Assembly: GCF_041886205.1 (NCBI RefSeq)
Contig: NZ_CP169029.1
Reading direction: 5' to 3' (one strand)
Source: Escherichia coli
GTDB taxonomy: Bacteria > Pseudomonadota > Gammaproteobacteria > Enterobacterales > Enterobacteriaceae
Length of the DNA stretch: 64,000 bases
Shown here: positions 1 to 64,000 of the stretch, one piece after another
How the letters are laid out: every line of letters starts with the position of its first letter
How positions within the stretch are numbered: position 1 is the stretch's first letter
Position numbers and translations under genes: made by a program
Notes under the pieces: model-generated
Told to the model about the DNA's origin: nothing
Databases searched by the model: none
Seen by the model: the letters and a program-made list of their open reading frames with translations, nothing else

Positions 1-93
1 GAGAGTCGAACGCTGATGTGTGTTTCGCAATACGCAATGCTGGAAGCGATAATTGAATTCTTACGCGAGGAGTGCTGCGTAAATAGCAAAATT

Positions 94-176
94 GCCTGAT
101 GCGCTACGCGCTACAGATTTCATGCCATGCACGGTTTTGTAGGTCGGATAAGACGCGTTAGCGTCGCATCCGACAT
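94..176. repeat. REP/BIME-like palindromic units downstream of arsC
   Basis: gcctgatgcgctacgc... and gtaggtcggataagacgcgttagcgtcgcatccgaca resemble the E. coli REP consensus; coordinates approximate. Confidence 0.55.
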
Positions 177-221
177 AAACAAAGCGCACTTTACCAACTA
201 TGGGCAGTGGATATCGCCGCT

Positions 222-647
222 TTATTTCAACCGCTTACCCGCTTCATCAACCACTTTCTCGCCATCTTCCTTGGAGAATGCGCCTTTTTGCGCATCTGGC
301 AGAATTTCCAGCACCACTTCTGAAGGGCGGCACAGGCGAGTTCCCAGCGGCGTCACCACAATCGGGCGATTAATCAGAATCGGGTGCTGAAGCATAAAGT
401 CGATTAACCGATCGTCAGTAAATTTATCTTCTGCAAGGCCCAGTTCCTCATACGGCTCGACGTTTTTACGCAACAGCGCGCGTACGGAAATCCCCATATC
501 GGCAATGAGTTTGACCAGCTCATCGCGCGTTGGCGGTGTTTCCAGATAATAGATAATGGTCGGTTCTGTACCGCTGTTGCGGATCATCTCCAGCGTATTA
601 CGCGACGTACCGCAGGCCGGGTTGTGATAAATGGTAATGTTGCTCAT
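222..647 (-). CDS. arsC: arsenate reductase (glutaredoxin-dependent)
   Basis: 141-aa ORF; N-terminus MSNITIYHNPACGTSRNTLEMIR with the HNPxCGTS active-site region; last gene of the ars cluster. Confidence 0.93.
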   Translation of the reverse strand: MSNITIYHNPACGTSRNTLEMIRNSGTEPTIIYYLETPPTRDELVKLIADMGISVRALLRKNVEPYEELGLAEDKFTDDRLIDFMLQHPILINRPIVVTPLGTRLCRPSEVVLEILPDAQKGAFSKEDGEKVVDEAGKRLK

Positions 648-659
648 ATCAATATCTCA

Positions 660-1949
660 TTACAAAGTGAAAGAGAGACGTAGCGCCAGCGCAGCCAGCG
701 TCACAAAAAGCACCGGCAGGGTCATGATAATCCCTGTACGGAAGTAATATCCCCAGCTGATAGTCATATTCTTCTGCGAAAGTACGTGCAGCCAGAGTAG
801 CGTAGCCAGGCTACCAATTGGGGTAATTTTCGGTCCCAAATCGCAGCCAATCACGTTGGCATAAACCATCGCTTCTTTGATAACGCCAGATGCCGTGCTG
901 CCATCAATGGACAACGCGCCAACCAGTACCGTCGGCATATTGTTCATAATAGAAGAGAGGAAGGCGGTGAGGAATCCGGTGCCGAGCGTCGCGGCCCACA
1001 GGCCGTTTTCCGCCAGCACGTTGAGTACGCCAGAAAGATATTCCGTTAGTCCGGCATTGCGCAGGCCATAAACCACCAGATACATGCCGAGCGAGAAGAT
1101 GACAATCTGCCAGGGCGCACCGCGCAGGACTTTACCCGTATTAATTGCATGACCGCGTTTAGCGACGGCAAATAATATCAGCGCGCCCACTGCCGCAATG
1201 GCGCTTACCGGAATGCCGAGCGGTTCCAGGACGAAAAATCCCACCAGCAGAAACAGTAAAACAACCCAGCCAGTTTTGAAGGTGGCAGGATCTTTAATCG
1301 CTTCTGCGGGCGATTTCAGCAGCGCCATATCGTAGTTCTGCGGAATATCTTTGCGGAAATAGAGATGCAACATCACCAGCGTGGCAACAATTGCGGCGAT
1401 ATCCACCGGCACCATCACCGATGCGTATTCGCGAAAGCCGAGGCCAAAGAAATCTGCGGAAACGATATTCACCAGGTTGGAGACAATAAGCGGCAGGCTG
1501 GCGGTATCGGCAATGAATCCGGCCGCCATCACGAACGCCAGCGTAGTGCCTTTACTGAACCCTAAAGCCAGCAGCATGGCGATGACAATTGGCGTTAAAA
1601 TCAGCGCCGCGCCATCATTGGCAAACAGAGCTGCAACGGCAGCACCGAGCAGGACAATCCAGGTAAACAGCAAGCGACCGCGTCCATTGCCCCAGCGTGA
1701 GACGTGCAGCGCCGCCCATTCAAAAAAGCCGGACTCATCCAGCAGCAGGCTGATGATAATGACGGCAATAAACGCCGCCGTCGCGTTCCAGACGATATTC
1801 CACACCACCGGAATATCACCCGGATGAACCACGCCCGTAACCAACGCCAGTACCGCGCCGAGCGTTGCACTCCAGCCGATGCCTAAACCTTTCGGCTGCC
1901 AGATAACCAATACGATGGTCAGGACAAAAATAGCGCCTGCCAGTAACAT
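660..1949 (-). CDS. arsB: arsenite/antimonite efflux permease
   Basis: 429-aa polytopic membrane ORF between arsA and arsC; recognised ArsB sequence. Confidence 0.94.
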
Positions 1950-1991
1950 ACACCCTCCTGACAGGGCGACATGGTCGCCCTGTATAAAAAA

Positions 1992-3743
1992 TTAACTTGC
2001 CAGCTTTCTGAGTTTTTCGATGCCCGTAGGTTCTTGTGCGAATAGAGGGACCAGCGCTACACGCTTAGCATGTCGGGCCATCACCGCCTCAATTTGTGGT
2101 CGTTCCTGCGTTGCTCGCTGACACAGTAGCGACGAACGTGTATCCGCAATAGAAAGGCAGTTATTGATTATCCAGCCCCAGGGATGAATCCCTGCGCGTT
2201 CAAGATCGGCCTGCAAATTAGCCGCTTCCAGTACGGGCGTGGTTTCAGGCAGCGTAACCAGCAGCACTTTGGTGCGTTGCGGATCCTGAAGTAGCATCAT
2301 TGGCGTAGTAAAGTGACCTTTTTCGCCCATTTTTTTCGCAATTTCACGGTGATAAGCCCCGGTGGCATCCAGCAATAACAGCGTGTGACCGGTTGGCGCG
2401 GTATCCATCACCACAAAACGTTTACCCGCCTCACGGATCACGCGCGAGAACGCCTGAAATACAGCAATCTCTTCGGTGCAAGGAGAGCGTAAATCCTCTT
2501 CCAGCAGTCGTTTCCCCGCTTCATCGAGATCTTTTCCCTTTGTCTCAAGGACATGCTGGCGATAGCGCTCGGTCTCTTCCTGCGGATTGATCCTGCTGAC
2601 CTGTAGGTTGGTAAGTGTGCCGTTTAGGGTAGTGTTAATGTGGGCAGCAGGATCGGAGGTTGTAAGATGCACATCGAATCCCATATCTGCCAGGCTGACG
2701 GCGATAGCTGCGGCCATTGTGGTTTTCCCCACGCCGCCTTTTCCCATCAGCATGATCAGACCGTGTTCACTGCGGGCAATATCATTCACTAGCTCAGAGA
2801 ATGACATGTTTTCAAAGAATTGCTGGCGCATCTGGTCAGAGAGCGGTGCAGGCTCGAAACGGGTATTAAAAAGACCTTTTAATGCAGGCACGCCAACCAT
2901 GTTCACCGGTTGAAGAAAGAGGGTATCTGCTGGAATGGTCGATAAACCGGCGGGTAAATTTACCAGGGCTTCCTGCTCACGCTGAACTATTGCCATTGCT
3001 AGTGGGTCATTTTGCTGCCCGGACTCAGGCAATACGCCGTTGATCACCAGATAATGATTTTTAAGACCAATCGCTGCCAGTTCTTCATGAGTGCGAGCGA
3101 CTTCCTGCAATGTTGATTTTTGCAGGCGTGCAACCAGCACCAGGCGGGTACGCTCAGGATCGGATAATGCTTCTACCGCATCAGCGTACTGCTCACGCTG
3201 TTTTTCCAGCCCAGCCATCGGGCCAAGACAGGAGGCACCATCGGGATTACTTTCAATAAAACTGCTCCAGGCACCGGGGAGCTGCAGAAGTCGTATGGTA
3301 TGGCCCGTTGGCGCGGTATCAAAAATGATGTGATCAAAGCGGGCCAGCAGAGAGGCATCGGTCAGTAAACCGGTGAACTCATCGAACGCCGCGATCTCCG
3401 TCGTACATGCTCCCGAAAGTTGTTCGCGTATACTATTTACAACCTCCTCAGGGAGAAGTCCTTTGATAGGGTCAACGATTCTGGCCCGATACTGTTCAGC
3501 GGCTTGCTGAGGATCAATTTCCAGCGCGGACAAACCGGGAACCGCTGTCACAGGAGTAATAGCGTTACCAATAGTTTGATTAAATACCTGACCGACATTC
3601 GACGCGGGGTCGGTGCTGACAAGCAGAACCCGTTTTCCCTGTTCCGCCAGATGGATAGCAGTTGCGCAGGAAATTGACGTTTTACCTACACCTCCCTTAC
3701 CGGTAAAAAACAGATAAGGCGGGATATTCTGTAAGAATTTCAT
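1992..3743 (-). CDS. arsA: arsenite-stimulated ATPase ArsA (two homologous halves)
   Basis: ORF-track 591 aa; likely start at internal Met (MKFLQNIPPYLFFTGKGGVGKTS); two P-loops GKGGVGKT present (N- and C-half). Confidence 0.93.
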   Translation of the reverse strand: MKFLQNIPPYLFFTGKGGVGKTSISCATAIHLAEQGKRVLLVSTDPASNVGQVFNQTIGNAITPVTAVPGLSALEIDPQQAAEQYRARIVDPIKGLLPEEVVNSIREQLSGACTTEIAAFDEFTGLLTDASLLARFDHIIFDTAPTGHTIRLLQLPGAWSSFIESNPDGASCLGPMAGLEKQREQYADAVEALSDPERTRLVLVARLQKSTLQEVARTHEELAAIGLKNHYLVINGVLPESGQQNDPLAMAIVQREQEALVNLPAGLSTIPADTLFLQPVNMVGVPALKGLFNTRFEPAPLSDQMRQQFFENMSFSELVNDIARSEHGLIMLMGKGGVGKTTMAAAIAVSLADMGFDVHLTTSDPAAHINTTLNGTLTNLQVSRINPQEETERYRQHVLETKGKDLDEAGKRLLEEDLRSPCTEEIAVFQAFSRVIREAGKRFVVMDTAPTGHTLLLLDATGAYHREIAKKMGEKGHFTTPMMLLQDPQRTKVLLVTLPETTPVLEAANLQADLERAGIHPWGWIINNCLSIADTRSSLLCQRATQERPQIEAVMARHAKRVALVPLFAQEPTGIEKLRKLAS

Positions 3744-3760
3744 ATGTCCCCCTGACCGGC

Positions 3761-4123
3761 TCAACAACAGTCGGTTTTTCCGCCACAGCAGTGTGTTGGT
3801 GCCAGTCCCACCTTCTCCAGCGGGATCCCAAACCAGCGGGCTAGCTCGGCGCGTTTCGGATAACGGCCCGCCATCACGGTTTCGCCTCCCAGTAAGATCA
3901 AGGGCAATCCTTCCGCCCCGGAAGCCTCAAGAAACGCTTTCGCTTTTTCGTTTTGCACGAAACTCATCGGTTGCTGCGCGAGATTGTAACGTTCGACCTG
4001 AACACCGCGGCTTTTCAGCCATTGCACATCTGCGGAAAAATCGACCAGCACCTGATCAACATCAGAACCACAGACGCCGGTACTGCAACACATCGCCGGA
4101 TCAAACACCGTTAACGTCTTCAT
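3761..4123 (-). CDS. arsD: arsenic metallochaperone / secondary repressor ArsD
   Basis: 120-aa ORF; MKTLTVFDPAMCCSTGVCG with the Cys12-Cys13-Cys18 triad and C-terminal CC pairs. Confidence 0.92.
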   Translation of the reverse strand: MKTLTVFDPAMCCSTGVCGSDVDQVLVDFSADVQWLKSRGVQVERYNLAQQPMSFVQNEKAKAFLEASGAEGLPLILLGGETVMAGRYPKRAELARWFGIPLEKVGLAPTHCCGGKTDCC

Positions 4124-4170
4124 CTTCGATACCTCACATTCGGAAAATCATATATATCAAGTCAAATTTT

Positions 4171-4524
4171 TTAACTGCAACTTGCTTTACCGTCAGCAGA
4201 GCAGTTGGCTGCGGCCAGCTTACGGGCGATAGCCTGCACGTCGTCCAGTTGGCTTAATCTTGTTTGCTCAATAATTTTCGCCGCCCATGCTGGAATATGC
4301 GGCGATAAGCGGTAATGAACCCACTTACCCTGCTTGCGATCCAGCAATAGCCCACTTTCACGCAGCAATGCCAGGTGGCGGGAGATCTTGGGCTGCGACT
4401 GGTCGAGAGCAGTACAGAGATCGCAGACACATAACTCTCCCAGCTCGCTGAGCAGTAAAACGATGCCCAGACGGGTCTCATCAGCAAGAATTTTGAACAG
4501 TTGGATGGGTAAGAGAAATGACAT
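4171..4524 (-). CDS. arsR: ArsR/SmtB-family arsenite-responsive repressor
   Basis: 117-aa ORF with ELCVCDL metal-binding motif inside a wHTH; first gene of operon. Confidence 0.93.
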   Translation of the reverse strand: MSFLLPIQLFKILADETRLGIVLLLSELGELCVCDLCTALDQSQPKISRHLALLRESGLLLDRKQGKWVHYRLSPHIPAWAAKIIEQTRLSQLDDVQAIARKLAAANCSADGKASCS

Positions 4525-4534
4525 ATTGCGCTCC

Positions 4535-4610
4535 TGATTGTTGCAGGTAGTGTCTCTCTTCGAAGCGGATAAGTCAAAAACATATATGACTTAACGAATG
4601 TGTAAGCGCA
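4535..4610 (-). promoter_or_regulatory. ars operon promoter/ArsR operator region (approximate)
   Basis: Immediately upstream of arsR; contains aagtcaaaaacatatatgacttaacgaat with imperfect dyad; position inferred, not mapped. Confidence 0.35.
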
Positions 4611-4671
4611 GAAGAAGGTAATAGGTGTGAATTTTGAGTTGGGTATTCATTTGAAAGGAGGTCTGAATCAG

Positions 4672-4762
4672 GACGTAAAAAAACCGACTTTGTGTCGGTT
4701 TTTTACTTCCCAGCCCTGAGTTGGTGGCTCTGGCTGGAGTGAGAGAGCTCTTATCTAACAGT
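4672..4762 (-). ncRNA. agrB: agrB-like small RNA (antisense regulator of dinQ); agrA/agrB naming by position is tentative
   Basis: ~90-bp unit with hairpin aaaaaaaccgactttgtgtcggtttttt and a stretch (ctctggctggagtgagagagctcttatctaaca) repeated in the dinQ 5' region; K-12 carries agrA/agrB here. Confidence 0.5.
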
Positions 4763-4902
4763 TCAATACTATTAGCCAGTGGCTAACATTGCAAGAATTA
4801 GCGATTTCTTCAGCTGGAGAAGGGACAGTTTGCTATACATGTTGGTGAAAGAGGATTTATATACTTTCATCGGGTCGCTGCCGTACCAAGCCTTGTCCGA
4901 AT

Positions 4903-4993
4903 CCGGATGTAAAAAAACCGACTTTGCGTCGGTTTTTTACTTTCCAGCCCTGAGTTGGTGGCTCTGACTGGAGTGAGATAGCCATCATCTAAC
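4903..4993 (-). ncRNA. agrA: agrA-like small RNA (second copy of agr repeat unit)
   Basis: Near-identical second copy of the 4672-4762 unit (hairpin aaaaaaaccgactttgcgtcggtttttt plus ctctgactggagtgagatagcc...). Confidence 0.5.
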
Positions 4994-5057
4994 GCATCAA
5001 TGCTAATACCATACTGAAACTATTGCAAGGACGTGCTGGTTTTATAACCTGCATGTA

Positions 5058-5073
5058 CTGTATGATTATCCAG
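5058..5073 (+). promoter_or_regulatory. LexA box (SOS box) in dinQ promoter
   Basis: ctgtatgattatccag fits CTG-N10-CAG LexA consensus; upstream of dinQ. Confidence 0.55.
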
Positions 5074-5266
5074 TTAGCTCTGAGGCATTTTCACTCTGGC
5101 AATGCGCATAAACGCTTTCAAAGTCCTGGTCAGAAGTACGGGTGGTGCCGTTAACTGATGCTCTGGCCGGAGTGAGAGAGTTCTTATCTAACAATGAGAC
5201 ATGCGCCGTGACAGGCAGTGGATGAGTAAGCGGATGCATTCTCACTCCATCGCATGGAGAAAACGG

Positions 5267-5350
5267 GTGATTGATAAAGCAATCATCGTTCTTGGGGCGT
5301 TAATTGCGCTGCTGGAACTGATCCGCTTTCTGCTTCAGCTTCTGAACTGA
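5267..5350 (+). CDS. dinQ: type I toxin peptide DinQ (27 aa, GTG start)
   Basis: Translation from GTG gives MIDKAIIVLGALIALLELIRFLLQLLN, a single hydrophobic helix matching DinQ; too short for the ORF track. Confidence 0.7.
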   Translation: MIDKAIIVLGALIALLELIRFLLQLLN

Positions 5351-5365
5351 TAGCGGAAACGTAAT

Positions 5366-5397
5366 TAAGGGCTAAGAGCACACTACTCTTAGCCCTT
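5366..5397. terminator. stem-loop between convergent dinQ and gor
   Basis: Inverted repeat gggctaagag...ctcttagccc directly after dinQ stop and before gor stop. Confidence 0.45.
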
Positions 5398-5403
5398 TAA
5401 CAT

Positions 5404-6756
5404 TTAACGCATGGTCACGAACTCTTCTGCCGCCGTCGGGTGAATGGCAACCGTGTTGTCGAAGTCTTTTTTGGTTGCGCCCATCTTCAGCGCCACCGCG
5501 AAGCCCTGCAACATTTCGTCCATACCAAAACCAATTCCGTGAATACCGACAATCTTCTCTTCCGGCCCAACGCACACCAGCTTCATGCGGCACGGCTGGC
5601 GGTGAGTGGTGACTGCGGTATACATCGCGGTGAAAGAGGATTTATACACTTTCACCTGATCGTCGCCGTACTGCTCGCGCGCCTGCGGTTCCGTTAAACC
5701 AACAGTACCAATCGGCGGATGGCTGAAGACCACGGTCGGAATGTTGCTGTAATCCAGATGCTCATCCGGCTTGTTATTAAACAGGCGTTCAGAGAGGCGG
5801 CGACCCGCTGCAACTGCCACCGGTGTCAGTTCTACTGCACCCGTGTTATCGCCCACCGCGTAAATACCTTCAATGTTGGTGTTTTGATATTTATCGACGA
5901 CGATATAGCCTTTTTCGTTAGTTTTAACGCCAGCGGCTTCCAGGTTGATGTTGTCATTGGCAGGCTCGCGACCAATCGCCCAAATCAGGCAATCCACCGT
6001 TTCACTGCGACCATCTTCCAGCTCCAGCGTCAGGCTACCATCGGCATTTTTCACTACCGCTTTCGGGATGGCGTTGGTGTGCAACTGCGGGCCTTCGGCG
6101 TTCATCACTTCGACCAGCGTTTCAGAGATCATCGGGTCGAAGCTGCGCAGCGGCGCATGTTTACGCACAAACAGATGCGTTTTCGCGCCGAGGCCGTTAA
6201 TCACGCCCGCCAGCTCAACGGCGATGTAACCCGCGCCAACAACAGCCACGCGCTCTGGCAAAGCAGGAAGGGCGAAGAAGCCATCAGAATCAATACCGTA
6301 TTCCACGCCTGGAATATCCGGGTGGCTCGGACGACCGCCGGTGGCGATCAGAATATGATCGGCCGTGATGGTTTCGCCGTTTACCTCCAGCGTTTTGGCA
6401 TCAACGAAGCGGGCAAAGCCTTTGATTACATCAACGTTATTTTTACCGAGCACGTTTTCATAGGAAGTATGAATACGGTCGATATAGGCGGTACGGCTGG
6501 CGATCAACGTTTCCCAGTTGAATTTATTGATAGTGGTATCAAAACCATAATCCGGGCCGTACATATGGATCGCTTCACGGATTTGCGCCGCGTGCCACAT
6601 CACTTTCTTCGGTACGCAGCCGACGTTCACGCAGGTGCCGCCCAGCTCTTTGGCTTCAATCAGTGCGCATTTCTGGCCGTACATAGCCGCGCGGTTGATG
6701 GAGGCGATACCGCCGCTGCCGCCGCCGATGGCGATGTAATCATAGTGTTTAGTCAT
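5404..6756 (-). CDS. gor: glutathione reductase
   Basis: 450-aa ORF; GGGSGG FAD motif and [10 protein letters not shown] redox-active disulfide. Confidence 0.97.
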
Positions 6757-6827
6757 GACAGAGTGTCCTTATCGTTGATTACCGCGATTGTAGCGCGAGA
6801 CGTAATAGGTGCCAGCAATGGCTGCAA

Positions 6828-7670
6828 TTACTCCGGCACGATCCAGCTTACGGTGGCGTGCCCGGTGCCTGCCGGAACCAGTTTGCTGTGCAGCCACGGC
6901 AGCACGTTATTCATCTGCTGTTCCAGCTTCCACGGCGGGTTAATCACAATCATGCCGGAAGCGGTCATGCCACGGCGATCGCTGTCTGGCAGCACCGCCA
7001 GTTCAATTTGCAGAATTTTGCGAATGCCAGTCGCTTCCAGGTCGTGGATCATGCGCTTAATTTGCTGGCGCAGCACCACCGGATACCACAATGCGTAAGT
7101 GCCAGTGGCGAAACGTTTGTAACCTTCTGCTATCCCGCTGACCACCGCCTGATAGTCAGTTTTCATTTCATACGGCGGGTCGATAAGGATTAAACCACGG
7201 CGAGAAACCGGCGGCAGTTTGGACTTAAGTTGCTGGAAACCGTCGGCTTTTTCGACGCGCGCACGGCTGTCTTTCTGAAATTCAGAACGCAGCAACGGGT
7301 AATCGCTCGGGTGCAGCTCGGTCAGTTGCAGGCTGTCTTGTTCGCGCAGTAGCTGGCGAGCAATCAACGGCGAACCGGGGTAGTAACGCAATTGACCGCT
7401 ACGGTTGAAGTGTTTTACCACATTGATGTACGGCTCCAGCTCCGCAGGCAAATCGTCCTGCTGCCAGATACGGGCGATACCTTCGAGATATTCGCCGGTA
7501 CGCTCGGCATGTTCGCTGCCTAACTGATAACGCCCGGCCCCTGCGTGGGTGTCGAGATAGAGAAACGGTTTATCTTTCTCTTTCAGCGACTCGATGATCA
7601 GGCTCTGAACGGTATGTTTAAGGACGTCGGCGTGGTTGCCAGCGTGAAAGCTGTGGCGATAACTGAGCAT
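6828..7670 (-). CDS. rlmJ: 23S rRNA m6A2030 methyltransferase
   Basis: ORF-track 297 aa; start at internal Met (MLSYRHSFHAGNHADVLKH) giving 280 aa. Confidence 0.92.
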   Translation of the reverse strand: MLSYRHSFHAGNHADVLKHTVQSLIIESLKEKDKPFLYLDTHAGAGRYQLGSEHAERTGEYLEGIARIWQQDDLPAELEPYINVVKHFNRSGQLRYYPGSPLIARQLLREQDSLQLTELHPSDYPLLRSEFQKDSRARVEKADGFQQLKSKLPPVSRRGLILIDPPYEMKTDYQAVVSGIAEGYKRFATGTYALWYPVVLRQQIKRMIHDLEATGIRKILQIELAVLPDSDRRGMTASGMIVINPPWKLEQQMNNVLPWLHSKLVPAGTGHATVSWIVPE

Positions 7671-7872
7671 GGGTAAAGGTGTTCCGGTAAGTAAAAATCG
7701 GCCCGTATTCGGGGCGCACAAAAGCCTATCAGGACAGTATACCGAAAAGAGGCCGCCGCCGCGAAAGCGTAACGTTTCTCATTGAAATTCACTACACTTA
7801 ACCCCATGCTACACACATTATGTAAAGCGCCCGTTGAGCGCTTCCCTAACCTCTTTAACCAGGACTGCGCGA

Positions 7873-9915
7873 ATGACGAATCCGTTACTGACTCCCTTTG
7901 AATTGCCTCCGTTTTCTAAAATTCTCCCGGAACATGTCGTTCCAGCCGTGACGAAGGCGCTGAACGACTGCCGGGAAAATGTGGAGCGCGTAGTAGCGCA
8001 AGGAGCACCGTACACCTGGGAAAATCTCTGCCAGCCGTTGGCGGAAGTGGACGATGTGCTTGGGCGTATTTTCTCCCCGGTCAGCCACCTGAACTCGGTG
8101 AAAAATAGCCCGGAACTGCGTGAAGCGTACGAACAAACCCTGCCGCTGCTGTCGGAATACAGCACCTGGGTAGGGCAACATGAAGGGCTGTATAAAGCGT
8201 ATCGCGACCTGCGCGATGGCGATCATTACGCCACGCTGAACACGGCGCAGAAGAAAGCGGTTGATAACGCACTGCGCGACTTTGAACTCTCTGGCATCGG
8301 TCTGCCGAAAGAGAAACAGCAGCGTTACGGCGAAATTGCTACCCGTCTTTCTGAACTGGGCAACCAGTACAGCAACAACGTCCTCGATGCGACGATGGGC
8401 TGGACCAAACTCGTTACCGACGAAGCGGAACTGGCGGGGATGCCAGAAAGCGCGCTGGCTGCGGCAAAAGCCCAGGCCGAAGCGAAAGAGCTGGAAGGCT
8501 ACCTGCTGACGCTGGATATCCCAAGCTACCTGCCGGTAATGACCTACTGCGACAACCAGGCTCTGCGCGAAGAGATGTATCGCGCATACAGCACCCGCGC
8601 CTCCGATCAAGGCCCGAACGCCGGTAAGTGGGATAACAGCAAGGTGATGGAAGAGATCCTCGCGCTGCGTCACGAACTGGCGCAACTGCTGGGCTTTGAA
8701 AACTACGCCTTTAAATCCCTTGCCACTAAAATGGCAGAAAACCCGCAGCAGGTGCTTGATTTCTTAACCGATCTGGCAAAACGCGCGCGTCCGCAAGGCG
8801 AAAAAGAGCTGGAGCAACTGCGTGCCTTCGCTAAAGCCGAATTTGGCGTGGATGAGTTGCAGCCGTGGGATATCGCTTACTACAGCGAAAAACAAAAACA
8901 GCATCTCTACAGCATCAGTGACGAACAGCTGCGTCCGTACTTCCCGGAAAACAAAGCGGTTAACGGCCTGTTTGAAGTGGTAAAACGTATTTACGGCATC
9001 ACCGCTAAAGAGCGTAAAGATGTTGATGTCTGGCATCCGGATGTACGTTTCTTCGAACTGTATGACGAGAACAACGAACTGCGCGGCAGCTTCTACCTCG
9101 ATCTGTATACCCGTGAAAACAAGCGCGGCGGGGCGTGGATGGATGACTGCGTAGGCCAGATGCGTAAAGCTGATGGTTCTCTGCAAAAACCGGTCGCGTA
9201 TCTAACCTGTAACTTCAACCGCCCGGTGAATGGTAAACCGGCGCTGTTTACCCATGACGAAGTTATCACCCTGTTCCATGAGTTCGGTCACGGCCTGCAC
9301 CATATGCTGACCCGCATCGAAACTGCCGGTGTGTCTGGTATCAGCGGGGTGCCGTGGGATGCGGTCGAACTGCCGAGCCAGTTTATGGAAAACTGGTGCT
9401 GGGAGCCGGAGGCGCTGGCGTTTATCTCTGGTCACTACGAAACCGGCGAACCGCTGCCGAAGGAACTACTGGATAAAATGCTGGCAGCGAAAAACTACCA
9501 GGCGGCACTGTTTATTCTGCGCCAGCTGGAGTTCGGCCTGTTCGATTTCCGCCTCCATGCCGAGTTCCGCCCGGATCAGGGAGCGAAAATCCTCGAAACT
9601 CTGGCAGAAATCAAGAAACTGGTTGCCGTGGTACCGTCTCCGTCATGGGGCCGTTTCCCACACGCTTTCAGCCATATTTTCGCCGGTGGTTATGCCGCAG
9701 GTTACTACAGCTACCTGTGGGCTGACGTACTGGCGGCAGATGCCTTCTCGCGCTTTGAGGAAGAGGGCATTTTCAACCGTAAAACCGGGCAGTCGTTCCT
9801 CGACAACATTCTAAGCCGTGGCGGTTCAGAAGAGCCGATGGATCTGTTCAAACGCTTCCGTGGTCGTGAACCGCAGCTGGATGCGATGCTGGAGCATTAC
9901 GGCATTAAGGGCTGA
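7873..9915 (+). CDS. prlC: oligopeptidase A (M3 family zinc metallopeptidase)
   Basis: ORF-track 693 aa; start [14 protein letters not shown] gives 680 aa; HEFGH zinc-binding motif present. Confidence 0.95.
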
Positions 9916-9922
9916 TCATTCA

Positions 9923-10675
9923 GTGAAAATCTGCTTAATTGATGAAACAGGCACCGGAGACGGTGCCTTATCTGTTCTGGCGGCTCGCTGGGGGCTGGAG
10001 CACGATGAAGACAACCTGATGGCGCTGGTGTTAACGCCGGAACATCTGGAATTGCGCAAGCGTGATGAGCCAAAACTTGGCGGCATCTTTGTTGATTTTG
10101 TTGGCGGAGCGATGGCGCACCGACGCAAATTCGGCGGTGGTCGCGGTGAGGCGGTGGCGAAAGCGGTGGGCATTAAAGGCGATTATTTGCCGGATGTGGT
10201 GGATGCCACTGCAGGACTGGGGCGCGATGCCTTTGTGCTGGCTTCAGTCGGTTGCCGCGTGCGGATGCTGGAGCGTAATCCAGTTGTTGCCGCATTGCTC
10301 GACGACGGCCTGGCGCGTGGTTATGCGGATGCGGAAATTGGCGGCTGGTTGCAGGAGCGTTTGCAACTGATCCACGCCTCCAGCCTGACGGCGCTGACCG
10401 ATATCACCCCGCGCCCGCAGGTGGTCTATCTCGATCCGATGTTCCCGCACAAGCAGAAAAGCGCGCTGGTGAAAAAAGAGATGCGTGTCTTTCAGTCGCT
10501 GGTGGGGCCGGATCTCGACGCGGATGGGTTGCTGGAGCCTGCGCGGCTGCTGGCGACTAAACGCGTGGTGGTAAAGCGTCCGGACTACGCGCCGCCGCTG
10601 GCAAATGTCGCTACGCCAAACGCGGTAGTCACTAAAGGGCATAGGTTTGATATTTATGCAGGTACGCCAGTGTAA
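9923..10675 (+). CDS. rsmJ: 16S rRNA m2G1516 methyltransferase
   Basis: GTG start ([14 protein letters not shown]...) inside the 285-aa track ORF gives 250 aa; SAM-MTase. Confidence 0.9.
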
Positions 10676-10723
10676 AACTAAAGCAGGGTAGCGATAACGC
10701 TACCCTGCTTTCTGCAAGAATAA

Positions 10724-22473: not shown

Positions 22474-23541
22474 ATGGATAAGAGTAAGCGCCATTTGGCG
22501 TGGTGGGTTGTCGGGTTACTGGCGGTGGCGGCTATCGTGGCGTGGTGGCTGTTGCGCCCAGCGGGTGTGCCGGAAGGCTTTGCCGTCAGCAATGGGCGCA
22601 TTGAAGCGACGGAAGTGGATATCGCCAGCAAAATTGCCGGGCGTATCGACACCATTCTGGTGAAAGAAGGCCAGTTTGTTCGCGAAGGCGAAGTGCTGGC
22701 GAAGATGGATACTCGCGTGTTGCAGGAGCAGCGACTGGAAGCCATTGCGCAAATCAAAGAGGCACAAAGCGCCGTTGCTGCCGCGCAGGCTTTGCTGGAG
22801 CAACGACAAAGCGAAACTCGTGCCGCACAGTCGCTGGTTAATCAACGCCAGGCAGAACTGGACTCCGTGGCTAAACGTCATACGCGTTCCCGTTCACTGG
22901 CCCAGCGGGGGGCTATTTCTGCGCAACAGCTGGATGACGACCGCGCCGCCGCTGAGAGCGCCCGAGCTGCGCTGGAATCGGCAAAAGCTCAGGTTTCTGC
23001 TTCTAAAGCCGCTATAGAGGCGGCACGCACCAATATCATTCAGGCGCAAACTCGCGTCGAAGCCGCGCAAGCCACTGAACGGCGTATTGCCGCAGATATC
23101 GATGACAGTGAACTGAAAGCCCCGCGTGACGGACGCGTGCAGTATCGGGTTGCTGAGCCAGGGGAAGTGCTGGCGGCAGGCGGTCGGGTGCTGAATATGG
23201 TCGATCTCAGCGACGTCTATATGACTTTCTTCCTGCCAACCGAACAGGCGGGCACGCTAAAACTGGGCGGTGAAGCCCGGCTGATCCTCGATGCCGCGCC
23301 AGATCTGCGTATTCCTGCGACCATCAGTTTTGTCGCCAGCGTCGCCCAGTTCACGCCAAAAACCGTCGAAACCAGCGATGAACGGCTGAAACTGATGTTC
23401 CGCGTCAAAGCGCGTATCCCACCGGAATTACTCCAGCAGCATCTGGAATATGTCAAAACCGGTTTACCGGGCGTAGCGTGGGTGCGGGTGAATGAAGAAC
23501 TTCCGTGGCCTGACGACCTCGTGGTGAGGTTGCCGCAATGA
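22474..23541 (+). CDS. yhiI: HlyD-family membrane fusion/periplasmic adaptor protein
   Basis: 355-aa ORF with N-terminal TM and long coiled-coil; overlaps rbbA start. Confidence 0.92.
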
Positions 23542-26273
23542 CGCATCTGGAACTGGTTCCCGTCCCGCCTGTCGCGCAACTGGCGGGCGTGAGCCAGCAT
23601 TATGGAAAAACCGTTGCGCTGAACAATATTACTCTCGATATTCCGGCCCGCTGCATGGTCGGGCTGATTGGCCCGGACGGCGTCGGGAAGTCGAGCTTGT
23701 TGTCGTTGATTTCCGGTGCCCGCGTCATTGAGCAGGGCAATGTGATGGTGCTGGGCGGCGATATGCGCGATCCGAAGCATCGCCGCGACGTCTGCCCGCG
23801 CATCGCCTGGATGCCGCAGGGGCTGGGCAAAAACCTCTACCACACCTTGTCGGTGTATGAAAATGTCGATTTTTTCGCTCGCCTGTTCGGTCACGATAAA
23901 GCGGAGCGGGAAGTGCGAATTAATGAGTTGCTGACCAGCACCGGGTTAGCACCGTTTCGCGATCGTCCGGCAGGTAAACTCTCCGGCGGAATGAAGCAAA
24001 AACTTGGGCTGTGCTGTGCGTTAATCCACGACCCGGAACTGTTGATTCTTGATGAGCCAACAACGGGGGTTGACCCGCTCTCCCGCGCCCAGTTCTGGGA
24101 TCTGATCGACAGTATTCGCCAGCGGCAGAGCAATATGAGCGTGCTGGTCGCCACCGCCTATATGGAAGAGGCCGAACGCTTCGACTGGCTGGTAGCGATG
24201 AATGCCGGAGAAGTGCTGGCAACCGGCAGCGCCGAAGAGCTGCGGCAGCAAACGCAAAGCGCCACGCTGGAAGAAGCATTTATTAATCTGTTACCGCAAG
24301 CGCAACGCCAGGCGCATCAGGCGGTAGTGATCCCACCGTATCAACCTGAAAACGCAGAGATTGCCATCGAAGCGCGCGATCTGACCATGCGTTTTGGTTC
24401 CTTTGTTGCCGTTGATCACGTCAATTTCCGCATTCCACGCGGGGAGATTTTTGGATTCCTTGGTTCAAACGGCTGCGGTAAATCCACCACCATGAAAATG
24501 CTTACCGGACTGCTGCCCGCCAGCGAAGGTGAGGCGTGGCTGTTCGGGCAACCGGTTGATCCAAAAGATATCGATACCCGCCGTCGTGTAGGCTATATGT
24601 CGCAGGCGTTTTCGCTCTATAACGAACTCACCGTGCGGCAAAACCTTGAGTTACATGCCCGTTTGTTTCACATCCCGGAAGCGGAAATTCCCGCGCGAGT
24701 GGCTGAAATGAGCGAGCGTTTTAAGCTCAACGACGTTGAAGATGTTCTGCCGGAGTCATTGCCGCTCGGCATTCGCCAGCGGCTTTCGCTGGCGGTGGCG
24801 GTGATTCATCGCCCGGAGATGTTAATCCTCGATGAGCCTACTTCTGGTGTCGATCCGGTGGCGAGGGATATGTTCTGGCAGTTGATGGTCGATCTCTCGC
24901 GCCAGGACAAAGTGACTATCTTCATCTCCACCCACTTTATGAACGAAGCGGAACGTTGCGACCGTATCTCACTGATGCACGCCGGAAAAGTGCTCGCCAG
25001 CGGTACACCGCAGGAACTGGTTGAGAAACGCGGAGCCGCAAGTCTGGAAGAGGCATTTATCGCCTATTTGCAGGAAGCGGCAGGGCAGAGCAACGAAGCC
25101 GAAGCGCCGCCCGTGATACACGACACCACCCACGCGCCGCGTCAAGGATTTAGCCTGCGCCGTTTGTTTAGCTACAGCCGCCGCGAAGCACTGGAATTGC
25201 GCCGCGATCCGGTCCGTTCGACGCTGGCGCTGATGGGAACAGTGATCCTGATGCTGATAATGGGTTACGGCATCAGTATGGATGTGGAAAACCTGCGCTT
25301 TGCGGTGCTCGACCGCGACCAGACCGTCAGTAGCCAGGCGTGGACGCTCAACCTCTCCGGTTCCCGTTACTTTATCGAACAGCCGCCGCTTACCAGTTAT
25401 GACGAGCTTGATCGTCGGATGCGTGCGGGCGATATCACGGTGGCAATTGAGATCCCTCCCAATTTCGGGCGCGATATCGCGCGTGGTACGCCTGTGGAAC
25501 TCGGTGTCTGGATCGACGGAGCGATGCCGAGCCGTGCCGAAACGGTAAAAGGTTACGTGCAGGCCATGCACCAGAGCTGGCTACAGGATGTGGCGAGCCG
25601 ACAATCCACACCCTCCAGCCAAAGCGGGCTGATGAATATTGAGACGCGCTATCGCTATAACCCGGACGTAAAAAGCCTGCCAGCGATTGTTCCGGCGGTG
25701 ATCCCGCTTCTGCTGATGATGATCCCGTCAATGCTAAGCGCCCTTAGCGTGGTGCGGGAAAAAGAGTTGGGGTCGATTATCAACCTTTACGTGACTCCCA
25801 CCACCCGTAGCGAATTTTTGCTTGGCAAACAGCTACCGTACATCGCGCTGGGGATGCTGAACTTTTTCCTGCTCTGTGGCCTGTCGGTGTTTGTGTTTGG
25901 CGTACCGCATAAAGGCAGTTTCCTGACGCTCACCTTGGCGGCGCTGTTGTATATCATCATTGCTACCGGAATGGGGCTGCTGATCTCCACCTTTATGAAA
26001 AGCCAGATTGCCGCCATTTTCGGAACGGCGATTATCACGTTGATCCCGGCGACACAGTTTTCCGGGATGATCGATCCGGTAGCCTCGCTGGAAGGTCCAG
26101 GACGTTGGATCGGCGAGGTTTATCCGACTAGCCATTTTCTGACTATCGCCCGCGGGACGTTCTCGAAGGCGCTGGATCTGACTGATTTGTGGCAACTTTT
26201 TATCCCGTTGCTGATAGCCATACCGCTGGTGATGGGCTTAAGCATCCTGCTGCTGAAAAAACAGGAGGGATGA
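23538..26273 (+). CDS. rbbA: ribosome-associated ATPase RbbA (dual ABC ATPase fused to ABC-2 permease)
   Basis: 911-aa ORF; two Walker A motifs ([18 protein letters not shown]) plus C-terminal TM domain. Confidence 0.93.
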
Positions 26274-27397
26274 TGCGCCATTTACGCAATATTTTTAATC
26301 TGGGTATCAAAGAGTTGCGCAGTCTGCTCGGTGATAAAGCGATGCTGACGCTGATTGTCTTCTCGTTTACGGTGTCGGTGTATTCGTCAGCGACCGTTAC
26401 GCCAGGATCGTTGAACCTCGCGCCGATCGCCATTGCCGATATGGATCAATCGCAGTTATCGAACCGGATCGTTAACAGCTTCTATCGTCCGTGGTTTTTG
26501 CCACCGGAGATGATCACCGCCGATGAGATGGATGCCGGACTGGACGCCGGACGCTATACCTTCGCGATAAATATTCCGCCTAATTTTCAGCGTGATGTCC
26601 TCGCCGGACGCCAGCCGGATATTCAGGTGAACGTCGATGCCACGCGCATGAGCCAGGCATTTACCGGCAATGGGTATATCCAGAATATTATCAACGGTGA
26701 AGTGAACAGCTTTGTCGCGCGCTACCGTGATAACAGCGAACCGTTGGTATCGCTGGAAACCCGGATGCGCTTTAACCCGAACCTCGATCCCGCGTGGTTT
26801 GGCGGGGTGATGGCGATCATCAACAACATTACCATGCTGGCGATTGTATTGACCGGATCGGCGCTGATCCGCGAGCGTGAACACGGCACGGTGGAACACT
26901 TACTGGTGATGCCGATAACGCCGTTTGAGATCATGATGGCGAAGATCTGGTCGATGGGGCTGGTGGTGCTGGTGGTATCGGGATTATCGCTGGTGCTGAT
27001 GGTGAAAGGTGTACTGGGCGTACCGATTGAAGGCTCGATCCCGCTGTTTATGCTGGGCGTGGCGCTCAGTCTGTTTGCCACCACGTCAATCGGCATTTTT
27101 ATGGGGACGATAGCGCGTTCAATGCCGCAACTGGGGCTGCTGGTGATTCTGGTGCTGCTGCCGCTGCAAATGCTTTCCGGTGGTTCCACGCCGCGCGAAA
27201 GTATGCCGCAGATGGTGCAGGACATTATGCTGACCATGCCGACGACACACTTTGTTAGCCTCGCGCAGGCCATTCTCTACCGGGGGGCAGGATTCGAAAT
27301 CGTCTGGCCGCAGTTCCTGACACTGATGGCAATTGGCGGCGCGTTTTTCACCATCGCGCTGCTGCGATTCAGGAAGACGATTGGGACAATGGCGTAA
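26270..27397 (+). CDS. yhhJ: ABC-2 family transporter permease
   Basis: Start MMRHLRNIF overlapping rbbA stop (atgatg/tga); about 375 aa membrane protein. Confidence 0.9.
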
Positions 27398-27405
27398 GGA
27401 AGGGA

Positions 27406-27462
27406 AACTTGACTTCATACTGTGATGTCATACTATTGATGTCATAAAGTGAAGTCATAAGG
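27406..27462 (+). promoter_or_regulatory. putative promoter/operator of HicAB-like module
   Basis: ttgact -35-like hexamer; two direct repeats tgatgtcata bracketed by inverted acttca/tgaagt. Confidence 0.35.
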
Positions 27463-27555
27463 ACATGCCATGAGAACCAAGGTACAGGCTTTACGGAAGA
27501 AACAAAAAAATACATTGGATCAAATATTTAAAATTCCTGTTCCTCAAGGGATCAA

Positions 27556-27744
27556 GTGTCTGATATAGAGTCACTGGTTAAAGCATTAGGCGGAGAAATT
27601 AAGGAAGGAAGAGGTTCGCGTTGTAAGTTCATACTAAATATGAGCGTTGCGTGTTTCCATCGGCCTCATCCGTCGCCAGATACCGATAAAGGCGCTGTAG
27701 AAAGCGTGCGTGACTGGTTACTAAGTATAGGGGTAAAACCATGA
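27556..27744 (+). CDS. HicA-family toxin-like protein (non-canonical)
   Basis: 62-aa ORF, GTG start after aaggg RBS; C-terminal half aligns by eye with HicA (G-S-x-x-K-F ... R-P-H-P ... V-R-D-W-L); overlaps next gene by 4 nt. Confidence 0.7.
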   Translation: MSDIESLVKALGGEIKEGRGSRCKFILNMSVACFHRPHPSPDTDKGAVESVRDWLLSIGVKP

Positions 27745-28100
27745 TCAAACTGAAGACGCCAAACTCTATGGAGATTGCCGGGCAACCTGCTGTTATCACT
27801 TACGTGCCAGAACTGAATGCATTTCGTGGCAAATTCCTGGGCTTGTCAGGTTATTGTGATTTTGTCTCTGACAGCATTCAGGGGCTGCAAAAAGAAGGGG
27901 AACTTTCCCTGCGAGAGTATCTTGAGGATTGTAAAGCTGCGGGTATTGAGCCGTATGCGCGTACAGAAAAGATTAAGACCTTTACGTTACGCTATCCAGA
28001 ATCGCTGAGTGAACGCCTTAATAATGCGGCTGCGCAGCAACAAGTCTCTGTTAATACCTATATTATTGAAACACTGAATGAGCGTTTGAATCATTTATAA
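27741..28100 (+). CDS. HicB-family antitoxin-like protein with C-terminal ribbon-helix-helix
   Basis: 119-aa ORF; HicB-like N-terminal region and C-terminal FTLRYPESLSERLNNAAAQQQVSVNTYIIETL RHH-type DNA-binding motif. Confidence 0.72.
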   Translation: MIKLKTPNSMEIAGQPAVITYVPELNAFRGKFLGLSGYCDFVSDSIQGLQKEGELSLREYLEDCKAAGIEPYARTEKIKTFTLRYPESLSERLNNAAAQQQVSVNTYIIETLNERLNHL

Positions 28101-28154
28101 ATTTTAGCGGCGTACATTACGCAGAATATCTGCCTTTACAGGATCTATCTATGC

Positions 28155-28200
28155 AACTGAACTTAATTTTATAAATTAAGTTCAGTTAATATCTTTTCTT
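28155..28200 (+). terminator. rho-independent terminator after HicB-like gene
   Basis: Perfect 14-bp stem aactgaacttaatt/aattaagttcagtt followed by T-rich tract. Confidence 0.55.
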
Positions 28201-28219
28201 TCCTCGTTTCAGAAATAAC

Positions 28220-31023
<2,804 letters not shown>

Positions 31024-31027
<4 letters not shown>

Positions 31028-31968
31028 GCGTGCGCTCCTTCATGACGACGAATGCGCGGGTCCAGCGCGGCGTTGAGCAAATCGACAATCAAATTACAAA
31101 CCACAAAAACCACCACCATCATCAGTGTAAAGCACTGGATCACCGGATAGTCACGGTTAAAAATCGCCGACACCGCATAGCGCCCGACGCCCGGCCAGGC
31201 AAAGATGTTTTCGATAATCATCGTCCCGCCAATCAGTTCGCCGATGTGCATCCCCACGGCAGTAATCATCGGCAGCGAGGCATTGCGCAGGATATGGCGG
31301 CGTTCGGTCTGTTTGTCGTTCAGGCCGCGCAGACGCGCCCAGGTGACGTGACGCTGACCGGCGACGTCCAACATACTGGCGCGCAGTAAACGCGCGTTAA
31401 TCGCCAGCGACATAAAGGCAATGGAAACCGCAGGCAAAATGATGTGCTGCCAGCCGCCGTAACCCATCGCGGGTAGCCATTGCAGATACACCGAAAACGC
31501 CATCACCAGTAAAAACGCCAGCCAGAAGTTAGGCATCGACACGCCAAGAAACGCGATGAAACGTACGGCGAAATCCGGCAGACGGTCGCGATGGCGCGCC
31601 GCCCAGATACCGAGCGGTACGGAAGTGAGCAGAATTAATACCAGCGCCGCACCTGCAAGTTCCAGCGTGGCGGGCAGGAAGTTCAGCATATCGTCCAGTA
31701 CCGGGCGTTGGCTGGCGAATGAGATACTAAAGTCAAGATGCAGCGCCTTCCACAACCAGGTGCCGTACTGGACGTACAGCGGCTGATCCAGTCCGAGCAT
31801 GGTGCGGGTAGAGGCCAGCATCTCCGGCGTCGGCGGCAGGTTAGACAGACGCAAATAATCGAGCGCCGGGTCGCCGGTACCGAGGCGCAGCATCAGAAAA
31901 ATGATCACCGAGGCGGCGAGCACCATCGGGATCAGCAGCAGAAAGCGGCGTAATACGTAACGCAACAT
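31024..31968 (-). CDS. nikB: nickel ABC transporter permease
   Basis: 314-aa membrane ORF in nik operon. Confidence 0.93.
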
Positions 31969-33542
31969 TAAGGTTTCACCGGTTTAATCTGTTCGAACGG
32001 AATTTCGGTGGCGATCGGCGCGTAGGGGATGTTACCCAGCTCCGGTTTTGATACCACCATCATTGAGATGTAACTGATAGGCAGATAAACCGCCTCGTCA
32101 TGCAGACGGGTCAGAATGTCGCGATACAGTGCCTGACGTTGCGTTTCGTCATGGGTCGCCAGCACTTCGCCGATCTCTTTATCAATCAGCGGTTTGTCGG
32201 CTAATCCTTGCTGTGCCTGGAAGTCAGCGTGCGACGGTACGCGCATTGAACTCAGGAAGGCGTGTGGATCGTATGGCGCGCCCCAGGTGCGGTGGAAAAT
32301 CATGCCAAAACGACCGTCGCGCTGACGAGCATAGATACTGCTCTCTTCTTCGCCGATCAGCGTGACATCTGCGCCAATCTGGCGCATATCAGCCTGAATG
32401 ATTTCCGCCATCGATTTGCTTAGCGCATCGGTGCCGATGAACGAAAGTTCAATGCGCAGCGGCTGACCATTTTTCTCGCGGATGTCTTTACCCGCAGGCA
32501 GCGTCCAACCGGCTTTTTCCAGCAACGCTTTCGCTTTCTGCGGATCGTACTGGCGCGGTTTCAGGCCGAGGTTGGCGTAGGGCACAGAAGGGGCAAACAG
32601 GGTGTCGGCGACCTGCTGGGTGCCATACAACGCGTTATCAATCAGCGATTTTTTGTTCACCGCGTAATTAAGAGCTTCCCGTACTGCCAGCTCGTTGGTG
32701 GGGGCTTTGGCGGTATTGAGTGCCAGCATCACGGTTTCGATCGGCTGTGACAGTTGGGTGTGGTAAGCCGGGTTCTGGCTAAAGCGGGCGAAGGTATCGA
32801 GCGGTAATAACCCTTCGTTTCCGTACAGCAGGTCGATATCGCCAGTTTCAAACGCCACCGCGCGGGTAGTCGGGTCCGGGATGACGTTAAAAGTGATCTT
32901 CTTAATCGCCGGCTTTGCGCCCCAGTAGTTTTCGTTACGGACGAAGACATCGTACTGATTCAGTTTCGATTCCTGCAAAATCCACGGTCCGGTGCCAATC
33001 GGCGCTTTAATTCCGTTCATGGTTTCATGGTTTTTAAACTGCGAGGGGGCGATAAAACGGAAAGGGCGCGGCAGGGCCAGTTCTTGCAGGAAAGGATAGT
33101 AGGCGCTTTTCAGGGTGATTTGCAGCTCTGTTTTACTGAGTGCTTTAACATCAACAATCTGGTTTGCCAGCTCCAGCCAGGCGTGACGTTGACGGTTATC
33201 GAGCACTGCGCGGAAGTTTTCTGCCGCCGCCTCTGCATCAAACGGTTCGCCGTTAGAGAATTTCACGTCATCACGCAGGGTGAAGGTCCAGGTTTTACCA
33301 TCTTCCGAATGGGTCCAGCTTTTTGCCAGCCACGGGATCACCGAACCGCCTGCCTGATATTTCACCAATGGTTCATAAACCATGCTCTGGGCGAACATCT
33401 GGTTAGGCGTGTAAAGGTGCGGGTTTAGTGGCCCGACATTCACCGGCCAGGCGGTGGTGATTTCATCTGGTGCAGCGGCATGGACGATAAAAGACGCACA
33501 AGCCAGCAGCGCAAATAGAGTGCGGCGGAGTGTGGAGAGCAT
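31968..33542 (-). CDS. nikA: periplasmic nickel-binding protein
   Basis: 524-aa ORF with signal peptide; SBP family 5. Confidence 0.94.
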
Positions 33543-33579
33543 GGTAACCCCAATGGATTAAAATAGATGGCGGAAATAA

Positions 33580-33607
33580 GTATGACGATTTTAAGTATTC
33601 GTCATAC
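33580..33607 (-). promoter_or_regulatory. NikR operator in nikA promoter
   Basis: GTATGA-N16-TCATAC dyad (gtatgacgattttaagtattcgtcatac) about 40 bp upstream of nikA start. Confidence 0.75.
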
Positions 33608-33652
33608 TGATTACCTGTTCTGGATCAATAGATGGGCAGTCGGGTGGGCGGA

Positions 33653-34240
33653 TCAGTTAACTGAATCGATCCATTGCACACTGTCGGCGGAGAGCGTAAA
33701 GGGGGTAGGGGTGCAGATCGCCAGACTTAAATTTTCTAGCTGACAATGGCTGACTGACAGCGAGGAGTGATAGGTGCTATCTACGCTGACGATTTGCCAG
33801 GCGCTGCCGCCACGCTGTTTAACGATGGCTTCTTTGCGCGTCCAGATGCGCCAGAACATTTCCAGTTGCTGATCAGGATGCACGGCGTCCATTTCAGCGT
33901 GTTCCCCGAGGCTGAACACGGCGTTCGCCAGCCAGCGCCAGTTGGCGCGCGGGCGAATCACTTCGATATCGCAGCCGACTTCGCCTTCATCGCTCAACAG
34001 CAGAGCGATATCGTCACCGCTATGGCTTAAGTTGAACCATAGCGGTGTTTCCGGCGCGAATGCCGGTTTGCCTTGTTCGCCATAGATGATCTCCGGTAGC
34101 GGGGAAAGCGTGTGCGAAAGCAATGCACGCCCCGCCAGCCAGCGTTCGCGTCGTGGACCTTGCGGTGCTTGCTCGCGTAAACCCGGTGGCAGTGGAGCTG
34201 CGCTTAAGGTCGAAACTTTCCCCAGAACTATCCGATACAT
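33653..34240 (-). CDS. acpT: 4'-phosphopantetheinyl transferase
   Basis: 195-aa ORF; recognised AcpT. Confidence 0.9.
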   Translation of the reverse strand: MYRIVLGKVSTLSAAPLPPGLREQAPQGPRRERWLAGRALLSHTLSPLPEIIYGEQGKPAFAPETPLWFNLSHSGDDIALLLSDEGEVGCDIEVIRPRANWRWLANAVFSLGEHAEMDAVHPDQQLEMFWRIWTRKEAIVKQRGGSAWQIVSVDSTYHSSLSVSHCQLENLSLAICTPTPFTLSADSVQWIDSVN

Positions 34241-34294
34241 ATCAGGGCCAACGTATAATGGAAAATGAAAGTGCGTATCGTATCACTTGTCGCC

Positions 34295-35344
34295 TCATCC
34301 CGGTAACCGACTTTTCGGTCTGCCCGGCCCCAGTAAAATCGCCAGTTTGCTGCCGCCTTTCGTCGTTTCCATCCAGATTTTACACACGCTGGTTAATGGC
34401 ACCGAAAGTAGCATCCCTACCGGGCCGAGCAGCCATCCCCAAATTAACAATGAAAGAAATACCACCATGGTGGACATCCCCAGGCGATGGCCCATCATCC
34501 GTGGTTCTAAAATATTGCCGATGACCATATGGACCACTAAAAACAATGCGCCGACCAGAATACATTCGTAAATACCATTAAACAGCAGCACCTGAATCAT
34601 TGGCGGTACGGCGGAAATTACCGCGCCGATATTAGGCACGTAGTTGAGCAAAAACGCCAGTACTGCCCACATCAGCGCAAACTGCACCCCCATCAGCTCC
34701 AGCCCCAGCCAGACGATGACACCCGTCCATAAACTGAGTAGCGTCTTTAACGCCAGATAATGCGAAACGCCTTTAAGTGCGCGGTGTAATCCCGCGATGT
34801 GAATCTGTGGGTTATTCAGCGCAAAACGCATTTTGTAAGGGACGTGGCGCACTTCAAATAGCATGAAAACAACGGTCATCACCAGCAAAAGTACGCTCGC
34901 CATTGCCCCGGAAAGCCCGGTCATTAGCGCCGTGGTGAAGGTAACTACTTTTTCCGAGTCCATCCGCTGCAGCATTCGCTCCGGCGACATATGCAAATTA
35001 AGAAAAGGCAACATCTCCTGCAATTTAAAAAGTTTGCGCGTCAGCTCCTTATTAAACTTCGGCAGCATAGAGATAAATTCGTTAAACGATGCCGCCAGTA
35101 CGCCGACCAGCGCGGTTAGTGTGATCAGCATCACCACCACCACAATCGTAATGGCAACGGGGCGTTTTACTCCCCGTCGAATAAACCAGGTAACGAGCGG
35201 GTTGAGGACGATGGCAAAAAACAGCGCCAGTAACAGCTGCACAATGATATCTGCAGCTGCGTGAATGCCCGCGAGGATCACTACCAGCGAGGCCAGCTTG
35301 AGCAGAATGTGCATGCCCGTTTTATCGGGTTGAGGGGTTTCCAT
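34295..35344 (-). CDS. yhhT: AI-2E family transporter
   Basis: Track ORF 376 aa; probable start METPQPDK gives 349 aa; polytopic membrane protein. Confidence 0.88.
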   Translation of the reverse strand: METPQPDKTGMHILLKLASLVVILAGIHAAADIIVQLLLALFFAIVLNPLVTWFIRRGVKRPVAITIVVVVMLITLTALVGVLAASFNEFISMLPKFNKELTRKLFKLQEMLPFLNLHMSPERMLQRMDSEKVVTFTTALMTGLSGAMASVLLLVMTVVFMLFEVRHVPYKMRFALNNPQIHIAGLHRALKGVSHYLALKTLLSLWTGVIVWLGLELMGVQFALMWAVLAFLLNYVPNIGAVISAVPPMIQVLLFNGIYECILVGALFLVVHMVIGNILEPRMMGHRLGMSTMVVFLSLLIWGWLLGPVGMLLSVPLTSVCKIWMETTKGGSKLAILLGPGRPKSRLPG

Positions 35345-35475
35345 TGGGGCTTCCTTGTGACTTTTTGTATTAAGTGTAGCGGGAGTCACGCCAGCAATAT
35401 TCTGATTCTTACTGCTGATTTTCACGTCAGCACGTGGTAAAAATGAAACACTGTTGTAAAAATGTGGTGATCCTC

Positions 35476-36693
35476 ATGCCCGAACCCGTAGCCGAACCCG
35501 CGCTAAACGGATTGCGCCTGAATTTGCGTATTGTCTCCATTGTCATGTTTAACTTCGCCAGCTACCTCACCATCGGGTTGCCGCTCGCTGTATTACCGGG
35601 CTATGTCCATGATGTGATGGGCTTTAGCGCTTTCTGGGCAGGATTGGTTATCAGCCTGCAATATTTCGCCACCTTGCTGAGCCGTCCTCATGCCGGACGT
35701 TACGCCGATTTGCTGGGCCCCAAAAAGATTGTCGTCTTCGGTTTATGCGGCTGCTTTTTGAGCGGTCTGGGATATCTGACGGCAGGATTAACCGCCAGTC
35801 TGCCCGTCATCAGCCTGTTATTACTTTGCCTGGGACGCGTGATCCTTGGGATTGGGCAAAGTTTTGCCGGAACGGGATCGACCCTGTGGGGCGTTGGCGT
35901 GGTTGGCTCGCTGCATATCGGGCGGGTGATTTCGTGGAACGGCATTGTCACTTATGGGGCGATGGCGATGGGTGCGCCGTTAGGTGTCGTGTTTTATCAC
36001 TGGGGCGGCTTGCAGGCGTTAGCGTTAATCATTATGGGCGTGGCGCTGGTGGCCATTTTGTTGGCGCTCCCGCGTCCGACGGTAAAAGCCAGTAAAGGCA
36101 AACCGCTGCCGTTTCGCGCGGTGCTTGGGCGCGTCTGGCTGTACGGTATGGCGCTGGCACTGGCTTCCGCCGGATTTGGCGTCATCGCCACCTTTATCAC
36201 GCTGTTTTATGACGCTAAAGGTTGGGACGGTGCGGCTTTCGCGCTGACGCTGTTTAGCTGTGCGTTTGTCGGTACGCGTTTGTTATTCCCTAACGGCATT
36301 AACCGTATCGGCGGCTTAAACGTAGCGATGATTTGCTTTAGCGTTGAGATAATCGGCCTGCTACTGGTTGGCGTGGCGACTATGCCGTGGATGGCGAAAA
36401 TCGGCGTCTTACTGGCGGGGGCCGGGTTTTCGCTGGTGTTCCCGGCATTGGGTGTAGTGGCGGTAAAAGCGGTTCCGCAGCAAAATCAGGGGGCGGCGCT
36501 GGCAACTTACACCGTATTTATGGATTTATCGCTTGGCGTGACTGGACCACTGGCTGGGCTGGTGATGAGCTGGGCGGGCGTACCGGTGATTTATCTGGCG
36601 GCGGCGGGACTGGTCGCAATCGCGTTATTACTGACGTGGCGATTAAAAAAACGGCCTCCGGAACACGTCCCTGAGGCCGCCTCATCATCTTAA
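35476..36693 (+). CDS. yhhS: MFS transporter
   Basis: Track ORF 419 aa; probable start MPEPVAEP gives 405 aa; 12-TM MFS. Confidence 0.88.
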   Translation: MPEPVAEPALNGLRLNLRIVSIVMFNFASYLTIGLPLAVLPGYVHDVMGFSAFWAGLVISLQYFATLLSRPHAGRYADLLGPKKIVVFGLCGCFLSGLGYLTAGLTASLPVISLLLLCLGRVILGIGQSFAGTGSTLWGVGVVGSLHIGRVISWNGIVTYGAMAMGAPLGVVFYHWGGLQALALIIMGVALVAILLALPRPTVKASKGKPLPFRAVLGRVWLYGMALALASAGFGVIATFITLFYDAKGWDGAAFALTLFSCAFVGTRLLFPNGINRIGGLNVAMICFSVEIIGLLLVGVATMPWMAKIGVLLAGAGFSLVFPALGVVAVKAVPQQNQGAALATYTVFMDLSLGVTGPLAGLVMSWAGVPVIYLAAAGLVAIALLLTWRLKKRPPEHVPEAASSS

Positions 36694-36696
36694 AAC

Positions 36697-37254
36697 TTAC
36701 TGAATAACCAGCGTATTAATGATGTTTTCTGCGGTGGTCTGCGCTTTTTGCTGATCGTCAGCTGGCAGAGTAATTTGCATGGTCAGCAGTTGATTACCCA
36801 CGTTACCCAGAATAACGGAAGAGTACGCCGTCTGGCCTTTCGCGGAGATAATACTGTCTAACTGCTGCATTTTGTGACCTTTCAGCTCAATGGCTTTATT
36901 GGTTACCACTTGCAGCTGCGGATCGCGGCTACGTTGCTGATCTTCCAGACGCTTCGCCAGCACCGCCAGATCTTCTTTCGGATCATCGCCCATGATGACG
37001 ATGACTGCTTTCTGCCCGGTGGCGTCGGACCAGACATGCATGTTATTGGCCTGCGTTCCCAGCTTACCGCTCTGGTCGGTCATATCCGCTGGCAGCGAGA
37101 AACTTAACTTGCCATCAAGCAGGTTGACGGGATTCCCGGTAGCGTTACTTTCCGCGACCGAACCCTGCGCCGTAGCGTTAGTGTCTTTATCATCACAGGC
37201 CGCAAGCCCCATAACCAGCAGGCCAATTCCGACATATTTAACCAGATTGCGCAT
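36697..37254 (-). CDS. dcrB: periplasmic lipoprotein DcrB
   Basis: Track ORF 203 aa; probable start [20 protein letters not shown] (lipobox LAAC) gives 185 aa. Confidence 0.9.
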
Positions 37255-37326
37255 TGACTTCTTCCTTTCGATAAACGGCCATAACGGCTCATTCATCCAT
37301 CTTATCACAACTCTGATAACGAACCT

Positions 37327-37992
37327 TTAACTCGCCTGCAAAGCGTTGATTTCGGATTTATCTGCCAGTCTTTTCAACAGCATATTGAGTAATACACCAT
37401 ACATTGGCAGGAAGAAAACGATACTGATTAACACTTTGAAACAGTAATCGACTAGCGCGATTTCCATCCAGTGTTCAGCCATAAAGGCATCCGGGCTACG
37501 CCAGAAGGCAATGAAGAAGAAGGCCAGTGTGTCGCTGACGTTACCGAACAGTGTGGACGCTGTCGGTGCCAGCCACCAGCGGCGACTCTGACGCAGGCGG
37601 TTAAAAACGTGCACGTCGAGGATCTGTCCCAGCGCGTAGGCCATGAAACTGGCGGTGGCGATACGGGCGACAAACAGGTTGAAGTGGGCGAGTGCGCCGA
37701 ATCCCTGCCATGACCCCATATAAAACAGCGATGAGATGACGTAGGAGATCAGCAATGCGGGGATCATCACCGCAAAGATGATACGACGGGCCAGCGGTGC
37801 GCCAAAAATACGCACAGTCAGGTCGGTAGCGAGAAAGATAAACGGAAAGCTAAACGCGCCCCAGGTGGTGTGAAAACCAAAAATGGAGACGGGAAGCTGA
37901 ACCAGATAGTTACTGGAGGTGATCACCAGAAGATGAAATAACGATAACCAGAACAACGCCTTATAGCGTTGAGTTTGCGAGAAAACGTTCAT
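37327..37992 (-). CDS. yhhQ: queuosine precursor transporter (DUF165 family)
   Basis: 221-aa membrane ORF; recognised YhhQ. Confidence 0.9.
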   Translation of the reverse strand: MNVFSQTQRYKALFWLSLFHLLVITSSNYLVQLPVSIFGFHTTWGAFSFPFIFLATDLTVRIFGAPLARRIIFAVMIPALLISYVISSLFYMGSWQGFGALAHFNLFVARIATASFMAYALGQILDVHVFNRLRQSRRWWLAPTASTLFGNVSDTLAFFFIAFWRSPDAFMAEHWMEIALVDYCFKVLISIVFFLPMYGVLLNMLLKRLADKSEINALQAS

Positions 37993-38212
37993 ATTGTACC
38001 TTTTTGATTAACCATTGGGGTGAGGGAACCCAATACGTACGACACGTCTGTTACCTTAACATAATAACGTGCTTACCCTTTTTTCGAGCCGCCGCATGAT
38101 ACTGCTTTACGTTGACAATGCAATGGTTAATTTTCACGCAATCGTTAACCTGGTTTGCTTACGGACTCACAGGGCGTAAACTAGCGCCGTTTTTTTATGT
38201 GATGAGAAGAAA

Positions 38213-38458
38213 ATGACCGATCTCTTTTCCAGCCCTGACCACATACTCGACGCACTTGGCCTGCGCTGCCCGGAACCCGTAATGATGGTGCGCAAAACAG
38301 TGCGCAATATGCAGCCAGGTGAAACGTTGCTGATTATTGCTGACGATCCGGCGACGACCCGCGATATTCCTGGGTTTTGTACCTTTATGGAACACGAACT
38401 GGTTGCGAAAGAGACGGATGGACTGCCTTATCGTTATTTGATTCGCAAAGGCGGTTGA
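38213..38458 (+). CDS. tusA: sulfurtransferase TusA
   Basis: 81-aa ORF with [11 protein letters not shown] active-site Cys motif. Confidence 0.95.
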
Positions 38459-38461
38459 TGG

Positions 38462-38557
38462 GGGCTGATTGGCTTCGATGCCGCCTTTTCCCCTCACCCT
38501 AACCCTCTCCCCAGAGGGGCGAGGGGACCGATCGCGCTCAATGTTGCGATCGGTTTG
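38462..38557. repeat. intergenic repeat plus hairpin between tusA and zntA
   Basis: cccctcaccctaaccctctccccagaggggcgagggga (G/C-rich dyad) followed by hairpin ccgatcgc...gcgatcgg and a T-tract; probable tusA terminator. Confidence 0.5.
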
Positions 38558-38559
38558 CC

Positions 38560-40758
38560 TTATCTCCTGCGCAACAATCTTAACGCATTCGCCGTCACCA
38601 GCACCGTCGCACCCGTATCTGCCAGCACCGCCAGCCACAACCCGGTCATCCCTAACAGCGTGGTGACGAGGAAGATCCCTTTCAGCCCCAGCGCAATGGT
38701 GATGTTCTGGCGGATATTGGCGTGAGTGGCGCGTGCCAGTTCAATCATTTGCACCAGGCCGCGCAGGTGGTTATGGGTTAATGCTGCGTCGGCGGTTTCC
38801 AGCGCCACGTCTGTGCCACTGCCCATTGCAATCCCAATGGCGGCAGCTTTCATCGCTGGCGCGTCGTTAATACCGTCACCGACCATCGCCAGCGGCGCAT
38901 GTTGATTCAGCTCGGTCACCGCTTTGACTTTATCTTCCGGCAACAGGCCCGCTTTAAACTCCAGCCCCAGCTCCCCGGCAATTGCCGCCGCTGCGCGTGG
39001 ATTATCGCCGGTGAGGATCACTCCTTTAACCCCCAGCGCGTTCAGTTCACTGATGGCAGTTGCAGCGTCGGCGCGCAGGGTATCCTGCAATGCAATGATA
39101 CCCAGCACGTCATCATTACGTACTACCAGCACAACCGTTTGCCCGGCGCTTTCCAGTTCATTAATCAAACCAGCAAATGCATCAGCGGGATGTTTCCCGG
39201 CAGCGCAAATCAATACGCGCTCACCGTTAACCTGCGCTTCAATGCCAGACCCGACCAGCGCCCGCTGTGATTCGGCGGCGGGAATGGCGAGTGCAGCAAC
39301 CTGTGCTTCGCGCACGATGGCTTGCGCCAGTGGATGCGTCGCGCCTTGCTCGACCGCCGCCGCCAGTGTCAGCAGTTCAGATTCACTAATACCCGTTGCC
39401 GGATGAATCGCGGTAACGCGCGGTTTACCGACGGTCAGCGTACCGGTTTTATCAAACGCCACCTGAGTAACACGACCTAGTTGTTCCAGCGCCGCTCCGC
39501 CTTTAATCAACGCCCCACGACGCGCTGCTGCCGCCAGCCCGGAGGTAATCGCCGCGGGCGTGGAGATAACTAACGCACACGGGCAGCCAATCAGCAGCAG
39601 CGTCAGGCCTTTATAAATCCACTCCTGCCAGCTGGCGGCAAACAGCAGCGGTGGCACCAGCGTCACCAGCAGGGCGACGGCCATAATCGCTGGCGTATAA
39701 ATACGGCTGAAACGGTCGATAAACCGCTCAATGGGGGCGCGGCGCTCTTCGGCTTCTTCGATCAGTTTCAGAATCCGGTCAATGGCGCTGGCACCCGGTT
39801 CTGACAGCACTTCCAGCGTTACCAGACGGTCTACGCTGGTGGCTCCTGCAGGAACTTTATCGCCCGTTGCGCGCTCCACCGGAATGGATTCTCCGGTCAG
39901 GGCGCTTTCATCAAAACTGGCAAACGGTGAGAGCAGTTTACCGTCGGCAGGCAAACGCCCACCTGCGGCGACTTCAATCACATCGCCAGGCCGCAGGCTG
40001 TTAATCGCCACCTCTTCCCGCTCACCGTTACGCAGGCGCGTGGCGGTTTCTGGTTTCAGCGCCATTAAAGCGCTAACGCCCTGACGCGCGCGGCTGGCGG
40101 CCCAGCCTTCCAGTCGTTCACCAATCAAAAACAGCAGCAACACCATCGCAGCTTCAGCCGTTGCGCCAATAAACAGTGCACCAATAGCGGCTACGCTCAT
40201 TAAGGTTTCAATGGCGAAGTAGCTGCCGGATTTGATCAGCCGTAATGCCTGACGAGCAATCGGGTACAGCCCAACCAGCGTGGTCGCGATAAACGCCAGT
40301 TGCCCGAACGGATGATTAAATTGCTCCAAACCCCAGCTGATTGCCATCATCACGATAAGCGTAATCAGCGGCAGATTCTCTTTCAGGCGCGATGCTTGTG
40401 GCTCGTCGGCGGCCTGCTCATCGCGCAGGGAATAGCCCGCTTTTTGCACCGTAGATTCAACCTGGGCACGGATGTCATTGTCGGCATCAACCACCAGTTT
40501 TTCGGTGGCGAACAACACCTGCACCTGATTCACGCCTGCAAGCTGGCGCACGGCATTTTCTACCTTGCGCGCACAGGCGGCGCAGTCCATGCCGCTGACT
40601 TTCCAGCTATAGCGGGTGCCGGAGACGTTTTCAGAGAGCGTTGGCGAGCTGGAACATGCGCCGTCGCAGCAACAGTCGTTGGCGTTCTGTACCGTGGTTA
40701 GCGGTTTGAACGCAGCAAATTGAGGGGCTTTCTTGCCGTGATTGTCAGGAGTCGACAT
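38560..40758 (-). CDS. zntA: Zn/Cd/Pb-translocating P1B-type ATPase
   Basis: 732-aa ORF; N-terminal GMDCAAC metal-binding motif, CPC transmembrane motif, DKTGTLT phosphorylation site. Confidence 0.96.
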   Translation of the reverse strand: MSTPDNHGKKAPQFAAFKPLTTVQNANDCCCDGACSSSPTLSENVSGTRYSWKVSGMDCAACARKVENAVRQLAGVNQVQVLFATEKLVVDADNDIRAQVESTVQKAGYSLRDEQAADEPQASRLKENLPLITLIVMMAISWGLEQFNHPFGQLAFIATTLVGLYPIARQALRLIKSGSYFAIETLMSVAAIGALFIGATAEAAMVLLLFLIGERLEGWAASRARQGVSALMALKPETATRLRNGEREEVAINSLRPGDVIEVAAGGRLPADGKLLSPFASFDESALTGESIPVERATGDKVPAGATSVDRLVTLEVLSEPGASAIDRILKLIEEAEERRAPIERFIDRFSRIYTPAIMAVALLVTLVPPLLFAASWQEWIYKGLTLLLIGCPCALVISTPAAITSGLAAAARRGALIKGGAALEQLGRVTQVAFDKTGTLTVGKPRVTAIHPATGISESELLTLAAAVEQGATHPLAQAIVREAQVAALAIPAAESQRALVGSGIEAQVNGERVLICAAGKHPADAFAGLINELESAGQTVVLVVRNDDVLGIIALQDTLRADAATAISELNALGVKGVILTGDNPRAAAAIAGELGLEFKAGLLPEDKVKAVTELNQHAPLAMVGDGINDAPAMKAAAIGIAMGSGTDVALETADAALTHNHLRGLVQMIELARATHANIRQNITIALGLKGIFLVTTLLGMTGLWLAVLADTGATVLVTANALRLLRRR

Positions 40759-40800
40759 GGCATCCTCCGGTTAAGTTTTTTCTCATTAACCGAAGGATAC

Positions 40801-40822
40801 ACTCTGGAGTCGACTCCAGAGT
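40801..40822 (-). promoter_or_regulatory. ZntR (MerR-family) operator in zntA promoter
   Basis: Perfect 22-bp palindrome actctggagtcgactccagagt between a ttgact -35 hexamer and the -10 region upstream of zntA. Confidence 0.8.
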
Positions 40823-40831
40823 CAAGTTTTA

Positions 40832-41458
40832 TCAGAGATACAGCGAGCGGACGATCAGGAAGTGACCGGCAAAGTAGCAGGCCGCAGCAATCGCGTTATC
40901 CGCACGGAAGCGTCGGCGATAGTGGCTCCCCAGCCAGACAAAGTTACTGATAAACAGCAACGAAGCGCCAACAAACGCAGAGAGCGCCGGAGCGGTCGGA
41001 CGGAAGAACCACAGTTCACCTGCCAGCCACACCATCACCAGCGTCATGCCGATAAACGTGCAGATAGGCCAACGGTACTCTTCCAGCCGCGTCCAGATAA
41101 TCGCCAGTAACAGCGCGCCCAGAACCAGCAGCACCAGTGGCAGAGGCCAGAAGAAAGAGAGCGTCATCTGACTGGCGAAATAGATGGTGTACAGCAGGTG
41201 CGAGAGGAAAAACGCGCCGATGGCGTACATCAGACGTTGACGTGGCAACAGGGTTAGCGCATCGCCCAGCAGTGAGGCGCACAGCCCTGCCAGCACCAGA
41301 TAGCTAATGGCGTCGAACATCGGCGCTTGCCAGGCCAGTAACAGCAGGAGAAGAAGGGTTAACGGTTTAAACACCCAGCGTTGCCAGGTTGGCCCACGAT
41401 ACGATGCATCCACAGATAGCCATGCGGAAAGACAGACAGCGATAAACGACCAAAGCAT
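40832..41458 (-). CDS. yhhN: inner membrane protein YhhN (lysoplasmalogenase-like family)
   Basis: 208-aa multi-TM ORF. Confidence 0.88.
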
Positions 41459-41598
41459 CTTAGTTCCTTGAATTCGTTATTTTTTCGTAAGCGGAATGCC
41501 TACGGTCTTGCTTCCAGTTTAGTGGCGAGGGTGGACGGATGACAACACCATAACTGGCAGGGTATGCTTAATTCCGCATTTTCCGATGAGGGATAAAG

Positions 41599-41958
41599 AT
41601 GAGTAAACCACCTCTTTTCTTTATTGTTATCATTGGCTTAATCATCGTCGCCGCATCGTTTCGTTTTATGCAACAGCGACGGGAAAAAGCTGATAATGAT
41701 ATGGCTCCGCTCCAGCAAAAGCTGGTGGTGGTGAGCAACAAGCGGGAAAAACCGATTAACGATCGCCGTTCGCGCCAGCAGGAAGTGACTCCGGCAGGCA
41801 CCAGTATGCGCTATGAGGCAAGCTTCAAACCGCAAAGCGGAGGAATGGAGCAGACGTTTCGCCTCGACGCCCAGCAGTACCACGCCCTGACAGTGGGCGA
41901 TAAAGGTACGCTGAGCTATAAAGGAACGCGCTTTGTCAGCTTTGTAGGCGAACAATAA
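41599..41958 (+). CDS. yhhM: DUF2500 family protein
   Basis: 119-aa ORF with N-terminal TM. Confidence 0.85.
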   Translation: MSKPPLFFIVIIGLIIVAASFRFMQQRREKADNDMAPLQQKLVVVSNKREKPINDRRSRQQEVTPAGTSMRYEASFKPQSGGMEQTFRLDAQQYHALTVGDKGTLSYKGTRFVSFVGEQ

Positions 41959-41960
41959 GG

Positions 41961-42230
41961 TTATTTTTTAACTTTAAATTTCTTCTGCCAGACCAGCAGT
42001 TCAAACACGCCGAAAAGGAAAATCCGTACCTTTTCGGCGGTGGTCATCTGCGGGCCATCTTTCGGTAAAGTGGATTTCAATAGCGCCAGCTGCATACCAT
42101 GCATCAGCACGGTAAAAATCAGCGCCACGTTAACGAAAATATTCAGCGGGCGCGGGAAGGGATGCACCAGATTGAGGATTAAAAATCCCCAAACGCAGAG
42201 CATTAACAAACGACCAATATTAATCAGCAT
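41961..42230 (-). CDS. yhhL: DUF1145 small membrane protein
   Basis: Track ORF 130 aa; probable start MLINIGRLLMLCVWGFL gives 89 aa; 11-nt overlap with rsmD 3' end. Confidence 0.8.
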   Translation of the reverse strand: MLINIGRLLMLCVWGFLILNLVHPFPRPLNIFVNVALIFTVLMHGMQLALLKSTLPKDGPQMTTAEKVRIFLFGVFELLVWQKKFKVKK

Positions 42231-42816
42231 CACTTTCTCCTTGTGCTTCGCGTTGATACAGCCGATAAGCCACCTGACCCGCCACTTTTTCCCGATGTAA
42301 TGACCAGTTTGCCGGAACAGTGGGCAGACCGTTTTCGACTTCGCTTTCGACATAAATCAGGGCTTCGTCAGCCAGCCAGCCGTTATCTTCCAGTAAATTT
42401 ATCGTCTCTTCTAACAAGCCACGGCGGAACGGTGGATCGACAAACACGATATTATGCGGTGTGCCTTTTTGCGCCAGGAATGACATTGCGTTGCTGTTCA
42501 CCACGCGTGCATTGCCTGCTTTTAGTGTCGCCAGATTCTTAATTAACTGCTGAGAAACCACGCGATCCATCTCAATCAACGTTGCCCCCGCAGCGTAGCG
42601 CGATAACGCTTCCAGCCCCAGCGCGCCGCTCCCGGCGAAGCAATCCAGACATTGGGCGTCAACAATGACCGGAGCCAGCCAGTTAAACAACGTTTCGCGT
42701 ACGCGGTCGGTGGTGGGGCGCAGACCTGGGCTATCAGGAACCGGGAGTTTACGGCCTCGCCACTGCCCGCCAATAATGCGGATTTGGCCGCTGCCGGAAT
42801 GATTCGGTTTTTTCAT
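42220..42816 (-). CDS. rsmD: 16S rRNA m2G966 methyltransferase
   Basis: 198-aa ORF; DPPF motif (VFVDPPFRRG). Confidence 0.93.
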   Translation of the reverse strand: MKKPNHSGSGQIRIIGGQWRGRKLPVPDSPGLRPTTDRVRETLFNWLAPVIVDAQCLDCFAGSGALGLEALSRYAAGATLIEMDRVVSQQLIKNLATLKAGNARVVNSNAMSFLAQKGTPHNIVFVDPPFRRGLLEETINLLEDNGWLADEALIYVESEVENGLPTVPANWSLHREKVAGQVAYRLYQREAQGESDAD

Positions 42817-42965
42817 GATAAATTGCTCAATCCGCCAGATAACACATACTTGCAGGCGGTGATGTGAATTAAGTTAAGTGATAGACTATTTCATCATTTT
42901 TTTAGCTGCTATGTACATAGCGTTAACGCTGTGCCATGAAGCAACAGCGAGGAGTGTAGTCGCAA

Positions 42966-44462
42966 ATGGCGAAAGAAAAAAAACGTGGCTTTTTTTCCTG
43001 GCTGGGCTTTGGTCAAAAAGAGCAGACCCCGGAAAAAGAGACAGAAGTTCAGAATGAACAACCGGTTGTAGAAGAAATCGTTCAGGCGCAAGAGACTGCG
43101 AAGGCTTCGGAACACGCCGTTGAAGAGCAGCCGCAGGCGCATACTGAGGCCGAAGCGGAAACTTTTGCTGCCGAAGTTGTGGAAGTCACTGAACAGGTTG
43201 CTGAAAGTGAAAAAGCGCAGCCTGAAGCGGAAGTCGTTGCACAGCCGGAACCGGTCGTAGAAGAAACGCCGGAGCCAGTGGTTATCGAGCGTGAAGAGCT
43301 GCCGTTGCCGGAAGACGTCAACGCCGAAGCGGTTTCGCCAGAAGAGTGGCAGGCTGAAGCGGAAACCGTAGAGATTGTCGAAGCGGCGGAAGAAGAAGCG
43401 GCTAAAGAAGAAATCACCGACGAAGAGCTGGAAGCACAGGCGCTGGCTGCCGAAGCGGCAGAAGAGGCGGTGATGGTGGTTCCTCCGGCAGAAGAAGAGC
43501 AGCCGGTGGAAGAAATCGCTCAGGAGCAGGAAAAACCGACCAAAGAAGGTTTCTTCGCGCGCCTGAAACGCAGCCTGTTAAAAACCAAAGAAAATCTCGG
43601 TTCCGGATTTATCAGCCTGTTCCGCGGTAAAAAAATCGACGATGATCTGTTTGAAGAGCTGGAAGAACAGCTTTTGATCGCCGATGTGGGCGTGGAAACC
43701 ACACGTAAAATTATCACCAATCTGACGGAAGGCGCATCCCGCAAGCAGCTTCGTGATGCCGAGGCGCTCTATGGCCTGCTGAAAGAAGAGATGGGCGAGA
43801 TTCTGGCGAAAGTCGATGAGCCGCTGAATGTTGAAGGTAAAACGCCGTTCGTGATCCTGATGGTGGGCGTCAACGGTGTGGGTAAAACCACGACGATTGG
43901 TAAGCTGGCACGTCAGTTTGAGCAGCAGGGTAAATCGGTGATGCTGGCGGCGGGCGATACTTTCCGTGCAGCAGCGGTTGAACAGCTTCAGGTCTGGGGT
44001 CAGCGCAACAATATTCCGGTGATTGCCCAGCATACCGGTGCGGATTCCGCCTCTGTTATCTTCGACGCCATTCAGGCAGCTAAAGCGCGTAATATCGACG
44101 TCCTGATTGCCGATACCGCCGGACGCCTGCAGAACAAATCGCACCTGATGGAAGAGTTGAAGAAAATCGTCCGCGTGATGAAGAAACTCGACGTTGAAGC
44201 GCCGCATGAAGTTATGCTGACTATCGATGCCAGCACCGGGCAGAACGCGGTAAGCCAGGCCAAACTGTTCCATGAAGCCGTTGGTTTAACCGGCATCACG
44301 CTAACGAAACTGGACGGCACGGCGAAAGGCGGGGTAATTTTCTCGGTGGCTGACCAGTTTGGTATCCCTATCCGCTACATTGGTGTCGGCGAACGTATTG
44401 AGGATTTGCGTCCGTTTAAGGCGGACGACTTTATAGAGGCACTTTTTGCCCGAGAGGATTAA
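42966..44462 (+). CDS. ftsY: signal recognition particle receptor
   Basis: 498-aa ORF; acidic N-terminal A domain then NG domain with GVNGVGKTTT P-loop. Confidence 0.96.
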   Translation: MAKEKKRGFFSWLGFGQKEQTPEKETEVQNEQPVVEEIVQAQETAKASEHAVEEQPQAHTEAEAETFAAEVVEVTEQVAESEKAQPEAEVVAQPEPVVEETPEPVVIEREELPLPEDVNAEAVSPEEWQAEAETVEIVEAAEEEAAKEEITDEELEAQALAAEAAEEAVMVVPPAEEEQPVEEIAQEQEKPTKEGFFARLKRSLLKTKENLGSGFISLFRGKKIDDDLFEELEEQLLIADVGVETTRKIITNLTEGASRKQLRDAEALYGLLKEEMGEILAKVDEPLNVEGKTPFVILMVGVNGVGKTTTIGKLARQFEQQGKSVMLAAGDTFRAAAVEQLQVWGQRNNIPVIAQHTGADSASVIFDAIQAAKARNIDVLIADTAGRLQNKSHLMEELKKIVRVMKKLDVEAPHEVMLTIDASTGQNAVSQAKLFHEAVGLTGITLTKLDGTAKGGVIFSVADQFGIPIRYIGVGERIEDLRPFKADDFIEALFARED

Positions 44463-44464
44463 CA

Positions 44465-45133
44465 ATGATTCGCTTTGAACATGTCAGCAAGGCTTATCTC
44501 GGTGGGAGACAGGCGCTGCAGGGCGTTACGTTCCATATGCAGCCGGGTGAGATGGCGTTTCTGACCGGTCATTCCGGCGCAGGGAAAAGTACCCTCCTGA
44601 AGCTGATCTGTGGGATTGAGCGGCCCAGCGCCGGGAAAATCTGGTTTAGCGGCCATGACATCACGCGTCTGAAAAACCGTGAAGTTCCGTTTCTGCGCCG
44701 CCAGATTGGCATGATTTTCCAGGATCACCATCTACTGATGGACCGTACTGTCTACGATAACGTGGCGATCCCGCTGATTATCGCTGGTGCCAGCGGTGAC
44801 GATATTCGTCGCCGGGTGTCGGCGGCACTGGATAAAGTCGGGCTACTGGACAAAGCGAAGAACTTCCCTATTCAGCTTTCGGGCGGTGAACAACAGCGTG
44901 TTGGCATTGCCCGCGCGGTGGTGAATAAGCCCGCGGTACTGCTGGCGGACGAACCGACTGGTAACCTGGACGACGCGTTGTCGGAAGGGATTCTACGTCT
45001 GTTTGAAGAGTTTAACCGCGTTGGGGTAACCGTATTGATGGCAACGCACGACCTCAACCTGATTTCACGGCGTTCCTATCGCATGCTCACCCTGAGCGAT
45101 GGTCACTTGCATGGAGGCGTGGGCCATGAATAA
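44465..45133 (+). CDS. ftsE: cell division ABC transporter ATPase
   Basis: 222-aa ORF; Walker [10 protein letters not shown], signature LSGGEQQR. Confidence 0.96.
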
Positions 45134-46184
45134 GCGCGATGCAATCAATCATATTCGGCAGTTTGGCGGGCGTCTGGATCGCTTCCGTAAATCGGTCGGC
45201 GGCTCAGGCGATGGCGGTCGTAACGCACCGAAACGCGCGAAATCCTCGCCAAAACCGGTAAATCGCAAAACCAACGTTTTCAACGAACAGGTGCGCTATG
45301 CCTTCCACGGCGCATTGCAGGATCTGAAAAGCAAACCGTTCGCCACATTTTTAACGGTGATGGTTATCGCCATCTCCCTGACGCTGCCCAGCGTCTGTTA
45401 TATGGTGTACAAAAACGTTAACCAGGCGGCGACGCAGTATTATCCGTCACCGCAAATCACTGTTTATCTGCAAAAAACGCTGGACGATGACGCTGCTGCG
45501 GGCGTGGTGGCACAGTTGCAGGCCGAGCAAGGCGTGGAGAAAGTGAATTATCTTTCTCGTGAAGACGCGCTGGGCGAGTTCCGTAACTGGTCTGGCTTTG
45601 GCGGCGCGCTGGATATGCTGGAAGAAAACCCGCTTCCGGCAGTGGCGGTGGTGATCCCGAAACTCGATTTTCAGGGGACGGAATCACTCAATACGCTGCG
45701 TGATCGTATCACGCAGATTAACGGCATTGACGAAGTGCGGATGGATGACAGCTGGTTTGCCCGTCTGGCGGCGTTGACTGGGCTGGTCGGGCGCGTTTCG
45801 GCGATGATCGGCGTATTGATGGTGGCGGCCGTGTTCCTCGTCATCGGCAACAGCGTACGTCTGAGCATCTTTGCTCGCCGTGACTCCATTAACGTGCAGA
45901 AACTGATTGGTGCGACGGATGGTTTCATCCTGCGCCCGTTCCTGTACGGTGGCGCACTGCTGGGATTTTCTGGCGCATTGTTGTCACTAATTTTGTCAGA
46001 AATTCTGGTACTGCGATTGTCATCGGCGGTTGCGGAAGTGGCACAGGTTTTCGGAACGAAGTTTGATATCAATGGTTTATCGTTTGATGAATGCCTGCTG
46101 TTGCTGCTGGTATGCTCGATGATTGGCTGGGTGGCAGCGTGGCTTGCCACGGTACAACATTTACGCCACTTTACGCCTGAATAA
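45126..46184 (+). CDS. ftsX: cell division ABC transporter permease-like protein
   Basis: Track ORF 361 aa; start [10 protein letters not shown] overlapping ftsE stop gives 352 aa. Confidence 0.94.
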
Positions 46185-46428
46185 TAAAAGCGTGTTATAC
46201 TCTTTCCCTGCAATGGGTTCCGTAGCAGGGAAAGAGACCCCGTTGTCTCTTCCCGGTATTTCATCTCTATGTCACATTTTGTGCGTAATTTATTCACAAG
46301 CTTGCATTGAACTTGTGGATAAAATCACGGTCTGATAAAACAGTGAATGATAACCTCGTTGCTCTTAAGCTCTGGCACAGTTGTTGCTACCACTGAAGCG
46401 CCAGAAGATATCGATTGAGAGGATTTGA

Positions 46429-47283
46429 ATGACTGACAAAATGCAAAGTTTAGCTTTAGCCCCAGTTGGCAACCTGGATTCCTACATCCGGGCAGCTAAC
46501 GCGTGGCCGATGTTGTCGGCTGACGAGGAGCGGGCGCTGGCTGAAAAGCTGCATTACCATGGCGATCTGGAAGCAGCTAAAACGCTGATCCTGTCTCACC
46601 TGCGGTTTGTTGTTCATATTGCTCGTAATTATGCGGGCTATGGCCTGCCACAGGCGGATTTGATTCAGGAAGGTAACATCGGCCTGATGAAAGCAGTGCG
46701 CCGTTTTAACCCGGAAGTGGGTGTGCGCCTGGTCTCCTTCGCCGTTCACTGGATCAAAGCAGAGATCCACGAATACGTCCTGCGTAACTGGCGTATCGTC
46801 AAAGTTGCGACCACCAAAGCGCAGCGCAAACTGTTCTTCAACCTGCGTAAAACCAAGCAGCGTCTGGGCTGGTTTAACCAGGATGAAGTCGAAATGGTGG
46901 CCCGTGAACTGGGCGTAACCAGCAAAGACGTACGTGAGATGGAATCACGTATGGCGGCACAGGACATGACCTTTGACCTGTCTTCCGACGACGATTCCGA
47001 CAGCCAACCGATGGCACCGGTGCTCTATCTGCAGGATAAATCATCTAACTTTGCCGACGGCATCGAAGATGATAACTGGGAAGAGCAGGCGGCAAACCGT
47101 CTGACCGACGCGATGCAGGGTCTGGACGAACGCAGCCAGGACATCATCCGCGCGCGCTGGCTGGACGAAGACAACAAGTCCACGTTGCAGGAACTGGCTG
47201 ACCGTTACGGCGTTTCCGCTGAACGTGTACGCCAGCTGGAAAAGAACGCGATGAAAAAACTGCGCGCTGCTATAGAAGCGTAA
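46429..47283 (+). CDS. rpoH: RNA polymerase sigma-32 (heat shock sigma factor)
   Basis: 284-aa ORF; recognised RpoH including RpoH box [17 protein letters not shown]. Confidence 0.97.
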
Positions 47284-47302
47284 TTTCCGCTATTAAGCAG
47301 AG

Positions 47303-47337
47303 AACCCTGGATGCGAGTCCGGGGTTTTTGTTTTTTG
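47303..47337 (+). terminator. rho-independent terminator of rpoH
   Basis: Imperfect hairpin ccctggatgcgagtccgggg followed by tttttgtttttt. Confidence 0.5.
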
Positions 47338-47553
47338 AGCCTCTACAATAATCAATTTCCCCTCCGGCAAAACGCCAATCCCCACGCAGATTGTTAATAA
47401 ACTGTCAAAATAGCTATTCCAATATCATAAAAATCGGGTATGTTTTAGCAGAGTATGCTGCTAAAGCACGGGTAGTCATGCATAAAACGAAATAAAGTGC
47501 TGAACAACAACATCACAACACACGTAATAACCAGAAGAATGGGGATTCTCAGG

Positions 47554-48657
47554 ATGAACATAAAGGGTAAAGCGTTACTGGCAGGATGTATCGCGCTGGC
47601 ATTCAGCAATATGGCTCTGGCAGAAGATATTAAAGTCGCGGTCGTGGGCGCAATGTCCGGTCCGGTGGCCCAGTACGGTGACCAGGAGTTTACCGGCGCA
47701 GAGCAGGCGGTTGCGGATATCAACGCTAAAGGCGGCATTAAAGGCAACAAACTGCAAATCGTAAAATATGACGATGCCTGTGACCCGAAACAGGCGGTTG
47801 CGGTGGCGAACAAAGTCGTTAACGACGGCATTAAATACGTGATTGGTCACCTCTGTTCTTCATCAACGCAGCCTGCGTCTGATATCTACGAAGACGAAGG
47901 CATTTTAATGATCACCCCAGCGGCAACCGCGCCGGAGCTGACCGCCCGTAGCTATCAGCTGATCCTGCGCACCACCGGCCTGGACTCCGACCAGGGGCCG
48001 ACGGCGGCGAAATATATTCTTGAGAAAGTGAAACCGCAGCGTATTGCTATCGTTCACGACAAACAGCAATACGGCGAAGGTCTGGCGCGAGCGGTGCAGG
48101 ACGGCCTGAAGAAAGGCAATGCTAACGTGGTGTTCTTTGATGGTATCACCGCCGGGGAAAAAGATTTCTCAACGCTGGTGGCGCGTCTGAAAAAAGAGAA
48201 TATCGACTTCGTTTACTACGGCGGTTATCACCCGGAAATGGGGCAAATCCTGCGTCAGGCACGCGCGGCAGGGCTGAAAACTCAGTTTATGGGGCCGGAA
48301 GGTGTGGCTAACGTTTCGCTGTCTAACATTGCGGGCGAATCAGCGGAAGGGCTGCTGGTGACCAAGCCGAAGAACTACGATCAGGTTCCGGCGAACAAAC
48401 CCATTGTTGACGCGATCAAAGCGAAAAAACAGGACCCAAGCGGCGCATTCGTCTGGACCACCTACGCCGCGCTGCAATCTTTGCAGGCGGGCCTGAATCA
48501 GTCTGACGATCCGGCTGAAATCGCCAAATACCTGAAAGCGAACTCCGTGGATACCGTAATGGGACCGCTGACGTGGGATGAGAAAGGCGATCTGAAAGGC
48601 TTTGAGTTCGGCGTATTTGACTGGCACGCCAACGGCACGGCGACCGATGCGAAGTAA
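47554..48657 (+). CDS. livJ: Leu/Ile/Val periplasmic binding protein
   Basis: Track ORF 386 aa; start [16 protein letters not shown] (signal peptide) gives 367 aa; paralog of livK. Confidence 0.94.
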
Positions 48658-48712
48658 TCATTAATCGGCAACTTTGGGTTGCCGCCAAATTGCTAATATC
48701 GAGTACGTTGCT

Positions 48713-48822
<110 letters not shown>

Positions 48823-48855
48823 CGTTGGTCATCACTTTTGAAATCAACTTGACGA

Positions 48856-49239
48856 TTAACGCTTCTCCCAGCCGCCCTGTTGCGCCGTAAATCCCAGTGC
48901 CTGCATAAACGCCGTCATCACACCGCGATCTTCCACGCCTGCATCCGCCATCCACCAGCATGAAACGCCAGGATTGTTACGCAAAACCTCTTCCAGCAGA
49001 TATTGCCCCACACCGCGACGTCGGGTGACTTCCCGCACACGCAGGGAATCCAGTGCTCCCTCGGTGCCGCTTAAGGTTACCCGTACGGCAGCGAGCAGGC
49101 GCTCGTTAAAACGCGCGGCGTAGATACGGTGGTTATCGTCAACCTGTAAAGAGGAAGGGGAATACTCCGGCCAGATCTTTTGCAGGTCAATCCGGTCCTG
49201 GTCGCTAAAGTTTTCTAATCGAATGATGGTCAGCTTCAT
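48856..49239 (-). CDS. panM: PanD maturation factor (GNAT fold)
   Basis: 127-aa ORF; recognised PanM/YhhK. Confidence 0.88.
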   Translation of the reverse strand: MKLTIIRLENFSDQDRIDLQKIWPEYSPSSLQVDDNHRIYAARFNERLLAAVRVTLSGTEGALDSLRVREVTRRRGVGQYLLEEVLRNNPGVSCWWMADAGVEDRGVMTAFMQALGFTAQQGGWEKR

Positions 49240-49662
49240 GGGTAACCCGTGTAAATCACAAAAGTGGAACCAGTGTAGCGAAATAATTTAATCGGAGGCT
49301 TTCTCTTTTTTCTTTCTTTTGGCAGGTGATTAATTTTTTAACAGCAATAATTACAAAGTTAAAACATTAGAGAATGAAAAATACCCAGCATAATCCCCTG
49401 AATGGTAGTGAATTATTCCGCCCTTCGTGCCGTTATTTTATGCTGACAAAGGCACTTTTTTCTGTTTATCTATCAATAAATTCAGAATATTATCTGTTCT
49501 TAATCGACTGAAAAATATGGATTTTAATCGCTATTATCACAAAATACTGCGCTAAACCCTTAATCAGACAGGCAAAAACAGTGCAGTATAAAAAAAGAAC
49601 AGTCTGATTTGTTAACACATAAAAACAAAGCAACACAACATCACGAATGGGGATTTTTGACT

Positions 49663-50772
49663 ATGAAACGGAATGCGAAAACTATCATCGCAGGGATGAT
49701 TGCACTGGCAATTTCACACACCGCTATGGCTGACGATATTAAAGTTGCCGTTGTCGGCGCGATGTCCGGCCCGATTGCCCAGTGGGGCGATATGGAATTT
49801 AACGGCGCGCGTCAGGCGATTAAAGACATTAATGCCAAAGGGGGAATTAAAGGCGACAAGCTGGTGGGCGTGGAATATGACGACGCCTGCGACCCGAAAC
49901 AAGCCGTTGCGGTCGCCAACAAAATCGTTAACGACGGCATTAAATACGTTATTGGTCATTTGTGTTCTTCCTCTACCCAACCTGCATCAGATATTTACGA
50001 AGACGAAGGTATTCTGATGATCTCGCCGGGAGCGACCAACCCGGAGCTGACTCAACGCGGTTATCAATACATCATGCGTACTGCCGGGCTGGACTCTTCC
50101 CAGGGGCCAACGGCGGCAAAATACATTCTTGAGACGGTGAAGCCCCAGCGCATCGCCATCATTCACGACAAACAACAGTATGGCGAAGGGCTGGCACGTT
50201 CGGTGCAGGACGGGCTGAAAGCGGCTAACGCCAACGTCGTCTTCTTCGATGGCATTACCGCTGGCGAGAAAGATTTCTCCGCGCTGATCGCCCGCCTGAA
50301 AAAAGAAAACATCGACTTCGTTTACTACGGCGGTTACTACCCGGAAATGGGGCAGATGCTGCGCCAGGCCCGTTCCGTTGGCCTGAAAACCCAGTTTATG
50401 GGGCCGGAAGGTGTGGGTAATGCGTCGTTGTCGAATATTGCCGGTGATGCCGCCGAAGGCATGTTGGTCACTATGCCAAAACGCTATGACCAGGATCCGG
50501 CAAACCAGGGCATCGTTGATGCGCTGAAAGCAGACAAGAAAGATCCGTCCGGGCCTTATGTCTGGATCACCTACGCGGCGGTGCAATCTCTGGCAACTGC
50601 CCTTGAGCGTACCGGCAGCGATGAGCCGCTGGCGCTGGTGAAAGATTTAAAAGCTAACGGTGCAAACACCGTGATTGGGCCGCTGAACTGGGATGAAAAA
50701 GGCGATCTTAAGGGATTTGATTTTGGTGTCTTCCAGTGGCACGCCGACGGTTCATCCACGGCAGCCAAGTGA
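49663..50772 (+). CDS. livK: leucine-specific periplasmic binding protein
   Basis: Track ORF 387 aa; start [11 protein letters not shown] gives 369 aa. Confidence 0.94.
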
Positions 50773-50819
50773 TCATCCCACCGCCCGTGAAATGCGGGCG
50801 GGTTTAGAAAGGTTATCTT

Positions 50820-51746
50820 ATGTCTGAGCAGTTTTTGTATTTCTTGCAGCAGATGTTTAACGGCGTCACGCTGGGCAGTACCTATGCGCTGATAGCCATC
50901 GGCTACACCATGGTTTACGGCATTATCGGCATGATCAACTTCGCCCACGGCGAGGTTTATATGATTGGCAGCTACGTCTCATTTATGATCATCGCCGCGC
51001 TGATGATGATGGGCATTGATACCGGCTGGCTGCTGGTGGCGGCGGGATTCGTCGGCGCAATCGTCATTGCCAGCGCCTACGGCTGGAGTATCGAACGGGT
51101 GGCCTATCGCCCGGTGCGTAATTCTAAGCGCCTGATTGCGCTCATCTCAGCAATCGGTATGTCCATCTTCCTGCAAAACTACGTCAGCCTGACTGAAGGT
51201 TCGCGCGACGTGGCGCTGCCGAGCCTGTTTAACGGGCAGTGGGTGGTGGGCCATAGCGAAAACTTCTCTGCCTCTATTACCACCATGCAGGCGGTGATCT
51301 GGATTGTCACCTTCCTCGCCATGCTGGCGCTGACGATTTTCATTCGCTATTCCCGCATGGGGCGCGCCTGTCGTGCCTGCGCGGAAGATCTGAAAATGGC
51401 GAGCCTGCTTGGCATCAACACCGACCGGGTGATTGCGCTGACCTTTGTGATTGGCGCAGCGATGGCGGCGGTGGCAGGTGTGCTGCTCGGTCAGTTCTAC
51501 GGCGTCATTAACCCCTACATCGGCTTTATGGCCGGGATGAAAGCCTTTACCGCTGCGGTGCTCGGTGGGATTGGCAGCATTCCGGGAGCGATGATTGGCG
51601 GGCTGATTCTGGGGATTGCGGAGGCGCTCTCTTCTGCCTATCTGAGTACGGAATATAAGGATGTGGTTTCATTTGCCCTGCTGATTCTGGTGCTGCTGGT
51701 GATGCCGACCGGTATTCTGGGTCGCCCGGAGGTAGAGAAAGTATGA
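50820..51746 (+). CDS. livH: branched-chain amino acid ABC transporter permease
   Basis: 308-aa membrane ORF. Confidence 0.95.
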
Positions 51747-53020
51747 AACCGATGCATATTGCAATGGCGTTGCTCTCTGCCGCGATGTTTTTTGTCCTGG
51801 CGGGCGTCTTTATGGGCGTACAACTGGAGCTGGATGGCACCAAACTGGTGGTCGACACGGCTTCAGACATCCGTTGGCAGTGGGTGTTTATCGGCACGGC
51901 GGTGGTCTTTTTCTTCCAGCTTTTGCGACCGGCTTTCCAGAAAGGGTTGAAAAGCGTTTCCGGACCGAAGTTTATTCTGCCCGCCATTGATGGCTCCACG
52001 GTGAAGCAGAAACTATTCCTCGTGGCGCTGCTGGTGCTTGCGGTGGCGTGGCCGTTTATGGTGTCGCGTGGGACGGTGGATATCGCCACCCTGACCATGA
52101 TCTACATTATCCTCGGCCTCGGGCTGAACGTGGTTGTTGGTCTTTCTGGTCTGCTGGTGCTGGGGTACGGCGGCTTTTACGCCATCGGCGCTTACACCTT
52201 TGCGCTGCTCAATCACTATTACGGCCTGGGCTTCTGGACCTGTCTGCCGATTGCCGGGTTAATGGCAGCGGCGGCGGGCTTCCTGCTCGGCTTCCCGGTG
52301 CTGCGTCTGCGCGGCGACTATCTGGCGATCGTTACCCTCGGTTTCGGCGAAATTGTGCGCATATTGCTGCTCAATAACACCGAAATTACCGGCGGCCCGA
52401 ACGGAATCAGTCAGATCCCGAAACCGACACTCTTCGGACTCGAGTTCAGCCGTACCGCTCGTGAAGGCGGCTGGGACACGTTCAGTAATTTCTTTGGCCT
52501 GAAATACGATCCCTCCGATCGTGTCATCTTCCTCTACCTGGTGGCGTTGCTGCTGGTGGTGCTAAGCCTGTTTGTCATTAACCGCCTGCTGCGGATGCCG
52601 CTGGGGCGTGCGTGGGAAGCGTTGCGTGAAGACGAGATCGCCTGCCGTTCGCTGGGCTTAAGCCCGCGTCGTATCAAGCTGACTGCCTTTACCATCAGCG
52701 CCGCGTTTGCCGGTTTTGCCGGAACGCTGTTTGCGGCGCGTCAGGGCTTTGTCAGCCCGGAATCCTTCACCTTTGCCGAATCGGCGTTTGTACTGGCGAT
52801 AGTGGTGCTCGGCGGTATGGGATCGCAGTTTGCGGTGATTCTGGCGGCAATTTTGCTGGTGGTATCGCGCGAATTGATGCGTGATTTCAACGAATACAGC
52901 ATGTTAATGCTCGGTGGTTTGATGGTGCTGATGATGATCTGGCGTCCGCAGGGCTTGCTGCCCATGACGCGTCCGCAACTGAAGCTGAAAAACGGCGCAG
53001 CGAAAGGAGAGCAGGCATGA
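51743..53020 (+). CDS. livM: branched-chain amino acid ABC transporter permease
   Basis: 425-aa membrane ORF overlapping livH stop. Confidence 0.95.
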
Positions 53021-53784
53021 GTCAGCCATTATTATCCGTTAACGGGCTGATGATGCGCTTCGGCGGCCTGCTGGCGGTGAACAACGTCAATCTCGAACTG
53101 TACCCGCAGGAGATCGTCTCGTTAATCGGTCCTAACGGTGCCGGAAAAACCACGGTCTTTAACTGCCTGACCGGATTCTACAAACCCACTGGAGGCACCA
53201 TTTTACTGCGCGATCAGCATCTGGAAGGTTTACCGGGGCAGCAAATTGCCCGCATGGGCGTGGTGCGTACCTTCCAGCATGTGCGTCTGTTCCGTGAAAT
53301 GACGGTGATTGAAAACCTGCTGGTGGCGCAGCATCAGCAACTGAAAACCGGGCTGTTCTCTGGCCTGTTGAAAACGCCATCCTTCCGTCGCGCCCAGAGC
53401 GAAGCGCTCGACCGCGCCGCGACCTGGCTTGAGCGCATTGGTTTGCTGGAACACGCCAACCGTCAGGCGAGTAACCTGGCCTATGGTGACCAGCGCCGTC
53501 TTGAGATTGCCCGCTGCATGGTGACGCAGCCGGAGATTTTAATGCTCGACGAACCTGCGGCAGGTCTTAACCCGAAAGAGACGAAAGAGCTGGATGAGCT
53601 GATTGCCGAACTGCGCAATCATCACAACACCACTATCTTGTTGATTGAACACGATATGAAGCTGGTGATGGGAATTTCGGACCGAATTTACGTGGTCAAT
53701 CAGGGGACGCCACTGGCAAACGGTACGCCGGAGCAGATCCGTAATAACCCGGACGTGATCCGTGCCTATTTAGGTGAGGCATAA
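53017..53784 (+). CDS. livG: branched-chain amino acid ABC transporter ATPase
   Basis: 255-aa ORF; Walker [10 protein letters not shown]. Confidence 0.95.
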
Positions 53785-53785
53785 G

Positions 53786-54499
53786 ATGGAAAAAGTCATG
53801 TTGTCCTTTGACAAAGTCAGCGCCCACTACGGCAAAATCCAGGCGCTGCATGAGGTGAGCCTGCATATCAATCAGGGCGAGATTGTTACCCTGATTGGCG
53901 CGAACGGGGCGGGGAAAACCACCTTGCTCGGCACATTATGCGGCGATCCGCGCGCCACCAGCGGGCGAATTGTGTTTGATGATAAAGACATTACCGACTG
54001 GCAGACGGCGAAAATCATGCGCGAAGCGGTAGCGATTGTCCCGGAAGGGCGTCGTGTTTTCTCGCGGATGACGGTGGAAGAGAACCTGGCGATGGGCGGT
54101 TTCTTTGCCGAACGTGACCAGTTTCAGGAGCGCATAAAGTGGGTGTATGAGCTGTTTCCACGTCTTCATGAGCGTCGTGTTCAGCGGGCGGGCACCATGT
54201 CCGGCGGTGAACAGCAGATGCTGGCGATTGGTCGCGCGCTGATGAGCAACCCGCGTTTGTTGTTGCTTGATGAGCCATCGCTCGGTCTTGCGCCGATTAT
54301 CATCCAGCAAATTTTCGACACCATCGAGCAGCTGCGCGAGCAGGGGATGACTATCTTCCTCGTCGAGCAGAACGCCAACCAGGCGCTAAAGCTGGCGGAT
54401 CGCGGCTACGTGCTGGAAAACGGCCATGTGGTGCTCTCCGATACCGGCGACGCGCTGCTGGCGAACGAAACGGTGAGAAGTGCGTATTTAGGCGGGTGA
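53786..54499 (+). CDS. livF: branched-chain amino acid ABC transporter ATPase
   Basis: Track ORF 241 aa; start MEKVMLSF gives 237 aa; Walker A GANGAGKTT. Confidence 0.94.
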   Translation: MEKVMLSFDKVSAHYGKIQALHEVSLHINQGEIVTLIGANGAGKTTLLGTLCGDPRATSGRIVFDDKDITDWQTAKIMREAVAIVPEGRRVFSRMTVEENLAMGGFFAERDQFQERIKWVYELFPRLHERRVQRAGTMSGGEQQMLAIGRALMSNPRLLLLDEPSLGLAPIIIQQIFDTIEQLREQGMTIFLVEQNANQALKLADRGYVLENGHVVLSDTGDALLANETVRSAYLGG

Positions 54500-54508
54500 T
54501 TTATCAAT

Positions 54509-54541
54509 AACCCGGCAGCTAAGTTCTGCCGGGTTATTTGT
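54509..54541 (+). terminator. rho-independent terminator of liv operon
   Basis: Hairpin aacccggcag...ctgccgggtt followed by atttgt. Confidence 0.5.
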
Positions 54542-54617
54542 CCGTATACAGACTTGTTTCAACTGACCGGGAGGATTAAAAACTGTCCACTTATTTGCCA
54601 TGGAAAGGTTCCCTCAC

Positions 54618-55364
54618 ATGCATTATGCCGTTGTTGTCATGCTTGAACTGCTGTGCTGTATTCACGCTTATCGCTCCGGACAAGAGCGATACTGGATTTT
54701 TATCATCTTCTGTTTTCCAGTGATTGGCTGCGTGGCGTATTTCGTCATGGTGATGCTGCCTGAAACGGGCGCTGACCGTCACGGGCGCACCTTTCTGATG
54801 CGCCTGCAGGACAAAATCAACCCGGAACGCCACCTGCGTAAATTAACCGAAGAGCTGGCGATTGCCGAGACCAATCAAAACCATTATGCGTTAGCTAACG
54901 AACTGGCGCGCCTTGGGCGTTATCACGAAGCCGTTCCCCATTATCAGCAGGCGTTAAGCGGAATTTTCGCCCATGAAGCGGCAATGATGTTAAGTCTGGC
55001 GCAGGCGCAGTTTGCTATTCAGGAGTTTGCCGCCTGTCAGCAGACGCTGGAAGATGTGATGCGTTATAACCCTGATTTTCAGTCGGCAGACGGGCATTTG
55101 TTATTTGCCAGAGCGTTAGCCGCACAAGAAAAATACGCTGATGCGGAAAGCGAGTTTGAAGTATTGATTTCTTATTACCCCGGCCCGCAGGCGCGTATTT
55201 ACTATGCTGAAATGCTGGCAAAAATTAATCGACTGCGTGAAGCCAACGAGCAATATGTTGTCGTGGTTGATACGGCTAAACGTTCAAGGCCACATTATAG
55301 AAAACACCACCGGGAATGGATTAAGACCGCCAATGAACGGCTGAAGCAGAGTATTGTTCAGTAA
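54618..55364 (+). CDS. hypothetical membrane-anchored protein: N-terminal 2-TM (PLD-nuclease N-terminal-like) segment plus TPR-like helical repeats
   Basis: Track ORF 254 aa (54600); alternative start MHYAVVV at 54618; hydrophobic helices LELLCCIHAYRSGQERYWIFIIFCFPVIGCVAYFV; no gene recalled at this position in K-12. Confidence 0.7.
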   Translation: MHYAVVVMLELLCCIHAYRSGQERYWIFIIFCFPVIGCVAYFVMVMLPETGADRHGRTFLMRLQDKINPERHLRKLTEELAIAETNQNHYALANELARLGRYHEAVPHYQQALSGIFAHEAAMMLSLAQAQFAIQEFAACQQTLEDVMRYNPDFQSADGHLLFARALAAQEKYADAESEFEVLISYYPGPQARIYYAEMLAKINRLREANEQYVVVVDTAKRSRPHYRKHHREWIKTANERLKQSIVQ

Positions 55365-55454
55365 GTGCTGCGCCAGATAATCTCTGGCGCGTTAATTTTC
55401 CCCAACGTAGCATTATCCGTGCCCCATCTCCCATTTTCCCTCACCCGTACCGTC

Positions 55455-55535
55455 ACCGCCTTGTCATCTTTCTGACACCTTACTATCTTACAAATGTAAC
55501 AAAAAAGTTATTTTCATGTAATTCGAGCATGTCAT
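55455..55535 (+). promoter_or_regulatory. ugpB promoter region with Pho-box-like repeats
   Basis: ttgtcatctttctgacac and further TGTCA/CATG-containing repeats 60-140 bp upstream of ugpB; ugp is a Pho regulon operon. Confidence 0.4.
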
Positions 55536-55596
55536 GTTACCCCGCGAGCATAAAACGCGTGAATTCGCGCATTCGGTACAACAAGAGAGATAAACG

Positions 55597-56913
55597 ATGA
55601 AACCGTTACATTATACAGCTTCAGCACTGGCGCTCGGACTGGCGTTAATGGGGAATGCACAGGCAGTGACGACCATTCCGTTCTGGCATTCTATGGAAGG
55701 GGAACTGGGTAAAGAGGTGGATTCTCTGGCCCAACGTTTTAACGCCGAAAACCCGGATTACAAAATTGTACCGACCTATAAAGGCAACTACGAACAGAAT
55801 TTAAGCGCGGGGATTGCCGCATTTCGTACCGGCAACGCGCCGGCTATTTTGCAGGTTTATGAAGTTGGCACCGCCACCATGATGGCATCGAAAGCCATTA
55901 AACCGGTATATGACGTGTTTAAAGAGGCGGGGATTCAATTCGATGAGTCGCAGTTTGTGCCGACGGTTTCAGGTTACTACTCCGACAGCAAAACGGGCCA
56001 CTTACTCTCCCAGCCGTTCAACAGCTCGACCCCCGTTCTCTATTACAACAAAGACGCCTTCAAGAAAGCGGGATTAGACCCGGAACAGCCACCGAAAACC
56101 TGGCAGGATCTGGCGGACTATTCTGCAAAACTAAAAGCCTCCGGTATGAAGTGCGGCTACGCCAGTGGCTGGCAGGGCTGGATCCAACTGGAAAACTTTA
56201 GCGCCTGGAACGGTCTGCCGTTTGCCAGCAAAAACAACGGCTTTGACGGCACAGACGCGGTGCTGGAGTTCAACAAGCCGGAGCAGGTGAAACACATCGC
56301 CATGCTCGAAGAGATGAACAAGAAGGGCGACTTCAGCTACGTCGGGCGTAAGGATGAATCCACCGAGAAGTTCTATAACGGTGATTGTGCGATGACCACC
56401 GCCTCTTCCGGTTCTCTTGCCAACATTCGTGAGTACGCCAAATTTAACTACGGCGTAGGCATGATGCCTTACGACTCTGACGCGAAAGATGCGCCACAAA
56501 ACGCCATTATCGGCGGAGCCAGCCTGTGGGTGATGCAGGACAAAGATAAAGAAACGTATACCGGCGTGGCGAAGTTCCTCGACTTCCTCGCGAAGCCAGA
56601 AAACGCTGCCGAGTGGCATCAGAAAACCGGTTATCTGCCAATTACCAAAGCGGCGTATGACCTGACCCGTGAGCAGGGCTTTTATGAGAAAAACCCAGGT
56701 GCGGATACCGCGACGCGTCAGATGCTGAATAAGCCGCCGTTACCGTTCACCAAAGGGCTGCGTCTGGGCAACATGCCGCAGATCCGCGTGATTGTGGATG
56801 AAGAGCTGGAGAGCGTGTGGACCGGTAAGAAGACACCACAGCAGGCACTGGATACCGCCGTTGAGCGTGGAAATCAGTTGCTGCGCCGCTTTGAGAAATC
56901 GACGAAGTCTTAA
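55597..56913 (+). CDS. ugpB: sn-glycerol-3-phosphate periplasmic binding protein
   Basis: 438-aa ORF with signal peptide. Confidence 0.96.
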
Positions 56914-56921
56914 TCAGTGTA

Positions 56922-56990
56922 ATGTCGGATGCGTTTCGCTTATCTGACCTGGCATCGCGTGTAGGCCGGATAAGCGAAGCGCATCCGGCA
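56922..56990. repeat. REP element between ugpB and ugpA
   Basis: gtcggatgcgtttcgcttatctgacc...gtaggccggataagcgaagcgcatccggca. Confidence 0.6.
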
Positions 56991-57010
56991 CAGTTCAGGA
57001 ATTAACCGTA

Positions 57011-57898
57011 ATGTCATCATCCCGTCCGGTGTTCCGCTCGCGCTGGCTGCCTTATCTGCTGGTCGCGCCGCAGCTCATCATCACCGTTATCTTTTTTATC
57101 TGGCCTGCGGGCGAAGCGTTGTGGTACTCGCTACAAAGCGTCGATCCGTTTGGTTTCTCCAGCCAGTTTGTCGGCCTGGATAACTTCGTCGCGCTGTTTC
57201 ATGACAGCTACTATCTCGACTCCTTCTGGACGACGATAAAATTCAGCACCTTTGTCACCGTCAGCGGTTTGCTGGTGTCGCTGTTCTTCGCGGCGCTGGT
57301 GGAGTACATCGTGCGCGGCAGCCGTTTCTATCAAACCTTAATGCTGCTGCCTTACGCCGTGGCTCCCGCCGTTGCCGCCGTATTGTGGATCTTCCTGTTT
57401 AACCCCGGTCGCGGGCTGATCACCCATTTTCTCGCGGAGTTCGGCTACGACTGGAACCACGCGCAAAACAGCGGTCAGGCAATGTTTCTGGTGGTGTTTG
57501 CCTCAGTATGGAAGCAAATCAGCTACAACTTCCTGTTCTTCTATGCCGCGCTGCAATCCATTCCCCGTTCGTTGATCGAAGCCGCAGCCATCGACGGTGC
57601 AGGCCCAATTCGCCGCTTCTTTAAGATTGCGCTGCCGCTTATCGCTCCGGTGAGTTTCTTCCTGCTGGTGGTGAACCTGGTGTATGCCTTCTTCGACACC
57701 TTCCCGGTGATCGACGCCGCCACGTCCGGCGGGCCGGTTCAGGCCACCACGACGCTGATTTATAAGATCTACCGTGAAGGCTTTACCGGACTGGATCTGG
57801 CTTCGTCTGCCGCGCAGTCGGTGGTGTTGATGTTCCTCGTCATCGTGCTGACGGTGGTGCAGTTCCGCTATGTTGAAAGCAAGGTGCGTTACCAATGA
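57011..57898 (+). CDS. ugpA: sn-glycerol-3-phosphate ABC transporter permease
   Basis: 295-aa membrane ORF. Confidence 0.95.
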
Positions 57899-58740
57899 TT
57901 GAAAACCGTCCGTGGCTGACAATATTCAGCCATACCATGCTGATCCTCGGGATCGCGGTGATCCTCTTCCCGCTGTACGTGGCGTTTGTCGCGGCGACGC
58001 TGGATAAACAAGCCGTCTACGCCGCGCCGATGACGCTAATCCCCGGCACGCATCTGCTGGAAAACATCCACAACATCTGGGTAAACGGGGTAGGCACGAA
58101 TAGCGCGCCGTTCTGGCGGATGTTGCTTAACAGCTTTGTGATGGCGTTCAGCATTACGCTCGGCAAAATTACCGTCTCGATGCTCTCGGCATTTGCCATT
58201 GTCTGGTTTCGTTTTCCGCTACGTAACCTCTTCTTCTGGATGATTTTTATCACCCTGATGCTGCCGGTTGAAGTACGTATCTTCCCGACGGTGGAAGTCA
58301 TCGCCAACCTGAAGATGCTCGACAGCTACGCCGGTTTAACGCTGCCGCTGATGGCCTCGGCGACCGCCACGTTTCTGTTTCGCCAGTTCTTTATGACGCT
58401 GCCGGATGAACTGGTGGAAGCGGCGCGGATCGACGGCGCATCGCCAATGCGCTTCTTTTGCGACATCGTTTTTCCGCTCTCCAAAACTAATCTGGCGGCG
58501 CTGTTTGTGATCACCTTTATTTACGGCTGGAACCAGTATTTGTGGCCGTTGTTGATTATTACCGACGTGGATCTCGGCACCACCGTGGCAGGGATCAAAG
58601 GGATGATCGCCACTGGCGAAGGCACCACGGAATGGAACTCAGTGATGGCGGCGATGTTGTTAACCCTGATCCCACCAGTAGTGATTGTTTTAGTGATGCA
58701 GCGTGCCTTCGTGCGCGGCCTGGTCGATAGTGAGAAATAA
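57895..58740 (+). CDS. ugpE: sn-glycerol-3-phosphate ABC transporter permease
   Basis: 281-aa membrane ORF overlapping ugpA stop. Confidence 0.95.
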
Positions 58741-58741
58741 G

Positions 58742-59812
58742 ATGGCAGGACTGAAATTACAGGCAGTAACCAAAAGCTGGGATGGCAAAACCCAGGTCAT
58801 TAAACCGCTGACCCTTGATGTGGCTGATGGCGAATTTATCGTGATGGTCGGGCCGTCTGGCTGCGGGAAATCGACGCTGCTGCGTATGGTTGCCGGGCTG
58901 GAGCGGGTGACCGAAGGCGATATCTGGATCAACGACCAGCGCGTGACCGAAATGGAGCCGAAAGATCGCGGGATTGCGATGGTGTTCCAGAACTACGCGC
59001 TTTATCCGCATATGAGTGTCGAAGAAAACATGGCGTGGGGGCTGAAAATTCGCGGCATGGGCAAGCAGCAAATTGCCGAGCGCGTTAAAGAAGCGGCGCG
59101 CATTCTGGAGCTGGACGGTCTGCTCAAACGTCGCCCGCGCGAGCTTTCCGGCGGTCAGCGCCAGCGTGTGGCGATGGGCCGCGCGATTGTGCGCGATCCG
59201 GCGGTGTTCCTGTTTGATGAGCCGCTCTCTAACCTCGATGCCAAGCTGCGCGTGCAGATGCGTCTTGAACTGCAACAGTTGCACCGTCGCCTGAAAACGA
59301 CTTCACTCTACGTTACTCACGATCAGGTTGAAGCGATGACGCTCGCCCAGCGAGTAATGGTGATGAACGGCGGCGTTGCCGAACAGATTGGCACACCAGT
59401 TGAAGTCTACGAAAAGCCCGCCAGCCTGTTTGTAGCGAGTTTTATCGGCAGTCCGGCGATGAACCTGCTGACAGGCCGCGTGAATAACGAAGGCACGCAT
59501 TTCGAACTGGACGGCGGTATTGAGCTGCCGCTAAACGGTGGCTACCGTCAGTATGCCGGGCGTAAAATGACTCTCGGCATTCGCCCGGAACATATTGCGC
59601 TAAGCTCGCAGGCAGAAGGCGGCGTACCGCTGGTGATGGACACGCTGGAGATCCTCGGCGCAGATAACCTGGCGCACGGACGCTGGGGCGAGCAGAAGCT
59701 GGTGGTGCGACTGGCGCATCAGGAGCGCCCGACGGCAGGCAGCACGCTGTGGCTGCATCTGGCGGAAAATCAGCTGCATCTTTTTGATGGTGAAACAGGA
59801 CAACGAGTATGA
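58742..59812 (+). CDS. ugpC: sn-glycerol-3-phosphate ABC transporter ATPase
   Basis: Track ORF 369 aa; start MAGLKLQAV gives 356 aa; Walker [10 protein letters not shown]. Confidence 0.95.
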
Positions 59813-60552
59813 GTAACTGGCCTTATCCCCGCATCGTCGCTCATCGTGGCGGCGGTAAGCTGGCCCCGGAAAACACCCTGGCGGCAATCGACGTCGGGGC
59901 AAAATACGGTCATAAGATGATCGAATTTGACGCGAAGTTATCGAAAGATGGCGAGATCTTCCTGCTCCATGACGACAATCTCGAACGCACCAGCAACGGC
60001 TGGGGCGTCGCGGGTGAACTGAACTGGCAGGATTTACTGCGCGTGGATGCGGGCAGTTGGTACAGCAAAGCGTTTAAAGGTGAGCCGCTGCCGTTGCTTT
60101 CGCAGGTGGCGGAACGCTGTCGTGAACACGGGATGATGGCGAATATCGAAATCAAACCCACCACTGGCACTGGACCATTAACGGGCAAAATGGTGGCGCT
60201 GGCGGCACGCCAACTGTGGGCCGGTATGACGCCGCCGCTGCTGTCATCGTTTGAGATTGATGCTTTAGAAGCCGCACAACAGGCAGTACCGGAACTGCCG
60301 CGCGGTTTGTTGCTGGATGAGTGGCGCGACGACTGGCGCGAACTGACCGCGCGGCTGGGCTGCGTCTCTATTCATCTCAATCATAAGTTACTCGATAAAG
60401 TGCGAGTGATGCAGTTGAAAGACGCCGGACTGCGGATTCTGGTTTATACCGTCAATAAACCCCAGCGCGCGGCAGAGTTGCTGCGCTGGGGCGTGGATTG
60501 CATCTGTACCGATGCGATTGACGTGATTGGTCCGAACTTTACGGCCCAATAG
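59809..60552 (+). CDS. ugpQ: glycerophosphodiester phosphodiesterase (cytoplasmic)
   Basis: 247-aa ORF; GDPD motif region HRGGG...ENT. Confidence 0.95.

Positions 60553-64000: not shown

Follow-up and report, generated by a model that had tools for sequence, protein, structure and literature searches.

The ars locus and its five genes

The stretch of DNA analyzed here (the window, 64 kb in length) matches the E. coli wlxctx60 chromosome with 100% identity, in agreement with the view of an earlier note on this DNA that it stems from a strain other than K-12. In the region 222-4524, the ORF listing gave five consecutive open reading frames on the minus strand in the order arsR-arsD-arsA-arsB-arsC (Table 1), and the RefSeq annotation of the identical chromosome (NZ_AP045833.1) lists these five genes as well. 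The intergenic spacers R-D, D-A, A-B, and B-C have lengths of 47, 17, 42, and 12 nt. The 583 residues of ArsA are counted from an ATG; the mechanically called ORF begins at an upstream TTG at position 3767.

Table 1. Features of the ars locus, with positions in the window
Feature	Position	Strand	Description
arsC	222..647	-	glutaredoxin-dependent arsenate reductase, 141 aa
arsB	660..1949	-	arsenite/antimonite efflux membrane protein, 429 aa
Segment without K-12 counterpart	1959..4134		2,176 bp: arsD Shine-Dalgarno, arsD, arsA, arsA-arsB spacer with hairpin
Perfect 10-bp stem-loop in the arsA-arsB spacer	1961..1983	-	immediately upstream of the arsB Shine-Dalgarno GGAGG (1958-1954)
arsA	1992..3743	-	arsenite-stimulated ATPase, two homologous halves, 583 aa
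arsD	3761..4123	-	As(III) metallochaperone for ArsA, 120 aa
Operator-like site O2 (candidate), arsR-arsD spacer	4134..4157	-	ATATATATGATTTTCCGAATGTGA; ends just before the arsD Shine-Dalgarno
arsR	4171..4524	-	As(III)-responsive repressor, 117 aa
Pars promoter (inferred)	4549..4577	-	-35 TTGACT (4577-4572), 17-nt spacer, weak -10 GACACT (4554-4549)
Operator O1, upstream of the ars promoter	4580..4603	-	ACACATTCGTTAAGTCATATATGT in gene orientation

All five genes are full length, and in a profile search each product scored above the curated cut-off of its NCBIfam family, which confirmed the gene content that had been claimed: ArsR reached 219 bits with PRK10141 (cut-off 97), ArsD 132 bits with NF033727 (cut-off 90), ArsA 932.7 bits with TIGR04291 (equivalog cut-off 650; residues 7-570 covered), ArsB 729 bits with NF011980 (cut-off 457; residues 1-427 of 429 covered), and ArsC 306 bits with NF007456 (cut-off 242). 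ArsR is an As(III)-sensing repressor with the ArsR/SmtB winged-helix fold, as known from R773 and K-12, and with the metalloid site ELCVCDLC (Cys32, Cys34, and Cys37) inside the sequence ELGELCVCDLC. ArsD is colinear with the crystal-structure sequence of R773 ArsD (3mwh, aligned residues 1-109) and contains Cys12, Cys13, and Cys18, which bind and transfer As(III), as well as Cys112/113 and Cys119/120. ArsA aligned to R773 ArsA (1f48) without gaps over residues 1-582 and keeps both GKGGVGKT P-loops and both DTAPTGHT signal-transduction motifs at the R773 positions, together with the metalloid-binding Cys113, Cys172, and Cys422 and with His148, His453, and Ser420. The lengths given in the earlier note for ArsD and ArsA were verified, as was the duplicated nature of the ATPase. 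ArsC is colinear with R773 ArsC (1i9d) and has Cys12 at the catalytic position together with the triad of Arg60, Arg94, and Arg107. None of the catalytic or metalloid-binding residues that we checked is missing from the five proteins. Inactivating mutations in arsD or arsA, a possibility that the note had raised, were looked for and are absent: both reading frames are full length, colinear with the R773 structures, and conserved at the key residues. As judged from the sequence, the operon apparently works.

In comparison with a plasmid-type operon, dN/dS was 0.035 for arsD and 0.072 for arsA, which points to strong long-term purifying selection on both genes. Within E. coli, the arsA genes of two carriers differ at 10 nonsynonymous versus 12 synonymous positions, and the resulting dN/dS of 0.27 could reflect a somewhat relaxed constraint.

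The order arsRDABC on one strand, the short spacers, and an ArsR operator-promoter region upstream together constitute the arrangement of an operon, and terminator-like matches occur at chance frequency (6 found versus 6.1 expected). From this arrangement, we infer that the five genes are co-transcribed as one unit. The operon adjoins dinQ and gor and thus occupies the native E. coli gor/dinQ-ars locus. We are highly confident that 222-4524 represents an intact five-gene arsenic/antimony detoxification operon at its native chromosomal locus, i.e., a minority haplotype and not a recent plasmid insertion. As chromosomal arsRDABC operons of E. coli have already been annotated in RefSeq and published, this finding is correct but ordinary.

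Operator O1, a candidate second operator, the predicted promoter, and the hairpin before arsB

The operator O1 was the site picked when motifs were searched de novo in 16 non-redundant sequences upstream of arsR. With a position weight matrix (PWM) built from other loci, it scored 23.6 bits and was the top site in the 64-kb window. The predicted promoter Pars lies directly downstream of O1, at a position that is conserved in related operons; it was read from the sequence and was missing from the listing of a generic promoter scan. Both O1 and the promoter are identical in K-12. Going by the K-12 Pars sequence, we take O1 to be the footprinted ArsR site. There is literature support for this assignment (PMC3918153).

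A second operator-like site, the candidate O2, lies in the arsR-arsD spacer. O1 and O2 are inverted repeats of each other, with 18 of 21 positions complementary, and O2 matches the operator motif: using a PWM made only from the upstream operators of other loci, O2 scored 22.9 bits, and the next best site in the 64 kb, counting both strands, reached 9.3. An equivalent of O2 is present in all 16 non-redundant related operons, where it is always among the two best sites of the locus (leave-one-out PWM). The pair of O1 and O2 is also found in the R773-type locus L010 and in other plasmid operons, and O2 equivalents occur in the arsR-arsB spacer of K-12 (21.3 bits) and in a Salmonella arsRBC plasmid (18.2 bits). 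We tentatively propose, with rather less than even confidence, that ars operons with an ELCVCD-type ArsR carry a second near-consensus ArsR operator directly after arsR and shortly ahead of the next gene's ribosome-binding site, which would be an arsenite-releasable roadblock if it is bound.

Such a spacer element could instead be an RNA structure, a signal for arsD translation, or part of an internal promoter, and not a protein-binding site. O2 is imperfectly palindromic and immediately precedes the Shine-Dalgarno sequence of arsD, and a weak promoter-like match (TTAAAA-16-TATGAT) overlaps it, which would fit these functions. However, the spacer RNAs of three operons folded no better than shuffled sequences (z 0.34, -1.07, and 0.68), and the region has about as many promoter-like matches as expected by chance (6 versus 5.5). 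In addition, the PWM that ranked the element among the top two sites of all loci was trained only on upstream operators that are not transcribed, and in Moellerella and Providencia, the orientation of O2 is flipped with the motif kept. We therefore regard a function of O2 other than protein binding as unlikely.

The observation of O2 as a candidate ArsR operator may be new. In the papers that we consulted, ArsR has been described with a single chromosomal site, and a second site was treated as an artificial addition (PMC6555750). Engineered ArsR operators downstream of arsR are known to act as arsenite-releasable roadblocks that lower background expression (PMC3918153; PMC10310618). In arsenic biosensors with a second ArsR binding site, or ABS (Stocker et al., 2003; Merulla and van der Meer), the operator was placed between arsR and the downstream gene, which is exactly the placement of O2; the second ABS of the biosensors is engineered, whereas the candidate operator O2 is native and conserved.

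The stem-loop in the arsA-arsB spacer is a further conserved element. Its RNA has a predicted folding energy of -21.3 kcal/mol (z -4.55), and none of 200 shuffled sequences folded as well. The hairpin is conserved before arsB in other operons, including plasmid operons, with a compensatory change, and in Moellerella, a hairpin with an unrelated sequence occupies this position. The conservation of the hairpin suggests that it probably limits arsB translation or shapes mRNA processing.

The individual steps of arsenic detoxification have been established for the homologues of plasmid R773 and are transferred here by sequence conservation. ArsR would repress the promoter at O1 and leave the DNA once As(III) or Sb(III) binds to Cys32/34/37. 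ArsC would reduce arsenate to arsenite using glutaredoxin, ArsD would take up As(III) via Cys12/13/18 and pass it to ArsA, and docking of the two-domain ATPase ArsA on ArsB would convert the antiporter into an ATP-driven extrusion pump. If ArsR also binds to O2, it would probably keep transcription from reading through into the pump genes as long as arsenite is absent, and basal transcription could then replenish ArsR while arsDAB stay off.

Comparison with K-12 and origin of the five-gene form

The K-12 arsRBC operon is at the same locus with the same flanks (dinQ and gor). The earlier note had stated that K-12 carries only these three genes, and this holds for MG1655, whose arsR-arsB-arsC locus has no counterpart to 1959-4134 and hence lacks arsD, arsA, and the hairpin before arsB. 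When positions 1-5400 of the window were compared to the MG1655 locus by blastn, two homology blocks were found (30-1958 and 4135-5400), which are 9 bp apart in K-12. At the nucleotide level, arsB, arsC, and the 5' part of arsR share 96-97% identity with K-12 (96-98% for the 5' two thirds of arsR, 97.2% for arsB), and ArsB and ArsC are 99.3% identical in amino acid sequence. ArsR as a whole is only 86.6% identical to K-12 ArsR, with a differing C-terminal third. The 3' third of arsR (4171-4334) is 68-81% identical to K-12 but 80-82% identical to arsR of other arsRDABC operons, and across 4334-4135 the identity to K-12 falls from 96% to 81% and then to 68%. The alignment to K-12 that the note had called for thus confirmed the absence of arsDA, but it did not show a clean indel, as identity drops to 68-81% in the last ~190 nt of arsR and in the spacer. 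With this additional difference at the arsR 3' end, the forms with five and three genes represent two deep haplotypes that differ by more than a clean indel. The five-gene haplotype is rare: a search of 5,426 complete E. coli genomes gave 187 records with chromosomal arsDA at an identity of at least 95% (about 3.4%), and the matching arsR 3' end likewise occurs in exactly 187 records.

Plasmid R773 carries the same five genes in the same order, and the crystal-structure sequences to which ArsA, ArsD, and ArsC align without gaps are from this system, but the operon of R773 is on a plasmid and the operon described here is chromosomal. Unlike R773, it has an ArsR N-terminus and operator half-site details of the E. 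coli chromosomal type. Two plasmid-type operons that were compared gene by gene are 77-87% identical at the nucleotide level, with amino acid identities of 86-87% for ArsA, 91-93% for ArsD, and about 80% for ArsR. The nucleotide identity to every plasmid, island, or other-species operon examined was 77-78% for arsR, 79-80% for arsDA, 83% for arsB, and 84-87% for arsC, and synonymous sites are near saturation in comparison to the mobile versions (dS 0.9-1.7 in all five genes). Because all five genes are only about 77-87% identical to the plasmid versions, we consider the operon to be of an old E. coli lineage rather than a recent plasmid import.

Enterobacterial plasmids very often carry five-gene ars operons (at least 80% of the query was covered by 1,680 plasmid records), and some E. 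coli chromosomes, such as that of strain MJ-T, have a separate island-borne copy beside an integrase, so that the arsD-arsA pair or the whole operon could be a recent acquisition, from a genomic island or a plasmid like R773, that only looks chromosomal. We consider this very improbable. Across the operon, identity does not exceed 79-82% even for the best true matches from plasmids, islands, or other species, and a 98.5% match in the plasmid collection is a 4.9-Mb record that we take to be a misfiled chromosome. Moreover, the operon is exactly at the K-12 ars position with nearly K-12-like arsR 5', arsB, and arsC sequences, there are no mobile-element genes at the operon junctions, and the divergence from mobile versions is uniform across the five genes. 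A different question is which of the two chromosomal forms is ancestral. The three-gene form of K-12 could have come first, with the five-gene form generated when DNA of a diverged arsRDABC donor replaced, by homologous recombination, the segment from the middle of arsR to the start of arsB; alternatively, a deletion removed arsDA from K-12. The position of the haplotype boundary inside arsR is typical of a recombination joint and not of a clean deletion, and at its 3' end, arsR of the five-gene form clusters with other arsRDABC operons. On the other hand, the arsR 5' part, arsB, and arsC are as distant from the mobile operons as arsDA, so that the operon in its entirety has the appearance of a single old lineage, and it is the arsR 3' end of K-12 that is the outlier, with 73-74% identity to everything compared. 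K-12 also retains O2 as well as a remnant, TTTTAT, that resembles the beginning of the spacer between arsA and arsB, which fits an excision of arsD-arsA, and we found no donor for the replaced segment. We consider a replacement somewhat less likely than not.

Within E. coli, chromosomal arsRDABC operons of the same kind have been described in phylogroup D (ST69 complex and ST1836) by Sutterlin et al. (2018; PMC5923176). The chuA-positive carrier strain 550 has an arsDA sequence that is 98.9% identical and an identical ArsD protein. The strain of the window has no chu locus between dctR and yhiD and is, following the logic of the Clermont scheme, chuA-negative and hence probably not a member of phylogroup D. 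If so, the allele is not confined to the published phylogroup D lineage. In one carrier pair (chuA-positive and chuA-negative), the arsD-arsA-arsB block has a dS of 0.01-0.04 versus 0.10 for the flanking gor, and this low divergence suggests that the block was spread by recombination.

Resistance and biological meaning

The earlier note predicted that arsD and arsA confer higher arsenite/antimonite resistance, an expectation that derives only from R773 biochemistry. In work by Dey and Rosen in 1995 and by Lin et al. in 2006, ArsA and ArsD of R773 reportedly raised resistance and fitness at low arsenite. The general claim that arsRDABC gives more resistance has been repeated (PMC9731454). The prediction is mechanistically reasonable, but it was not supported by the one study that we found of natural E. 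coli isolates, in which the sodium arsenite MIC did not differ significantly between carriers of chromosomal arsRDABC and arsRBC (Sutterlin et al., 2018; PMC5923176). Because of this result, the functional gain from arsDA may be small or condition-dependent.

With a little less than even probability, in our view, the intact operon provides no more resistance in practice through arsD and arsA than arsRBC does, in which case the five-gene form would be a near-neutral polymorphism under ordinary conditions. The lack of a significant MIC difference, the rarity of the allele, and the within-species dN/dS of arsA are in line with this. However, the long-term purifying selection on arsD and arsA and the retention of all functional residues speak against it, as do the reported effects of the R773 proteins at low arsenite. 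MIC assays may also be too coarse or saturated to detect such an effect, and the low divergence of the arsD-arsA-arsB block relative to gor suggests its spread.

The five-gene haplotype is usable as a strain marker and is a candidate determinant of arsenic/antimony tolerance in animal and environmental E. coli, although published MICs show no gain over arsRBC. Its presence in chuA-positive and chuA-negative backgrounds makes it a tractable case of an accessory segment that is maintained and moved by recombination inside a core operon. If O2 is real, it would revise the textbook picture of ArsR control by a single operator and would explain the good performance of arsenic biosensors to which a downstream operator was added; if ArsR binds to it, O2 would be the native counterpart of a design that biosensor engineers later built artificially.

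The arsRDABC operon and its surroundings

Five consecutive ORFs on the minus strand lie where the earlier note had placed a complete arsRDABC operon, and each of the five products passed the curated NCBIfam cut-off for the family expected of it, which bears out that claim. The intergenic spacers measure, from arsR to arsC, 47, 17, 42, and 12 nt. The length of arsA is counted from an ATG, the mechanical ORF start being an in-frame TTG eight codons upstream.

Features at the ars locus and elsewhere in the window
Feature	Position	Strand	Detail
ArsR/SmtB-family regulator (part)	1-99	+	98 aa in full; extends beyond the window
Stretch downstream of arsC	~139-175		TGTCGGATGCGACGCTAACGCGTCTTATCCGACCTACA (gene orientation)
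arsC	647-222	-	141 aa; 306 bits (cut-off 242)
arsB	1949-660	-	429 aa; 729 bits (cut-off 457)
arsA	3743-1992	-	583 aa; 933 bits (cut-off 650)
arsD	4123-3761	-	120 aa; 132 bits (cut-off 90)
arsR	4524-4171	-	117 aa; 219 bits (cut-off 97)
Segment missing from K-12	1959-4134		2,176 bp
arsA-arsB spacer hairpin	1961-1983		10-bp stem, 3-nt loop
O2, candidate operator	4134-4157		22.9 bits (PWM)
Predicted weak -10	4554-4549	-	GACACT
Predicted -35	4577-4572	-	TTGACT
O1, operator upstream of arsR	4603-4580	-	ACACATTCGTTAAGTCATATATGT; 23.6 bits (PWM)
Direct repeat, 114 nt	4661-4774, 4895-5008		copies 87% identical
AgrB (Rfam matches)	4675-4758, 4909-4992	-	opposite dinQ
dinQ toxin gene	5267-5350	+
ES036 sRNA (Rfam match)	13770-13810	-	42 bits
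24-mer TTATGTCTGATTTATAAATTATGT, twice	19032-19073		overlapping, 18 nt apart
RyhB sRNA (Rfam match)	63541-63605	+	83 bits

The earlier note had named inactivating mutations in arsD or arsA as the finding that would speak against it. No sign of inactivation was found, and such mutations can be ruled out, as both genes are full-length ORFs whose products align without gaps to their counterparts from plasmid R773, which carries the reference operon, and keep the key residues. ArsA aligned to the R773 crystal-structure sequence over residues 1-582, ArsD over residues 1-109, and ArsC over all 141 residues, in each case gap-free. Using a script, we then checked the residues described in the literature on R773. 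ArsA retains both GKGGVGKT P-loops and both DTAPTGHT motifs as well as Cys113, Cys172, Cys422, His148, His453, and Ser420; ArsD retains Cys12, Cys13, and Cys18 together with the C-terminal cysteine pairs; Cys32, Cys34, and Cys37 of ArsR are present inside ELCVCDLC; and ArsC retains Cys12, Arg60, Arg94, and Arg107. In comparison with a plasmid-type operon, dN/dS was 0.035 for arsD and 0.072 for arsA, indicating strong purifying selection on both genes.

The operator-promoter region upstream of arsR is identical to that of K-12. Inside the operon, consensus scans for promoters and terminators gave matches only at chance-level numbers, and Rfam found no RNA family, the only nearby matches being AgrB-type antisense RNAs between arsR and gor. 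Immediately before the Shine-Dalgarno sequence of arsB, the arsA-arsB spacer contains a perfect hairpin with a folding energy of -21.3 kcal/mol (z -4.55), a stability that no shuffled sequence reached (0 of 200). This hairpin, which K-12 lacks, is kept in other arsRDABC operons with a compensatory change, and in Moellerella a hairpin of unrelated sequence occupies the equivalent position before arsB. As no U-run follows it, the hairpin is not a typical terminator; in R773, a hairpin before arsB has reportedly been tied to low ArsB synthesis and differential mRNA stability.

In work from the Rosen laboratory, the ATP-driven ArsAB pump reportedly outperforms ArsB alone, and ArsD makes ArsA more effective at low arsenite. 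A higher resistance to arsenite and antimonite, as predicted in the earlier note, would thus be a reasonable expectation from R773 biochemistry, and the general claim of greater resistance from arsRDABC has been restated (PMC9731454). However, the only isolate-level data that we found (PMC5923176) give no support to this prediction for the allele.

Several further features were seen around the operon and elsewhere in the window. Convergent with arsC lies the ArsR/SmtB-family regulator gene, and just past it, in divergent orientation, a 333-aa permease (Pfam ArsP_1, PF03773, 179 bits); in L003, the extracted flank of the window's strain, the two genes occupy 118-414 and 521-1522. Together, the two genes may form a second metal(loid) module beside the ars operon. 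K-12 lacks them, its homology beginning at window position 30, and since some arsRBC strains carry the pair, it is not linked to arsDA. The stretch downstream of arsC occurs in K-12 too and resembles a REP element. On the other side of the operon, the arsR-gor intergenic region with its direct repeat corresponds to a known type I toxin-antitoxin locus, dinQ/agrA/agrB. Elsewhere in the window, matches to the sRNAs ES036 and RyhB were detected, and the repeated 24-mer, which points to a short tandem duplication, is a weak match (9.3 bits) to the operator PWM described below.

A candidate second operator between arsR and arsD

An inverted repeat surrounds arsR: positions 4135-4155 in the arsR-arsD spacer pair with 4582-4602 in the operator, 18 of the 21 positions being complementary. 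For comparison, we examined 87 related loci from plasmids, from one island of E. coli, and from a genome collection that was scanned with an ArsD alignment. An ArsR-like gene ends just upstream of arsD in 30 of them, and in 21 of these 30 it is of the ELCVCD type, leaving 16 non-redundant loci (Enterobacterales and two Sutterellaceae) after the removal of near-duplicates. De novo motif discovery in the 16 arsR upstream regions alone yielded an operator of 24 bp (approximately wCAyATwyG-N6-CrAATrTGw) whose distance to the start of arsR is constant.

We then built leave-one-out PWMs from these upstream operators only and searched both strands of every complete locus with them. Without exception, the top two hits in a locus were its upstream operator and a position within the arsR-arsD spacer (16 of 16 loci). 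The spacer sites scored 19-27.6 bits, compared with at most 11.3 bits elsewhere in the loci, and outscored the upstream operator in 11 of the 16. Over the whole 64-kb window, O1 and O2 were the two best matches, the next one reaching 9.3 bits. Equivalents of O2 were also found in the arsR-arsB spacer of K-12 (21.3 bits, at 3459-3482 of L002, the extracted K-12 ars locus) and on a Salmonella arsRBC plasmid (18.2 bits).

We also considered whether O2 could reflect RNA structure and rejected this, as the arsR-arsD spacer folds no better than shuffled sequences. In Moellerella and Providencia, the element is flipped with the motif retained. Together with the PWM matches, these observations suggest that a DNA-binding site is the better explanation of O2.

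When an engineered ArsR operator is put downstream of arsR, it is known to lower background expression as a block to RNA polymerase that arsenite releases (PMC3918153, PMC10310618). By analogy with these constructs, we propose a natural roadblock function for O2: basal transcription would supply ArsR while the candidate roadblock keeps arsDABC off. A second ArsR site has been treated as artificial, with a single chromosomal site being assigned to ArsR (PMC6555750), and in the searchable literature, which does not cover older primary work, we found engineered sites only when looking for a natural second operator. In three loci with an ArsR lacking ELCVCD (L034, L055, and L058), a different motif, TTTCAAyAATwGTTG, lies upstream of arsR and seems to recur in the arsR-arsD spacer. 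On this ground, an operator on each side of arsR may be a general design.

Two haplotypes at the chromosomal ars locus

The chromosome of E. coli wlxctx60 (Asian black bear faeces, Japan) matches window positions 1-5400 with 100% identity, and its RefSeq annotation lists the same five ars genes, flanked by dinQ/gorA on one side and by the ArsR/SmtB-family regulator and the permease on the other. At the equivalent position, K-12 MG1655 has arsR-arsB-arsC, so the earlier note was right that K-12 carries only arsRBC. The homology blocks with K-12 cover window positions 30-1958 and 4135-5400, and as just 9 bp lie between these blocks in K-12, the segment that spans arsD with its ribosome-binding site, arsA, and the spacer between arsA and arsB is missing there, which also confirms the strain as non-K-12.

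A clean arsDA indel can nevertheless be ruled out. Whereas arsB and arsC are both 97.2% identical to K-12 at the nucleotide level and the neighboring gor, compared with K-12 only, 97.7%, arsR reaches only 86.4%. In a profile of 100-nt steps, identity to K-12 is 96-98% at 4335-4634, 81% at 4235-4334, and 68% at 4135-4234, and thus falls within the last third of arsR and the adjacent spacer. Because both diverge, an indel alone does not account for the difference between the two haplotypes. With 68-81% identity to K-12, the 3' third of arsR (4171-4334) is a distinct allele, and in the annotated carriers inspected RefSeq labels this type of ArsR only as "transcriptional regulator", in contrast to the K-12 type, which it calls As(III)-sensing ArsR.

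A recent plasmid origin was rejected as well. Compared gene by gene with two plasmid-type operons, nucleotide identity was 77-78% for arsR, 79-80% for both arsD and arsA, 83% for arsB, and 84-87% for arsC, with dS of 0.9-1.7, near saturation, in each of the five genes. Genuine matches on plasmids, on islands, or in other species reached 79-82% identity at best and were uniformly diverged; arsDA of the closest other-species operons (one genome per species scanned) was no closer than the plasmids, at 79-80%, and the best ArsD outside E. coli among the matches listed, on Enterobacter and Hafnia contigs, had 95% amino acid identity. From these comparisons, we read the five-gene operon as a single coherent lineage that is old and specific to E. 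coli. As for the origin of the difference, the K-12 arsR 3' end is the outlier, with 73-74% identity to everything compared, and K-12 retains both O2 and a few bases, TTTTAT, similar to the beginning of the arsA-arsB spacer; we therefore lean towards a loss of arsDA in the common haplotype. Homologous replacement in place of such a loss also fits, as the haplotype boundary falls inside arsR.

Between two carriers, dS of arsD, arsA, and arsB was 0.012-0.036, compared with 0.10 in the flanking gor, and this lower divergence, seen in two strains only, suggests that recombination within the species has carried the five-gene block from one background to another. The haplotype occurs with and without a chu haem-uptake locus a few kb away: strain 550 (L091), a carrier from the 98.8% identity group, has this locus between dctR and yhiD, whereas the window's strain (L003) does not. 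In the Clermont typing scheme, chuA status informs the phylogroup, and by this logic the chuA-negative strain of the window is probably outside phylogroup D.

Among 5,426 complete E. coli genomes, 187 records contain the arsD-arsA segment at an identity of at least 95%, and about 76 further records, which are plasmid or island copies, match it at roughly 80%. The five-gene-type arsR 3' end was likewise found in 187 records at an identity of at least 95%, equal to the arsDA count, and the remaining arsR-bearing genomes have the K-12-type end (~75% identity). With the flanks counted in, 189 genomes contain 80% or more of the 5.4-kb locus. The five-gene chromosomal operon was already known, as a complete arsRDABC had been reported from the E. 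coli ST69 complex and ST1836 of phylogroup D (Sutterlin et al., 2018; PMC5923176). The feature is therefore an ordinary allele, annotated and published before, and only the O2 operator and the two-haplotype structure go beyond what we found described. If the window's strain is not of phylogroup D, the published distribution of the five-gene form would widen.

Follow-up and report, generated by a model that had tools for sequence, protein, structure and literature searches.

[quoted passage not shown]

The best-studied relative of the locus described here is dinQ-agrAB of Escherichia coli K-12 MG1655 (b4613, b4712 and b4713; Weel-Sneve 2013, Kristiansen 2016). In K-12, dinQ is repressed by LexA, its primary (+1) mRNA is not translated, and a form processed at the 5' end (+44) gives rise, by way of a GTG start codon, to a toxic inner-membrane peptide of 27 amino acids (PMC3567139, PMC5066626). 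The operator has been described with an HI of 4.83 (PMC3567139). The leader of the mRNA behaves as a switch: in the +1 form elements 1 and 2 pair, as do elements 3 and 4, and the Shine-Dalgarno (SD) sequence is sequestered, while in the +44 form elements 2 and 3 pair and the SD is free (PMC5066626). [quoted passage not shown] Complementarity to dinQ extends over 30 of 31 positions for agrB and 25 of 31 for agrA (PMC3567139). AgrB binds G88-A119, re-closes the SD hairpin, stops translation and makes a substrate for RNase III; agrA does none of these things and leaves translation of the active +44 mRNA unblocked (PMC5066626, PMC3567139).

Several other type I systems share parts of this design. 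Like dinQ-agrAB, tisB-istR-1 is LexA-controlled, encodes a small inner-membrane toxin beside a divergent antitoxin sRNA gene that does not overlap it, and produces an inert primary mRNA that is activated by 5' processing, with RNase III cutting the duplex (PMC3567139). However, its sequences are unrelated, its antitoxin gene is not duplicated, and IstR-1 competes with standby ribosome binding instead of re-closing an SD hairpin. In zorO-orzO and shoB-ohsC the antitoxin also lies 5' of the toxin gene, is divergent and pairs with a long 5' UTR (T1TAdb, PMC8594479), but the sequences and toxins are unrelated and there is no LexA control. The DinQ-like genes dqlA and dqlB of enterobacterial chromosomes and conjugative plasmids, a family defined in PMC5066626, have a homologous leader architecture and peptide; blastn hits fall in 2,730 plasmid records, most of them of conjugative plasmids, under the PGAP label 'DinQ-like type I toxin DqlB'. 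Unlike the locus in the 64-kb stretch of E. coli DNA analysed here (the window), the dql genes, where part of their leader and ORF aligns, reach only about 70% nucleotide identity, and they sit in a plasmid context, generally not between arsR and gor. The window locus is a true dinQ orthologue and not a dql gene. A scan of two collections with a leader-structure pattern did not recover the dql genes and is uninformative on the wider family; its matches outside the family (e.g. in Natrialbaceae, Thermophagus and Bacteroidetes) have no DinQ start downstream and were discarded as chance.

The window shares the locus, its flanks, its gene order and its orientation with K-12. ORFs, annotation and alignment all give the order arsR-agrB-agrA-dinQ-gor and put the agr genes on the other strand from dinQ, and the K-12 record is annotated in the order gor, dinQ, agrA, agrB, arsR. 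Because the window is the reverse complement of the K-12 record, the unit nearer arsR is agrB and that nearer dinQ is agrA. The alignment to K-12 that the earlier note had proposed for its assignment of this region to dinQ-agrA/agrB gave 98% identity across the intergenic region, in the same gene order. The region is 100% identical in E. coli strain 6EVA, whose RefSeq record annotates dinQ at the corresponding place (CDS WP_001295215.1), and it is present in 5,422 of 5,426 complete E. coli genomes. Together with matches of both units to the Rfam AgrB model and of the peptide to the NCBIfam DinQ model, these results bear the assignment out. The 27-amino-acid peptide scored 54 bits against the NCBIfam DinQ equivalog NF041472 (cut-off 30), while Pfam, which was also searched, has no model for DinQ. 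We conclude, at a probability of roughly 95%, that the arsR-gor intergenic stretch is the chromosomal dinQ-agrAB type I toxin-antitoxin locus of E. coli in its K-12-like allelic form, which is already known, well studied and ordinary for the species. As far as sequence can tell, every testable defining feature is in place, and the locus is dinQ-agrAB proper, beyond mere functional likeness. The differences from K-12 are few. The agrA genes are identical, the dinQ mRNA has one synonymous difference and agrB has three substitutions; the LexA box, the +1 and +44 landmarks, the SD hairpin elements and the terminator are unchanged. The agrB-agrA spacer alleles differ, the window's keeping a relic of gor better, and the neighbouring ars operon includes arsD and arsA in the window as against arsRBC in K-12.

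The dinQ gene has a predicted LexA operator, TACTGTATGATTATCCAG (5056–5073, plus strand), an exact pattern match that is identical to the K-12 site and overlaps both the dinQ -10 element (TATGAT, -12 to -7) and the +1 position. The landmarks of PMC5066626 (G1, U44, G88, A119, G184 and GUG195) could all be located in the window sequence, and mapping them places the +1 transcript of 331 nt at 5073–5403 on the plus strand and the +44 position at 5116. The only difference of this transcript from that of K-12 is at 5293. Within the leader, 'sequence 1' (U16-C28; 5088–5100) is the element whose pairing with the repeat core keeps the +1 mRNA in its inactive fold (PMC5066626). The agrB target site (G88-A119; 5160–5191) is a third copy of that core, 94% identical to the agrB unit, and contains 'sequence 2' (5166–5178). 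Further downstream, at 5239–5259, 'sequence 3' (U167-U178), 'sequence 4' and the Shine-Dalgarno GGAG (5256–5259) make up the SD-sequestering hairpin (PMC5066626). All four leader elements of the mutually exclusive structures are present and unchanged. In the predicted minimum free energy (MFE) fold of +1 to +215 the 5' end pairs with 94–120 and the SD is sequestered, and thermodynamic prediction gives the SD a probability of being unpaired that rises from at most 0.07 in the +1 form to about 0.67 in the +44 form.

The dinQ coding sequence (5267–5350, plus strand) has a GTG start and encodes a predicted single-pass inner-membrane toxin of 27 amino acids, as given by NF041472, the 6EVA RefSeq CDS and translation. 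The peptide read in this frame, which closes with the stop at 5350, is (V/M)IDKAIIVLGALIALLELIRFLLQLLN and is hydrophobic. The frame lies downstream of a LexA box, as had been claimed. The further claim that dinQ is invisible in a list of ORFs holds at the default cut-off of 60 amino acids, below which the enclosing ATG ORF of 49 amino acids (5201–5350) falls, but at a minimum of 20 amino acids that ORF is listed, and the true GTG start of DinQ is internal to it. Beyond the stop codon, a 12-nt perfect inverted repeat at 5367–5397 forms a bidirectional terminator shared by dinQ (plus strand) and gor (minus strand); it was matched by the terminator scan and corresponds to SL9 in PMC5066626.

Upstream of dinQ lies a pair of direct repeats of 114 nt (4661–4774 and 4895–5008) that are 87% identical and have a period of 234 nt. 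The earlier note had described two near-identical units of about 90 bp here, and these are confirmed as the 114-nt repeats, although the second had been placed (at 4903–4993) 3 nt out of register with the first. Both long units begin with a hairpin (4678–4704 and 4912–4938) with an A-run at one flank and a T-run at the opposite one; the hairpins had been noticed as bidirectional, and the two runs make termination possible in both directions. A core of 34 nt occurs three times, at 4727–4760, 4961–4994 (82% identical) and 5160–5193 (94%), the last copy falling in the dinQ leader, downstream of the LexA box and upstream of the GTG ORF. Searched with up to 2 mismatches, the core CTGRCYGGAGTGAGA has exactly three matches in the 64-kb window, all on the plus strand and all in this locus, where 0.15 are expected by chance and none of 100 shuffles reached three. 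The third, partial copy had been drawn at about 5148–5210. Its part from 5160 to 5193 is firm, but to the left of 5160 only the short stretch GGTGGTG aligns, with a gap, and against the Rfam AgrB model this copy scores 22.7 bits, below threshold, which leaves it a non-member.

The two long units are small RNA genes on the minus strand. The antitoxin gene agrB (4675–4758), which adjoins arsR in K-12, and its paralogue agrA (4909–4992), which in K-12 adjoins dinQ, score 103.3 and 106.2 bits against Rfam RF02891 (AgrB; gathering score 40), both matching the full model (1–84) on the minus strand. The 82-nt forms annotated in K-12 correspond to 4677–4758 for agrB and to 4911–4992 for agrA, the latter identical at 82 of 82 positions. 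The substitutions in agrB relative to K-12 are at 4748, 4709 and 4693; that at 4748 (RNA nucleotide 11, A>G) falls within the antisense part of the RNA, where a G:U pair replaces A:U and the predicted duplex energy is unchanged. The agrB promoter (4766–4794, minus strand), read upstream of the mapped 5' end, has a -35 element TTGCAA at 4789–4794, a 17-nt spacer and a -10 element TAGTAT at 4766–4771. That of agrA (5000–5028, minus strand), also a reading based on the 5' end (PMC3567139), has TTGCAA at 5023–5028, a spacer of the same length and TAGCAT at 5000–5005, and stands back-to-back with the dinQ promoter. The hairpins at 4678–4704 and 4912–4938 are the bidirectional terminators of agrB, where it is rho-independent, and of agrA, their inverted-repeat arms being paired in both the Rfam consensus structure and the MFE fold. 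A simple promoter scan flagged no agr or dinQ promoter (8 of 12 positions matched, against a threshold of 9). The terminator scan passed over the agr hairpins, probably because their A/T extensions absorb the T-tail.

The 5' end of agrB is at 4758, and its nucleotides 1–32 are antisense to the dinQ leader. In the predicted pairing agrB forms 30 Watson-Crick pairs and one G:U pair with one mismatch over the 32 positions, giving a core duplex of -57.0 kcal/mol, whereas agrA forms 25 Watson-Crick and four G:U pairs with three mismatches, at -41.5 kcal/mol. These energies, which supply the duplex prediction that the earlier note had called for, are those of the 32-nt core duplex; prediction on whole transcripts adds long interior loops and inflates the values. 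Relative to dinucleotide shuffles the agrB and agrA duplexes have z-scores of -9.2 and -6.5. Antisense control of dinQ by agr RNAs from the opposite strand, as the earlier note had proposed, is published and experimentally supported (PMC3567139, PMC5066626), but the units are unequal: in K-12 agrB is effective and agrA is not. Absence of minus-strand transcripts or of DinQ translation would have spoken against such control, and in K-12 both have already been overcome, the sRNAs having been detected and the 27-amino-acid peptide translated from its GTG. The arsR-proximal unit, agrB, would be the effective antitoxin here too.

Transcripts, processing, translation, toxicity and RNase III cleavage would be expected to follow K-12, from which they are carried over by analogy on near-identical sequence. 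DNA damage would remove LexA from the operator at 5056–5073 and allow transcription of dinQ from 5073. The full-length mRNA would be untranslatable, with 5088–5100 paired to the core at 5166–5178 and the Shine-Dalgarno locked in its hairpin. Loss of the first 43 nt would then yield the +44 mRNA, in which the core could pair with 5239–5250 and free the SD, and from which the 27-amino-acid membrane peptide DinQ could be made from the GTG at 5267. AgrB, presumed to be transcribed constitutively on the minus strand from 4758 to about 4677, would pair through its first 32 nt with 5160–5191, re-closing the SD hairpin, forming a substrate for RNase III and blocking DinQ synthesis. The agrA RNA (4992 to about 4911) would be too mismatched to the present dinQ allele for blocking of this kind.

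Comparison across E. coli suggests that the mismatch of agrA may depend on the strain. An 8-nt patch in the middle of the duplex occurs in at least five alleles, GAGTTCTT, ATGCCATT, TAGTCGTC, ATGCCCAC and ATACCATT. As dinQ patches, GAGTTCTT is found in 1,680 genomes (including the window and K-12), ATGCCATT in 1,922, TAGTCGTC in 418 and ATGCCCAC in 283, with others rarer. The isolate genomes examined have the matching patch in one or more of their agr copies. Among 16 distinct isolate haplotypes, the dinQ leader pairs with the genome's own agr set at a mean predicted energy of -56.8 kcal/mol, against -50.7 kcal/mol with the sets of other genomes, and none of 10,000 permutations attained the observed within-genome matching. 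In nine complete genomes with two agr units, the cognate copy is the distal one in four and the proximal one in five. It is distal in K-12 and the window, and proximal in E69, JL05, EC93, P19_598 and O157:H7. The matching could reflect selection for pairing or gene conversion between the direct repeats.

One explanation is that agrA is an intact antitoxin allele cognate to another dinQ allele, and that the agr genes are alternative 'keys' shuffled by recombination or gene conversion among the three repeats. The agrA patch of K-12 and the window, TAGCCATC, is that of the only agr in strains with the dinQ patch TAGTCGTC, and the two match well (29 to 30 Watson-Crick pairs, two G:U and one mismatch; -56.4 kcal/mol). 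The promoter, terminator and Rfam score of agrA are intact, and the copy in its position, next to dinQ, is the better match in five of the nine two-agr genomes. However, neutral gene conversion and unequal crossover could give the same pattern, the 64-kb window holds no well-matched target for agrA (the core occurs there only three times), and for alleles other than that of K-12 the pairing is a prediction from sequence and computed duplexes. We regard this explanation as possible, though we would sooner bet against it than for it. A broader proposal, which we make tentatively and put somewhat short of even odds, is that the three repeats form a polymorphic lock-and-key system and not one working antitoxin with one decayed copy, that recombination has also produced single-agr loci and a promoterless hybrid, and that the two-agr state came from a 785-bp tandem duplication reaching into gor, with loss of the second dinQ. 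No description of the patch alleles, the hybrid or the duplication origin was found in the papers searched; T1TAdb notes AgrA only as present in some strains and chose the most stable partner (PMC8594479).

That agrA and agrB are equivalent, redundant antitoxins of the present dinQ is very improbable. Each unit matches the AgrB model over its whole length and has a promoter and a terminator, and both sRNAs reduce full-length dinQ mRNA in K-12 (PMC3567139), but the agrA duplex, with its three mismatches and four G:U pairs in 32 nt, is 15.5 kcal/mol weaker, and in K-12, which has the same agrA and dinQ leader sequences as the window, agrA neither closes the SD hairpin nor inhibits translation of the +44 mRNA (PMC5066626), nor does its deletion cause UV sensitivity (PMC3567139). 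Hardly credible is the idea that the units are only relics of duplication which separate the ars operon from gor, as insulators or as terminators working in both directions, and that they play no part as regulatory RNAs. Although each has a strong bidirectional hairpin and the gor relic in the spacer points to a history of duplication, both K-12 units yield discrete sRNAs with mapped 5' ends (PMC3567139; PMC5389530; PMC4681348), the phenotype of an agrB deletion in K-12 depends on dinQ, so that experiments there already refute this idea, and complementarity to dinQ over 32 nt is maintained within genomes across alleles.

The number of agr units varies among E. coli genomes. A spacer probe, which marks two-agr loci, was found in 3,806 complete genomes (about 1,108 with the window allele and 2,687 with the K-12 allele) and a dinQ promoter probe in 4,610, which leaves about 800 genomes with one agr. 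In about 812 genomes without the dinQ promoter there is a deletion between an agr unit and the repeat in the dinQ leader. Lost with it are both promoters (agr and dinQ), the LexA boxes and leader nucleotides 1–87, while the ORF is left intact. The 40-mer at the resulting agr/dinQ junction is present in 813 of the 5,426 complete genomes (about 15%), and the hybrid lacks both promoters. A promoter and terminator scan of this collapsed allele found nothing, though the scan is insensitive and counts as weak evidence for silence. On sequence grounds, about 15% of sequenced E. coli appear to have a silent dinQ.

Ten metagenome contigs with at least 700 nt upstream carry a single, poorly matched agr. 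Eight of them, with a K-12-type dinQ and only an agrA-like unit, were considered as natural strains lacking agrB and rejected, the best match of such a contig among complete genomes being 98% identical and having a different dinQ patch; such contigs are probably assembly collapses of the 234-bp repeat.

The locus itself is a textbook re-identification, and it shows that a type I system, including a gene of 27 amino acids with a GTG start, can be recognised from raw sequence. The variation at the population level is a modest lead for the type I toxin-antitoxin field. Inferences made in K-12, for example that agrA is a degenerate, non-functional copy, may be specific to the strain, and the natural allele pairs offer a ready specificity series for the mismatch tolerance of an antisense antitoxin.

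The spacer between agrB and agrA also carries traces of how the two-agr state may have arisen. A fragment of 53 nt (4834–4886, minus strand) is 83% identical to an internal stretch of gor (5619–5671) and in the same orientation, with local alignment scores of 61 against a shuffle maximum of 26 and of 35 against 21. In translation, 18 of its residues can be compared with 18 of Gor, and 10 residues are still encoded. The distance from gor to this relic is 785 nt, and the right end of the relic is at most about 8 nt from the left boundary of the agrA unit. In the K-12 allele the similarity reaches about 25 nt further left, with gaps. The window and K-12 spacer alleles differ in which gor residues they retain, which is what separate decay of a single relic would produce. 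Judging by the relic, we infer that the two-agr state may have come from a tandem duplication of 785 bp, covering an agr, dinQ and the 3' part of gor, the extra dinQ then being lost in a deletion of about 550 bp. The possibility that agr read-through makes RNA antisense to gor by way of the relic was rejected because the relic runs in the same sense as gor. The structure of the window, with two agr units and the gor relic, recurs in E. whittamii; a single agr without a relic is seen in E. albertii and Escherichia sp. E1V33.

The antisense duplex between the dinQ leader and the agr RNAs contains an 8-nt patch (dinQ 5178–5185, agrB 4745–4752 and agrA 4979–4986 in the window) that is polymorphic in Escherichia. 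Across the copies of the locus from other genomes and metagenome contigs (L002–L120), the dinQ patch co-varies with that of one agr copy. In K-12 and in the window this cognate copy is the distal one, at the agrB position, while it is the proximal one, at the agrA position, in E69, JL05, EC93, P19_598 and O157:H7. Strains of the TAGTCGTC type have a sole agr, which carries the K-12 agrA patch and is a good match to their dinQ.

Compared with K-12, the agrB of the window has an A>G change at RNA nt 11 (4748), which places a G:U pair opposite dinQ U108, and further changes at nt 50 (4709) and at nt 66 (4693), the latter in the terminator loop. Its promoter is changed at −4 (4762). The predicted energy of the core duplex is the same despite these differences in agrB. 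The duplex also contains a single C:A mismatch, formed by dinQ C96 (5168) with the agr-unit positions 4735 and 4969 (GGCCGG in dinQ versus GGCTGG in agr), and this mismatch is kept in nearly all of the loci examined, the exceptions being the distal agr of E. whittamii and the dinQ of Escherichia sp. E1V33. Its retention might reflect a role in RNase III cleavage or in limiting recombination.

The spacer between agrB and agrA holds a 53-nt relic of gor (4834–4886), which is 83% identical to gor 5619–5671, shares its orientation and adjoins the agrA unit on the left. The K-12 allele of this relic is more decayed than that of the window. We found no mention of it in two papers on dinQ (PMC3567139, PMC5066626). 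The relic fits a history in which a tandem duplication of 785 bp extended into gor and the extra dinQ was later lost. Loci with a single agr lack both the 234-bp unit and the relic; they occur in complete E. coli genomes (L003, L004, L119 and L120), in E. albertii (L007) and in Escherichia sp. E1V33 (L013), and the form is present in approximately 800 complete E. coli genomes. It may be either ancestral or the product of unequal crossover between agrB and agrA.

Eight metagenome contigs (L019, L032, L057, L059, L068, L083, L091 and L094) carry a K-12-type dinQ with an agrA-like unit only. Since this arrangement has no match better than 98% in a complete genome, it probably stems from a collapse of the 234-bp repeat in assembly and not from natural loss of agrB. 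Another contig, of 1 kb (L009, CAAFJI010000131.1), belongs to a MAG that is labelled Lachnospiraceae, but its dinQ-agr locus is of the E. coli type, and it is likely a binning contaminant.

A collapsed allele, exemplified by E. coli JCM 5491 (L005, 700–960), is common: of 5,426 complete genomes, 813 contain its junction 40-mer. Here a deletion runs from an agr unit to the repeat in the dinQ leader. Both the agr and the dinQ promoter are lost with it, as are the LexA boxes and 87 nt of leader sequence. The dinQ ORF is intact, and apparently stands without a promoter behind a bidirectional terminator.

The ars operon beside the locus is arsRBC in K-12, whereas that of the window (1992–4524) has arsD (3761–4123) and arsA (1992–3767) downstream of arsR. 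In XJ34, JCM 5491 and Q5 it is arsC, not arsR, that adjoins the dinQ locus, and the operon there therefore differs in arrangement or orientation. In some strains PGAP annotates minus-strand "hypothetical protein" CDSs, such as 548–763(−) in L006 and 605–778(−) in L120, that cover the agrB promoter, gor relic and agrA region or the dinQ leader. Such CDSs probably represent spurious ORFs over non-coding RNA genes.

What the first reader, a model, noticed from the sequence alone, without database searches (positions are those of the whole stretch)
4835..4895. A ~55-bp fragment of the gor 3' coding region is duplicated next to an agr unit
tatacatgttggtgaaagaggatttatatactttcatcgggtcgctgccgtacc (about 4835-4895) closely matches tatacatcgcggtgaaagaggatttatacactttcacctgatcgtcgccgtact inside the gor ORF (about 5615-5670). 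The small-RNA/toxin region therefore appears to have been built partly from local duplication of neighbouring coding sequence.
Basis: seen in the sequence. Interest (0 to 1): 0.35.

Follow-up and report, generated by a model that had tools for sequence, protein, structure and literature searches.

The report
Old gor gene scrap between agrB/agrA
A decayed, apparently functionless scrap of the glutathione reductase gene (gor) sits between the two antitoxin RNA genes of the E. coli dinQ toxin locus; it looks like the scar of an ancient local duplication that gave the locus its second antitoxin gene, which is useful history but not a new kind of biology.

Summary
Window 4834-4886 matches gor 5619-5671 at 83% over 53 nt without gaps, on the same strand and in frame (E about 5e-10; no shuffle reaches the score). 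Weaker homology extends to about 4806-4886 against gor 5584-5672.

The window is the E. coli arsR-gor intergenic region, which holds the dinQ/agrA/agrB type I toxin-antitoxin locus. The scrap lies between the agrA terminator and the agrB promoter and belongs to no known RNA.

It is ancient. The same right-hand junction (GCCGTAC..|..TTGTCCGAATC, directly abutting the agrA repeat unit) occurs in E. coli, E. whittamii and E. albertii. E. albertii keeps three other collinear pieces, including the gor stop codon, so the original copy covered the last 269 nt of gor.

It behaves neutrally:
- There are two deep haplotypes, 73-74% identical to each other.
- It carries indels.
- About 29% of complete E. 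coli genomes lack it.

Best model: one tandem duplication of about 785 bp (agr, dinQ and the gor 3' end), followed by deletions, produced agrB plus agrA. agrA/agrB divergence (about 18%) roughly matches gor-copy/gor divergence (17-20%), and the two agr types form sister clades.

The duplication is local, but gor sequence contributes only spacer.

The parts
4806..4886 (-). gor' remnant, a decayed copy of gor nt ~1085-1173 (Gor residues ~362-390). The core is 4834-4886; the left edge is uncertain by about +/-6 nt.
   Evidence: 53-nt core, 83%, E~5e-10, 0/1000 shuffles. (extension to ~4806; 62/77). No annotated feature lies under it in RefSeq genomes.
4887..4894 (.). 8-nt junction (CAAGCCTT) between the end of the gor homology and the start of the agrA repeat unit; the proposed duplication joint.
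   Evidence: gor homology ends at 4886 and agr-unit homology starts at 4895. The same junction is present in E. whittamii, E. albertii and other E. coli lineages.
4661..4795 (-). agrB repeat unit: bidirectional terminator, agrB RNA (4675-4758) and its -10/-35 promoter.
   Evidence: Rfam RF02891, 103.3 bits. Direct repeat with 4895-5029, 81.5% over 135 nt, period 234.
4895..5029 (-). agrA repeat unit: terminator, agrA RNA (4909-4992) and promoter.
   Evidence: Rfam RF02891, 106.2 bits. Repeat with 4661-4795. Orthologous to the single agr unit of E. albertii (94-96% identity).
5058..5073 (+). LexA box (CTGTATGATTATCCAG) in the dinQ promoter.
   Evidence: Read. A LexA operator in the dinQ promoter is described in PMC3567139.
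5160..5193 (+). Third copy of the repeat core, in the dinQ 5'UTR; this is the target of the agr antisense RNAs.
   Evidence: 94% identical to 4727-4760. Antisense pairing is described in PMC3567139 and PMC5066626.
5267..5350 (+). dinQ ORF (27-aa toxin MIDKAIIVLGALIALLELIRFLLQLLN; the mechanical 49-aa ORF starts at 5201).
   Evidence: RefSeq annotates the homologous 84-nt CDS as 'damage-inducible type I toxin DinQ'.
5367..5397 (.). Shared hairpin terminator of dinQ and gor; it forms the right end of the dinQ/agr module, 6 nt from the gor stop codon.
   Evidence: Terminator scan. Module homology in other genera ends at ...CCCTTTAAYATT.
5584..5672 (-). Parent segment inside the intact gor CDS (5404-6756).
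   Evidence: Gor is 450 aa and 96% identical to Citrobacter Gor.

Best explanation
The stretch is a functionless relic of the 3' part of gor, left at the joint of an ancient tandem duplication.

Proposed steps (steps 1 and 2 are inferred):
1. A dinQ/agr type I toxin-antitoxin module of the kind carried by conjugative plasmids sat immediately downstream of the gor stop codon.
2. Before Escherichia species diverged, a segment of about 785 bp was duplicated in tandem. It ran from just left of the agr terminator, through dinQ, into gor 269 nt upstream of its stop. The result was [agr-dinQ'-gor'269][agr-dinQ-gor].
3. In the E. coli/E. whittamii lineage, a deletion of about 551 bp removed the spare toxin copy and most of gor'. 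What remained was agrB, about 80 nt of gor', then agrA-dinQ-gor.
4. E. albertii lost the left agr copy and kept three other pieces of gor'.

Shown here: the homology, the shared junction, the original 269-nt extent, the age, and the neutral behaviour of the remnant. Inferred: the order of events and the single-event model.

The remnant does nothing now except separate the agrA terminator from the agrB promoter.
For: 1. The homology is significant and in register.
2. gor homology ends at 4886 and the agrA-unit homology begins at 4895. That is the arrangement expected at a tandem-duplication joint. The gor'-to-gor spacing of 785 nt equals the distance from the unit start (4895) to just past the gor breakpoint.
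3. The junction GCCGTAC(Y)|AA...TTGTCCGAATC is shared by E. coli haplotypes A and B, the L008 lineage, E. whittamii and E. albertii.
4. The E. albertii remnant aligns to three collinear gor blocks: nt 1-23/30 from the stop, 93-112, and 251-269. The score is 27 against 6.0 +/- 1.8, with 0/500 shuffles reaching it. The ancestral copy therefore ran from the stop codon to nt 269.
5. In a tree of agr units, agrA-type and agrB-type form sister clades inside Escherichia. Citrobacter and plasmid-type units lie outside, and the single units of E. albertii, SCPM and E1V33 fall in the agrA clade. Identity between the clades is 79-86%, against 91-100% within each. The duplication is thus local, predates speciation, and agrB was lost secondarily.
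6. agrA/agrB divergence (about 18%) is roughly equal to gor'/gor divergence (17-20%), as expected from one event.
7. The remnant behaves neutrally. Window vs K-12 shows 23 differences in 4821-4920 against 0-2 per 50 nt in the rest of the intergenic region. There is a 4-nt deletion in the K-12 type and a 6-nt insertion in L008. No promoter-like site falls in it. About 1,596 of 5,422 genomes lack it, through recombination between repeat units.
8. Single-agr modules without gor sequence exist elsewhere.
Against: No lineage retaining the predicted intermediate (left-hand dinQ' or a full-length gor') was found. The one targeted metagenome scan returned only chance matches, and the 200 nt left of the E. 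albertii remnant show no trace of a module. In E. albertii the left flank, a truncated P1-like tail gene, joins exactly at the gor' stop codon. Under this model that needs a deletion endpoint at that spot; a TT(C)AACG microhomology makes it plausible but does not prove it. The two E. coli haplotypes of the remnant differ by about 26%, more than ordinary E. coli neutral divergence, and this is not explained. The divergence comparison rests on short sequences under different constraints.
Confidence: 0.6

Rival explanations
1. Two-step origin. First, the dinQ/agr module entered together with, or caused, a 269-bp duplication of the gor 3' end. This could have been a Campbell-type integration of a circle carrying a gor fragment, or homology-facilitated illegitimate recombination. 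It gave [flank][gor'269][agr-dinQ][gor], the arrangement E. albertii still shows. Later, a separate 234-bp tandem duplication of [gor' ~180-269 + agr unit] created agrB.
For: E. albertii has gor' starting at its stop codon with a single agr and no trace of a left-hand module. The agrB-agrA period is exactly 234 nt, and the agr homology ends (4795/5029) close to where the remnant begins, as a 234-bp tandem duplication would give without a later deletion. The module is plasmid-borne and mobile. The best, though non-significant, local match of the sequence left of agrB (4627-4650) falls on gor 5602-5625, the region this model predicts.
Against: The predicted second gor' copy left of agrB is not significant (score 10 vs 7.9 +/- 1.2; 106/1000 shuffles reach it). 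The agr tree puts the agrA/agrB split well before the E. albertii split, so E. albertii must have lost agrB anyway, which removes the parsimony advantage. The first step needs an unusual event. The E. albertii left flank is secondary phage-plasmid DNA, not an ancestral gor flank. gor downstream flanks in Citrobacter and Salmonella-like genomes share nothing with it. The similar gor'/gor and agrA/agrB divergences would be a coincidence.
Confidence: 0.22
2. The fragment is kept because it does something. Candidates: an upstream element of the agrB promoter, an RNA antisense to gor mRNA, the start of the 32-aa ORF at 4870-4772(-), or a spacer that limits recombination between agr units.
For: The remnant has persisted since before Escherichia speciation and is present in about 70% of E. 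coli genomes. An 18-nt run is identical to gor in the window allele. A mechanical ORF begins in it, [14 protein letters not shown]....
Against: The two haplotypes are only 73-74% identical to each other, and the K-12 type has a 4-nt deletion inside the 18-nt run. About 29% of genomes lack the remnant altogether, and E. albertii keeps different pieces. It lies -48 to -128 from the agrB start, outside the -35/UP region. No promoter-like site is found in it, and it sits downstream of the agrA terminator. I saw no Shine-Dalgarno sequence before the ORF. The published maps of the locus that I read report no transcript there (PMC3567139).
Confidence: 0.06
3. The similarity is due to chance, to a dispersed repeat, or to a recent ectopic gene-conversion patch copied from gor.
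For: The match is short (53 nt). At one site (GCCATACT in gor, GTCATATT in the remnant), gor and remnant carry the same base within the K-12-type strains L001, L024, L025, L027 and L028.
Against: E about 5e-10, with 0/1000 shuffles reaching the score. There are only two places per genome, the remnant and gor, so it is not a dispersed repeat. The remnant is 17-20% diverged from gor and shared across species, so it is not recent. The shared base fails in L010 and is explained by linkage.
Confidence: 0.02

Closest known systems
dinQ/agrA/agrB type I toxin-antitoxin locus of E. coli K-12 (Weel-Sneve et al. 2013, PMC3567139; Kristiansen et al. 2016, PMC5066626; Rfam RF02891 AgrB)
   Same: The window carries this locus in the same place (arsR-gor), with two AgrB-family hits, the LexA-controlled dinQ and the shared terminator. 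The authors already proposed that agrA and agrB 'have been tandemly duplicated'.
   Different: Neither of the two primary dinQ papers I read mentions any gor-derived sequence; the region between agrA and agrB is treated as plain spacer. The remnant supplies the physical evidence, the extent (about 785 bp including 269 nt of gor) and the relative age of that duplication. The window's remnant is the rarer haplotype A, not the K-12 haplotype.
Plasmid-borne DinQ-like modules (dqlA/dqlB-agrB; Kristiansen 2016; pOXA-48 DqlB-agrB, PMC12365149)
   Same: Same architecture (agr terminator-RNA-promoter, divergent toxin gene with an agr-complementary 5'UTR, terminator). About 70-80% nucleotide identity to window 4895-5403 on 2,730 plasmids and in loci L013, L014 and L016.
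   Different: These have a single agr copy and no gor sequence. They define the module boundaries and show that the gor' piece is not part of the module.
Gene-fragment relics at tandem-duplication joints (truncated pseudogene copies beside the intact gene)
   Same: A truncated, same-strand, in-register copy of the 3' part of the adjacent gene abuts the start of a repeated unit and decays by substitutions and deletions.
   Different: Here the relic is tied to the birth of a second antitoxin sRNA gene, and it is old enough to be shared by several Escherichia species. The comparison with the general class rests on my own background knowledge, not on a database test.

Membership tests
gor (glutathione-disulfide reductase) gene fragment / pseudogene | Significant nucleotide homology to gor, collinear and on the same strand | tested here: met
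   83% over 53 nt, E~5e-10; extended 62/77; E. albertii has three collinear blocks.
gor (glutathione-disulfide reductase) gene fragment / pseudogene | A complete, translatable coding sequence (which would make it a functional paralogue) | tested here: not met
   Only about 27 of 450 codons remain. There is no start or stop of its own, substitutions are mostly non-synonymous, and other alleles carry indels. It is a fragment, not a gene.
AgrB antisense RNA family (Rfam RF02891) | Covariance-model score at or above the gathering threshold (40 bits) | tested here: not met
   The flanking units score 103 and 106 bits. The only hit touching the remnant (4851-4941, + strand) scores 26.6 bits, E 0.09, and is driven by the neighbouring terminator hairpin. 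The remnant is not part of an agr RNA.
dinQ/agr (dql) type I toxin-antitoxin module | Presence of the sequence within the module in independent occurrences (other genera, plasmids) | tested here: not met
   Modules in L013, L014, L016 and on plasmids start at GTAAAAAAACCGAC and end at CCCTTTAAYATT. tblastn and blastn find no gor similarity in or beside them.
Tandem-duplication joint | The end of one repeated segment directly abuts the start of the next copy, and both segments have paralogues at the same spacing | tested here: inconclusive
   gor' ends at 4886 and the agrA unit starts at 4895. gor'-gor spacing is 785, but agrB-agrA spacing is 234, so a 551-bp deletion must be assumed. No undeleted intermediate was found.
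Dispersed intergenic repeat (REP/BIME-like) | Many copies per genome | tested here: not met
   Median 2 and at most 3 places per E. coli genome (typically the remnant and gor itself); none on plasmids.

The most novel reading that the evidence does not exclude
The remnant could mark a more general route by which plasmid-type type I toxin-antitoxin modules settle in chromosomes. On this reading the module integrated at the 3' end of gor with a 269-bp duplication of the target gene's end (the rival two-step model). The unusually deep, discrete haplotypes of the remnant (about 26% apart, flanked by near-identical sequence) would then reflect repeated short-patch exchange at a recombination-prone locus. 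At this same locus the 8-nt specificity core of agrA, agrB and dinQ is also being swapped between copies, so which sRNA is the cognate antitoxin differs between strains.
Probability: 0.15. Interest if true: 0.55.

Novelty: new member of a known kind. Interest (0 to 1): 0.33.

Why it matters
The remnant turns a passing remark in the literature ('presumably tandemly duplicated') into a reconstructable event. It gives the duplicated segment's likely end points and a relative age: before the E. coli, E. whittamii and E. albertii lineages split.

It shows that a spare toxin copy was probably discarded while the spare antitoxin was kept.

It shows that single-agr Escherichia lineages, and about 29% of E. 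coli genomes, reached their state by secondary loss.

It also provides a neutral marker, with two discrete haplotypes, inside a well-studied SOS-controlled toxin locus.

It does not reveal a new mechanism or a new functional element. The biologically more interesting lead is the side observation that the pairing core of dinQ matches agrB in K-12-like strains but agrA in many others.

Tried and rejected
1. I looked for a second gor' copy left of agrB (4560-4660 vs the remnant and vs gor). The best scores were 8 and 10 and were not significant.
2. I looked for homology between the spacer after agrA (5030-5140) and 4796-4894. There was none.
3. I tested whether the sequence left of the E. albertii remnant is the ancestral gor terminator or flank. 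The gor-downstream regions of C. koseri, C. farmeri, C. portucalensis and a Salmonella-like genome all differ. The E. albertii flank turned out to be a truncated P1-like phage-plasmid tail gene plus higBA.
4. I looked for a degenerate dinQ' left of the E. albertii remnant. There was none.
5. I ran a metagenome scan for a full-length gor' (TTAACGCATNGT N{240,270} GTCCGAATC). It returned 13 hits, all chance, with no homology to the locus.
6. I tested for gene conversion between gor and the remnant. One shared polymorphism is explained by linkage and fails in L010.
7. I asked whether the remnant is nearer to another genus' gor. Identities are 73-84% for all orthologues and slightly highest for Escherichia, which is not discriminating.
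8. I checked whether dinQ-like modules elsewhere are also flanked by duplicated neighbour-gene ends. L011 and L013 are not. L014 has a 127-nt direct repeat on both sides, but it is not collinear with a simple duplication.
9. L007, a low-coverage MAG contig, looked like a divergent gor beside an E. coli-like dinQ, but is probably a chimeric assembly.
10. A promoter/terminator scan found nothing in the remnant.

Full report
**Context**

The window carries an ars operon on the minus strand:
- arsC 222-647
- arsB 660-1949
- arsA 1992-3767
- arsD 3761-4123
- arsR 4171-4524

It also carries gor (5404-6756, minus strand). The 879-bp gap between them is the E. coli arsR-gor intergenic region, which holds the dinQ/agrA/agrB type I toxin-antitoxin locus.

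- Rfam AgrB (RF02891) hits 4675-4758(-) and 4909-4992(-) at 103 and 106 bits, against a gathering score of 40.
- The dinQ ORF ends at 5350, and RefSeq annotates the homologous CDS as DinQ.
- The whole gap is 100% identical to E. coli strain 6EVA and 96% identical to K-12 derivatives.

**Observation**

The reported repeat is real.
- 4834-4886 vs 5619-5671 is 83% identical over 53 nt, ungapped and on the same strand. E is 9.6e-12 against gor and 4.6e-10 against the whole window.
- The repeat finder finds the same pair (family D3, spacing 785).
- The local alignment score is 35 against 8.2 +/- 1.2 in 1000 shuffles.
- The copy stays in the gor frame for 18 codons, with 12 of 18 residues identical.
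- Alignment with other alleles extends the homology to about 4806-4886 vs gor 5584-5672 (62/77 here; 68/83 in E. whittamii, where BLAST gives 67 nt, E 2.6e-14).

**Anatomy**

The intergenic region contains three copies of a repeat core, at 4727-4760, 4961-4994 and 5160-5193. It also contains two 135-nt agr units (4661-4795 and 4895-5029, 81.5% identical, period 234).

On the minus strand the order is:
1. agrA
2. its terminator
3. the gor remnant
4. the agrB promoter (-35 near 4787-4792)
5. agrB
6. the arsR promoter

The remnant is therefore spacer, -48 to -128 from the agrB start. No promoter-like or terminator-like site falls in it.

gor homology stops at 4886, and the agrA-unit homology starts at 4895.

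**Related sequences**

A scan of 100,044 species genomes with the repeat-core pattern found the locus in several genomes:
- E. albertii
- E. whittamii
- two further E. coli-like clusters
- Escherichia sp. E1V33
- single modules in Citrobacter amalonaticus, 'Serratia sp. H1w', an Enterobacteriaceae MAG and Pantoea

E. whittamii has the full arsR-agrB-remnant-agrA-dinQ-gor arrangement.

The junction GCCGTAC(Y)|AA..TTGTCCGAATC is shared by all Escherichia lineages that keep any remnant.

E. albertii has one agr unit and no arsR. Its remnant aligns to three collinear gor blocks: nt 1-23/30 from the stop codon, 93-112, and 251-269. The score is 27 against 6.0 +/- 1.8, with 0/500 shuffles reaching it. 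The ancestral copy therefore spanned the last 269 nt of gor, and different lineages have deleted different parts.

The sequence left of the E. albertii remnant is a truncated tail gene plus higBA from a P1-like phage-plasmid. It joins at the gor' stop codon through a TT(C)AACG microhomology. It is not an ancestral gor flank. The gor-downstream regions of four Citrobacter and Salmonella-like genomes are all different.

**The module**

In the other genera and on plasmids the unit is self-contained. It consists of the agr terminator, RNA and promoter, a divergent LexA-type promoter, a 5'UTR with the agr target, the toxin ORF and a terminator.
- It runs from GTAAAAAAACCGAC to CCCTTTAAYATT.
- It has one agr copy and no gor similarity.
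- It matches 2,730 plasmids, mostly conjugative, annotated dinQ or dqlB. This agrees with PMC5066626 and PMC12365149.
- In Escherichia the right end of the module lies within 0-2 nt of the gor stop codon.
- In C. amalonaticus an orphan agr unit follows the yhjA (ccp) stop codon. In C. koseri, yhjA is the convergent neighbour of gor. This hints that the module once sat between yhjA and gor.

**History**

A neighbour-joining tree of agr units gives two sister clades within Escherichia.
- One clade holds the agrA-position units together with the single units of E. albertii, SCPM and E1V33.
- The other clade holds the agrB-position units.
- Citrobacter and plasmid-type units lie outside both.
- Identity between the clades is 79-86%, against 91-100% within each.

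The duplication is therefore local and older than the E. albertii split, and single-agr lineages lost agrB. The agrA/agrB divergence of about 18% roughly equals the gor'/gor divergence of 17-20%.

The simplest account is one tandem duplication of about 785 bp. That length is the present gor'-gor spacing, and it equals the interval 4895-5679. The duplicated segment covered agr, dinQ and 269 nt of gor. A deletion of about 551 bp then removed the spare dinQ and most of gor' in the E. coli/E. whittamii lineage.

The rival is a two-step origin: integration with a 269-bp target duplication, then a 234-bp tandem duplication. It is not excluded. However, its predicted extra gor' copy left of agrB is not significant, and it gains no parsimony from E. 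albertii.

A targeted metagenome scan for a full-length gor' found only chance matches.

**Is it functional?**

The evidence points to neutrality.

In 5,426 complete E. coli genomes:
- 809 carry the window-type haplotype A (at least 95% identity).
- 3,016 carry the K-12-type haplotype B (73-74% identical to A).
- About 1,596 show only the gor match.

The losses arise by recombination between repeats. One variant has an exact 234-bp deletion that fuses agrB and agrA. Another, the B2/Nissle variant, fuses the agrB core to the dinQ core.

Haplotype B has a 4-nt deletion and L008 has a 6-nt insertion.

Window vs K-12 shows 23 differences in 4821-4920, against 0-2 per 50 nt elsewhere in the intergenic region. 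That divergence exceeds ordinary E. coli neutral divergence and remains unexplained. A and B each share different states with gor, so both are old, independently decayed lineages.

**Literature**

Weel-Sneve et al. 2013 describe the locus and say the sRNAs were 'presumably tandemly duplicated'. Neither that paper nor Kristiansen et al. 2016 mentions gor-derived sequence in the intergenic region. I did not check the other hits of the literature searches for this point. RefSeq annotates nothing under the remnant in 39 of the 40 genomes listed; one lists a 'hypothetical protein'.

**Verdict**

It is a new example of a familiar kind of feature, a pseudogene relic at a duplication joint. It is modestly interesting because it documents how the locus acquired its second antitoxin gene.

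Noticed in passing
window 4745-4752 (agrB), 4979-4986 (agrA), 5178-5185 (dinQ 5'UTR); loci L001-L030: The 8-nt variable centre of the agr/dinQ pairing core co-varies between strains. In the window and K-12, dinQ GAGTTCTT matches agrB (GAGCTCTT / GAGTTCTT), while agrA is TAGCCATC. In L027 and L028, dinQ ATGCCATT equals agrA exactly, while agrB stays GAGTTCTT. In L010, E. whittamii and E. albertii, dinQ TAGTCGTC is closest to agrA. Only 1,675 of 5,411 genomes carry the K-12/window dinQ allele at 99% identity or more. So which sRNA is the cognate antitoxin probably differs between strains, and the published 'agrA is degenerate' conclusion may be K-12-specific.
   Followed up: partly
L004 (Nissle/B2, locus 1437-1908) and L003, L002 vs window 4525-5403: There are structural variants of the locus. 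One is an exact 234-bp deletion that fuses agrB and agrA into one hybrid unit (L002, L003). In B2 strains the agrB core is fused to the dinQ core, which removes agrA, the agr promoter and the dinQ promoter with its LexA box. The dinQ ORF is left intact but apparently without a promoter.
   Followed up: partly
window 4812-4895 vs L001 and others: The remnant has two discrete, deeply diverged haplotypes within E. coli: A in the window, O157:H7 and O145; B in K-12 and most others. They are about 26% different, with almost no intermediates (1 genome in the 90-95% band), and are embedded in near-identical flanks. E. whittamii carries a B-like allele. The cause is unknown; introgression, short-patch recombination or local hypermutation are possible.
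   Followed up: partly
window 222-4524: The chromosomal ars operon here is the five-gene arsRDABC type (arsD 3761-4123, arsA 1992-3767), not the arsRBC of K-12. Divergence from K-12 jumps to 17-21 differences per 50 nt in the 3' end of arsR (4171-4270), which suggests a recombination breakpoint inside arsR.
   Followed up: no
L005 (E. albertii), reverse-complement coordinates 285-1100: A higBA-like toxin-antitoxin pair and a truncated tail gene, 93-94% identical to about 90-kb P1-like phage-plasmids of E. coli, abut the gor' stop codon. ars and agrB are absent there.
   Followed up: yes
L011 (Citrobacter amalonaticus), reverse-complement coordinates 7839-8058: An orphan agr unit plus a dinQ-promoter-like stretch with a LexA-box-like CTGTATATTTATCCAG lies directly after the stop codon of a yhjA/ccp-like gene. 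There is no dinQ ORF and no gor nearby.
   Followed up: partly
L014 608-734 vs 1595-1710 (reverse-complement coordinates); L016 similar: The dinQ-like module in a plasmid/ICE-like context (parA/parB-like, umuDC-like, ardA-like and methylase genes, as judged from ORF translations only) is flanked by a 127-nt direct repeat, 71% identical, on both sides. This may be a repeated leading-region element; I did not identify it.
   Followed up: no
window 4772-4870 (-): A mechanical 32-aa ORF ([32 protein letters not shown]) starts at an ATG created from the gor Val369 GTG codon inside the remnant and runs through the agrB promoter. I saw no Shine-Dalgarno sequence or promoter, and the ORF is not conserved in haplotype B.
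   Followed up: partly
L025 (E. coli Z226-5) 1090-1137: dinQ is annotated as an incomplete pseudogene in this strain, and its agrB core did not match the core pattern. This is another sign of ongoing decay of the locus in some lineages.
   Followed up: no
L007 (MAG contig CAJMPC010000160.1): A low-coverage contig joins a dinQ region 99.8% identical to E. coli with a gor only about 72-79% identical. It is probably a chimeric assembly.
   Followed up: partly

Follow-up and report, generated by a model that had tools for sequence, protein, structure and literature searches.

What does the short interval between yhhJ and nikR encode in this Escherichia coli chromosome: a working toxin-antitoxin module, cargo of a variable locus, or the remains of an older operon? 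The window analysed here is a 64,000-nucleotide stretch of contig NZ_CP169029.1 (assembly GCF_041886205.1). A preliminary description, made from the sequence of this window, had proposed that the roughly 0.8 kb separating the two genes hold a pair of HicA-like and HicB-like genes, with their own operator-like promoter and a strong terminator. In the window yhhJ ends at 27397 and the minus-strand gene nikR at 28220. The anatomy of the 822-bp interval and its flanks is as follows.

26273..27397, plus strand: yhhJ (ABC transporter permease), the left flank; homology to K-12 stops at its stop codon.
27409..27436, plus strand: sigma-70-like hicAB promoter, TTGACT-16-TACTAT, assigned by consensus match.
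27410..27459, plus strand: four operator-like boxes, TGAnnTCATA, starting at 27410, 27423, 27437 and 27450 (spacing 13/14/13 nt).
27470..27744, plus strand: hicA pseudogene, 91 codons in the intact allele, with a Shine-Dalgarno-like AAGGA at 27459-27463.
27470..27568, plus strand: N-terminal fragment ORF of 32 codons, ending at a TAG that arises from the frameshift.
27556..27744, plus strand: hicA remnant ORF of 62 codons with a GTG start, AAGGGA (27546-27551) lying 5 nt upstream.
27741..28100, plus strand: hicB, intact, 119 aa, with AGGGG (27729-27733) 7 nt before its ATG.
28155..28187, plus strand: terminator-like hairpin with a perfect 15-bp AT-rich stem, a 3-nt loop and a T-rich tail on the plus strand.
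28220..28621, minus strand: nikR, the right flank; homology to K-12 returns from 28214.

The regulatory elements proposed in the preliminary description are readily recognized. TGAnnTCATA occurs four times in the 64-kb window (1.24 occurrences expected), and all four copies lie here, overlapping the -35 and -10 elements and the leader of hicAB; the cores of boxes 1 and 4 are reverse-complementary to each other. TGAnnTCA boxes are also found upstream of hicA in four genera (E. coli, Citrobacter, another Enterobacteriaceae genus and Serratia), a conservation that supports their role as a putative operator, presumably bound by the ribbon-helix-helix domain of HicB. The hairpin downstream of hicB lies in a 119-nt region with a folding energy of -25.5 kcal/mol (z = -3.5), consistent with the proposed terminator, and a search of 27200-28400 against Rfam returned no family at E up to 1.

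The two proteins are HicA and HicB by Pfam, PHROGs, predicted folds and RefSeq annotation. The 62-residue remnant matches the Pfam family HicA_toxin (PF07927) at E=8.1e-9, and the 91-residue protein obtained by repairing the reading frame (see below) matches it at E=3.7e-9 over residues 30-80; in PHROGs, HicA matches phrog_8887 (‘toxin’, E=4.4e-26), whose profile extends over residues 11-91. HicB, identical to WP_000593555.1, matches Pfam HicB (PF05534, E=3.5e-15, residues 60-112) and phrog_9151 (‘HicB-like antitoxin’, E=6e-13, residues 8-118), along with weaker matches to the Arc and CopG ribbon-helix-helix families of Pfam (E about 0.02) and a match to an Arc-like repressor family of PHROGs (1.3e-6). 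None of HicA, HicB and the 62-residue ORF matched a model in NCBIfam; sequence searches of the PDB yielded nothing for HicA, and noise plus Arc for HicB, while a profile built from the HicA family recovered a single HicA chain (E=0.38). Operons of this type were already known, in that RefSeq names both genes and flags the present allele as a frameshifted pseudogene. Misannotation appears to have been propagated in several public records, where members of the HicA family go by the name ‘hexulose-6-phosphate synthase’ and the HicB partner is called ‘DNA repair protein’.

Structure prediction agrees with these assignments. The AF2 model of repaired HicA (pLDDT 94.9) has a dsRBD-type fold whose residues 30-86 form an alpha-beta-beta-beta-alpha core (helix 30-39, strands 43-46, 51-56 and 59-64, helix 74-86), which superposes on the HicA chains 6g26_E, 1whz and 6hpb_A with target-normalised TM scores of 0.65-0.67, at weak Foldseek E-values of 0.5-3. 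The HicB model (pLDDT 85) comprises strands at 9-12, 15-22, 27-32 and 40-43, followed by a helix at 46-67 and two C-terminal helices at 87-99 and 104-118. Every one of its best fold matches in the PDB is a HicB antitoxin (6g26_B and 6g26_A at probability 1.00, 6u0i and 4p7d), with 4p78_A, 6hpb_B and 2dsy among the further matches and the Arc repressor 1b28 at probability 0.93. The model and its PDB matches thus identify an N-terminal partial RNase H fold; a C-terminal ribbon-helix-helix, as the preliminary description had recognized, is found by Pfam, by PHROGs, in the AF2 helices and in the Arc fold match.

The toxin gene is another matter. Compared with the intact allele of strain 6EVA, in which hicA measures 276 nt and encodes the 91-residue protein WP_001259381.1, the window differs at one position in 822 bp, through loss of a G at 27558 from the Trp30 codon (TGG to TG-), and restoring one G to the window gene yields WP_001259381.1. 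Since this deletion is all that distinguishes the two alleles, a single gene has been split into the 62-residue and 32-residue ORFs. The preliminary description was therefore right about the family of both proteins, and about the 4-nt overlap (ATGA) by which the remnant ORF runs into hicB, but it took the remnant of a 91-codon hicA for a complete toxin gene. RefSeq records hicA of strain PT62, whose sequence matches the window at 100% identity, as a pseudogene of 275 nt, ‘frameshifted’, and PGAP applies this flag to hicA in five of the strains whose records were retrieved. With hicA frameshifted and hicB intact, what the sequence describes does not appear to be a functional type II toxin-antitoxin module.

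A single-base indel in a GG dinucleotide, with the rest of the interval identical to the intact allele, might reflect an error of sequencing or assembly in a strain that really possesses the 91-residue HicA. We consider this extremely improbable: GG is not a long homopolymer, and a 45-nt probe centred on the deletion detects it in 10 of 5426 complete E. coli genomes, determined in different laboratories from strains of different countries and hosts (pigeon, bear, frog, baboon, pig, cattle and human). Four of these ten carriers share the yhhJ haplotype of the window and have since gained SNPs of their own. Its presence in ten independent genomes leads us to reject a sequencing error. One carrier, PapM-32-1 (2435-3975 of its locus), bears the same deletion on an O157-like background that includes a different yhhJ allele, HicB R58L (WP_000593554.1) and the O157-type sugar island described below; there the deletion either arose again by recurrent mutation or was moved by recombination. 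Programmed ribosomal frameshifting at the deletion was also considered and rejected: it would require a -1 slip, and no slippery X XXY YYZ heptamer is apparent on inspection around ...AUC AAG UGU CUG...; the lesions of other lineages include plain nonsense codons.

Loss of hicA is common in the species. Megablast of 27300-28300 found the whole interval in 2069 of the 5426 genomes, the RefSeq names of the genes being ‘HicA family toxin’ and ‘HicB family antitoxin’, and the module alone (27420-28190) is present in 2073. Full-length hicA is missing in at least 892 of these 2073 carriers (43%), through four different lesions: a TAA at codon 2 (O104:H4 type; 793 genomes) and a change of Q26 to TAA (82 genomes), both counted with allele-specific probes, the window deletion (10 genomes, by the 45-nt probe), and a frameshift at about codon 49 (P0101-type; 7 genomes, by a 90-nt probe). 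Further rare lesions occur among protein database entries. The codon-2, Q26 and codon-49 alleles, which together account for at least 882 genomes, offer no start codon (ATG, GTG or TTG) ahead of M58, so that by their sequences hicA is clearly null, and tolerated, in these strains.

The O104:H4 example of the codon-2 allele (2984-3320 of its locus, corresponding to window 27398-27744) has also lost 14 bp, exactly one operator repeat, leaving a promoter that still reads TTGACT-16-TAAAGT. The 5' half of its hicA differs from the window at many positions, mostly synonymously, and its 3' half and the entire hicB match the window exactly. The allele is a mosaic, and the pattern looks like a recombination breakpoint inside hicA.

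Might the module in the window nevertheless be active, with the 62-residue ORF acting as a minimal HicA that HicB neutralises? The deletion places the GTG at 27556, out of frame in the intact allele, in frame with the HicA core, and the resulting remnant spans the whole predicted dsRBD core (residues 30-86) at a length typical of solved HicAs (57-70 aa); hicB, moreover, is intact and conserved. Residual toxin synthesis is possible because the remnant combines this core with an in-frame GTG and a Shine-Dalgarno-like AAGGGA. What the remnant lacks, however, is the N-terminal extension and W30, a loss that is likely to matter because the extension is conserved and has a pLDDT above 90 in the model. 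The gene is a pseudogene in the PGAP annotation, and a clearly null toxin is tolerated in the other genomes counted above. On balance we find an active module improbable.

In K-12 MG1655 the corresponding slot reads nikR-rhsB-yhhH-yrhC-yhhI-yhhJ, in agreement with the rhsB element that the preliminary description had placed at this junction. Homology to K-12 breaks exactly at the yhhJ stop codon and, on the other side, 6 nt before the nikR stop codon, so that 816 bp of the window face 6682 bp of K-12; the K-12 slot holds no remnant of hicAB, and the absence of the pair from it, likewise proposed earlier, is complete. A left junction of the K-12 type is present in 2906 genomes (54%). In O157:H7, hicAB is followed by a seven-gene island before nikR (12732-18341 of that locus), encoding a class II aldolase, HPr, an FGGY kinase, PTS IIC, IIB and IIA, and a GntR regulator; this island, also found in some other strains, stands in place of the hairpin segment at 28105-28213 of the window.

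The slot thus has at least three states (hicAB alone, hicAB with the PTS/aldolase island, and rhsB-yhhH-yhhI), which is one reason to regard the pair as recently acquired addiction or anti-phage cargo in a variable Rhs-type hotspot, a reading close to that of the preliminary description. In the same direction, plasmids as well as Burkholderia and Ralstonia phages carry relatives at about 50% identity, and a defence role has been proposed for HicA modules (PMC10865869). The wider distribution of the pair argues otherwise. Citrobacter has the order yhhJ-hicAB-nikR in the same slot, and hicAB adjoins nikR at a second Enterobacteriaceae locus; HicA and HicB identities at these two loci are 79-85%, and those of the flanking genes are 94.7% for yhhJ, 96.2% and 79.7% for nikR, and 84.0% and 61.6% for nikE. 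All 2077 module matches in E. coli are chromosomal, and lie in the yhhJ-nikR slot wherever checked. The interval in the window contains no integrase, IS element, Rhs element or flanking repeat, PADLOC models match neither protein, and at least 43% of carriers have a broken toxin gene. The synteny beside nikR in Citrobacter and at the second locus suggests that hicAB settled in the slot long ago and did not arrive as Rhs-hotspot cargo, and we give recent acquisition little credence. The comparison of these sequences points to an Rhs element that has replaced hicAB, or alternates with it, in K-12-like strains.

Elsewhere in the order, Serratia carries the pair between murJ and argS. On either side of the Citrobacter hicAB lies a copy of a GC-rich direct repeat of 57 nt (3871-3927 and 4634-4690, 93% identical and 763 nt apart), which begins at the yhhJ stop codon. 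The E. coli window lacks this repeat, which might be an element of the REP type or a substrate for cassette excision.

The protein encoded by intact alleles has features of its own. An alignment of 57 HicA homologues, drawn from Enterobacterales and more distant bacteria, shows that the N-terminal part is conserved (L16 and P23 invariant; T15, F20 and W30 at >=90%), and in the AF2 model it forms an extension of about 29 residues consisting of two helices. The toxicity of every experimentally studied HicA depends on a glycine and, two positions further on, a histidine at the start of beta2 (Gly22/His24 in the Burkholderia pseudomallei and Neisseria gonorrhoeae proteins; PMC11594946, PMC12297915). 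The present family has G49-S50-R51 at this point, with G49 and R51 invariant in the 57 members; beta2 starts at residue 51 of the model, and in the profile alignment ‘GsR’ stands opposite the ‘GSH’ of the solved HicA 9svk_A (E=0.38). The conserved histidines of the family are His64 (>=90%) and His67 (invariant), and from the hairpin register of the model His64 should lie opposite Arg51 across the beta2-beta3 hairpin. Because an invariant arginine occupies the position of the catalytic histidine, we treat RNase activity as presumptive even for the intact allele. The homology to HicA stands; the RNase mechanism is not simply transferable to this arginine-containing subfamily, whose active site may have moved (to His64) or which may lack RNase activity altogether.

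The antitoxin gene, for its part, appears to have been retained. Across 10 E. coli loci, hicB has 12 synonymous and 1 non-synonymous variable sites, which gives P=2e-7 against neutrality on what are small numbers, and WP_000593555.1 is identical in nearly all of the hicB loci retrieved. Within the clade that already bears the window deletion, hicB has undergone 4 synonymous and 0 non-synonymous changes. Part of the hicB divergence may be older than the loss of the toxin; the substitution pattern nonetheless suggests that hicB is under purifying selection while hicA is repeatedly lost. An orphan HicB could protect the cell as an ‘anti-addiction’ shield when phages or plasmids bring in related HicA toxins, or it could be a domesticated ribbon-helix-helix regulator. 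The joint reading, in which HicB has its own job after toxin loss and the arginine-type HicA has a relocated site or is not an RNase, is one that we hold only tentatively and think rather unlikely as a whole.

Taken together, the locus is very probably a chromosomal Class 4 hicAB operon, disarmed by a 1-nt deletion at codon 30 of hicA and still encoding its antitoxin and autorepressor. In the intact form, one sigma-70 promoter would drive both genes; the 91-residue HicA, a protein of dsRBD fold, would by homology be a ribosome-independent RNase, and the N-terminal partial RNase H domain of HicB would bind and mask it, while ribbon-helix-helix dimers of HicB on the TGAnnTCA boxes over the promoter would repress the operon. 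RNase activity, neutralisation and operator binding are attributed to the pair as we infer them from these relationships. The codon-30 deletion prevents synthesis of the full-length toxin, leaving the antitoxin and autorepressor still encoded.

Counts of live toxin-antitoxin or defence systems should accordingly leave out the module of this strain, which should not be treated as Rhs-linked cargo either. Genome annotation is little affected, RefSeq already having both names and the pseudogene flag. At the scale of a population the locus offers a clean natural example of toxin-antitoxin decay, on which the idea that a function keeps orphan antitoxins in place can be tested simply; two modest points of residual interest are why hicB persists once the toxin has gone and whether RNase activity extends to the arginine subfamily.

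A literature search by gene neighbours and RefSeq accessions found no experimental work on this specific pair, and the papers searched mention the accession of neither protein; a paper on ‘hicA/hicB’ expression in O157:H7 (PMC5854682) cites only the K-12-type system and leaves the assayed locus unstated. The nearest relatives in RefSeq are WP_001259381.1 and WP_001259385.1 (HicA family toxin, 91 aa) and WP_000593555.1 (HicB family antitoxin). Class 4 hicAB operons consist of hicA followed by a hicB whose product has a C-terminal ribbon-helix-helix (Gerdes 2024, PMC10865869), and the window locus resembles their representatives in B. pseudomallei (6g26) and Yersinia pestis (HicAB3; 4p78, 4p7d) in its gene order, the 4-nt overlap, the dsRBD core of HicA, the partial RNase H and ribbon-helix-helix domains of HicB, and the palindromic boxes over the promoter; Class 4 proteins are also the best PDB fold matches of both window models. 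Unlike these examples, HicA of the window has no sequence-level match to any solved HicA (profile E=0.38), its family has the extension of about 29 residues, R51 in place of histidine and conserved histidines at 64 and 67, and its gene is frameshifted. The K-12 HicAB system (yncN/ydcQ; 6hpb) belongs to the same superfamily and likewise pairs a presumed RNase toxin with an autorepressing antitoxin (PMC11594946), but it occupies another locus, its HicB is a helix-turn-helix protein (Class 3) in contrast to the ribbon-helix-helix HicB of the window, and its HicA has 58 residues with His23. Also related are the proteins of phrog_8887 and phrog_9151, for example from Burkholderia phage ST79 and Ralstonia phage Dina, which at about 50% identity represent the same subfamily, extension included; those copies are phage-borne morons, whereas the E. 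coli copy is chromosomal and syntenic.

Follow-up and report, generated by a model that had tools for sequence, protein, structure and literature searches.

What reads the cluster of short repeats in front of a hicAB-like gene pair on the E. coli chromosome, and what is its recognition unit? The earlier note on this locus had suggested an operator laid over the promoter of the pair, with two direct repeats as the unit bound by a ribbon-helix-helix (RHH) antitoxin. In the 64 kb window, that is, the whole stretch of DNA analyzed here, the gene order is yhhJ, a 72 bp spacer, hicA, hicB and nikR. The ABC permease gene yhhJ (26189-27397, plus strand) has its stop codon at 27397, and the yhhJ-hicA spacer (27398-27469) holds all four of the boxes described below. 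The hicA pseudogene (27470-27744, plus strand), split into ORFs of 32 and 62 codons, is followed by an intact hicB (27741-28100, plus strand) encoding 119 aa with the Pfam HicB domain PF05534, and the hicB ATG overlaps the hicA stop codon (ATGA). On the opposite strand lies nikR (28220-28621). From sequence comparisons we assign 27409-27459 as the putative promoter-operator of a class-4 hicAB module, read by HicB, with a probability of about 0.8.

The gene model of hicA determines where these repeats lie with respect to the toxin gene. The 32-codon ORF that the earlier note had listed separately (27470-27568) does exist from ATG to stop, but we rejected it as a small gene of its own, for it aligns as the 5′ half of hicA. 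When aligned to six further E. coli alleles, the window is found to be one G short at 27558, in the TGG codon for Trp30 (W30), and this 1 bp deletion splits hicA into the 32-codon ORF and a 62-codon ORF (27556-27744), leaving no intact translatable toxin gene in the window. In strain PT62, which has the identical sequence, PGAP annotates a 'HicA family toxin, frameshifted' followed by a 'HicB family antitoxin'. Of 5426 complete E. coli genomes, only 9, from a variety of hosts, carry this exact frameshift allele. The corrected gene model thus places the start of hicA at 27470, frameshifted in this strain, and the operator therefore abuts a Shine-Dalgarno-like sequence instead of lying ~95 bp upstream of a 62-aa toxin gene. 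This sequence, AAGGA (27459-27463, plus strand), is read from the DNA 6 nt before the hicA ATG and is a plausible ribosome-binding site. A 48-aa ORF on the minus strand (27369-27515) is without support, as it is made of the boxes themselves (ATGACnTCA reads M-T-S).

The spacer carries four in-register boxes of the form TGAnnTCA(TA), starting at 27410, 27423, 27437 and 27450, so that the start-to-start spacing is 13, 14 and 13 bp (layout 0/13/27/40). Each box is 8 bp long and has palindromic arms, TGA-N2-TCA, and the respective 10-mers are TGACTTCATA at 27410, TGATGTCATA at both 27423 and 27437, and TGAAGTCATA at 27450. Box 1 (TGACTTCA followed by TA; 27410-27419, plus strand) corresponds to the −35 box in the layout of the relatives, and a box at this offset, 27 bp from the box 3/4 pair, is also present in relatives from Citrobacter sedlakii, Erwinia and Trabulsiella. 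Box 2 (TGATGTCA and TA; 27423-27432, plus strand) lies in the promoter spacer and is an exact 10 bp copy of box 3 (TGATGTCA and TA; 27437-27446, plus strand), which lies over the predicted transcription start. Box 4 (TGAAGTCA and TA; 27450-27459, plus strand) has its central dinucleotide inverted relative to box 1, the two boxes differing solely in this orientation; a flipped last box is likewise found in Xenorhabdus, Cedecea, Citrobacter and Pantoea relatives.

This anatomy alters the earlier description of the unit. The two direct repeats are real (27423-27432 and 27437-27446) but are separated by 4 bp (CTAT), not ~5 bp, and instead of forming the recognition unit they are boxes 2 and 3 of four TGA-N2-TCA boxes. 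The bracketing hexamers ACTTCA (27411-27416) and TGAAGT (27450-27455) can also be found, not as a separate inverted repeat but as parts of boxes 1 and 4. In the whole 64 kb window the pattern TGANNTCATA has four matches, expected 1.24; these are the four boxes, all within 50 bp. The pattern TGANNTCA has 16 matches in the window, 4 of which fall within 48 bp, and an exact 10-mer direct repeat within 10-24 bp occurs at three places in the window versus ~0.9 per shuffle. The two-copy 10-mer repeat is therefore unremarkable by itself, and it is the four-box cluster that stands out. As these patterns were defined post hoc, after the site had been seen, the independent test is conservation across genera. 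Elsewhere in the window, an 18 bp tandem repeat, ATAAATCAGACATAATTT, of ~3.3 copies is located at 19023-19082 within a 569-codon ORF (18515-20224).

A promoter scan found a sigma-70-like TTGACT-16-TACTAT promoter with 9/12 matches, interleaved with the boxes. The −35 hexamer TTGACT (27409-27414, plus strand), which the earlier note had already pointed out, consists of a T and the first five bases of box 1, and the −10 hexamer TACTAT (27431-27436, plus strand) has a natural variant, TAGTAT. Judged by the position of the −10 hexamer alone, transcription would start at about 27441-27444. The boxes at 27410-27459 thus lie between the yhhJ stop codon and the hicA ATG and overlap the promoter hexamers.

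The same palindromes could instead act as a hairpin in RNA or DNA, either as a terminator or attenuator after yhhJ or as a leader structure controlling the translation or stability of hicA. The RNA of 27400-27475 does fold at −24.6 kcal/mol (z = −4.3; 0 of 200 shuffles as good), with hairpin arms of 21 nt that are 71% complementary. However, the stem is not followed by a T-run (the sequence continues with taaggacatgcc), the terminator scan made no call there, and the predicted start lies inside the stem, so that the hicAB transcript would carry only its 3′ half. Among the relatives described below, the folding z-scores range from ~0 to −6, several loci lack excess structure, and no pairing is conserved across 27 loci. 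Box 1 pairs with box 2 at some loci and the outer boxes with each other at others, so that the pairing seems to be a side effect of the boxes being palindromic. We rejected an intrinsic terminator or structured RNA because the stem in E. coli comes with no T-run, no conserved helix and no Rfam match, and we consider a role as a hairpin very improbable.

For conservation across genera, an alignment of HicB was scanned against contigs of one genome per species, which yielded 49 related loci in the Enterobacterales; 28 non-redundant upstream regions, mostly from unrelated genomic contexts, were kept. First-ATG gene calls in these relatives run hicA into the boxes because ATGACnTCA reads as M-T-S, and so they were treated as artefacts and set aside; the conserved LRKKQ motif served as the anchor instead. 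Over the 120 bp that precede hicA in the 28 regions, boxes reach a density of 23.5 per kb, versus 0.27 per kb in the remainder of these loci (~86-fold). The most widespread upstream 8-mer found de novo is TGACTTCA, present in 27 of the 28 regions. Over 89 boxes, the arms are conserved at T 87, G 88 and A 89 on the left and at T 88, C 89 and A 83 on the right, while the center is mostly CT but also CG, AG, CA or TG, giving the consensus TGAC(T/G)TCA. Adjacent boxes are spaced by 13 bp in 41 of 62 cases and by 26-28 bp in 18 of 62, which leads to a layout of 0/13/39-40/52-53; in other words, the common arrangement in the relatives is [box-N5-box]-N18/19-[box-N5-box].

The register with the promoter is also shared. 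Among 27 non-redundant loci, 23 have their best sigma-70-like −35 hexamer starting 1 nt ahead of a box, the hexamer being made of a T and the first five bases of that box, and 24 have a box that starts at most 1 nt from where the best −10 hexamer ends; the promoter spacer is 16-17 nt. An upstream flank is common to just 13 of 325 locus pairs; therefore, synteny does not account for the conservation of the boxes. In Buttiauxella gaviniae (L041:1879-2000), a deletion has left no more than the first five codons of hicA, and the promoter and four boxes now lie directly 5′ of an orphan hicB. Four other loci with a lone or degraded hicB that have lost hicA have no box array upstream, one of them with a single stray TGACTTCA ~570 bp upstream. 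The suggestion of an operator over the HicAB promoter is thus borne out as far as a cis-element is concerned that is co-inherited with the module, keeps a fixed −35/−10 register and is retained when hicA is deleted; it is the anatomy of the unit that had to be redrawn.

The search was also run in reverse, and 2.9 million viral contigs of IMG/VR were searched with the DNA pattern TGACTTCA-N5-TGACTTCA alone. This search returned 42 loci. At 22 of them, the genes that follow immediately on the same strand are of this hicA/hicB family, and the 13 loci in which two matches lie 39-40 bp apart are all among these 22. Another locus (L089:7913-7980) carries a 13 bp tandem repeat, GTGACTTCATAAT, in five copies between metacaspase-like and nuclease-like genes. 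It was rejected as an operator because it is an unrelated tandem repeat with no hicAB nearby, and its likeness to the operator box and period is probably a coincidence of the search pattern.

Alternatively, the reader of the boxes might be a transcription factor of the host instead of HicB, in which case the module would belong to a cellular regulon. Palindromes like TGACGTCA are generic bZIP/CRP-like shapes, and HicB as the binder is itself deduced. Other hicAB promoters carry CRP-type sites (PMC11594946). Against this explanation, the boxes accompany the module in at least 20 genera, between unrelated flanks and on viral contigs; there is no other 13 bp-spaced TGAnnTCA pair elsewhere in the 64 kb window; and an orphan hicB retains the boxes. 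Moreover, the upstream palindromes of distant relatives differ where the strand residues of HicB differ. A HicB of 43% identity with the strand KRLTLRV, encoded on a metagenome contig (L101:857-917), keeps the layout 0/13/40/53, and its operator alternates two box types, TGACACCA and TGACGTCA. Two HicBs of 38-40% identity, with the strands KFSLRV and RFNLRI, have different palindromes adjoining the start codon and no TGAnnTCA boxes upstream. With three distant loci only, the box sequence appears to track the strand residues of HicB in a manner that fits a HicB-specific readout. We therefore regard control by a host factor as very unlikely and return to HicB as the candidate reader.

HicB is the sole protein of the module with a DNA-binding-type domain, as judged by its Pfam match, its Arc-like C-terminus and its structural model. 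It scores 56.8 bits for Pfam PF05534 (cut-off 21), and the model comprises an N-terminal four-stranded sheet with a helix, a linker and two C-terminal helices, the C-terminal β strand being unformed in the monomer. In a Foldseek search, the whole chain has its best PDB match in the Burkholderia pseudomallei HicB 6g26 (probability 1.00, E = 0.02), and 6u0i is also among the best PDB folds for the N-terminal domain, with weak E-values. The C-terminus matches Arc (probability 0.98, rmsd 2.9 over 43 columns), the Arc Pfam model scores 16.5 bits, which is under its cut-off of 20.4, and the HicB family profile finds the RHH domains of Arc and AmrZ in the PDB weakly (E = 0.018). In the profile alignment, KTFTLRYP of HicB stands opposite PQFNLRWP of Arc. 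The segment KTFTLRYPE is invariant in 27 homologues from ~20 genera, so that the Arc-equivalent strand is invariant, as are the TGA/TCA arms of the boxes. Each of these lines of evidence is weak, but they agree in suggesting an Arc-like RHH at the C-terminus of HicB. The module fits HicAB class 4, which is defined by an upstream hicA and a HicB with a C-terminal RHH (Gerdes 2024, PMC10865869); here hicA is upstream and HicB appears to be of the RHH type.

The partner gene, once repaired, encodes a 91-aa HicA that scores 37.6 bits for Pfam HicA_toxin PF07927 (cut-off 27). In its model (pLDDT 92.5), a HicA-like α-β3-α core, which superposes on solved HicA structures with TM scores of 0.65-0.67, is joined by an N-terminal two-helix extension of ~29 aa. 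Characterized HicAs carry the catalytic histidine of a GSH/GSNH motif where this HicA family has GSR. In the family alignment, GSR is invariant and is followed by C, V or I (residues 49-52; 27614-27625 in the window), and the two invariant histidines of the family are found in FHRPHP. Apart from the weak RHH matches to Arc and AmrZ, PDB sequence searches with HicA and HicB, using single sequences and profiles, returned no solved homologue, and no NCBIfam model matches either protein.

The module occurs in 2070 of 5426 complete E. coli genomes (~38%), O157:H7 included, either between yhhJ and nikR or in a neighboring island; among these genomes, the K-12 lineage lacks the yhhJ-nikR hicAB module. 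Its right boundary is placed near 28111, the point at which the copies of O157 and IAI39 diverge. Between hicB and nikR there is an AT-rich hairpin with a 15 bp stem and a T-rich tail (28155-28187), which we rejected as a part of the module since it lies outside this boundary. In E. coli HS-02 (L057:931-950), which has a K-12-like arrangement without the module, aaactTGACTTCAtattgtg follows the yhhJ stop codon and is in turn followed by ISEc1/yhhI. As aaactTGACTTCAtattgtg is a remnant of box 1, its presence in module-less genomes suggests that these once had the module and later lost it or had it replaced.

The E. coli layout 0/13/27/40 departs from that of the family. The Escherichia copy lacks the first box of the common layout because the yhhJ stop codon occupies its place, and its −35 box and downstream pair are retained with the offsets common in the family (0, 27 and 40), as in C. 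sedlakii, in which the module likewise follows yhhJ and TGCTGTCA is found at the position of box 2. Box 2 is an Escherichia-specific extra box. The four-box form is present in ~1285 E. coli genomes, while ~785 carry a three-box allele that lacks exactly one 14 bp unit (TGATGTCATACTAT), equivalent to 27423-27436 in the window and containing box 2. In the three-box allele (L003, L056 and L007), which was verified in IAI1 and Ec1117, the boxes are arranged at 0/13/26 and the TACTAT −10 hexamer is gone, its likely replacement in the sequence being TAAAGT; the hicA ATG there directly precedes TAA. The unit was likely lost via slippage or recombination between the two identical 10-mers, and box 2 may be a by-product of local duplication, not a functional site.

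Extending this to the whole array, the repeats might be devoid of any regulatory role, being debris of slipped-strand duplication or what is left, at the edge of the module, of a site used for integration or recombination. The gain and loss of the 14 bp unit between E. coli alleles, the location of the array at the left edge of the insertion adjoining yhhJ and the persistence of a box 1 remnant in module-less genomes would fit such an origin. Debris, however, would not preserve an 8 bp core, a 13 bp period and the −35/−10 register across genera whose proteins are 60-80% identical, and the array is present on the promoter side only, no matching repeat being found at the right boundary near 28111. 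We give hardly any credence to this explanation and retain the operator as the role of the array.

How might such an operator work? We infer HicB as the binder of the boxes, its stoichiometry, the transcription start and a derepression by HicA as follows. One HicB RHH dimer would bind each TGA-N2-TCA box with its β-ribbon in the major groove, and boxes 13 bp apart would be filled pairwise. Box 1 would cover the −35 hexamer, box 2 the promoter spacer, box 3 the transcription start and box 4 the early leader. Occupancy of the promoter would therefore exclude RNA polymerase, and HicB would repress its own operon. One HicB tetramer could bridge both box pairs, by analogy with the tetrameric RHH HicBs of Y. 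pestis and B. pseudomallei (PMC11594946). A center-to-center distance of 13 bp is not a whole helical turn, and thus simple cooperative binding on the same face is not obvious. [quoted passage not shown]

The states of the two genes in E. coli differ. All annotated E. coli copies inspected encode one and the same HicB (WP_000593555.1), while hicA is frameshifted, interrupted by an internal stop, start-damaged or intact, the latter in four variants (L001-L006, L056 and L058); the start-damaged form begins with ATGTAA and has been re-annotated from a CTG as 76 aa. On the evidence of these alleles, the E. coli toxin decays while the antitoxin and operator are kept. A more far-reaching reading is that E. 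coli, by keeping the operator and an identical HicB, letting the toxin decay and toggling the 14 bp unit, maintains the chromosomal copy as an autoregulated 'anti-addiction' or immunity element, which we regard as speculative and rather unlikely. If it were true, chromosomal HicB would cross-repress, and perhaps neutralize, incoming phage or plasmid hicAB modules with the same TGACTTCA boxes, and the gain or loss of the repeat unit would be a slipped-strand switch of the expression level of the chromosomal module.

Literature searches found no paper describing this operator, and the searchable literature contained no reports of binding, footprints, reporters or transcription starts for this hicAB family. 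Searches for the box sequence together with 'antitoxin', or for the locus in O157 papers, gave nothing relevant; where O157 papers refer to hicAB, the K-12 system is what they cite, and their measurements may concern either locus. What is new here is a concrete candidate, drawn from sequence, for the operator of a widespread enterobacterial HicAB subfamily. The understanding of toxin-antitoxin autoregulation is unchanged, as this would be an ordinary kind of self-repression site. The three- and four-box alleles, the orphan hicB with its operator and the degraded toxins beside an invariant antitoxin are natural variants usable as experiments.

Published HicB proteins autorepress via palindromic operators in the hicAB promoter (PMC10865869; PMC11594946). 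In the HicA3-HicB3 system of Yersinia pestis, these are the operators BS1 and BS2 at PhicA3, consisting of 15 bp inverted repeats (summarized in PMC11594946). The module studied here has in common with this system the hicA-hicB order and a HicB with an N-terminal HicA-binding domain and a C-terminal RHH, the latter being predicted for the present protein. In each case hicA is preceded by a single promoter with two operator units, putative ones here, that flank it or overlap with it, and one unit covers the −10 region. The antitoxin alone represses, which for the present HicB is our reading. In contrast to BS1 and BS2, the unit here consists of two 8 bp boxes 13 bp apart, mostly in the same orientation, and in E. 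coli the two units abut (0/13/27/40). Furthermore, hicA and hicB overlap here, whereas a 174 bp gap separates them in Y. pestis (PMC11594946).

The HicAB of B. pseudomallei provides the best fold match of both the HicB model (6g26) and the core of the HicA model (TM score 0.67). Its HicB is of the RHH type, as predicted for the present one, and its operator overlaps the −10 region (PMC11594946, PMC10865869), but there a single palindromic site stands in place of the four-box array. The two HicBs are 11% identical over the fold alignment, and PDB sequence and profile searches detected no sequence similarity of the present HicB to any solved HicB chain. Toxin-modulated repression is known for B. 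pseudomallei and E. coli K-12 HicAB (PMC10865869). The weakening of DNA binding by HicA, shown for B. pseudomallei, is assumed here and is moot in this strain as hicA is frameshifted. In E. coli K-12, following the logic proposed here, HicB represses a promoter of its own operon via an inverted-repeat operator (hicO at P2; PMC10865869). The K-12 HicB, however, is a helix-turn-helix protein of class 3, and its operon has two promoters and resides at a different locus.

Arc/Mnt, CopG, MetJ and the omega repressor of pSM19035 bind as one RHH dimer per short box and fill their boxes cooperatively over the promoter; compared with all of these, HicB has an extra N-terminal toxin-binding domain. The boxes of omega work in direct or inverted orientation, and the flipping of the central dinucleotide suggests a similar freedom of orientation here. 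The repeat geometry of these repressors is 7 bp heptads for omega, abutting 8 bp met boxes for MetJ and an 11 bp half-site spacing for Arc, whereas here an 8 bp box recurs every 13 bp. The candidate operator is set apart from the known HicAB operators by its box sequence, its paired 8 bp boxes at a 13 bp period and the free orientation of their centers.

Follow-up and report, generated by a model that had tools for sequence, protein, structure and literature searches.

The segment under study lies in a window of 64,000 nucleotides of Escherichia coli DNA (RefSeq assembly GCF_041886205.1, contig NZ_CP169029.1), between tusA (38213-38458, plus strand, 81 aa) and zntA (38560-40758, minus strand, 732 aa). 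Both coding sequences were taken from the list of open reading frames and from the RefSeq annotation of homologous regions; the names rest on BLAST matches and on how RefSeq annotates the homologous region of K-12. The two genes are convergent and, from stop codon to stop codon, are separated by a spacer of 101 bp (38459-38559), the zntA stop codon occupying 38560-38562. In the K-12 RefSeq annotation this spacer is devoid of any feature, and no promoter-like site was found by scanning 38459-38559. The Rfam 15 covariance models, run on 37000-41000 with E-values up to 10, gave no match at the BoxC site described below; the sole match in the region is a chance 14-nt ssnA similarity at 39303-39316, scoring 16.3 bits against a gathering score of 37.3.

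Two open reading frames overlapping the spacer were rejected as mechanical. The first, of 65 aa (38469-38666, plus strand), crosses the non-coding repeat (…PLTLTLSPEGRGD…) and then runs antisense to zntA; the second, of 147 aa (38195-38638, minus strand), runs antisense through tusA and through the non-coding repeat. Translations of frames such as the 65-aa one are likely to give rise to spurious 'hypothetical protein' annotations where BoxC is present. On the other side of tusA, in the divergent yhhQ-tusA intergenic region, a terminator-like site is found on the plus strand (38173-38198; GGCGTAAACTAGCGCC followed by GTTTTTTTAT), 25 nt before the tusA start codon at 38213. A short upstream transcript may end there, or the site may act as a leader or attenuator.

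Identity of the dyad

The original prediction described, from the sequence of the spacer, a G/C-rich dyad resembling a dispersed intergenic repeat. The minus strand of 38490-38526 reads CCCCTCGCCCCTCTGGGGAGAGGGTTAGGGTGAGGGG, and contains the only exact match within the window (38491-38525, minus strand; expected in shuffled sequences, 0.00) to the TMECO consensus CCCTCNCCC-N3-6-GGGNGAGGG-N3-GGGNGAGGG, proposed by Holder et al. (2015). In MG1655 the pattern falls at 3608684, in agreement with the coordinates in Table 1 of the same paper, where TMECO no. 16, of type 'A mm', is placed at 3608684-3608719. Holder et al. (2015) equated TMECOs with the older BoxC and PIT elements. The site is also listed by Kaplan et al. 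(2016) as HPG1 no. 40, with the entry zntA>>>48, 3608708+, 32<<<tusA, i.e. at distances of 48 nt from the end of zntA and 32 nt from that of tusA. The dyad is an already known and catalogued BoxC (PIT/TMECO/HPG1) copy, published twice; it shares with the family the sequence, the arrangement of C-block, loop, G-block, TTA and second G-block, the flanks, the intergenic position and the multi-copy distribution. The name PIT element is that of Hoyne/Maher.

The assignment to a dispersed family was borne out when the 101-nt spacer was compared by blastn with complete E. coli genomes: 87,236 places were found in 5,425 of 5,426 of them, with a median of 17 and a maximum of 32 places per genome, and 20 in an MG1655 record, which contradicts a single-copy status. 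All of the 18 K-12 loci fetched from Holder's table (18 of 18) lie between annotated genes. No further copy is present in the window within 3 mismatches, nor does the pattern CCCTCTCCC..GGGAGAGGG occur in it. BoxC had been recovered as a known E. coli family by Petrillo et al. (2008), in whose table the original unit is about 56 bp long, with 32 described copies, 22 of which were detected. As seen here, it is a G/C-rich, imperfectly palindromic intergenic repeat of about 70-90 bp, of which an E. coli genome contains about 15-30 copies. The core of the tusA-zntA copy is no different from that of other copies, and is identical to those of TMECO nos. 9, 19 and 22; its sole peculiarity is a 5' flank able to pair with 9 nt of adjacent sequence.

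Structure of the BoxC copy and of the adjacent hairpin

Read along the minus strand, the core (38490-38526, type 'A mm' in the catalogue of Holder) is composed of a C-block CCCCTCGCCCC (38516-38526), a TCT loop (38513-38515), a first G-block GGGGAGAGGG (38503-38512), a TTA loop (38500-38502) and a second G-block GGGTGAGGGG (38490-38499). The predicted dyad is present in its place; it is larger than described, and is in fact one of two alternative dyads. The outer one, TCCCCTCACCC/GGGCGAGGGGA, joins 38489-38499 with 38517-38527 over 11 nt with 91% complementarity; the alternative one, CCCTCT/AGAGGG, joins 38503-38508 with 38513-38518. The C-block pairs with the first G-block at 8 of 9 positions, with one G.A mismatch, and with the second at 9 of 9, with one G.U pair.

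The ability to fold was evaluated by predicting the minimum free energy of the transcripts of both strands. For the BoxC RNA, the outer pairing is the one adopted, with -23.5 kcal/mol for the zntA strand and -18.5 kcal/mol for the tusA strand. A 111-nt region including the adjacent hairpin reaches -50.1 kcal/mol (plus strand) and -48.3 kcal/mol (minus strand), with z-scores of -4.1 and -3.8, respectively, and none of 200 shuffles folded as well, contrary to what would be expected of a sequence with no stable structure. The G-rich part, taken alone, is a canonical four-tract quadruplex motif, with a predicted energy of -12.6 kcal/mol; when the C-block is present, the hairpin is preferred over the quadruplex by quadruplex-aware energy prediction.

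Sequence conservation extends beyond the 36-nt core. Seventeen type A copies were aligned in register and by MAFFT, yielding on the minus strand a 3' flank with consensus GAAcAgGCnnGCAC, which in the window reads AAAAGGCGGCAT (38478-38489), and, from the alignment of the K-12 copies, a 5' flank with consensus cAAAaanGyGCnCGnnCgGTC, corresponding to CAACATTGAGCGCGATCGGT followed by the core C (38527-38547). Both conserved flanks are present in the window copy, where CAACATTGAGCGCGATCGGTC (plus strand, 38527-38547) and GAAAAGGCGGCAT (38478-38490) fit the consensus of the 17 copies. Blastn matches from other copies reach 38479-38482 on the tusA side and 38539-38540 on the zntA side.

An additional block, cTGATGACAAA, is located about 25-35 nt 5' of the core in the K-12 type A copies L009, L011, L012, L018 and L020. 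In four of these five (L011, L012, L018 and L020) it is directly preceded by a locus-specific G/C hairpin, such as the gcvP terminator GGCGCTTCGGCGCCTTTTT. The BoxC unit may extend further than has been described; alternatively, it may be preferentially located just past hairpins.

A second hairpin (38527-38554) stands beside the BoxC copy, as originally predicted. Its arms, ACCGATCGC (38527-38535) and GCGATCGGT (38546-38554), are perfectly complementary over 9 nt and enclose a 10-nt loop (38536-38545), and the structure reaches to within 5 nt of the zntA stop codon. Its RNA folds with -20.1 kcal/mol and a z-score of -3.6 on the plus strand, and with -17.7 kcal/mol on the minus strand. The sequence next to it, in the direction of the tusA strand, is TTGCCTTATCT. 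The proximal arm coincides with the conserved 5' flank of BoxC, and only the distal arm is local sequence. The hairpin region is found also in Escherichia species devoid of the BoxC core, which marks it as older local sequence.

In other alleles and species the hairpin is weaker (-7 to -14.1 kcal/mol, z-scores between -0.5 and +1.6), and much of the difference in strength between alleles is accounted for by a 7-nt indel on the distal side. Over 8 Escherichia sequences, the pairing is kept in 84.7% of the cells of the alignment, as compared to 21-37% when the partners are slid. Two compensatory pairs are observed in the same set (C-G/U-G/U-A and G-C/A-U/G-U), and faintly suggest a conserved structure. 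Covariation was discarded as a proof of the hairpin, since 32 of 500 shuffles do equally well on only 8 sequences. The second hairpin is a separate and older local structure, which uses the BoxC 5' flank as one of its arms.

A comparable relation is observed on the tusA side, where the BoxC flank at 38481-38488 (CCGCCTTT) forms an 8-nt perfect inverted repeat with the last tusA codons (38447-38454, AAAGGCGG). Both flanks of this copy are in this way complementary to unique sequence lying just outside, by 8 nt on the tusA side and by the 9-nt hairpin on the other; this may be a coincidence.

Spacer alleles, polymorphism at other sites and distribution of the motif

At least four alleles of the tusA-zntA spacer are found in E. 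coli, and different states in four other Escherichia species, whose spacers were retrieved by a degenerate-codon scan for the 3' end of tusA. E. coli SCPM-O-B-8794, in which the sequence downstream of tusA is unrelated, was left out of the alignment. The compact junction of the window, with the hairpin directly against zntA, is found in single copy in 4,570 of the 5,426 E. coli genomes (84%); alleles with an eroded or missing core account for about 16%. Only the window allele has the whole BoxC core. That of E. coli 8178 has 3 mismatches, and those of E. coli JCM 5491, E. albertii and Escherichia sp. E1V33 are eroded, the last one by a deletion of 6 nt; in strains 8178 and JCM 5491 the degenerate BoxC is followed by about 170 bp of REP elements. 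The core is absent from E. coli 2D, which keeps ACCGATCGCGCTCAAT, the REPs and an ORF of 102 aa, and from E. whittamii and Escherichia sp. MOD1-EC7003, where REP-like sequence takes its place. In the window spacer (38459-38559) no REP consensus palindrome, of the GCCGGATG...CATCCGGC / GCCTGATGCGACGC type, is present.

All the alleles lacking or eroding the core contain the hairpin region, and in the alignment all four other Escherichia species retain it together with a REP and the small ORF. The latter encodes a hydrophobic product of 102 aa (WP_000385055.1, 'hypothetical protein'), matches no Pfam family, and is located in the tusA-zntA interval of some E. coli and of the four species (714-1022, plus strand, in locus L022; downstream of tusA also in L148, L150, L151 and L152); it is deleted in the window-type allele. 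From the aligned sequences, the ancestral order was likely tusA - BoxC - hairpin region - REP - small ORF - zntA, and the window allele is likely to have arisen from this arrangement when the REPs and the small ORF were lost. Selection or gene conversion, rather than neutrality, could be responsible for a core that is still perfect in most E. coli, though the copy is older than the separation of the Escherichia species.

Six other BoxC sites were compared in their filled and alternative forms. At pstB-pstA (L016 versus L145) a clean presence/absence of 92 bp was observed, with an 8-bp direct duplication (AACCGTGT); by this comparison the unit consists of the core, preceded by a 5' extension of 28 nt and followed by about 20 nt at its 3' end. 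At soxR-ghxP (L002 versus L146) the indel is equally clean, spans 178 bp and is accompanied by a 24-bp direct duplication (ACAAAACTAAAGCGCCACAAGGGC), which covers the 5' arm and the loop of the soxR terminator, overlapping the ryjA sRNA gene. As judged from these sequences, the clean polymorphisms with duplications suggest insertion events with a variable target duplication. At yjdP-phnP (L019 versus L153) the difference is a 70-bp deletion between two 9-bp repeats of the C-block (TCGCCCCTC). The remaining sites show replacements of a segment: by 14 nt resembling the BoxC 5' flank at fimH-gntP (L020 versus L154), by a different hairpin at adk-hemH (L008 versus L144), and by REP elements in the same position at wzxC-wcaK (L003 versus L147). 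A target-site duplication of fixed length was considered as evidence of transposition and rejected, the borders being of 8 bp or 24 bp, or corresponding to an internal-repeat deletion or to replacements.

Similar behaviour is known for ERIC/IRU and for the Neisseria Correia/NEMIS elements, which are likewise small, non-coding, palindromic units with presence/absence polymorphism. As with these miniature inverted-repeat elements, clean indels flanked by direct duplications are seen at two of the BoxC sites; the BoxC duplications, however, are of unequal length (8 and 24 bp), and its other empty sites are replacements or deletions. We know of no transposon-type terminal inverted repeats in BoxC and of no partner transposase.

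The 21-nt G-rich motif GGGNGAGGGTTAGGGTGAGGG (also given as GGGAGAGGGTTAGGGTGAGGG) has identical copies in IMG/VR contigs (predicted viral or prophage), at least 120 stretches of which, with GC contents of 43-70%, contain it. Among the 84 matches in the 80 IMG/VR loci listed (L024-L103), 35 have the full TMECO layout; in many of the others listed the first loop is longer and the flanks resemble GGCACGTCCCCTCTCCCC...GGGGCAGCC; a layout GGCACGTCCCCTCTCCCC-loop-GGGGAGAGGGTTAGGGTGAGGGGCAGCC is shared by many copies. BoxC matches were also found in plasmid or chromid records of Sinorhizobium, Azospirillum, Rhizobium, Shinella, Pantoea, Enterobacter and Klebsiella, and the 21-nt motif in replicons of Sinorhizobium, Rhizobium, Azospirillum, Shinella and Variovorax (plasmid matches H118-H121). 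Similar GCAC-containing flanks surround the motif in rhizobia, Azospirillum, Variovorax and many of the predicted viral or prophage contigs.

Transcription across the spacer and possible roles

The two structures had been proposed to act as a terminator or as an mRNA-stability element between the convergent genes. Transcription termination was analyzed by looking for sequence signals and by using published maps of 3' ends. An intrinsic terminator combines a G/C-rich stem-loop with a U-rich tract of about 7-9 nt; no U-run follows the BoxC stem on either strand, the sequence past the stems being UUAGGGUG or AAAAGG in the zntA direction and ACCGAUCG in the tusA direction, and a consensus terminator scan of 38459-38559 returned no site. 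In earlier functional tests, PIT elements showed neither promoter nor terminator activity and had no effect on RNA polymerase, according to the account given by Holder et al. (2015), which refers to other copies, assayed in reporter constructs. The complete Term-seq table of Adams et al. (2021), covering three growth conditions, contains no 3' end on either strand between 3605771 and 3609217 of MG1655, an interval that includes the spacer; 3'-end mapping had been suggested as a check in the original prediction. The absence of a peak may only mean that tusA and zntA were poorly expressed in the conditions used. The SMRT-Cappable-seq supplements make no mention of tusA or zntA.

A significant Rho-dependent termination region is reported on the tusA strand at MG1655 3607955, inside antisense zntA (Adams et al. 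2021, supplementary file 2), with upstream/downstream reads of 90/24 without bicyclomycin (BCM) and 128/100 with it, the regions being called in 800-nt windows. Assuming that zntA contains no indels, the position corresponds to about 39254 in the window, approximately 700 nt past the hairpin. Its location on the tusA strand suggests that some transcription crosses the spacer; the antisense-zntA transcripts could also start at an internal promoter rather than at tusA. From these data we infer that BoxC itself neither ends nor starts transcription. The second hairpin and the UUUGCCUUAU that follows it may form a weak intrinsic terminator for tusA only. Like Rho-independent terminators, which are also G/C-rich stem-loops located just past stop codons, it has a stem of -20 kcal/mol followed in the tusA direction by three U; unlike them, it has a 10-nt loop, an interrupted U-tract and no mapped 3' end, and BoxC lacks a U-tract altogether.

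Taken together, the data probably describe a BoxC copy which is an old resident downstream of tusA, with no demonstrated job there. With a C-block and two alternative G-blocks, the unit is predicted to form a very stable stem-loop when transcribed in either direction. Transcripts from tusA would cross the spacer and be stopped by Rho inside antisense zntA. At most, the composite would place stable stem-loops in the 3' untranslated regions of the tusA and zntA mRNAs, where they could, by analogy with REP elements, slow down 3'-to-5' exonucleases. At the DNA level, BoxC may mark a spot prone to deletion, erosion and replacement. The best reading appears to be that the copy has no dedicated role in the expression of tusA or zntA. 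The observations behind the original prediction are confirmed, and its interpretation is partly supported.

An alternative reading, in which the stems act as mRNA-stability elements by blocking 3'-to-5' exonucleases in the untranslated regions of tusA and zntA without terminating transcription, is suggested by the analogy with REPs but seems unlikely. REP/BIME (PU) elements have in common with BoxC a small size, a high G/C content, an imperfect palindrome and a dispersed distribution restricted to intergenic regions, often to 3' UTRs; their sequence is unrelated to BoxC and lacks the layout of one C-block and two G-blocks. They are known for mRNA 3' protection, for binding gyrase, IHF and Pol I, and for their RAYT transposases. 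To our knowledge no such role is documented for BoxC. REPs replace or accompany BoxC in the tusA-zntA spacer of other strains and species, and the interchange of the two at wzxC-wcaK, as well as at tusA-zntA in E. whittamii, agrees with such a role. So do the folding of both strands (BoxC -18 to -24 kcal/mol, hairpin -18 to -20 kcal/mol) directly 3' of the stop codons and the general closeness of the motifs to ORF 3' ends (Kaplan et al. 2016). Term-seq, however, records stable processed ends too, and has none at these stems, and the core is eroded or missing in the alleles of about 16% of E. coli genomes.

It is rather doubtful, too, that BoxC is the footprint of an insertion process for which no enzyme is known, with a unit bearing the invariant 21-nt G-rich motif placed next to hairpins downstream of genes. 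The proposal is left open by the two clean filled/empty pairs with direct duplications (8 bp at pstB-pstA, 24 bp at soxR), by the 5'-flank-like sequence still present in the 'empty' tusA-zntA and fimH-gntP alleles, and by the common motif with GCAC-containing flanks in rhizobia, Azospirillum, Variovorax and viral or prophage contigs. If it were true, the tusA-side hairpin, conserved in sequence across Escherichia and with its two compensatory pairs, would be the landing site.

An action at the DNA level is very unlikely. The G-rich strand, when unwound, would form a triplex or a G-quadruplex, stall polymerases and act as a structural switch or a source of local instability. As single-stranded DNA, identical sequences have indeed been reported in vitro to adopt an intrastrand triplex, by CD and NMR (Holder et al. 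2015), or a G-quadruplex in transition with a hairpin (Kaplan et al. 2016). Holder et al. (2015) also noted an association with variable loci, and the quadruplex predicted for the G-rich part alone, the number of spacer alleles in E. coli and the differing states in the other species, and the deletion between C-block repeats at yjdP-phnP all point in the same direction. Against it, DMS footprinting gave no support for a stable triplex in vivo, and a duplex forms once the complementary strand is present (Holder et al. 2015); the hairpin is predicted to outcompete the quadruplex next to the C-block; and REP-carrying intergenic regions vary anyway, so that the instability need not come from BoxC.

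That the composite is a bidirectional intrinsic terminator ending both convergent transcripts is highly improbable: two very stable stem-loops do lie between the genes, three U do follow the second hairpin in the tusA direction, and Kaplan et al. (2016) speculated on a terminator role for some copies, but what lies past both stems in the zntA direction is C-rich or G/A-rich and contains no U-tract, no site came out of the terminator scan, PIT elements were inactive in the tests cited by Holder et al. (2015), no Term-seq end maps to the spacer while Rho acts about 700 nt downstream on the tusA strand, and the strong hairpin is specific to one allele, those of other alleles and species reaching -7 to -14 kcal/mol with z-scores of about 0.

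On these grounds the segment should be annotated as 'BoxC (PIT/TMECO) repeat, copy between tusA and zntA', and not as a terminator, a small RNA or a 65-aa ORF. The BoxC family is a 30-year-old puzzle, having a highly conserved motif and several possible nucleic-acid folds. We know of no function for it, and of no means by which it spreads. The identity of the 21-nt motif in distant Proteobacteria is not easily explained and counts against a purely junk element; over such distances, it is a question that concerns the BoxC family rather than the tusA-zntA copy. At this locus, the Escherichia alleles, in which the hairpin is conserved and the core next to it is intact, eroded, deleted or replaced by REPs, constitute a natural allelic series for BoxC effects, which would be useful in testing an influence on mRNA 3' ends or on local genome stability.

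Follow-up and report, generated by a model that had tools for sequence, protein, structure and literature searches.

TPR domains are protein-binding modules, and adaptors that tether such a domain to a membrane are well known. LapB (YciM), a cytoplasmic TPR adaptor with an inner-membrane anchor, directs LpxC to FtsH, and YfgM and CpoB (YbgF) are periplasmic TPR proteins of the Escherichia coli envelope. The cardiolipin synthase ClsA carries an N-terminal membrane hairpin (PLDc_N, PF13396) with a conserved PxxG motif in its second transmembrane segment (TMD2), which is followed by a +3 linker (Sawasato, Dowhan and Bogdanov, PMC11698083). ClsA normally has its globular domain in the cytoplasm, where the +3 linker keeps it; the protein inverts upon PE depletion or osmotic down-shock. 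Inversion requires the hairpin, which also contributes to enzyme activity (PMC11698083). For ClsA and LepB, charges of this kind are reported or cited to block the translocation of the domain that follows (PMC11698083).

Here we describe a locus at which a hairpin of the ClsA kind is joined to a TPR domain. In the window, by which we mean the whole 64,000-nucleotide stretch of E. coli DNA that was analyzed, the stop codon of livF at 54499 and the start codon of ugpB at 55597 leave a gap of 1097 bp, and the gap holds a single long ORF (54600..55364, + strand, 254 aa). The ORF of 248-254 codons that a preliminary description of this DNA had placed in a livF–ugpB gap of ~1.1 kb is therefore confirmed, with its start at either 54600 or 54618. 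Translation almost certainly begins at the ATG at 54618, which gives a protein of 248 aa. PGAP places the start at this codon, homologues from other genera start at the position aligned with it, and a GGAAAGG motif resembling a Shine-Dalgarno sequence precedes it by 9 nt. The 254-codon version was ruled out on the evidence of the other Escherichia alleles aligned, all five of which have ACG in place of the ATG at 54600 (EDL933, E1V33, MOD1-EC7003, E. whittamii, and E. albertii). The gene, which we refer to as the TPR gene, is already in public annotation and is not new to the databases: RefSeq names its product "tetratricopeptide repeat protein", the copy in O157:H7 Sakai is ECs_4300, named "hypothetical protein", and the gene is annotated as a CDS in every carrier examined. 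We note that positions 54400-55700 of the window are 100% identical to strain wlxctx60, which came from Japanese black bear faeces. The features of the locus are collected in Table 1.

Table 1. Features of the livF–ugpB gap, in positions of the window
Feature	Position	Strand	Description
Haplotype-specific segment	54500..55412		913 bp, as against 214 unrelated bp in K-12
Terminator-like hairpin	54506..54538	+	Right after the livF stop; 13-bp stem, -20.9 kcal/mol, z = -5.7
Candidate sigma-70 promoter	54554..54582	+	TTGTTT (54554-54559), 17-nt spacer, TAAAAA (54577-54582)
Shine-Dalgarno-like GGAAAGG	54602..54608	+	9 nt 5' of ATG 54618; read from the sequence; kept in Escherichia alleles
TPR gene CDS	54618..55364	+	248 codons + stop; PLDc_N hairpin + TPR protein; RefSeq WP_000558833
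N-terminal membrane hairpin (predicted)	54621..54773	+	Residues 2-52; Pfam PLDc_N, hydropathy, AF2 helices
Positively charged linker helix (predicted)	54777..54818	+	Residues 54-67, directly after membrane helix 2; AF2 model
TPR domain	54828..55358	+	Residues 71-247, twelve helices, ~180 residues
Terminator-like hairpin	55369..55391	+	5 nt past the TPR gene stop, then UUAAUUUU; 9 pairs, 6 G-C
ugpB upstream region	55413..55596	+	179/184 positions identical to K-12 (97%); outside the extra gene

In K-12 MG1655, a gap of 398 bp devoid of annotated genes separates livF from ugpB, in agreement with the gene-free spacing of ~0.4 kb given in the preliminary description. The 214 bp that K-12 has in place of the haplotype-specific segment contain two REP elements and a terminator-like hairpin unlike the one found here. 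No remnant of the TPR gene was detected in K-12 by blastn-short; only the 184-bp ugp upstream region is common to the two configurations. The K-12 state is a replacement and not a simple deletion. Counting a match over at least 80% of the length of the gene as presence, the TPR gene occurs in 659 of 5426 complete E. coli genomes (~12%), where it is chromosomal and in one copy, whereas the K-12-type gap (at least 80% coverage) is found in 4630 (~85%); by subtraction, about 137 genomes have neither configuration. The gene is extra relative to K-12, as had been proposed, and its absence extends to ~85% of complete E. coli genomes. Both O157:H7 EDL933 and Sakai carry it. The allele of the window is rare, with 5 genomes at 99% identity or more compared to 641 at 90-95%. 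The remainder of the window looks K-12-like; for example, yhhT is followed directly by acpT, without the O157 island that is present in Sakai. Within the window, livF is 96.2% and livG 99.5% identical to K-12, which hints at a recombination breakpoint.

The TPR gene appears to be its own transcription unit. The hairpin that follows livF probably ends the liv operon ahead of the TPR gene: none of 200 shuffled sequences folds as well, and the structure is kept in EDL933, E1V33, and MOD1-EC7003. Only a weak T-run follows (UUAUUUGU), and the hairpin is absent from the list returned by a consensus scan. The hairpin that follows the TPR gene (-15.4 kcal/mol, z = -4.2, 0/200 shuffles as good) is listed by that scan. 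Between the first hairpin and the gene lies a candidate promoter, which is a weak match to the consensus and was missed by the scan; a block reading ACAGACTTGTTTCA...GGAGG(A/T)TTAAA is kept in six Escherichia alleles and in C. freundii, whereas the surrounding intergenic DNA differs. Co-regulation with ugp (Pho) or liv (Lrp), which the preliminary description had put forward for checking, is unlikely because strong hairpins of -20.9 and -15.4 kcal/mol separate the TPR gene from both operons. The Pho-regulated ugp promoter is located in the ugpB upstream region, and K-12 shares the 184 bp of this region at 97% identity; the extra gene therefore lies outside the ugp control region. This region is intact in K-12 although the gene is absent there, which counts against co-transcription with ugp. 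No conserved Pho box was found upstream of the TPR gene in the aligned alleles; a single CTGTCC half-site in the allele of the window was considered and rejected, since by eye it reads CAGACC in the other alleles.

The N-terminal part of the predicted protein shares with ClsA two N-terminal hydrophobic helices, a short basic loop between them, a PxxG motif in the second helix, and a basic linker thereafter. An AlphaFold2 (AF2) model built from the family alignment (mean pLDDT 95.5, pTM 0.83) places helices at residues 2-19, 25-52, and 54-67, followed by twelve more from 71 to 247. The first two form the hairpin, with one or two uncharged residues ahead of helix 1 and a break in helix 2 at residue 33, beside P34. 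Helix 1 is moderately hydrophobic, with a mean Kyte-Doolittle value of ~1.26 over residues 1-19 (hand calculation), and none of the windows over it is at the 1.4 hydropathy threshold. The inter-helix loop has the pattern [RK]-T-G-R-x-x-x-W, which ends in W26 and contributes ~2 positive charges ([RK]19, R22, R24), and helix 2 carries the PxxG motif as P34-x-x-G37 together with Y41. The most conserved positions of the membrane module are H16, W26, P34, G37, Y41, and P48; among 78 family members, H16 is retained in 77, W26 in 78, P34 in 71, G37 in 77, and Y41 in 78. Over the linker region (residues 48-68) the family mean is 4.2 K+R against 2.0 D+E, a net charge of about +2. The Pfam PLDc_N match is short and weak (residues 26-43, E = 1.1e-4, model positions 22-39 of 42). 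When the 78 family members were scanned singly, 21 matched PLDc_N at E ≤ 1e-3 and 57 at E ≤ 0.1.

The second part of the protein is more readily recognized. Several Pfam TPR models, which recognize tandem helix-turn-helix repeats of ~34 residues, match it (TPR_19, E = 3e-6; TPR_1 and TPR_2, E ~1.4e-4; TPR_16, E = 5e-4), and in the single scans TPR_19 was matched by 66/78 family members at E ≤ 1e-3 and by 76/78 at E ≤ 0.1. In the AF2 model the domain is a right-handed superhelix of antiparallel helix pairs, and among PDB entries the family profile finds an engineered, consensus-type TPR protein at E = 8e-31. Two N-terminal TM helices of the PLDc_N kind followed by TPR-like helical repeats had been proposed at the outset, and both halves of this architecture were supported, the former by the two helices of the AF2 model and the short, weak Pfam PLDc_N match and the latter by the Pfam TPR models and the twelve helices. 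The most conserved motifs of the domain are NPDFxSADGHLL(Y/F)AR (residues ~151-165) and YYPGPEAR (~186-193). The similarity to TPR proteins is generic and holds no information on the ligand; that the loop motifs are so sharply conserved points to a single, specific ligand that is itself conserved. SADGHLLYAR and YYPGPEAR are called family-specific here on the basis of the family alignment. Generic soluble bacterial TPR proteins (MamA, YrrB, TTC0263, and PilF) are 14-20% identical to the protein and lack the PLDc_N hairpin.

Comparison to the described systems indicates where the likeness ends. Whereas PLD/HKD catalytic domains follow the hairpin in ClsA, a TPR domain follows it here. A PLD-type cardiolipin synthase (ClsA/B/C) was rejected as an identity, since such an enzyme requires two HKD domains and Pfam finds no PLDc domain in the protein; the NCBIfam model bac_cardiolipin reaches 12.7 bits where the cut-off is 290, and its alignment is confined to residues 28-85. 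With LapB, the protein shares an N-terminal membrane anchor and a TPR domain behind it, here probably on the cytoplasmic side as well. However, the LapB anchor is a single helix and not a hairpin, LapB alone has a rubredoxin-type C-terminal domain, its model spans 389 positions compared to 248 aa, and the TPR protein is neither essential nor universal in E. coli. An identity with LapB was likewise rejected (12.8 bits against a cut-off of 474), the protein ending in TPR-like helices at residue 248 with no further domain seen. One relative in AFDB carries the automatic name "LapB". CpoB/YbgF was dismissed on a TIGR02795 score of 30.8 bits against a cut-off of 90.1 and on the neighbors, which are liv/ugp and not tol-pal; YfgM and CpoB differ from the TPR protein in their anchor and, likely, in having the opposite orientation. 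All matches to the curated NCBIfam families are far below their cut-offs, and a search for anti-phage defence functions gave 0 PADLOC families at E ≤ 0.1.

What the protein does resemble from end to end is a set of relatives of the same architecture. A word-indexed protein search returned full-length relatives that fall into three bands of identity: ~94% in a cluster that is named for E. fergusonii and includes a partial Shigella dysenteriae sequence, 70-78% in Citrobacter, and 32-44% in Pseudomonas, Exilibacterium, and metagenomes. An exhaustive profile search of 1.84 billion representative proteins gave 673 clusters at E ≤ 1e-30, so that the family comprises at least 673 clusters (50% identity), and among the best 150 of the 673 nearly all are ~245-250 aa long and match end to end. 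Foldseek against AFDB50 retrieved full-length family members with TM-scores mostly of 0.6-0.9 from Citrobacter, Xenorhabdus, Xanthomonas, Gilliamella, Maricaulis, and others; no characterized member was found among them or in the family at large, and their UniProt names are "Tetratricopeptide repeat protein", "Cardiolipin synthase N-terminal domain-containing protein", and "Membrane protein". No functional study of a family combining PLDc_N and TPR was found in the searchable literature. A scan of one genome per species confirmed 155 loci; the scan relied on one strict peptide pattern, so this number is a minimum. These loci span Escherichia, Citrobacter, Pseudocitrobacter, Pseudomonas, Lysobacterales (Luteimonas, Pseudoxanthomonas, Lysobacter, and Rhodanobacter relatives), and Alphaproteobacteria (e.g., Bradyrhizobium and Rhodopseudomonas). 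The PLDc_N-hairpin + TPR family defined here is therefore widespread across Proteobacteria, a result of modest novelty.

The neighbors of the gene change from clade to clade. In Enterobacteriaceae they are liv/ugp. Lysobacterales have the gene between accA and tilS, one group of Pseudomonas has it beside pnuC and a nadR-like gene, and in a second group of Pseudomonas it is located 3' of a LOG-family gene and 5' of a gene for an MscS channel. When the ORFs of 84 loci were predicted and the neighbors within 6 kb were clustered, no partner gene conserved across clades emerged; the only cross-clade cluster proved to be an antisense shadow ORF of the TPR gene itself. ABC ATPases near the gene in four distant loci were put down to chance, since their distances and orientations vary. 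The TPR protein most likely works as a stand-alone unit, with clade-specific housekeeping genes as its neighbors.

We consider it on balance probable that the locus holds a genuine, separately transcribed accessory gene whose product combines an inner-membrane hairpin anchor with a cytoplasmic TPR scaffold or adaptor. The two-helix hairpin of the ClsA type would anchor the protein in the inner membrane, and the basic linker helix after it would keep the TPR domain on the cytoplasmic side, as it does in ClsA. The TPR domain, in turn, may be a protein-binding scaffold or adaptor that brings a partner to the membrane surface, in a mode of action like that of other membrane-tethered TPR adaptors such as LapB. 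We hold the cytoplasmic placement of the TPR domain, which is drawn by analogy with ClsA, with moderate confidence, and we infer the scaffold role. The positive-inside rule favors a cytoplasmic TPR domain only modestly because the inter-helix loop also has ~2 positive charges.

In the opposite orientation (N-out/C-out), the basic loop would be cytoplasmic, helix 2 would act as a signal-anchor, and the TPR domain would be periplasmic, making the protein an envelope organizer like YfgM or CpoB. This arrangement is a serious rival, but we regard it as unlikely, given that the 21 residues after helix 2 hold ~4.2 K+R with a net charge of ~+2 and that such charges are reported or cited to block translocation in ClsA and LepB (PMC11698083). 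The TPR matches do not speak for it either, as they are generic and include cytoplasmic proteins equally.

A role linked to lipids is less likely still. The ClsA-type hairpin might sense lipid composition, switch topology, or modulate phospholipid or cardiolipin metabolism, and the hallmarks of ClsA in the hairpin (the PLDc_N match, PxxG, and the basic linker) are consistent with this, as is the requirement for the ClsA hairpin in lipid-dependent inversion and its contribution to activity (PMC11698083). The retention of H16 in 77 of 78 family members and of W26 and Y41 in all 78 suggests that the hairpin is more than a passive anchor, and in two clades the neighbors touch lipid metabolism, namely, ugp (glycerol-3-phosphate uptake) and accA. 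However, neighborhoods differ between clades, accA...tilS is a housekeeping arrangement, and the catalytic PLD/HKD domain is absent; the PLDc_N module is, moreover, widely regarded as a plain membrane anchor. The specific proposal that the hairpin, like that of ClsA, inverts with the lipid or osmotic state, showing the TPR domain to the cytoplasm or the periplasm, or acts on cardiolipin or phospholipid homeostasis, seems to us improbable. If it were true, the PLDc_N-TPR family would be a lipid-responsive adaptor.

The gene lies at the same livF-X-ugpB position, in the order livG-livF-X-...-ugpB, in Escherichia sp. E1V33, Escherichia sp. MOD1-EC7003, E. whittamii, and E. albertii, as well as in Citrobacter freundii, Citrobacter sp. 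NCU1, and a Pseudocitrobacter MAG. Because this position is common to Escherichia, Citrobacter, and Pseudocitrobacter, the gene-bearing state is ancestral and the gene is older than the genus Escherichia. The suggestion of the preliminary description that the gene is ancestral and was lost in K-12 is supported by the common position as well, but the loss took the form of a replacement by the 214 unrelated bp. Relative to the window, the identities of the TPR gene and livF are 94.6 and 95.9% in E1V33, 93.7 and 97.3% in O157:H7 (EDL933 and Sakai), 93.1 and 90.6% in MOD1-EC7003, 92.8 and 94.0% in E. whittamii, 90.5 and 92.1% in E. albertii, and 71.6 and 87.0% in C. freundii. The divergence of the TPR gene rises in the same broad order as that of the flanking genes livF and ugpB, and the TPR gene evolves faster than these neighbors.

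Composition is the first of the observations that could favor a recent horizontal acquisition, with the gene belonging to an island and not being ancestral. The statement that its GC looks native was only roughly right: at a GC of 49.4% and a GC3 of 52% the gene lies below its neighbors, which have a GC of 53-57% and a GC3 of 64-74%. In addition, the distribution within Enterobacteriaceae is patchy, Salmonella, Klebsiella, and Enterobacter all being missing from the 80 loci listed out of the 155, and the nearest relatives outside this family, in Pseudomonas, are ~44% identical. We nonetheless find recent transfer very unlikely: six Escherichia lineages, two Citrobacter, and Pseudocitrobacter all have the gene at one and the same insertion point; its divergence roughly parallels that of livF/ugpB (~93-95% identity among E. 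coli, E1V33, and MOD1-EC7003, 90% for E. albertii, and 72% for Citrobacter); and no mobility genes or repeats flank the gene in the window. An ancient transfer into the common ancestor of Escherichia and Citrobacter may have taken place.

Estimates by the method of Nei and Gojobori against EDL933, E1V33, MOD1-EC7003, and E. whittamii give a dN/dS of 0.066-0.119 for the TPR gene at a dS of 0.19-0.31. With dN/dS at 0.07–0.12, the TPR gene is therefore under clear purifying selection, and the range for livF and ugpB (0.006-0.03) indicates that this selection is weaker on the TPR gene than on its neighbors. The TPR gene is a real, selectively maintained gene, as these ratios and the 673 clusters of nearly all full-length relatives show. 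The allele of the E. albertii type strain carries a frameshift that leaves it truncated, and the frame is intact in all of the other alleles examined. That the gene is decaying or without function and merely persists in some lineages until it is lost, as this broken allele, its absence from ~85% of complete E. coli genomes, and its faster evolution than its neighbors (93.7% vs 97% identity to EDL933) might suggest, is a reading to which we give hardly any credence and which the selection analysis largely refutes. The otherwise intact frames and the full-length conservation, with invariant residues, as far as Pseudomonas, Lysobacterales, and Alphaproteobacteria also speak against it.

Because ~85% of E. 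coli do without the gene, any role that it has would be dispensable or niche-specific, and because K-12 is among the strains without it, the gene has been missed by standard functional genomics resources. These findings do not amount to a new principle, as tethered TPR adaptors are known, the gene is annotated, and the architecture is visible in UniProt names. Within E. coli, the locus is a clean two-state polymorphism in which an ancestral gene (12%) stands against a REP-containing gap (85%), with O157:H7 carrying the gene and K-12 lacking it, and this polymorphism between an ancestral gene and its replacement by REP elements is modestly new. Beyond E. coli, the TPR gene is one member of a sizeable family that extends across Proteobacteria and whose architecture, a predicted ClsA-type hairpin and a TPR domain, is fixed.

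The livF-ugpB gap occurs in more than one form in E. coli. Across window positions 53017-54499, livG is 99.5% identical to its K-12 counterpart (562 bp compared), whereas livF is only 96.2% identical and ends in TGA rather than the TAA of K-12. The contrast in identity and the differing livF stop codon are suggestive of a recombination breakpoint within livF or close to it, one that would be tied to the window and K-12 haplotypes of the gap. O157:H7 EDL933 has a third haplotype, in which the spacer between the TPR gene and ugpB is 360 bp, as compared with 232 bp in the window, and ∼177 bp of this spacer resembles neither the window nor K-12. The same two-piece match as in EDL933 is also seen in many of the genomes matching the window stretch.

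In the window allele of the TPR gene, an additional in-frame ATG has arisen 18 nt before the conserved start, at a position that is ACG in the other alleles; this extra ATG accounts for the range of 248-254 codons given in the preliminary description. Only about five genomes share the window allele at ≥99% identity. Aligned with the window, the allele of the E. albertii type strain NBRC 107761 shows a gap of one base. Since its ORF ends prematurely, at 8609 instead of ∼8747, we consider this allele to be probably a pseudogene.

Upstream of the TPR gene, the interval from livF is ∼400 bp longer in E. whittamii and E. albertii. In E. whittamii, the extra stretch contains an ORF of 96 aa that includes hydrophobic segments of membrane-like character. 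At the DNA level, this stretch aligns well with its homologue in E. albertii; E. coli is without it.

Among the loci of TPR-gene relatives, 51 high-GC loci contain a long ORF (median 237 aa) antisense to the family gene. These overlapping ORFs group as a "family" on clustering; a second gene opposite the family gene was nevertheless rejected, the antisense ORF being a composition-driven shadow ORF. Elsewhere in strain wlxctx60, a HicB antitoxin gene is annotated beside a frameshifted HicA toxin gene, between nikR and yhhJ.

Coordinates of features in the window and compared loci
Feature	Coordinates	Source
Gained in-frame ATG	window 54600	window allele
TPR-gene allele	L013:8001-8743	E. albertii NBRC 107761
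96-aa ORF	L012:7597-7887	E. whittamii
TPR gene-ugpB spacer	L003:2264-2622	O157:H7 EDL933
Four additional small genes	L004:6850-8324	C. freundii
HicB antitoxin gene and frameshifted HicA toxin gene	L089:35901-36531; roughly window 27500-28100	strain wlxctx60 annotation

C. freundii carries four additional small genes between the TPR gene and ugpB, including a PhdYeFM antitoxin/Fic pair, and the livF-ugpB gap is therefore a recurrent site of accessory DNA.
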